A model generated the notes under the pieces. It was not told the DNA's origin and did no database searches. It was given only the letters and a program-made list of their open reading frames with translations. The position numbers were made by a program, and so were the translations under genes. Below are positions 1 through 23,176 of a stretch of 23,176 bases of DNA, in pieces; the first letter of the stretch is position 1, and each line of letters starts with the position of its first letter. Origin of the DNA: Candidatus Methylomirabilia bacterium (lineage in GTDB: Bacteria; Methylomirabilota; Methylomirabilia; Rokubacteriales; CSP1-6); NCBI GenBank assembly GCA_041492755.1, contig JBGPXN010000066.1:1-23176 (forward strand). The letters run 5' to 3'.

Positions 1-1
1 C

Positions 2-2965
<2,964 letters not shown>

Positions 2966-3019
2966 ACCGGGTCGACCACGACAAGACTGAACCGATCAAT
3001 GCGTTCGAGGAGGACCGAC

Positions 3020-3436
3020 ATGCTTCGACGATCGTTCATGCACGGTGTCACCGCGGTTATCTTGACCGTTGGAGTAGTCGCCGGCGCGGCGGCCGAGGAC
3101 CTCAAGGACCTCAAGGTCATCAAGACGCACAAGGCCAAGGACCTGACTGTGACGCTGCTCAGCGAGTCAGGGCAGTGGAAGCCGGGCAAGAACAGCTTCG
3201 TGCTGGAGCTCACCAAGGACACGAAGCCGGTGGACGTCGGCAAGGCCACGCTGAGCACGAGCATGGCGATGCCGGGCATGGCGCCGATGCTCGCGGGCGC
3301 GACGGTGCAACCGGAGGGGCCGGGGCGCTACAAGGGCACGATCAGCTTCGCCGATAGCGGCGACCGGCAAGTGACGGTGACCTGGGACGGGCCGGCGGGC
3401 AAGGGCTCGACCAGGTTCTCCGTCCCCGTGCGGTGA
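3020..3436 (+). CDS. Secreted YtkA/FixH-like beta-sandwich protein with Met-rich MAMPGMAPM segment; probable periplasmic metal-efflux accessory
   Basis: GAGGAGG RBS before ATG 3020, signal peptide ending AAA-E, PGRYKGTISF...GDRQVTVTW pattern; lies between cusA and tolC. Confidence 0.75.
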   Translation: MLRRSFMHGVTAVILTVGVVAGAAAEDLKDLKVIKTHKAKDLTVTLLSESGQWKPGKNSFVLELTKDTKPVDVGKATLSTSMAMPGMAPMLAGATVQPEGPGRYKGTISFADSGDRQVTVTWDGPAGKGSTRFSVPVR

Positions 3437-4737
3437 CGGTCATGGGTCAGCGAGCCGTCATGACGATCGTGCTCCTGGCCGTCGGCCTCTTCGGCGGCAG
3501 CGCGGCCGCGCAGTCCCTTCCGGCGACCGGGACCGCGGTGATGACCGTGGACGAGCTGGTGGCCCAGGCGCTCGCTGACAACCTCGAGCTCCAGGCGGCG
3601 CGTGCCGAGCTCGGCGCGGCCGTTGGACGCGTGCGCCAGGCGGGATTACGACCGAACCCGACCCTGGATCTGGGATTCCAGAAGGCGCTCGGGCCCGACA
3701 ACAACCTCATGGTCGGCGTTACGCTACCGCTCGACCTCAACGGGCGCAAAGCGGGACGGGTGGGCGTGGCCGAGCGCGAGTTGGATCTCAAGCGCGCCCA
3801 GCTCGCCGCGCGCGCGCGCCGCCTTCGCGCCGAGGTGCGCATGAAGGCTGGCGAAGTGCTCGCGGTCCGCCGCACGCTTGCCACGACCGAAGCGTTGCTT
3901 GCCGCCAACCGGCGTGCCCTGGAGCTGGTGCGCAACCGTGTCCGAGAGGGCGCGGCGCCGCAGATCGACGAGAACTTTCAACTGCTGGAGGTCAACCGTC
4001 TGGAGGCCGCCGCGGTCGCCCAGCGCGGTCGACTCGAGGTCTTTGGCCTTCAGCTCCGCGCGGTAGCCGGGTTGGCGGCGGGGCCGCCGCTGGAGTTGGC
4101 GGGTGATCTCGCCAGCGCGCCGGTGGGACTCGATGCCGGCGTCGCCGTACAGGAGGCTCTCACGCGGCGGCCGGATGCGGCGGTGGCGCGAGCCGAGGCC
4201 GCCACGGCGGCAGCGCGAGTGCGCAAGGAGGAAGCCGAGGCGCGTTGGGACGCCAGCGTGAACGTCGGCTATCAGCGTCAGGATTTTGGTTTCGACCTGA
4301 TGGGGATCACGGAGGGCGGCGCCCGGCGTCCGATCCAGGACGTCTTCCACTACTTCGGGACCGGCGTGACGATCACGCTGCCCGTCCGCAACCGCAACCA
4401 GGGCAACATCGCGGCCGCCCGGGCCGAGACGCGCGCCGCCGAGCGCCGGCAAGAGCTGACCGACCTCACGATCCGCCAGGAGATCGCGGCGGCCTTCGCC
4501 CAGGACGCCGCCGCCCGCCGCGCCGTCGACCTGTACGAGCGCGGCGTGCGCCCGGTCGCAGGGCGCAACCTCGACGTGGTTCGCCAGGCCTACGAGCTCG
4601 GGCGCGGCTCGTTGCTCGACGTCATCGCCGAGCAGCGGCGGTTCCTCGAGGTCGAGACCGGTTACACGGACGCGTTGAAGCAGGTGTACGACGCGGGAGT
4701 CGAGATCGAGCGCGCGCTCGGGCGGTCAGTGCGGTGA
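3433..4737 (+). CDS. TolC/CzcC-family outer membrane efflux protein
   Basis: Signal peptide, AGLRPNP, TLPVRNRNQGNI and AYELGRGSLLDV motifs; GTGA overlap with the upstream stop (alternative ATG at 3442). Confidence 0.92.
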   Translation: MTVMGQRAVMTIVLLAVGLFGGSAAAQSLPATGTAVMTVDELVAQALADNLELQAARAELGAAVGRVRQAGLRPNPTLDLGFQKALGPDNNLMVGVTLPLDLNGRKAGRVGVAERELDLKRAQLAARARRLRAEVRMKAGEVLAVRRTLATTEALLAANRRALELVRNRVREGAAPQIDENFQLLEVNRLEAAAVAQRGRLEVFGLQLRAVAGLAAGPPLELAGDLASAPVGLDAGVAVQEALTRRPDAAVARAEAATAAARVRKEEAEARWDASVNVGYQRQDFGFDLMGITEGGARRPIQDVFHYFGTGVTITLPVRNRNQGNIAAARAETRAAERRQELTDLTIRQEIAAAFAQDAAARRAVDLYERGVRPVAGRNLDVVRQAYELGRGSLLDVIAEQRRFLEVETGYTDALKQVYDAGVEIERALGRSVR

Positions 4738-6056
4738 GGCACGACGGGATGGTCGACGACCGTAGCGACGACGTCGAGCCGCCGCGGAGGCCGAAGCTGT
4801 GGCCGGTGCGGTGGGTCGCCGCCGTGATGCTCGCCGTGGCATTGATCGGCATCGGCGGACTGGCAGGCGTCGTGTGGAGCGAGCGTCGCGCGGCACGCAT
4901 CCACGCGACGTCCCCCACGCCGTCCGGCAAGAGCAGCGCGGCCGAGGGACCCACCATGCCAGCGGCATCGGCGAGCGGCACCCGCGCGGCACCCCCGGCC
5001 GAGGAGCCCGTCGAGGTGACCCTTTCTGCCGAAGCCCTGAGCCGGGTGGGTCTGAAACTCGCCGAAGCGCGAGTGGCGACCGCCCGCTCGATTCTCACCG
5101 TACCGGGCACGGTGTTCTCGAACGCGTACCGCGACACGAAGGTGAACACGCTGGTTGGGGGCGTCGTGCGGCGCGTGGACGTCGAACTTGGCAGCGCGGT
5201 TCGGCGCGGCGCGCCGATGGCGGTCGTCTTCAGCGCGGAGCTCGCCGACGCCCAGATGAAGTACGTCTCGATGCAGGCCATGCTCGGTGCGGATCATCAG
5301 AAGCTCGAGCGGACGCGCAAGCTCGTCGCGCTGGGAGCGGCAAGCCGTCAGGAGCTGGAGGAGATCGCCGCACTCCACGCGGCGCACGCTACGGAGGTGG
5401 CCGCCTATCGCCAGAGGCTCCTGCTCCTGGACCTCGGCGCCGACCAGGTGGCCCGCCTCACGGACGCCACTCACGTGGTGTCGGAAGTCGTCGTGCCGGC
5501 GCCGGCGGACGGGGTCGTCGTGACCCGCACGGTAAACCCGGGGCAAGTGGTCAACGCGGGTCAGGATCTTTTCGTGGTCACGGATCTCTCGACGGTGTGG
5601 ATCATCGGCGACGTCTATGAGAATGACTTCGCCGCCGTGACGATCGGTGCGCCGGCCACCGTCACAGTCCCCGCGACGTCGGGACAGGCACTACGTGGCC
5701 GCGTCGCGTACATCGACCCGCGCGTGGACGCTGCGACCCGGACGGCGAAAGTCCGCGTGGAGGTTCCCAACAATGGTGGCGCGCTCCGGCTCGGGATGTA
5801 CGTCCAGGTAAGCTTCCAGACGGCACGCGGCCCCCTGCAGACCGTCATCCCGCGTGCCGCTGTACAGGCGTTGGGTGCCCGCTCCGTCGTGTACGTCGCG
5901 ACTGGGGACGAGGGGCGCTTCGAAGAGCGTCGCGTGAAGCTCGGCCCGGTCATCGGTGAGGACGTCGAAGTTCTCGAAGGCGTCAAGGCGGGCGAGCGGG
6001 TGGTGGCCGAGGGCAGCTTCTTTTTGCGCGCCGAGGCCGCGCGCACGCGTCGGTGA
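4734..6056 (+). CDS. CusB/CzcB-type RND periplasmic adaptor subunit
   Basis: N-terminal TM helix, APADGVV...VNPGQVV, DLSTVWI, YIDPRVDAATRT, GVKAGERVVAEG. Start is GTG 4734 (overlapping the tolC stop) or ATG 4749; the ORF-track extension from 4245 lies inside tolC. Confidence 0.92.
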   Translation: MRHDGMVDDRSDDVEPPRRPKLWPVRWVAAVMLAVALIGIGGLAGVVWSERRAARIHATSPTPSGKSSAAEGPTMPAASASGTRAAPPAEEPVEVTLSAEALSRVGLKLAEARVATARSILTVPGTVFSNAYRDTKVNTLVGGVVRRVDVELGSAVRRGAPMAVVFSAELADAQMKYVSMQAMLGADHQKLERTRKLVALGAASRQELEEIAALHAAHATEVAAYRQRLLLLDLGADQVARLTDATHVVSEVVVPAPADGVVVTRTVNPGQVVNAGQDLFVVTDLSTVWIIGDVYENDFAAVTIGAPATVTVPATSGQALRGRVAYIDPRVDAATRTAKVRVEVPNNGGALRLGMYVQVSFQTARGPLQTVIPRAAVQALGARSVVYVATGDEGRFEERRVKLGPVIGEDVEVLEGVKAGERVVAEGSFFLRAEAARTRR

Positions 6057-6081
6057 GTGCCCTGGTTGATTCCACCTCCGC

Positions 6082-6124
6082 CGTCGCCGGGAAGGTCCGC
6101 GCCTCGCGCGGGCCTCCGGCGACG
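6082..6124. terminator. Long GC-rich hairpin between convergent genes, probable terminator or mRNA 3' stabiliser
   Basis: CGTCGCCGG (6082-6090) pairs with CCGGCGACG (6116-6124); AGGTCCGCGC (6093-6102) pairs with GCGCGGGCCT (6106-6115, one G-U); loop CTC; no U-tract. Confidence 0.55.
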
Positions 6125-6126
6125 CG

Positions 6127-6456
6127 CTATCTCGACGCATACATCATGACCCCGATCCCAGCCACGCATAGCGCCGCACCGGTCAGCTTGAATCGGTCCG
6201 GCGCGACGCCATCGAACGCCCACCCCCATGCCAGGGACGGCGCCACGAAGACGCCGCCGTACGCCGCGTACACGCGCCCGAAGTGTGCGGGCTGGTAGGT
6301 CGGGACGACGCCGTAAGCGACGAGGAGCGCCGCACCGGCGACGCCGAGCGCCCAGTGGCTGCCGTGGCGCCAGGCTCGCCACACGAGATAATCGCCGCTG
6401 ATCTCGAAGAGCGCGGCAAGTCCGAACAAGCCGAGTGAGAGGGCGATCGTCTTCAT
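6127..6456 (-). CDS. ynfA: YnfA-family (UPF0060, SMR-like) small membrane protein
   Basis: AALFEISGDYLVW, FGRVYAAYGGVFV and DGVAPDRF signatures; GGAGG RBS before ATG 6456; 109 aa. Confidence 0.92.
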   Translation of the reverse strand: MKTIALSLGLFGLAALFEISGDYLVWRAWRHGSHWALGVAGAALLVAYGVVPTYQPAHFGRVYAAYGGVFVAPSLAWGWAFDGVAPDRFKLTGAALCVAGIGVMMYASR

Positions 6457-6487
6457 GGCAGCCTCCGGCGGCGTGCGGTGTGCGCGG

Positions 6488-7531
6488 TCAGTGGCGATGG
6501 CGGTGGTGCAGGTCGGGGTAGTGGGGATGCCGATGCGCCAGGTGCTCATGGACGTGCCAGTGCACGTGGGATTCGCCGGCCGATCTCCCCGGGGGATGGT
6601 CGTGCTGGTGGTGCACGTCATGGCGATGCTGATGGCTGTGTGCCATCGGTTCGTGGGCGTGGTGATGGTCGTGGCGTTCGCTCAGGTGGAGCCAAACGCC
6701 TACCGCCATGAGTGCGCCGCCCGCGAGGAGGCCGCCGCTGACAGCCTCGCCGAAGGCCACGACGCTCGCCGCCGCTCCGACGAAGGGCGCGGTCGAGAAG
6801 TACGCGCCCGTCCGAGCGGCCCCGAGGTGGCGCAGGGCGAGCACGAAGAACACGAGGCTGGTGCCATAGCCGAGGAGGCCGATGACGCCGGCACCGATGA
6901 CCACGGGCACCGGCGGTATGGTGGCGCCGTGCAGGGTCGCGAGCGCAATGTTGATCGCACCGGCGACGCCGCCTTTGAGCGCGGCGATTTCGACGGCTCC
7001 GGCGCTGGCCACACGCCGCGTGAGGTTGTTGTCGATGGCCCACGCGAGGCACGCGCCGGCCACGAGGGCGGCAGAGCGGTCGATCGCGACACCGGTGCTG
7101 GCCCAGCTCAGTACGGCCGCGCCAGCGGCGATGGCCGCCATGCCGGTCGCGATACGGGCGTCGACGTGCTCGCGGGCGACGCCCCAGGCGATGAGCGCCG
7201 TGAAGACACCTTCCAGGTTCAGCAGTAGCGCGGCCTGGGCCGCGCTGCCATCCGCGAGGGCGAGCATCAGGAGCACCGGACCGATGACGCCGCCGGAGAG
7301 CACCGCGCCGGCGAGCCAAGGCAACTCTGTCGCCGTGAGCCCGAACAATGGTCGGCCGCGCAGCCACGCGGCCAGACGGACGGCGCCGAGACCGAACCCG
7401 GAGCCGAGATAGAGCAGTCCAGCCAGAAGCCATGGATCGGCGACGCCGACGAGCCACTTCGCCGCGGGGGTGCTCAGGCCGAAGAGGACCGCCGCGGCGA
7501 GGGCGAGCGCGGGGCCAACATTCCGGACCAT
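6488..7531 (-). CDS. EamA/DMT-family transporter with His-rich C-terminal tail
   Basis: AAVLFGLSTPAAK, LLLNLEGVFTA, WAIDNNLTR and ARTGAYFSTAPF; 25 His in the last 61 residues. Start is ATG 7531 or 7543. Confidence 0.9.
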   Translation of the reverse strand: MVRNVGPALALAAAVLFGLSTPAAKWLVGVADPWLLAGLLYLGSGFGLGAVRLAAWLRGRPLFGLTATELPWLAGAVLSGGVIGPVLLMLALADGSAAQAALLLNLEGVFTALIAWGVAREHVDARIATGMAAIAAGAAVLSWASTGVAIDRSAALVAGACLAWAIDNNLTRRVASAGAVEIAALKGGVAGAINIALATLHGATIPPVPVVIGAGVIGLLGYGTSLVFFVLALRHLGAARTGAYFSTAPFVGAAASVVAFGEAVSGGLLAGGALMAVGVWLHLSERHDHHHAHEPMAHSHQHRHDVHHQHDHPPGRSAGESHVHWHVHEHLAHRHPHYPDLHHRHRH

Positions 7532-7679
7532 GACCCTCACCATACCGCGCGTGAGGCCCTGCCGCCGGCGTCTGCGTGAAGTATCTTGCCGAGCCTCCCC
7601 AGGCGACCCAGACTGTACGGCGCCGACGCCGAAGGACAGGTACGTGACCGGTTGCGGATCGGCAGAACGGGGGACGAGC

Positions 7680-7754
7680 ATGGCGCAATTCAACGTTCCG
7701 AACGCGGCATTCGAGTCAGACGTCCGAGAGAGTTTTGCCGGTATTCGAGACTGA
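7680..7754 (+). pseudogene. Possible N-terminal remnant of a PaaI-family thioesterase (24 aa)
   Basis: MAQFNVPNAAFESDVRESFA resembles, from recall, the F.P.NP.FE..VR.SFARQ start of PaaI thioesterases; GGGGGA RBS; stops after 24 codons. Confidence 0.3.
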
Positions 7755-7793
7755 CGCGACTCCTCCCAGGTCCTCACGCCAGTCCGGTACCGC

Positions 7794-7824
7794 TTGACCC
7801 TCCAGCGACTGGAAGGTTCATAGT
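7794..7824 (+). promoter_or_regulatory. MerR/CueR-type promoter-operator with 19-bp spacer
   Basis: TTGACC (7794-7799), 19 bp, CATAGT (7819-7824); dyad ACCCTCC-N7-GGAAGGT (7797-7817), one mismatch to the CueR consensus ACCTTCC-N7-GGAAGGT. Confidence 0.85.
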
Positions 7825-7856
7825 CCGCATCGCCACACCAACAGGAGGTCGCCACG

Positions 7857-8264
7857 ATGGCGCGCATGTTCACCATCGGCCAGGTCGCAAAGGCGGCGGG
7901 CGTGCCAGCCAAGACGATCCGGTACTACGAGGACGCGGGCGTCCTGCCGCGCACGGCCCGCAGCGTCAACGGATATCGACAGTACGGCGACCGGGAGGTG
8001 GACTGCATTCGGTTCGTCCGCCGCGCCCGTGGGCTCGGGCTGTCGCTCGAGCAGGTGCGCAAGCTCACGGCGGTGCTGCACGGCGACTCCGGCACGAGGA
8101 TGCGTCCGATCTTGCGCGCGCTCGTCGGCACTCAGCTCTCCGCCGTCCGGCAACACCGTGGCGAGCTACGGCTCCTCCAGCGCCAGCTCGAAGACGTCCA
8201 GCGGCGGCTCCGGAGACGAGCGCCGGCCAGTCGCAACGGAGCCTGCCGCTGCCTCGAGAGGTGA
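7857..8264 (+). CDS. MerR-family transcriptional regulator (CueR-like DNA-binding domain, C-terminal CRC)
   Basis: TIGQVAKAAGVPAKTIRYYE...NGYRQY and FVRRARGLGLSLEQV; AGGAGG RBS. Confidence 0.93.
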   Translation: MARMFTIGQVAKAAGVPAKTIRYYEDAGVLPRTARSVNGYRQYGDREVDCIRFVRRARGLGLSLEQVRKLTAVLHGDSGTRMRPILRALVGTQLSAVRQHRGELRLLQRQLEDVQRRLRRRAPASRNGACRCLER

Positions 8265-9463
8265 CGGGACGCGCCGCGCCGTTCGCGGTCCTGGCTGCCG
8301 CGTTTCTGTTCAACCTGGGGCAGGGCGTGCTCCGCCCATCCCTGCCGATCTATCTGCAGCACACCTTCGGCGCGAGCTACCGCATGGTGACGGTCATCCC
8401 GACGCTCTTCGGCGCGGCGAAATGGACCGCGCGACTGCCGTCCGCCTACCTGCAGGAGCGCTGGGGGCGAACGCCGGTCATGGCGCTCGGTCTGCTCCTG
8501 ATTGCGTGCAGCGACGTCGCTTCGGTCATGACCGGGCACTACGGCGTCTTCCTGGGCTGGCGCACCGTGGCGGGGATCGGATGGGCGCTGTTCGGCACGG
8601 TGGCGACCACCACGATCGTGAGCCGTCCCGCGGGCGAGCGTCGGGGCCGGGCGATCAGCGCCCTCTTGATCAGCGAGAGCCTCGGCCTGCTCGTGGGCAG
8701 TGCAGCCGGGGGATCGCTCTATCAGAACGTAGGCCTGGCGAGCCCGTTCTTCTTCGAAGCAGCGTGCATGGTCGTCGCCGCCACGACGATCGTGTGGTGG
8801 GCGCGCGCCGGCGTGGAAGGCTCCACCATGGCCACTCGCGCCGGGCGCACGTGGCAGGTCATGGGCGCTGTGCTGCGCGTGCCCACGGTACTCCTGATGA
8901 GTCTGGTCGGGGCCGCGCTCATCGCGATTCAGACTGGTCTCCTCGTGTTTCTGTACCCCTTGTATCTGGTCGAACGGGGGCAGTTGGCGCCGCAGATGGT
9001 TGGGCACCTGGTCAGCCTGAGCGTCGCCGGCCGGCTCGGCGGGCTCTGGCTGGGCGGGCGAATGTCCGACCGTGTGGACCGGATGGTGGTCCTCGCGGTC
9101 GGCCTCGTCGGCTACGGCGCCATCGTTGCCGGTGTTCCGGCCATGACCCATCCGGGCGTGCTTGCCGTGTGGAGCGTCTTGATCGGCGCCGGCGGCGGTT
9201 TCGTCGCGGGTCTCCCGACGGCGATCGTGGCCGATCGCGTCGGCCCGCCTGCGCAGGCGCTCGCGATTGGCTGCTTGCTGACGGCGATGGACACCGGGAT
9301 GCTGATTGGCCCGCTTGTCATGGGTGAGCTGGCGCACGCAATCGACCTGTCCGCGCCGTTCCTGTTCGCTGGGATGCTGCTCGGCGCGCTCGCCTGGTGG
9401 TGCCGGCGGCAGGCGTCTTTCGCAGCAGCGCCGCCGACCACGCGTGGAGCGGAGGGCCCATGA
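8261..9463 (+). CDS. MFS transporter
   Basis: About 12 hydrophobic segments; ERWGRTPV, ERRGRA and GRMSDRVDR motifs; GTG 8261 overlaps the merR stop. Confidence 0.9.
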   Translation: MTGRAAPFAVLAAAFLFNLGQGVLRPSLPIYLQHTFGASYRMVTVIPTLFGAAKWTARLPSAYLQERWGRTPVMALGLLLIACSDVASVMTGHYGVFLGWRTVAGIGWALFGTVATTTIVSRPAGERRGRAISALLISESLGLLVGSAAGGSLYQNVGLASPFFFEAACMVVAATTIVWWARAGVEGSTMATRAGRTWQVMGAVLRVPTVLLMSLVGAALIAIQTGLLVFLYPLYLVERGQLAPQMVGHLVSLSVAGRLGGLWLGGRMSDRVDRMVVLAVGLVGYGAIVAGVPAMTHPGVLAVWSVLIGAGGGFVAGLPTAIVADRVGPPAQALAIGCLLTAMDTGMLIGPLVMGELAHAIDLSAPFLFAGMLLGALAWWCRRQASFAAAPPTTRGAEGP

Positions 9464-9786
9464 CGCCGGAGACTGGTCGCGTGTTGGTGGTGGTCGCGCA
9501 TCCCGACGACGCGGAGTTCGGCGCCGGTGGGACGGTGGCGAGGCTGCATGAGCCGCACAAGGTGCGTGAGGTCTACCTGGTCCAGTGGGAGCAGCCCGGG
9601 GTGGTCGGCGACATCACGGCCACGATGGACCTGAAGCTGGAGGCCGTCCGCTGCCACGCGAGTCAGGTCGCGGACGTTCAAGCCGTGGAAGCGCGCGTAC
9701 GGCACCGCGCGGCGGCGCTCGGTCAACCGAAGGGCTACGCGTACGCCGAGGGGTTCGACCAGGTCGTCCTCCCCGGAGTACCCTAG
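9460..9786 (+). pseudogene. PIG-L/LmbE-family deacetylase with large in-frame internal deletion (108 aa)
   Basis: N-terminal VVVAHPDDAEFGAGGTVARL is joined directly to C-terminal HEPHKVREVY...DITATMDLKLEAVRCHASQ...YAEGF. The central RxxE and HxDH motifs are absent. Confidence 0.8.
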
Positions 9787-9801
9787 CTCTCCGACCTCGC
9801 G

Positions 9802-9831
9802 TTGACACTCGTCGTGACGCTGCACTAAGGT
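9802..9831 (+). promoter_or_regulatory. Putative sigma70 promoter for the DinB-type gene
   Basis: TTGACA (9802-9807), 18 bp, TAAGGT (9826-9831), 54 bp upstream of ATG 9886. Confidence 0.55.
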
Positions 9832-9885
9832 TGCGTCCGTCCCATCCAGTTGGTAACGCCCAACGCCACCGCGAGGAGAAGCCCG

Positions 9886-10323
9886 ATGAGCGTAGATCGA
9901 TCATACATAGGCCGCAACACCGCATCGCGGGAGCGGCTGCAGACGCTCGTCGGACGTCTTCGAGACGCTGACTTCGGACGCGACGCAGGTGGAGGCTGGA
10001 CCATCGGAGCACTGCTCGCGCACGTAGCGTTCTGGGACCGCTACGTGACTACCCGGCTCAGTCGGTGGAAGAAGCGAGGCTTTGAAAGCACGGCCCTGGA
10101 CCCCGACCCGATCAACGACGCGGCGCTGCCTGGTTGGCGGGCGATACCGGGTCGGGCCGCCACTGCGGAAGCCCTGGCGGCTGCGGATGAGTGCGACGCC
10201 CGAACTGCCGGTGTGGCCGACGATCTAGCTGCTGCCATCCTGGCGGCAGGACGCTTGCGCGTCCTCGACCGATCGATCCATCGTGGCGAGCATATCGATC
10301 AGATGGAGCACGCGCTGAAGTAA
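9886..10323 (+). CDS. DinB/YfiT/MDMPI-N superfamily protein (putative metal-dependent thiol transferase)
   Basis: GGWTIGALLAHVAFWD and C-terminal IHRGEHIDQM His triad; GAGGAG RBS before ATG 9886. Confidence 0.85.
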   Translation: MSVDRSYIGRNTASRERLQTLVGRLRDADFGRDAGGGWTIGALLAHVAFWDRYVTTRLSRWKKRGFESTALDPDPINDAALPGWRAIPGRAATAEALAAADECDARTAGVADDLAAAILAAGRLRVLDRSIHRGEHIDQMEHALK

Positions 10324-10345
10324 ACAATTGGCCGCTCGCGCAGTT

Positions 10346-10537
10346 CTATCTACCACCAGCCTGCCCGACCGCCGCGCGGAGCTTCGCCGCGATCTCCGGG
10401 GGAATCGTCGCCATCCCGTGATCCTTTCTGGCGTGCTGAGTCATGTTTGCGACGATCGCGTCGGTGTCGTGGCCTTCCGCCACGAACGTACAGGTGCAGC
10501 CGGGCATCAGATCCGCACACCGCAGTTGTCTCGCCAT
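10346..10537 (-). CDS. DUF1059-family small putative metal-binding protein
   Basis: LRCADLMPGCTCTFVAEG...QHARKDHGM pattern; AGGAGA RBS inside the upstream gene's 3' end. Confidence 0.85.
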   Translation of the reverse strand: MARQLRCADLMPGCTCTFVAEGHDTDAIVANMTQHARKDHGMATIPPEIAAKLRAAVGQAGGR

Positions 10538-11250
10538 GCTGACTCTCCTTTGCTGGAAATGGACTTCTCGGGCGATACGAGCAGCCGGCCGTCCTGTACG
10601 CGGCCAACGCGATCGAATCCGTCGATCATGCGCTCGTCGTGGGTGACGGTGATCACCGCCGACTCCTTCTCTCGCGCCAGCCGCCGTAAGTGGTCCATCA
10701 CCGTCTTCCCGCGCTCGGTGTCGAGTGAGGCCGTGGGTTCGTCGGCCAGGATCAGCAGCGGCTCGTTGGCAAGGGCCCGCGCAATGGCGACCCGCTGGCG
10801 TTCTCCGCCGGAGATCCGGGCGGGGTAGCTCCGAGCCCGGTGCTCGATCTGCAAGTAGGCCAGGAGCTCCTGGACCTTGTCGCCGGCCGCCCGGCCGCGC
10901 ACGCCGTTGATGTCCAGAGCCACCCGAACGTTTTCGGCGACCGTGAGGAACGGGATCAGGTTGTGGTGCTGGAAGATGAAGCCGATCTTGCGCCGCCGGA
11001 TCTCCGTGGGATCGGGACCCACCCAGCCATCGTTATAGACTTCCTCGCCATCGATCTCGATCCGACCCGCGGAGGGCTGGCCGATGAGCCCGATCGCGGC
11101 CAGGAGCGTAGACTTGCCTGAGCCGCTCGGCCCGGTGATCGCCACCAGCTGGCCACGTTCCACCGACATCGCGGCGTCCTCGATGCCCACGACGGCCGTA
11201 TCGCCGCTCCCGTAGATCTTGGTCAGCCGCTCGAAGCGAAGCACCGGCAT
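10507..11250 (-). CDS. ABC transporter ATP-binding protein (LolD/MacB-like)
   Basis: Walker A GPSGSGKST, IGFIFQ, ISGGERQRVAIARAL, LADEPTASLD, VTHD. Confidence 0.95.
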   Translation of the reverse strand: MPVLRFERLTKIYGSGDTAVVGIEDAAMSVERGQLVAITGPSGSGKSTLLAAIGLIGQPSAGRIEIDGEEVYNDGWVGPDPTEIRRRKIGFIFQHHNLIPFLTVAENVRVALDINGVRGRAAGDKVQELLAYLQIEHRARSYPARISGGERQRVAIARALANEPLLILADEPTASLDTERGKTVMDHLRRLAREKESAVITVTHDERMIDGFDRVGRVQDGRLLVSPEKSISSKGESAWRDNCGVRI

Positions 11251-11251
11251 C

Positions 11252-12454
11252 TCAACCTCCCAGCGCCTGGAGCGGATCGACCGCGAGCGCGCGCCGGATG
11301 CCGAGCAGGCTGGCGAGGACGCAGATGCCCCCCACGATGGCCATCAGGACCAGTTGGTCACTCGGGAACAACACGACGCGACGAGGGAAGCGATCGTAGA
11401 GCAGGTGGATGAGAACCGACCCCACCACGAACGCGATGGTCCCGAGGGCCAGCGACTGCTGCATGATCAGCTTCACGACGACGAACCCGGGTGCCCCGAT
11501 CAACTTGAGCGTCGCGATCTCCCGGAGCTTGTCGATGGTGAGCGTGTAGATGATCAGGGCCACGATGACGGTGGAGACGACGAGCAGGATGACCATGAAG
11601 AGCCGGATCTGGCGCCGCACTTTCTCGATGACGATCTCCCTCAGGATTTCCTCTTGCTCCGTGGTGGTGAGCACCGTGTGATGCTTCCAGGCGGTGATGC
11701 GCCGCGCCACCTCGCCCGGGTCGGCGCCAGGCTCGAGACGGACGGCGATGGCATTGGCGACATGGGTGCTCTGGGTCATGACCTCGATGGCTGCTGTCAC
11801 CCGGGGGGCGACGGCCGGGGCTGCCCGCGTGACTCCACGAAGCGAGGTCTCGATCCGCTCGCGGTCATTGCGGATCGCCTCCGGGCTCTTTTTGAACTGC
11901 AGTTCCTGGGCGTCCACGAGGGAGAGGAAGAGCGCCGGATCGCCGCCCGAGGAGACCGCCTCGCGAGTCAGTCCAACGACGGTGTAGCGATTCCGCCCGA
12001 GCTCGAAGACCTCGCCGATCTGCAGACCCGCGCTCTGATCGGCCACGGCCTCGTAGCGCTTCTGCCCGATCGCGCGCCCCGCGACGAGCCGGCCGTGCCC
12101 TCCCGGCGCCCTCGGTCGGTGGCCCACCACGTAGAGTCGGAGCGTTACACCCGCGCGTTGGACCTGCGCGTTCTGGTAGGACACCGGCGCCGCCTCCTGT
12201 ACGCCGGGGATGACCGCCAGGCTGCGATAGAGATCCTCGGGGATGCGGGAGCTTTCCGCGAAAGGACCGCGGGTGTCCTTCTGGACCACCCACAGATCCG
12301 CCTCCGCCGCGTTCAGAATCGCGGTGGCTTCGACGACGAAGCCGCGGTAGATCCCCGCCATGGCCATGACGACGCCGATGAGCAGACCCAGGCCGACGCC
12401 GGTCAGCAGGAACCGGCCCAGGTTGTAGCGGATGTCCCGAATGGCCAGGTTCAT
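11252..12454 (-). CDS. ABC transporter permease (FtsX/MacB-like)
   Basis: MNLAIRDIR N-terminus with one TM helix, large periplasmic domain, KLREIATLKLIGA plus three TM helices, ends RRALAVDP. Confidence 0.93.
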   Translation of the reverse strand: MNLAIRDIRYNLGRFLLTGVGLGLLIGVVMAMAGIYRGFVVEATAILNAAEADLWVVQKDTRGPFAESSRIPEDLYRSLAVIPGVQEAAPVSYQNAQVQRAGVTLRLYVVGHRPRAPGGHGRLVAGRAIGQKRYEAVADQSAGLQIGEVFELGRNRYTVVGLTREAVSSGGDPALFLSLVDAQELQFKKSPEAIRNDRERIETSLRGVTRAAPAVAPRVTAAIEVMTQSTHVANAIAVRLEPGADPGEVARRITAWKHHTVLTTTEQEEILREIVIEKVRRQIRLFMVILLVVSTVIVALIIYTLTIDKLREIATLKLIGAPGFVVVKLIMQQSLALGTIAFVVGSVLIHLLYDRFPRRVVLFPSDQLVLMAIVGGICVLASLLGIRRALAVDPLQALGG

Positions 12455-13707
12455 CGGATCTCGGGCTCCGCGGCGCGGACCCGCTGGCCGTCCTTCAAGG
12501 CGGATGGATACGGGCGGGGGCCGACCACGACCCGCTGCCCGTCGCCGATCCCCGAGACGAGCTCAACGGCACCACTCTTGGGATCTCGGGCAGCGATGGT
12601 GATCGACTGGCGGCGGGCGCGACCATCCTCCAGCACGAATACCGCGGTTTGCTGCCGCTCGCGGTGGACGAGCGCCGTCGCCGGCACGATCATGGCGTGC
12701 GTCACCGCCCGCGTGATGATCGTGGCATCGGCCTGCTCGCCGACGCGCAGGCGGGGTGGGGCCTCCACGAGCCGAATCTCCACGGCGAGCTCCTCGGCGA
12801 CCCGGTCACTCTCCTCCCGGATCCGAACGACCTCGCCGCGGAACGTCCGTCCCGGCCTACTCCGGAGGGTGACATTCGCGGATTGCCCGAGGCGCACCGT
12901 TCCCAGGAGACTCTCGTCGAGGTTGATCCGGACCCAGACGGTCGACGGATCGATGATCTTGAAGGCCGGGACACCGGGCACGATCACGGTCCCTGGCTCG
13001 ACCTCGCGCGAGAGGACGAGGCCGGAGAACGGCGCGACGATCGAGGCGTCCCGCAGTCGCGCTTCGGTCGCGCCAAGCGCCGCGCCGGTGGCGGCGACCT
13101 CGCGTTCAGCCATGCTCACCGCCACTTCGCGACTGTGGACCTCGGCCTCGAGCGCGGCGATCTCGGCGCGCGCGTTGAGCACGTCAGCCTCCGCCGCTCG
13201 CAGCTCCGTGGAACGGACGTCCAGGTCCTGACGCGCGACGAGCTCGCGGTCGTGCAGCCGCTTGAAGCGATCGAGCGTGACCCGAGCCAGCTCGGCGTTG
13301 GCGACGGTCTTCGCCACCGTCGCCTGCCGGGCCGCAAGGCCGGCGCGCGCACGCGCGAGATTCGCTTCCGCGAAGCGAACGGACTCGAGGGCTTTCTGCC
13401 GGGTGAAGGCGGCCTGGTCTCGCTGCTGGCGGAGATCGTCATTCTCGAGCACCGCGAGCAGCTCGCCTTGCTCGACGACGTCGCCCTGGTCGTGCAGGAG
13501 CTTCACAACCCGCCCGGTGATCTTGCTCCCGACCTCAACGTACACGCGAGCCTCGACCGTCCCGGTGCCGAAGGCCTGAGCTCGGAACTCGGCCGGGGCC
13601 ACGGAAACCGTCTCGACCGCCGCGACGGAGAGAACACGCAGCCACGCGACCGCCACCGCGACCAGCACGGCCGCGGCGACCGCCACCGCAATCACACGTC
13701 TCGTCAT
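12451..13707 (-). CDS. HlyD/MacA-type periplasmic adaptor subunit
   Basis: GTGTVEAR...VGSKITGRV, long coiled coil, IVAPFSGLV; GGAGG RBS; ATGA overlap with the permease start. Confidence 0.92.
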   Translation of the reverse strand: MTRRVIAVAVAAAVLVAVAVAWLRVLSVAAVETVSVAPAEFRAQAFGTGTVEARVYVEVGSKITGRVVKLLHDQGDVVEQGELLAVLENDDLRQQRDQAAFTRQKALESVRFAEANLARARAGLAARQATVAKTVANAELARVTLDRFKRLHDRELVARQDLDVRSTELRAAEADVLNARAEIAALEAEVHSREVAVSMAEREVAATGAALGATEARLRDASIVAPFSGLVLSREVEPGTVIVPGVPAFKIIDPSTVWVRINLDESLLGTVRLGQSANVTLRSRPGRTFRGEVVRIREESDRVAEELAVEIRLVEAPPRLRVGEQADATIITRAVTHAMIVPATALVHRERQQTAVFVLEDGRARRQSITIAARDPKSGAVELVSGIGDGQRVVVGPRPYPSALKDGQRVRAAEPEIR

Positions 13708-13768
13708 CGTGGTGTACCTCCAATCCGATCGTTCATTGCGCTGTCTCCCGTGACCGAGATTCAGTTGA

Positions 13769-13802
13769 CGCCAGGAGGCAGGCGCTGTCTGTCACAAATG
13801 TT
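13769..13802. repeat. 34-bp direct repeat, copy 1 (candidate promoter/operator)
   Basis: CGCCAGGAGGCAGGCGCTGTCTGTCACAAATGTT; 32/34 identical to 14047-14080. Confidence 0.9.
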
Positions 13803-13820
13803 CCAAGCCGCCGCAGCGAC

Positions 13821-13848
13821 GGCCCACCCGGAATGAGCCGGGTGGGCC
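13821..13848. repeat. Perfect 11-bp inverted repeat
   Basis: GGCCCACCCGG-AATGAG-CCGGGTGGGCC. Confidence 0.85.
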
Positions 13849-13933
13849 CCCATCAGTGCGACCAGCTTGCGATGATCGGCTTCGAGCTCGGCGGTTCGCC
13901 CGGGCTGGACGTGAAAGATGACGAGAGTGTGAA

Positions 13934-14014
13934 TCATCGGGGTGTTCTCCTCTGCTGGCCAGCGCCACATCCGCAGCCGCATTCGCGGACGTGGGCTGTC
14001 ATCTGGTCGCTCAT
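13934..14014 (-). CDS. Putative 26-aa Cys-rich peptide MSDQMTAHVRECGCGCGAGQQRRTPR
   Basis: Translated by hand; its TGA overlaps the ATG of the ABM-like ORF (ATGA); RBS weak; below the ORF-track size cutoff. Confidence 0.4.
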   Translation of the reverse strand: MSDQMTAHVRECGCGCGAGQQRRTPR

Positions 14015-14046
14015 GGCATGCCACTTCACTTCGCTCTGATGACTAT

Positions 14047-14080
14047 CGCCAGGAGGTCGGCGCTGTCTGTCACAAATGTT
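14047..14080. repeat. 34-bp direct repeat, copy 2 (candidate promoter/operator)
   Basis: CGCCAGGAGGTCGGCGCTGTCTGTCACAAATGTT; 32/34 identical to 13769-13802. Confidence 0.9.
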
Positions 14081-14200
14081 TCCAGCGGCATTGGCACCGC
14101 CCACCGAGGACACCCGGGGTCGGGATACTGCGATCGACCTGTCGTTACTGACGGAGTTCGCTAGGCGCGGAGCGATGGAGAAGCGGCGGCGATGGTTGCG

Positions 14201-14962
14201 CTACTGCCGGCGACCGGTGGACGGGGATGTGCCGCGAGGGCCTCGCGTCGCAACGTCGGCTGCGTCCAGAAACGCTTCGAGAACCTTCATGTCAGTGATC
14301 CGAATGGCTGTCCGATCGAGGGTGATGGCGCCCATGCTGGCCAGGGCCTTGAGGCTCCTCGACACGTGGCCGCGAACCGCGCCGACCATCGCGGCGATCT
14401 GCTCCTCGCGGAGGCCGTCCCGGCGAAGCCGGACCTCCTTGCCGTGGTGCCCGCCTTCGGCGCGCGCGCGCTCCCACAGCAACTTCGCCACTCGGGCGGT
14501 TGCCGTCTTCAGCGAGAGATCCTCGGCCAGGCCGACCAGGCTCCGCATCTGGTCACTCGCGGCCGTCACGAGCGCGAGTGCGAGCGCGGGCTGTTCCATG
14601 ACCACCCGCTTCATCGTCTCGATGTCGACGACGTACAGGGTGGCTTCGCTCATCGCCTCCGCCGTCACGATGTGGGAGCCCGTGCTGAAGGCCGAGGTGG
14701 TGCAGAAGATGTCGCCGGGATGTTCGAAAACCTTGAGGATCTGCTCTCGCCCCTCGGGGCTGGCGCGATAGCACTTCACCCGGCCAGCGGCAAGGATGTA
14801 GAGGTGACGGCACGGGTCGCCTTCGGCGAAGACGCTCTGCGCGGGTCGTAGCGACATCGGTCGACACCGAGCAGCGAGCGTTCCGATGGTCGCGGCGTCC
14901 ACACCCTTGAACGAGGGAAGGCCGGTCAGGAACCCGATCACGGCCTGAAGGAGCTGCGTCAT
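14201..14962 (-). CDS. Crp/Fnr-family transcriptional regulator
   Basis: VFAEGDP..HLYILAAGRVK...SPEGREQIL...PGDIF effector domain; ARVAKLL; HTH EEQIAAMVGAVRGHVSRSLKAL; ATG 14962 overlaps the upstream stop. Confidence 0.92.
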   Translation of the reverse strand: MTQLLQAVIGFLTGLPSFKGVDAATIGTLAARCRPMSLRPAQSVFAEGDPCRHLYILAAGRVKCYRASPEGREQILKVFEHPGDIFCTTSAFSTGSHIVTAEAMSEATLYVVDIETMKRVVMEQPALALALVTAASDQMRSLVGLAEDLSLKTATARVAKLLWERARAEGGHHGKEVRLRRDGLREEQIAAMVGAVRGHVSRSLKALASMGAITLDRTAIRITDMKVLEAFLDAADVATRGPRGTSPSTGRRQ

Positions 14963-15390
14963 TCGCGGCTGGCCCTGGCCGCCTGGTCCGACACGATCGT
15001 CTTCAGCGAATCCTGCTCCAGCGTGAGCACGTGCTTGGCCACGACCCGGTAGGTCCACTGGCCGGGCGCGGTCTCGCGGTTGAACTGTTCGTCGGTGAGC
15101 CCGATGAGTGAGCCGATGAACCGCGCGCGCTCGGCCAGCCACTCTGCCAGGAGACGTTGCATCGGCGAGGCGGTGATCCGGGATTCATAGCGGCCTTCCA
15201 GGATTTGTCCGGTGTGGATCTTCTCGTGATCGATATCGTTCGTGATGAGGGTCCAGACGTCCTTGCCCTGCGCACACGCGTGCGAGGACGGCATCGCGAG
15301 CTCGCGGTCCGACGCCTCGAGCAGGGCGTCCATGGTGGCGGCCGTCTGGGCCATCAGCTCGCGGATCGCCTCACGGACGGTGGCTGCCAT
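14959..15390 (-). CDS. DinB-superfamily protein with apparently permuted motif order
   Basis: HEKIHTGQI precedes GLTDEQFN...PGQWTYRVVAKH; AGGAGG RBS before ATG 15390. Confidence 0.75.
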   Translation of the reverse strand: MAATVREAIRELMAQTAATMDALLEASDRELAMPSSHACAQGKDVWTLITNDIDHEKIHTGQILEGRYESRITASPMQRLLAEWLAERARFIGSLIGLTDEQFNRETAPGQWTYRVVAKHVLTLEQDSLKTIVSDQAARASRE

Positions 15391-15428
15391 GGGGGCCTCC
15401 TGTCGATGGCGTCGAGACGCCGACTGAG

Positions 15429-17153
15429 TCACCGCTTTCCGGGAACGAAGAACGGCGCGGTCCCCGCCTCATGATCCGTGACGTCGATCACCGCGACCAC
15501 CTCGGGGACGTGCTTTCGCAGCAGTCGCTCGATGCCCTGCCGGACGGTCACTTCCGCCATGCTGCACCCCTGACACCCGCCGTCGAGGCGAATGCGGACG
15601 TGACCGTCGGTGGCGTCGACGAGCGTCACGTGCCCTCGATGAGCGGTGACGGCGGGGTTGATGTGCTCGTCGAGCACCCGGCGGACGCGCGCAGCGAGGT
15701 CATCGTCTTCGGCAATACGCGCCGGCGCGTCCGCGGCCCAGCGCACCTGGACTGCTGACACCTCCGGTACGGCGGAGCGCACGACTGCTTCGATACGCGC
15801 GAGCATCGGCTCGGTCGCGCCCGGCGAGCCGCTCGCTTCCAGGGTCACGAGGCCGCGGTCCACCGAAATGACACGCACCGAGCCTCCACGCGCGATGATG
15901 ATCGGCGCCACGCTGCGTTCGATGACGGCAGTCACCGCCGCGGTCGTGTCCGATCCAACGGCCGCCGGGGGGCTCGGGGCAGGAGGCGTGCTGGCAGGTC
16001 TGCCGGCGCGGGGCACGGTGCTCAGAGCCGCCTCCAGATCGGCGATCAGGTCCTCGGGTGCCTCCAACCCGATCGACAGCCGGAGCAGATCCTCGGGCAC
16101 CGGCGACGAGGCGCCCTCGGTGGTCCGGCGGTGCTCGATGAGGCTCTCGACACCTCCGAGCGAGGTGGCCCGCTTGAAGACCGTCACACCGGCGAGGACG
16201 GCCAGGGCAGCCTTCTCACCGCCCGCGACGCGGATCGAGAGCATCCCGCCGAATCCGCCGGCCATCTGTCGGGCCGCGATGTCGTGACCCGGATGCGACG
16301 GCAGCCCGGGGTAGAGAACTCGCGCGAGCGCGGGGTGGTCCTCGAAGTGTCGGCTGACGATGAGCGCCGTCTCGGACGAGCGGCGAACGCGAACGAACAG
16401 CGTTCGCATCCCCCGCTGAAGGAGCCACGCCTCGAACGGTCCGGCGACGCATCCGGCGTTGCGACGCCAGGAGCGGATCCGTTCCCAGAACGGATCGCGC
16501 CGCGCGGTGACGATCGCGCCGGCCAGGACGTCGCTGTGGCCGTTCAGGTATTTGGTCGCGGAGTGGATCACGAGATCGGCGCCGAGCTCGAGCGGGCGCG
16601 TGAGCACCGGGGTCGCGATGGTGTTGTCGACGGCGACTCGCACGTCGGCCGCATGGGCGATCTCGATGACGGCGGGCAGGTCGATGACGTCCCACGTCGG
16701 ATTCGCGGGTGTCTCGAGCCACACCAACCGAGTCCGCCCCGGGCGGATGGCGGCCCTGACGGCGGCGAGGTCGGCGGTGTCGACGAACTCGACGTCCAGT
16801 CCCCAGGCGATGCCGAATTCGGCTAACCACTTCCGCACCCCCCAGTAAAGGATGCGGGACACGACGACGTGATCGCCGGGCACCAGTGACTGGAAGACCG
16901 CGGTCGCCGCGGCGCTGCCCGAGGCGAAGAGCATGCCGGCGGCGCCTCCCTCGAGCGCGGTGAGCAAGCGCTCGGCATGGTCATAGGTCGGGTTGTCCGC
17001 ACGCGTGTACGCGCGGCCCCCGCGAGAGCTTCCGTCGGGGTTCGCCTCGTAGATCGTGGATGGATAGATCGGAGGAACGAGCGCGCCGGATGCCTCGTCA
17101 GCGTTCCCGAGCGCCTGGGCCGCGAGTGTTTCGGGTGAGAGCTTCTCCGTCAT
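15429..17153 (-). CDS. Cys/Met-metabolism PLP enzyme (cystathionine gamma-synthase/lyase family) fused to two C-terminal NifU/NfuA-like domains (574 aa)
   Basis: YTRADNPT, ETPANP, DNTIATP, HSATKYLNGHSD, ATSLGGVESL, LLRLSIGLE; Pro-rich linker; INPAVTAHRG...GGCQGCSMA..TVRQGIE...DVTDH..G..PFF. ATG 17153 with AGGAGGG RBS. Confidence 0.9.
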   Translation of the reverse strand: MTEKLSPETLAAQALGNADEASGALVPPIYPSTIYEANPDGSSRGGRAYTRADNPTYDHAERLLTALEGGAAGMLFASGSAAATAVFQSLVPGDHVVVSRILYWGVRKWLAEFGIAWGLDVEFVDTADLAAVRAAIRPGRTRLVWLETPANPTWDVIDLPAVIEIAHAADVRVAVDNTIATPVLTRPLELGADLVIHSATKYLNGHSDVLAGAIVTARRDPFWERIRSWRRNAGCVAGPFEAWLLQRGMRTLFVRVRRSSETALIVSRHFEDHPALARVLYPGLPSHPGHDIAARQMAGGFGGMLSIRVAGGEKAALAVLAGVTVFKRATSLGGVESLIEHRRTTEGASSPVPEDLLRLSIGLEAPEDLIADLEAALSTVPRAGRPASTPPAPSPPAAVGSDTTAAVTAVIERSVAPIIIARGGSVRVISVDRGLVTLEASGSPGATEPMLARIEAVVRSAVPEVSAVQVRWAADAPARIAEDDDLAARVRRVLDEHINPAVTAHRGHVTLVDATDGHVRIRLDGGCQGCSMAEVTVRQGIERLLRKHVPEVVAVIDVTDHEAGTAPFFVPGKR

Positions 17154-18376
17154 GTGCGTCGTCCCTCCTCTTTCATCACCCAGGCGACGACGATGCCCGA
17201 GGCGAGCGTCACTGCCGCCACGAGGTGGATGGCGGCCTCGAAGCCGAGCACATCCGCCACGACGCCGGACACGAGCGCGCCCACCGCATAGCCGAGGTCC
17301 CGCCAGAACCGGTAGACGCCGAGGCTGGAGGCGCGCCAGCTCGGGTGCGCGTGGTCGGTGATGGCGGCAAGCAACGTCGGGTACACCATCGCGGTGCCGA
17401 GGCCCTGGAGGACGGCGCCCATCAGCCAGGCGCCGTAGTCCGGAACGAGAACCGTCAGCCAGATCCCGCCCGCCTGCACGATCATGCCCCATGCAATGAG
17501 ACCCTTGCGCCCGAGGCGATCCGAGAGGAGCCCGGTGGCGATTTGCAGCATGCCCCACACCGCCGGATACACGGCCTTCACCACGCCGATGCGAGCGACG
17601 TCCAGGCCGTGCGCGGCGAAGAAGAGGGGGTAAATCCCCCACGACATCCCGTCGTTGAGGTTGTTCACGAGACCCGCCTGGCAGGCCGCGAACAGGCTGG
17701 CGTTGCCGAGACTGGTAACCCAGAAGATGCGCCCGAGGCGTGGCACATCGGCCGGCGTCGCCACCGCCGCCGCCTCCAGGCGGGCATGGCCGCGCGTCTC
17801 CCGCACCAGAAAGATCGACCCGAGAAGCCCGACGACGGCGATGCCGATCCCGAGGTAGAACGGCTCCGGCCGCAGCCCTGAGCGCGCCGCGATGTACCCC
17901 GTCACCCACGACGTGACGCCCACCGCGAAGTAGCCGGCGAACTCGTTCAACCCGAGCGCCAGCCCCCGGCGCTTCGGACCGACGAGGTCGATCTTCATGA
18001 TCACCGTCATCGACCACGCGAGCGCCTGGTTGGCGCCGAGCAGGACGTTGGCGAGATCGATCCACCACCACGCCGGCGCCGCGATGATCAGGAACGGCAC
18101 CGGCAGCGCCAGCACCCAGCCGGCCACGAGGATCGGCTTGCGGCCGATGCGGTCGGACAGCCGGGCGGCGACGAGGTTCAGCACCGCCTTCGTCACCCCG
18201 AAGCTGACGATGAACGACGTGATGGCGGTCTTCGACGTCAGGCCGAATTCCTGCTCACCCAGGAGTGGCAGGACGGTGCGCTCGAGGCCGACCATCGCGC
18301 CCACGAAGGCGTTCAGGCCGACCAGCAGCGAGAACTGCCCCCGGTTGGCGCGCAGCCCGAGCTGCGGCGGCCTCAC
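17150..18376 (-). CDS. MFS transporter
   Basis: NAFVGAMVGLERTVLP, LSDRIGRK, MKIDLVGPKRRGLALGLNEFAGY, GVYRFWRDLGY; GTGA overlap with the MBL gene stop. Confidence 0.93.
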   Translation of the reverse strand: MRPPQLGLRANRGQFSLLVGLNAFVGAMVGLERTVLPLLGEQEFGLTSKTAITSFIVSFGVTKAVLNLVAARLSDRIGRKPILVAGWVLALPVPFLIIAAPAWWWIDLANVLLGANQALAWSMTVIMKIDLVGPKRRGLALGLNEFAGYFAVGVTSWVTGYIAARSGLRPEPFYLGIGIAVVGLLGSIFLVRETRGHARLEAAAVATPADVPRLGRIFWVTSLGNASLFAACQAGLVNNLNDGMSWGIYPLFFAAHGLDVARIGVVKAVYPAVWGMLQIATGLLSDRLGRKGLIAWGMIVQAGGIWLTVLVPDYGAWLMGAVLQGLGTAMVYPTLLAAITDHAHPSWRASSLGVYRFWRDLGYAVGALVSGVVADVLGFEAAIHLVAAVTLASGIVVAWVMKEEGRRT

Positions 18377-19110
18377 TCCCCGGCCAGATTACGGCGGCGG
18401 TTCTCCGCGAAGCTGGCTGGCTGGGGCGGGAGATCCGCCAGCACGAAGTCGACGAACTGGTCTCTGGCGCGAAGCTGCAGCGCCGGATTGAATCGACGCT
18501 CGAAGCCGATCGTCGAACCCGGCTTGCCGCTGAGCCCCTTGCCGCAGGCTGCCCCGCCGAAGTGGGCGGGGAAGATCTCCAGATGGTCGGGAAGCGCGAG
18601 CAGCCGGCCCCAGAGGCTGTCGTAGAGGTGCTCGGCGAGCCCGCGCTCCTGGCCGGCTCCGAGAAGGTCGGGTCGCCCCACGCCGCCGGAGAACAGCGTA
18701 TCGCCCGTCAGCACGAACCACGGCTCGGACGCTCGAGTGCGGTCGGTGACGAGGAGCGACACGCTGTCCGGGGTGTGGCCCGGTGTATGAACGACTTCGA
18801 CGCGGACGTTCCCCAGCTCATGCACCTCGCCGTCGTCCAGCGCGTCGTGGCGGAAGGTGACCGGCGCCGCCCCGTGGTAGAAGACCGGGGCGCCGGTGGC
18901 TGCCGACAGGCGGCGGGCACCCGACAGGTGGTCCGCCTGCACGTGCGTCTCGAAGATGTGGGTGATGCGCATGGACTTCTGCGCGGCGGCGTCGAGGTAG
19001 GGGGCGATGTCAGGCTGTGGATCCACCACAGCGCACGCAGCGGCGCCGCTTCAGCCGAACACGTAACTGGCGCAGCCGGTTGCGGGCGACAGGAAGTGGC
19101 GGAAGATCAT
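18373..19110 (-). CDS. Persulfide dioxygenase (CstB/ETHE1-like) MBL-fold protein, probable selenoprotein with Sec at codon 20 (245 aa)
   Basis: GGAGG RBS then ATG 19110; MIFRHFLSPATGCASYVFG-TGA(19053-19051)-SGAAACAVVDP continues in frame into THVQADH, HTPGHT, TGDTLF, GRPDL, PAHFGGAACG and STIGFERRFN. Confidence 0.85.
19014..19032 (-). promoter_or_regulatory. Candidate bacterial SECIS hairpin
   Basis: mRNA GCUGUGG-UGGAU-CCACAGC: perfect 7-bp stem starting 19 nt after UGA, loop at +26 to +30 with G at loop position 2. Confidence 0.65.
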
Positions 19111-19201
19111 GGCGTACCTCCGTGGCGAGAACGCTCGCCGATGGCCTTGTCTTATCCCTCCAAGCCGTATAGGGTCCAATCCGTTGTTTCGAAGGAATCC
19201 A

Positions 19202-19214
19202 TCGGGAAACCCGA
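19202..19214. promoter_or_regulatory. LysR-type T-N11-A binding site
   Basis: TCGGG-AAA-CCCGA dyad directly before the lysR ATG in the divergent intergenic region. Confidence 0.6.
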
Positions 19215-20150
19215 ATGACGTTCCGCCAGGTCGAGTCATTCCTCGCGGTCGCGCGCGAGGGGAGCTTCAGCCGCGGCGCGCAGCGCATCCATCTCTCGCA
19301 GCCGACGCTCTCAGGGCACATCAGTGAACTGGAGCGCGAGCTCGGCGCCAAGCTCTTCGTCCGCAAGGCGCGCCAGGTGCTGCTCACGGAGGCGGGGCGG
19401 ATCTTCGAGGGCCATGCTACCCGGATGGTGACGGCGGCAGAAGACGCGCGGCGGGCGGTGTCCGACGTGGACGGACTGCGTCGTGGCTCTCTCCTCGTTG
19501 GCGCGAGCACCACCCCCGGTATCTACGTGCTGCCCGCGGTGCTGTCGGCGTTCCAGACGCGTTATCCGGGCATCGACATTGCGCTTCAGATCGCGAACTC
19601 TCGCGTGATCGAGGAGCGCGTCAGGGCCGATGGGCTGGACCTCGGCGTGGTCGGCGGCCACGTCCTGGGCCCCGGCGAGCGTTGCGTGGCGGCCGGGCTG
19701 CTCGACGAGTTGGTCCTTATCACGCCTCGGGGGCATCCGTGGGCCCGCCGCGGACGTACTTCCGGTCGTGAACTGGCGGCCGAGCGGATGCTCGTCCGCG
19801 AGCCCGGTTCCGCCACTCGCCAGGTGATCGAGCGAGCCTTGATGCAGGCCGCCATCACGCCGGCACGGACGATGGAGCTTGGCCATACCGAGGCGATCAA
19901 ACAGTGCGTCATGGCGGGTCTTGGCGTCGCCTTCGTTTCCATCCACGCCATTCGTATCGAGGTGCGCGCGCGGCAACTCGCCATCGTCCCGGTGCGCGGG
20001 TTGCACGTTCGCCGCCACTTTCATGTCATCCACGGCGAGCAGCGGATCCTGGGAGCGAGCGCGCAGGCGTTTCTGTCGATCCTGAACGAACACGCGCATC
20101 GCCGCGTCGCACCGAGTCTCCGTGGGAAGGCATCACTTGGCGGGCGGTGA
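19215..20150 (+). CDS. LysR-family regulator, CysL-like
   Basis: SFSRGAQRIHLSQPTLSGHISELERELG, GASTTPGIYVLP, REPGSATR, ELGHTEAIKQCVMAGLGVAFVS. Confidence 0.93.
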   Translation: MTFRQVESFLAVAREGSFSRGAQRIHLSQPTLSGHISELERELGAKLFVRKARQVLLTEAGRIFEGHATRMVTAAEDARRAVSDVDGLRRGSLLVGASTTPGIYVLPAVLSAFQTRYPGIDIALQIANSRVIEERVRADGLDLGVVGGHVLGPGERCVAAGLLDELVLITPRGHPWARRGRTSGRELAAERMLVREPGSATRQVIERALMQAAITPARTMELGHTEAIKQCVMAGLGVAFVSIHAIRIEVRARQLAIVPVRGLHVRRHFHVIHGEQRILGASAQAFLSILNEHAHRRVAPSLRGKASLGGR

Positions 20151-20767
20151 TGGGACTCTACGCGCGCTACGTGCTCCCACGGTTGATCAACCTGGCGATG
20201 CAGTCGGCCGACCTGGAGGCCGAACGCCGCCGGCTCGTGCCGCTCGCTCGAGGCCGCGTGATCGAGATCGGCTTCGGCTCGGGACTGAACCTGCCCTTCT
20301 ACACGGCCGACGTCGTCCGGCTCGCGGCCGTCGATCCCTCCGCCGAATTGTGGCGCCTGGCTCAGCCGCGCCTGGCGCGGGCGCGGATCGCGGTCGAATT
20401 CACCGGCGCATCGGCGGAACGTCTGCCCTTTCGTGCCCACACGTTCGACACGGCGGTGATGACGTGGACGCTGTGCTCGATTGGTGACCCCGCGGCGGCC
20501 TTACGCGAGATTCGGCGCGTTCTCGTACCCACGGGCCGCCTGCTGTTCGTCGAGCACGGCCGCGCTCCCGATGCCGGCGTCCGCGCGTGGCAGGACCGGC
20601 TGACGCCGGGGTGGCGGCGCCTGGCCGGGGGCTGCCGTCTCAACCGCGAAATCGACCGTCTCATCGCGGGTGCCGGCTTCCGGATTGCCGACCTCGCGCA
20701 AGCCTACGGCGCCGGGCCGCGCCCGTTCTCGTACCTGTACAAGGGGATCGCGGAGTCCGGTCCGTGA
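20150..20767 (+). CDS. Class I SAM-dependent methyltransferase, METTL7/UbiE-like
   Basis: MGLYARYVLPRLI, VIEIGFGSGLNLPFY, FDTAVMTWTLCSI, LLFVEHG, AGGCRLNR; TGATG overlap with the lysR stop. Confidence 0.9.
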   Translation: MGLYARYVLPRLINLAMQSADLEAERRRLVPLARGRVIEIGFGSGLNLPFYTADVVRLAAVDPSAELWRLAQPRLARARIAVEFTGASAERLPFRAHTFDTAVMTWTLCSIGDPAAALREIRRVLVPTGRLLFVEHGRAPDAGVRAWQDRLTPGWRRLAGGCRLNREIDRLIAGAGFRIADLAQAYGAGPRPFSYLYKGIAESGP

Positions 20768-20872
20768 CCTGTCGGCCGACGCGGTACTGAAGCCGAGCCT
20801 GACGCCGCGATCGGACCCTCTATCGAGTCGACTTACAGCAGTTAGAGGCGGCGCGAGCCGCGAGAGTCGACA

Positions 20873-21544
20873 TCAGGGTGCAAGCTCCACCGTGACGCCG
20901 ATGACGTCACCGAGCGGGATCCGCGCCGGCGCCTGGGCGAGGCCGCCCGGGTACAGCGCGCTGGCCCACCCGAGCGCGCGAAGCCGCGACCCTGCGGCGG
21001 CCGACGCCAGCGCGCGCAGGGATGCGATCGTGAAGTCCCTGGCCTGGCCGATCAGGGGACTGCGCGCCGCGGGTCCCCAGCGCCGCGAGAGCCCGCCCAG
21101 GCTCCAGCGGTTCAACGCCACCACGAGCACGCCGCGACGCGCGACCCGAGCCGCCTCCGCCAGCGCCACGGCCGGATGCTCGGCGAACTCGAGGGCAATG
21201 ACGAAGACCGCGAGGTCGACGGCTCGGCTCCGGACCGGGAGGCCGTGGGCGTCGCCCTGGACCAGCGGCAGCCGCGGGAGACGGCGCCGCGCCTCCGCCA
21301 GCATCGCGGGCGACCGGTCGAGCCCCACCACGTGGGGCAGCCTGCCCGCGAGCCAGTGTGTGAAGTGCCCGGTTCCGCAGCCCACCTCGAGCGCGCTCTG
21401 CGCCGTCGCGAACGGAGCGAGCAGACGCTCGAGCAACGCGCGCTCAGCTTCGTCGGCGCGCCGACCGCGTGGGGTGGCGTACCACGCCTCGTACCCGGCG
21501 GCCCCGCGCTCGAAGAGCTGCCAGGCGACAGGGCGTCCGCTCAC
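20873..21544 (-). CDS. Class I SAM-dependent methyltransferase (type 11)
   Basis: YEAWYATPRG, LEVGCGTGHF, GLDRSPAML, GDAHGLP, ALAEAARVAR. Confidence 0.9.
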   Translation of the reverse strand: MSGRPVAWQLFERGAAGYEAWYATPRGRRADEAERALLERLLAPFATAQSALEVGCGTGHFTHWLAGRLPHVVGLDRSPAMLAEARRRLPRLPLVQGDAHGLPVRSRAVDLAVFVIALEFAEHPAVALAEAARVARRGVLVVALNRWSLGGLSRRWGPAARSPLIGQARDFTIASLRALASAAAGSRLRALGWASALYPGGLAQAPARIPLGDVIGVTVELAP

Positions 21545-21789
21545 GTGGAGACCGTGCAGGCGTTGGAGACGGTGACGGTCATCACCACATGGCCGAGCGC
21601 GCCGGCCTGGACGAAGGCGTCTGCGAGGGCGCTGAAGACCGTCGCTGCCTCGCCGGTCACCATCGTGCTCATGGCGCCAACCTCGGGCCGGAGCCCGGCC
21701 GCCTGGAGCGCCGCGCTCACTGCGGTGATCGCCGGGGTGAGCCGCTCCTGCCGCAACGGATAGATCGCGACCTGCGCGCTGATGATCAT
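21541..21789 (-). CDS. YkoF/thiamine-binding-protein family small protein
   Basis: ISAQVAIYPL...VGAMSTMVTGE...VVMTVTVSNAC; AAGGAG RBS before ATG 21789. Confidence 0.8.
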   Translation of the reverse strand: MIISAQVAIYPLRQERLTPAITAVSAALQAAGLRPEVGAMSTMVTGEAATVFSALADAFVQAGALGHVVMTVTVSNACTVST

Positions 21790-21906
21790 GAACCGCTCCT
21801 TTCGCCCGTGCGAGAGGCGATCGTCGGCCACGGGCAGGGTGCTTCCGACGCCATCGGGGCCTGCTCGGCGCGCTCGTCTCCCATCCGGCGCCGTCGTGCG
21901 GGCCGC

Positions 21907-23064
21907 TCAGGTCACCTTCACCGGATGCGCCACTGGCACGTTGTAGCCGTAGCCCTGGGCGTTCCAGGGAATGGTGGCCGGCTGCGCGTTCCCCTGGTCG
22001 TCGACCGCCCGCGTCAGGATCACGTGCTCACCCGGGCGGGCATCCCACTCGAAGTCCCATCGGGCCCAGGCGCGCGGGATGTTGGGCTCGCGGAGGGAGG
22101 CCGGCTGCCACGTCGCCCCGCGATCGAGACTGTACTCGACGCGGCTGATGCGGCCGACCGGCGACCAGGCGAAGCCACGGACACGCTGGCGGCCCGCCGG
22201 CAGCGTCGCGCCCCACGGCAACGCGACGGCGCTCTTGATCGTCTGCTGGCGCAGCACGACCTTGCTGGGGTAGTCGGGGCCTTCCAGGACGTACGTCTTG
22301 GTCGTGGTGGGCACGTCGATCACGCTGTTGCGCACCTCGATCCGCCCCACCCACTTGACGTTGTTGATGCCGACCCAGCCGGGGACGATGGCCCGTACCG
22401 GGAAGCCGTGATCTGGGGGCACGGGCTCCCCGTTGAAGGCGTACGCCAGCAGCGTGTCCTCCTCGAACGCCTTCGCGAGGGAGATCGGCCGGTTGACCTT
22501 CACCGAGTCGAGCCCCTCCACGAGCACGTTCAGGATGTCGCGCGGCGTGTCGCGCCGGACCTTCGCCAGCTCGAGGACCGCCCCCAGGGGAACCCCCGTC
22601 CACTCCGCCACCCCGATCCCGCCGAACCGCCACTGCGTTCCCGAGGCCACCTTGCCCATGAACTCCTTGAAGAACCCGCGTCCGTTGCCGGCGCACTCGA
22701 CGTAGGCGATGACCGAGCGCGAGGGCAGCCGCAGGAGGTCGTCGAAGCCGAGCTCGACGGGACGCTCGACGGCGTTGCCCTCGATGCGCAGCCGCCAGGT
22801 GCGCGTGTCGAGGGCCGGAGTCGTCGTGTGCTGGCGGACGAAGAAGTGGCTGGCCGGGGTCAGGTAGCCCCGGAGCGTTTCCAGCCGGGTCTCCCGGTTG
22901 ATCCCGTGGTCGATGAAGATCTCGGCCGGCATGGGCTTGACGTGAAACTTCTGAGCCTGCGCGGCAGCCTGGGCCATGGCCTCGCCACTTGCAGCCAGGG
23001 ATGCCGCCCCCGCGGCGCCCGTGACCAGGAATTGCCGTCGGGTGAAGACGTGATGTCGCTCCAT
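21907..23064 (-). CDS. Tat-exported sulfite-oxidase-family molybdoenzyme (SorA/SoxC-like, with dimerisation domain)
   Basis: TRRQFL Tat signal, HFFVRQH, ECAGNGR (Mo-ligand Cys), DHGFPVRAIVPGWVG...VKW, RAVDDQGNAQP...WNAQGY; AGGAGG RBS. Confidence 0.92.
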   Translation of the reverse strand: MERHHVFTRRQFLVTGAAGAASLAASGEAMAQAAAQAQKFHVKPMPAEIFIDHGINRETRLETLRGYLTPASHFFVRQHTTTPALDTRTWRLRIEGNAVERPVELGFDDLLRLPSRSVIAYVECAGNGRGFFKEFMGKVASGTQWRFGGIGVAEWTGVPLGAVLELAKVRRDTPRDILNVLVEGLDSVKVNRPISLAKAFEEDTLLAYAFNGEPVPPDHGFPVRAIVPGWVGINNVKWVGRIEVRNSVIDVPTTTKTYVLEGPDYPSKVVLRQQTIKSAVALPWGATLPAGRQRVRGFAWSPVGRISRVEYSLDRGATWQPASLREPNIPRAWARWDFEWDARPGEHVILTRAVDDQGNAQPATIPWNAQGYGYNVPVAHPVKVT

Positions 23065-23176
23065 GGTGGCCTCCTTCTGCCGCCCCAGACTGGTGTGCCC
23101 AGGATTCTAGAAGCCGGCCGTCGGCGGCGCAACACGAGGCGCCGGCGACCTTGATCAGCTCCGTCCGGATGGCCGC

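Follow-up and report, generated by a model that had tools for sequence, protein, structure and literature searches.

The closest described system is S. aureus CstB, a persulfide dioxygenase (PDO). Its iron ligands are H56, H119 and D145, H58 binds the active-site water, and the loop carrying C201-G202 is a glutathione mimic that becomes self-S-sulfonated (PMC12934615). Residue 13, which was the subject of a Q13T experiment, is Gln in CstB and Thr in canonical PDOs (PMC12934615). Cys20 of CstB was found persulfidated or sulfonated in this 2026 preprint, where the modification is given as of "significance unknown"; its reported distance to the Fe of the other protomer is about 29 Å, and no role has been assigned to it (PMC12934615).

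The locus described here comes from Candidatus Methylomirabilia bacterium (GCA_041492755.1, contig JBGPXN010000066.1, positions 1-23,176); this whole stretch of 23,176 nucleotides is the window. Judged from sequence comparison, the segment 18373-19110 is very probably a real selenoprotein gene that specifies a CstB-type PDO with selenocysteine (Sec, U) at residue 20. Proteins with a TGA codon at this column are called Sec forms, and those with a Cys codon are called Cys forms. The features of the locus are given in Table 1.

Table 1. Features of the Sec-form locus, sorted according to their position in the window. Protein functions are predictions.
Feature	Position	Strand	Remarks
PLP enzyme (cystathionine gamma-synthase/lyase-like) with C-terminal NifU, 574 aa	15429..17153	-	third operon gene; ATG overlaps the MFS stop (ATGA)
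MFS transporter gene	17150..18376	-	MFS_1 2.5e-41; GTG start overlaps the dioxygenase stop (GTGA)
Putative full selenoprotein gene, stand-alone CstB-type persulfide dioxygenase	18373..19110	-	245 codons plus TGA stop 18375-18373
Cys189-Gly190 codons, CstB-specific mobile loop	18541..18546	-	equivalent to CstB C201-G202; found in 41/41 Sec forms
Asp137 codon (LTGDTLF)	18700..18702	-	predicted third Fe ligand; nearly invariant in alignment A2
His112 codon (HTPGH)	18775..18777	-	predicted second Fe ligand; invariant in alignment A2; equivalent to CstB H119 by 3r2u alignment
H56-V57-Q58 of THVQADH	18937..18945	-	H56, predicted Fe ligand; Gln58 in place of the water-binding His
SECIS-like hairpin GCUGUGG-UGGAU-CCACAGC	19014..19032	-	loop 19025-19021; codons 27-32 (AVVDPQ)
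In-frame TGA, codon 20, taken as U20	19051..19053	-	aligned with Cys20 of CstB-type enzymes
Cys13 codon	19072..19074	-	C13 in 41/41 Sec forms; active-site H-bond network
Shine-Dalgarno-like GGAGG	19117..19121	-	6 nt before ATG 19110-19108, read off the sequence
LysR regulator, divergently transcribed	19215..20150	+	best NCBIfam NF040786 'selenium metabolism-associated LysR'

On the minus strand, the frame that opens at ATG 19110-19108 reads MIFRHFLSPATGCASYVFG-TGA-SGAAACAVVDPQ and holds a single in-frame TGA; from this ATG through the stop at 18373 it encodes a 245-aa product of the metallo-beta-lactamase (MBL) fold. An earlier note on this DNA had reported a gene split by the ORF list into 19051-19239 and 18373-19029, an ATG at 19110 behind a ribosome-binding site, and one frame with a lone TGA at 19053-19051. 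Each of these statements was borne out: the list is split exactly so, GGAGG is found 6 nt upstream of the ATG, and beyond the TGA the frame is open to the stop at 18375-18373. The concern that the TGA might be peculiar to one assembly is removed by its recurrence in related genomes and by DNA contigs from two other studies, which span the site and are identical at 19051-19053. The TGA is neither chance nor an assembly error, since these bridging contigs agree and since the same column carries it in 20/20 full-length one-TGA matches (41 related genomes searched) and in 27/77 evaluable loci of a scan of named genomes.

Metatranscriptome contigs matching the gene were also found. One dataset covers 18577-18728 only; another gives a single contig of 151 nt (18938-19088) that runs across the TGA. 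DNA carry-over is possible in both cases, and these contigs were set aside as evidence of expression.

Altogether, a TGA at the codon-20 column was found at 47 loci (41 distinct) in Rokubacteria/Methylomirabilota genomes, at identities down to 55%. All genomes with a Sec form are MAGs of uncultured bacteria. At this column the earlier note had placed a Cys in homologs, and Cys, never Trp or another residue, is what the TGA-free genes carry: 10/10 paralogs from the relatives, 46/46 Cys-class loci of the named-genome scan and, by alignment, PDB 3tp9 and 3r2u. In three further loci, the offset forms L111, L116 and L120, the N-terminus is shifted by 1 residue, which puts the Cys one residue before the column. 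The residue-20 column is invariant in alignment A2. Upstream of the TGA, codons 2-19 show constraint at the protein level together with synonymous variation (37 distinct genes), and this region is therefore translated in the dioxygenase frame.

The tree of Sec and Cys forms forces three label changes and contains two Sec clades with differing hairpins. An independent origin of these clades was not adopted, because the LysR-PDO-MFS context is common to both. One further locus, from a Vulcanimicrobiota MAG with about 1x coverage (L085), has a TGA at the column and a long branch; a hairpin of at least 6 bp was looked for after its TGA and none was found. It is left uncertain and was not counted as a third Sec origin.

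The loop of the SECIS-like hairpin begins 25 nt past the UGA. Hairpins were scored when they had at least 6 bp, a G within the first two loop bases and a loop start 16-37 nt after the codon. The bSECISearch model is said to use criteria of this type (a stem-loop in the coding region soon after the UGA, with a G in the apical loop). Such a hairpin is present in 40/41 distinct Sec sequences vs 16/55 Cys sequences, this DNA being GC-rich. The synonymous entropy of the hairpin codons is 0.06 vs 1.03 bits (Mann-Whitney p = 3.9e-5). Stem pairing is intact in 245/245 cells of the 35 sequences, with one double compensatory change and one G.U change. Covariation is sparse (5/7 pairs never vary; 11/500 shuffles match the observed score) and, with one compensatory pair only, is not claimed in support of a SECIS. 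Folded by plain MFE, the 67 nt that follow the TGA do no better than shuffles (z = 0.61), such a fold being uninformative in DNA of 69% GC. In the second Sec clade a different hairpin occupies the corresponding position. Similar hairpins, with the loop starting 21 nt after the UGA, occur elsewhere in the genome described here, in selD and in two candidate rhodanese selenoproteins. The case for a putative SECIS is the invariance of synonymous sites together with the contrast between Sec and Cys forms.

The earlier note had made its reading depend on the Sec machinery, and a search of the genome found all of it: selC (tRNA-Sec), selA, selB and selD, each above its curated cut-off. The first three are clustered on contig C112, and selD is itself Sec-containing, with its own in-frame TGA. 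In two rhodanese ORFs of the genome, too, an in-frame TGA falls within the active-site loop. Among the relatives, selA was found in 18/20 genomes with the TGA form vs 18/21 others; it was not found in two TGA-form genomes (G009, 95% complete; G011, 88% complete). Because selA is so common in the order (36/41 relatives in total), its co-occurrence does not discriminate and was dropped as a test for Sec decoding.

The product is predicted to be a stand-alone CstB-type (type III) non-heme-iron PDO, a sulfur-detoxifying enzyme. It matches Pfam Lactamase_B (9e-13), PDB 3tp9 (E 2.9e-50) and PDB 3r2u (E 3.7e-42); ETHE1-type PDOs, with Asp at column 20, give weaker matches (about 1e-15 to 1e-22). The AF2 model (pLDDT 90.1, low at residues 181-200) has strands beta1-beta2 at residues 2-8 and 13-20. 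Its structural neighbours are CstB-type proteins (TM 0.90-0.91, 0.91 to 3tp9), ETHE1-type PDOs (0.82-0.84) and glyoxalase II (0.65-0.70). The product had been called CstB/ETHE1-like and its start had been compared with an SY..G-C pattern of both groups; the CstB part of this assignment holds and the ETHE1 part does not, and the pattern is confined to CstB-type enzymes. An ETHE1-type identity was rejected, as the protein has Cys13 and U20 and not the Thr13-Asp network with Asp at column 20. A SelTryp identity was rejected for a single-domain protein with Sec at residue 20.

H56, H112 and C189-G190 are invariant in alignment A2, and D137 is Asp in all 13 Sec rows. The catalytic motifs, which the earlier note held to be intact, are so for H56, D60, H61, H112, D137, R146 and C189-G190; the exception is the second His of HxHxDH, which is Gln58 here (Gln in 39/41 distinct Sec forms). 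The chemistry may differ on this account, since the replaced His is the one that the authors of the CstB work tie to S-sulfonate formation. In the proposed C13-U20-C26 arrangement, C13 is kept in 41/41 Sec forms; C26 is dispensable (33/41) and is missing from the whole second Sec clade. The Cys of the GAACG loop is present in 41/41 Sec forms, and a rhodanese domain is absent, both as the earlier note had it: Sec forms are 243-246 aa long, besides one of 239 aa and two with run-on frames. Ending at residue 245, without RHD/rhodanese and C408, the product would work like the PDO domain of CstB and not like full CstB. Contig C6 carries the rhodanese-fused Cys paralog as a gene of its own.

The dioxygenase gene is translationally coupled to the MFS transporter gene. 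An MFS gene lies directly downstream in 36/39 Sec, 18/18 stand-alone Cys and 3/3 offset forms, and in 0/33 fused paralogs. The third gene of the operon (Cys_Met_Meta_PP, 1e-106; NifU, 5e-28; start and RBS checked) has counterparts after the MFS gene in L054, L058, L072, L073 and the frame-broken L071; in L036 the counterpart immediately follows the dioxygenase gene. The LysR regulator scores 241.6 bits against NF040786, below the cut-off of 250 (next family, 184.5). The top NF040786 member of the genome (299 bits) adjoins selD and is paralogous to the operon LysR. LysR is found upstream of 33/37 Sec loci vs 0/52 Cys loci (stand-alone, 0/17; fused, 0/35), an association confounded by phylogeny, since all Sec forms come from one phylum.

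Were the TGA a true stop, the gene would either give a 218-aa product from GTG 19029 or be a pseudogene. A 218-aa ORF does open at this GTG, and the database homologs listed, at least 120, are all 199-220 aa long and start after the TGA; post-TGA starts are, however, what gene finders yield wherever a Sec codon occurs. Upstream of the TGA, 19 codons are kept as protein, with free synonymous change, behind GGAGG and ATG. A start at residue 28 would lose strands beta1-beta2 and the active-site residue 13; the GTG itself sits within the conserved hairpin and is not preceded by any visible site resembling GGAGG. A pseudogene would not keep a lone TGA in a single column while staying free of other defects across 41 distinct loci, at identities down to 55%. 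Termination at codon 20 is hardly credible against this evidence. It is also highly improbable that the UGA is read through or decoded as an amino acid other than Sec (with a suppressor tRNA or an altered code inserting Trp, Gly or Cys), or that the 19 codons form a leader peptide with a regulatory function. UGA is reassigned in the genetic codes of some uncultured bacteria, but TGA terminates the dioxygenase gene itself and 16/20 related Sec-form genes, so it is not generally reassigned. Recoding as Trp or Gly is opposed by the Cys that homologs carry at the column; any non-Sec recoding is opposed by the complete Sec system of the genome and by a SECIS-like element that is under strong selection at the RNA level and spaced as in the genome's own selD.

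Another explanation accepts the selenoprotein and alters its reaction: the enzyme would act on a selenium substrate (selenopersulfide, selenotrisulfide, selenide) or be a thioesterase of the glyoxalase II type. A selenium substrate would suit the name of the best LysR family, the position of the closest genome paralog of this LysR beside selD, and the occurrence of LysR with Sec forms only. It would also suit the gamma-lyase-like PLP enzyme fused to NifU, as gamma-lyase-like PLP enzymes are a class able to act on seleno-amino acids. Yet the LysR score is under the family cut-off, the link being one of name and neighbourhood only, and a selenium-responsive regulator is equally expected beside any selenoprotein gene. 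As for glyoxalase II, GSH_gloB (TIGR03413) is the top NCBIfam match by score, but its 85.3 bits are far under the cut-off of 200.8. The binuclear site has Gln58 for its second His, and among structural neighbours glyoxalase II comes after CstB-type proteins and ETHE1-type PDOs (TM 0.65-0.70, 0.91 and 0.83, respectively); this identity was rejected. An altered substrate or reaction is altogether improbable, and a Sec-decoded UGA in a stand-alone CstB-type PDO is, with high probability, the best explanation as a whole.

For such a Sec-decoded PDO the following mechanism is proposed. SelB and tRNA-Sec would decode the UGA of codon 20 as Sec, directed by the hairpin 19032-19014. By analogy with the CstB work, the sulfane sulfur of low-molecular-weight persulfides would pass to Cys189 on the mobile loop and be oxidised there at the H56/H112/D137 iron site. 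Strand beta2 is predicted to end at U20, on the face of the beta-sandwich opposite residue 13 and the protein's own iron site; because of this far-side position U20 most likely provides a second chalcogen site, exposed at the surface. It might take up sulfane sulfur as selenopersulfide and relay it onward, or, possibly acting in trans within an oligomer, it might do the work of the absent rhodanese cysteine and attack the Cys189 adduct once this is oxidised. Any such specific role, relay or resolving, is tentative. Cys26, across the hairpin in 33/41 forms, could make a resting Se-S bond with U20. Sulfite or thiosulfate would exit via the coupled MFS transporter; that this protein is an oxyanion exporter is doubtful.

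The alignment of U20 with CstB Cys20 probably marks the latter as chemically active. A broader proposal, possible at best, is that all CstB-type PDOs have at residue 20 a third, so far overlooked, catalytic chalcogen site and that in stand-alone enzymes it replaces the rhodanese cysteine in trans, across the interface of an oligomer, as acceptor of sulfane sulfur or by resolving the S-sulfonate of Cys189. Rokubacteria would have upgraded it to Sec, possibly repeatedly, in a selenium-regulated operon (LysR, Sec-PDO, MFS exporter, gamma-lyase-NifU). If this is true, the operon ties selenium status to the handling of persulfide and sulfite.

In public databases, Sec-form homologs occur, among the matches listed, only as truncations (217-218 aa; 199-220 aa over the calls listed) that begin after the TGA. 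At least 120 clusters at 90% identity are listed, all shortened and named 'hydroxyacylglutathione hydrolase'. The family, which is widespread in soil and groundwater, is systematically mis-annotated. Methylomirabilota reportedly have the largest predicted bacterial selenoproteome; for this phylum the full-length Sec form is needed in gene calling, metaproteomics and selenoproteome counts. A description of the family was not found in the selenoprotein literature searched; the groundwater-MAG study of Deng et al. 2026 may list it.

A Sec/Cys pair classically points to a redox-active residue. The present pair falls on the CstB-type Cys20, which is modified but left uninterpreted in the 2026 structural study (PMC12934615). 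This makes two questions testable: whether residue 20 takes part in a catalytic relay, and how CstB-type enzymes without rhodanese complete their cycle. The dioxygenase-MFS pair and the selenium-type LysR are candidates for an oxyanion exporter and for a selenium- or sulfur-responsive switch, respectively.

S. aureus CstB and the CstB-type MBL-rhodanese proteins (3r2u, 3tp9) are the best matches of the Sec form in sequence and fold. They share with it the positions of the His/His/Asp triad, Arg146 (CstB R154) and the Cys-Gly-Lys mobile loop; residue 20 is Cys in CstB-type enzymes and Sec in the Rokubacteria form. Unlike CstB, the window product has no RHD/rhodanese domains and hence lacks the partner, C408, through which the S-sulfonate is resolved to thiosulfate. 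It carries Gln58 and Cys13 where CstB has the water-binding His58 and Gln13, and it is coupled to an MFS transporter whereas CstB belongs to a cst-type operon. Stand-alone Cys20 orthologs with an MFS gene are found in Polyangium sp. and in Myxococcales, Burkholderiales and Acidobacteriota MAGs, with more distant ones in Mesorhizobium and Paenibacillus; no published function was found for them in the literature searched. They resemble the Sec form in their length (241-249 aa), the downstream MFS gene (18/18), the Cys-Gly loop and, in many, C13...C20...C26, and differ from it by Cys20, His58 and the lack of a selenium-type LysR upstream (0/17).

ETHE1-type (type I) PDOs (human ETHE1, 4chl; Myxococcus, 4ysb) have the fold, iron triad and single domain of the Sec form, but Asp at column 20, Thr at 13 and glutathione-binding features in place of the Cys-Gly loop. 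SelTryp of kinetoplastids (PMC1557815) likewise has an MBL-fold domain in a rhodanese/sulfur-transfer context; the papers searched name no other selenoprotein with such a domain. SelTryp is a eukaryotic protein of about 800 aa with an MBL and two rhodanese domains, a Sec in a C-terminal CxxU tail outside the MBL domain and a SECIS of the 3′-UTR type (PMC1557815). Bacterial Sec sulfurtransferases of the rhodanese type are like the Sec form in their Sec/Cys pair and in a SECIS hairpin within the coding region. In the Sec-PDO the Cys that is replaced has no established role, whereas the rhodanese-type selenoproteins have another fold and their Sec stands for an established catalytic Cys.

The selenoprotein gene at 18373..19110 is real and conserved, and its annotation is systematically wrong. 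It encodes a stand-alone persulfide dioxygenase (PDO) of the type of CstB, the metallo-beta-lactamase (MBL)-rhodanese PDO of Staphylococcus aureus, with Sec (U20) at the position of CstB Cys20. The earlier note held that the ORF track cuts this gene in two, and the mechanical ORF list does contain the two pieces (19051-19239 and 18373-19029). The read-through product has an MBL fold (Pfam Lactamase_B, 9e-13); none of the NCBIfam models reaches its cut-off, the top one being GSH_gloB (85 bits vs cut-off 200.8). The best 120 public protein clusters include only N-terminally shortened calls (199-220 aa, 81-89% query coverage), named 'hydroxyacylglutathione hydrolase' or 'glyoxylase-like'.

Features of the Sec-form locus, and elements of the same genome (G000) and of relatives (G026, G033). 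MFS, MFS transporter; PLP, PLP enzyme.
Feature	Location	Strand	Remarks
Shine-Dalgarno-like GGAGG	19121-19117	-	5' of the ATG at 19110
Sec-form PDO gene	18373-19110	-	Frame translation: ATG 19110, 19 sense codons, TGA 19053-19051, 225 sense codons, TGA stop 18375-18373
Hairpin GCUGUGG-UGGAU-CCACAGC	19032-19014	-	Main subgroup; loop starts 25 nt past UGA
MFS gene	17150-18376	-	GTG start overlaps PDO stop
PLP-NifU gene	15429-17153	-	574-aa cystathionine-gamma-synthase/lyase-like PLP enzyme fused to C-terminal NifU domain; ATG overlaps MFS stop; translationally coupled to MFS
LysR regulator gene	19215-20150	+	Divergent; NF040786 'selenium metabolism-associated LysR', 241.6 bits vs cut-off 250; next family 184.5
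Class I SAM-dependent methyltransferase gene	20141-20767	+	Methyltransf_11; just past LysR
Class I SAM-dependent methyltransferase gene	20873-21544	-	Methyltransf_11; just past LysR
selD	G000:C248:96615-98500		Selenoprotein (SCAGU); LysR gene directly adjoining
Rhodanese-domain ORF	G000:C138:9607-9891	-	In-frame TGA in active-site loop (AYCSU)
Rhodanese-domain ORF	G000:C288:28191-28466	+	In-frame TGA in active-site loop (VVFYU)
Partial match	G033:C145:6675-6908		Contig end; ~56% identical; one TGA
Partial match	G026:C166:5616-5933		Contig end; ~56% identical; one TGA

When the window's genome and those of 40 relatives were searched in six frames, 20 full-length matches with exactly one TGA (100-55% identity) turned up, spanning two families of the order. 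This TGA is codon 20 in 20/20, in the context GCA(S/A)Y(V/L)(F/L)G-U. The 10 paralogs without TGA that were retrieved from these genomes all have Cys at column 20 (GCLSYLIG-C). The scan of named GTDB genomes found 80 loci, 77 of them evaluable (the N-terminus is absent in L070, L077 and L088). Codon 20 is TGA in 27 and Cys in 46, of which 18 are stand-alone (241-249 aa) and the remaining 28 longer; the other four are L071, which is frame-broken, and L111, L116 and L120, where a 1-residue offset puts Cys one position earlier. Both searches bear out the Sec/Cys exchange that the earlier note had proposed. The TGA extends beyond a single assembly, since contigs from two other studies span the site and are identical at 19051-19053. 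Locus counts include the unpublished genomes G009 (L024) and G022 (L044), on which none of the conclusions rests; a 60-nt segment of L024 is identical to the public L057.

The hosts of Sec forms are, by record title, Candidatus Rokubacteria/Methylomirabilota. A few copies, 75-80% identical, lie on short contigs of MAGs labelled as other phyla and probably reflect mis-binning. The closest named relative (L071, ~6001-6739 of a long-contig Rokubacteria MAG, 89% identity) has its N-terminal region and the adjoining LysR, MFS and PLP genes in several frame-shifted pieces, which suggests indel errors in the assembly.

The main-subgroup hairpin is paired in 245/245 pair cells (35 distinct sequences). 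Covariation is thin, since changes consist of one double compensatory (L025) and one A-to-G giving G.U (L069), and 5/7 pairs are invariant. Synonymous-site constraint is a stronger SECIS signal than covariation: the hairpin codons A27-Q32 (GCT GTG GTG GAT CCA CAG), among them several that this 69% GC genome does not favour, average 0.06 bits of synonymous entropy, vs 1.03 bits for the 73 other conserved codons among the first 150 (Mann-Whitney p = 3.9e-5, 36 distinct genes). Hairpins qualified with a stem of at least 6 bp, a G among the first two bases of the loop and a loop start 16-37 nt past the codon; the distance and loop criteria follow the published bacterial SECIS model. Such hairpins were found in 40/41 distinct Sec sequences (L085 being the sole exception) vs 16/55 distinct Cys sequences, where they are heterogeneous; the Fisher p of 1e-12 is overstated because relatives are non-independent. 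As an internal control, selD and the two rhodanese TGA ORFs have 5-8 bp hairpins with 4-5 nt G-containing loops starting 21 nt past UGA.

selA, selB, selC and selD, the machinery for which the earlier note called, are all present in the window's genome (4.97 Mb, 329 contigs, 88% complete). tRNA-Sec (Rfam 70.9 bits; SeC, anticodon tca, by ARAGORN) is adjoined on contig C112 by selA (584 bits) and selB (366 bits); selD (344 bits) has an in-frame TGA of its own. The two rhodanese ORFs are probably rhodanese-type selenoproteins. selA is found in 36/41 relatives and in 18/20 with the TGA form, with no match in the TGA-form genomes G009 (95% complete) and G011 (88% complete); being lineage-wide, its co-occurrence with the TGA form is consistent but non-discriminating. 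The top NF040786 member of the genome (299 bits, above cut-off) adjoins selD, and the window LysR is its paralog.

In the maximum-likelihood tree (99 distinct PDO domains, column 20 masked; L071, rows <230 aa and duplicates removed), whose root and direction of change are not fixed, the Sec label needs three changes, a number forced by the starred branches. The main Sec clade (n=36, support 99/94) is sister to 355-aa Bacteroidota/Ignavibacteriota Cys forms (Gln58). These (L078, L079, L080, L084) apparently carry one extra domain and have the unusual THxQADH motif (Gln58) in common with that clade. The second Sec clade (n=4, 100/99) nests among stand-alone Cys forms from Myxococcota and Proteobacteria; the third change falls on L085, which has a long branch. 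The partial matches in G033 and G026 suggest that some genomes may have both Sec clades.

Separate Sec gains, or hairpin turnover, are favoured by the differing hairpins, the four genes of the second clade having GUCUAC-GGUC-GUAGAC with its loop 20 nt past UGA. The common LysR-PDO-MFS context favours a single Rokubacterial ancestry in which Sec was later lost to Cys. An MFS gene is directly downstream in 36/39 evaluable Sec stand-alone loci, 18/18 Cys stand-alone, 3/3 offset and 0/33 Cys rhodanese-fused ones; a divergent LysR gene is upstream in 33/37, 0/17, 0/3 and 0/35, respectively, and its association with Sec forms is confounded by phylogeny. The Sec loci lacking a directly downstream MFS gene are L036, L055 and L085; L055 may be a counting artefact, as its PDO frame runs on and an MFS match is present just past it. 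The PLP-NifU fusion recurs after the MFS gene in L054, L058, L072, L073 and frame-broken L071, and after the PDO gene in L036.

No bacterial MBL-fold or PDO selenoprotein was found in the literature searched, including a 2026 review (PMC13188914), BSepDB (PMC13326102), deep-Sep (PMC12013277), PMC9312934, PMC2398784, PMC1794560, PMC1088965 and preprint 10.1101/2022.07.06.499078. The review cites Deng et al. 2026, which lies outside this search and may list the family, for 63 selenoprotein genes predicted in one Methylomirabilota MAG and for new, unvalidated candidates. Kinetoplastid SelTryp was the one selenoprotein found to contain an MBL domain; its Sec sits in a C-terminal CxxU tail (PMC1557815).

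By sequence, the PDO is nearest to two solved CstB-type MBL-rhodanese proteins, 3tp9 (2.9e-50) and 3r2u (3.7e-42); ETHE1-type PDOs come next (about 1e-15 to 1e-22). The AlphaFold model (32-sequence alignment; pLDDT 90.1, pTM 0.90) gives the same ranking by TM: 3tp9 (0.91), 3r2u (0.90), ETHE1-type PDOs (0.82-0.84), glyoxalase II (0.65-0.70). Unlike CstB, Sec forms have no rhodanese domain, as the earlier note had inferred for the protein of this gene: they end at 243-246 aa, except one of 239 aa and two run-on frames. Cys paralogs in Sec-form genomes have 456-466 aa; that of the window's genome (contig C6) has a pair of rhodanese domains within its frame.

Y16, G19, residue 20 (U/C), H56, D60, H61, H112, R146, C189 and G190 are among the residues that never vary across 13 Sec, 12 stand-alone Cys and 7 fused Cys sequences; C13 and D137 are nearly invariant. 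The Gallionellaceae/Sulfuricella stand-alone forms (L111, L116, L120) have an N-terminus one residue shorter (TLSYFLGCG) and lack C13. Stand-alone Cys20 forms of Mesorhizobium (L122, L130) and Paenibacillus (L131) also lack C13, have His replacing the Asp137 ligand (LTGHTLM) and GRTEL in place of GRPDL; these forms, which keep the same MFS neighbour, may represent a subfamily with another function.

That an invariant position carries a Sec/Cys pair speaks for chemical activity of residue 20 rather than an incidental role. The model has U20 closing strand beta2 (E13-20), where the chain turns into beta3 (E25-29); judged by strand geometry, it would lie ~20 A away from both residue 13 and the enzyme's own iron site, and it could act as a relay or resolving residue. 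The counterparts of the CstB iron ligands H56, H119 and D145 are H56, H112 and D137, and that of the CstB-specific loop C201-G202-K203 is C189-G190-K191. According to a 2026 preprint (PMC12934615), CstB C201 is persulfidated on a mobile loop, residue 13 belongs to the active-site H-bond network and H58 is assigned an active-site water; CstB Cys20 was seen there in persulfidated or sulfonated form, a modification to which the authors attach no role. Sec forms differ from CstB in having Cys13 instead of Gln13 and, in 39/41, Gln58 instead of His58.
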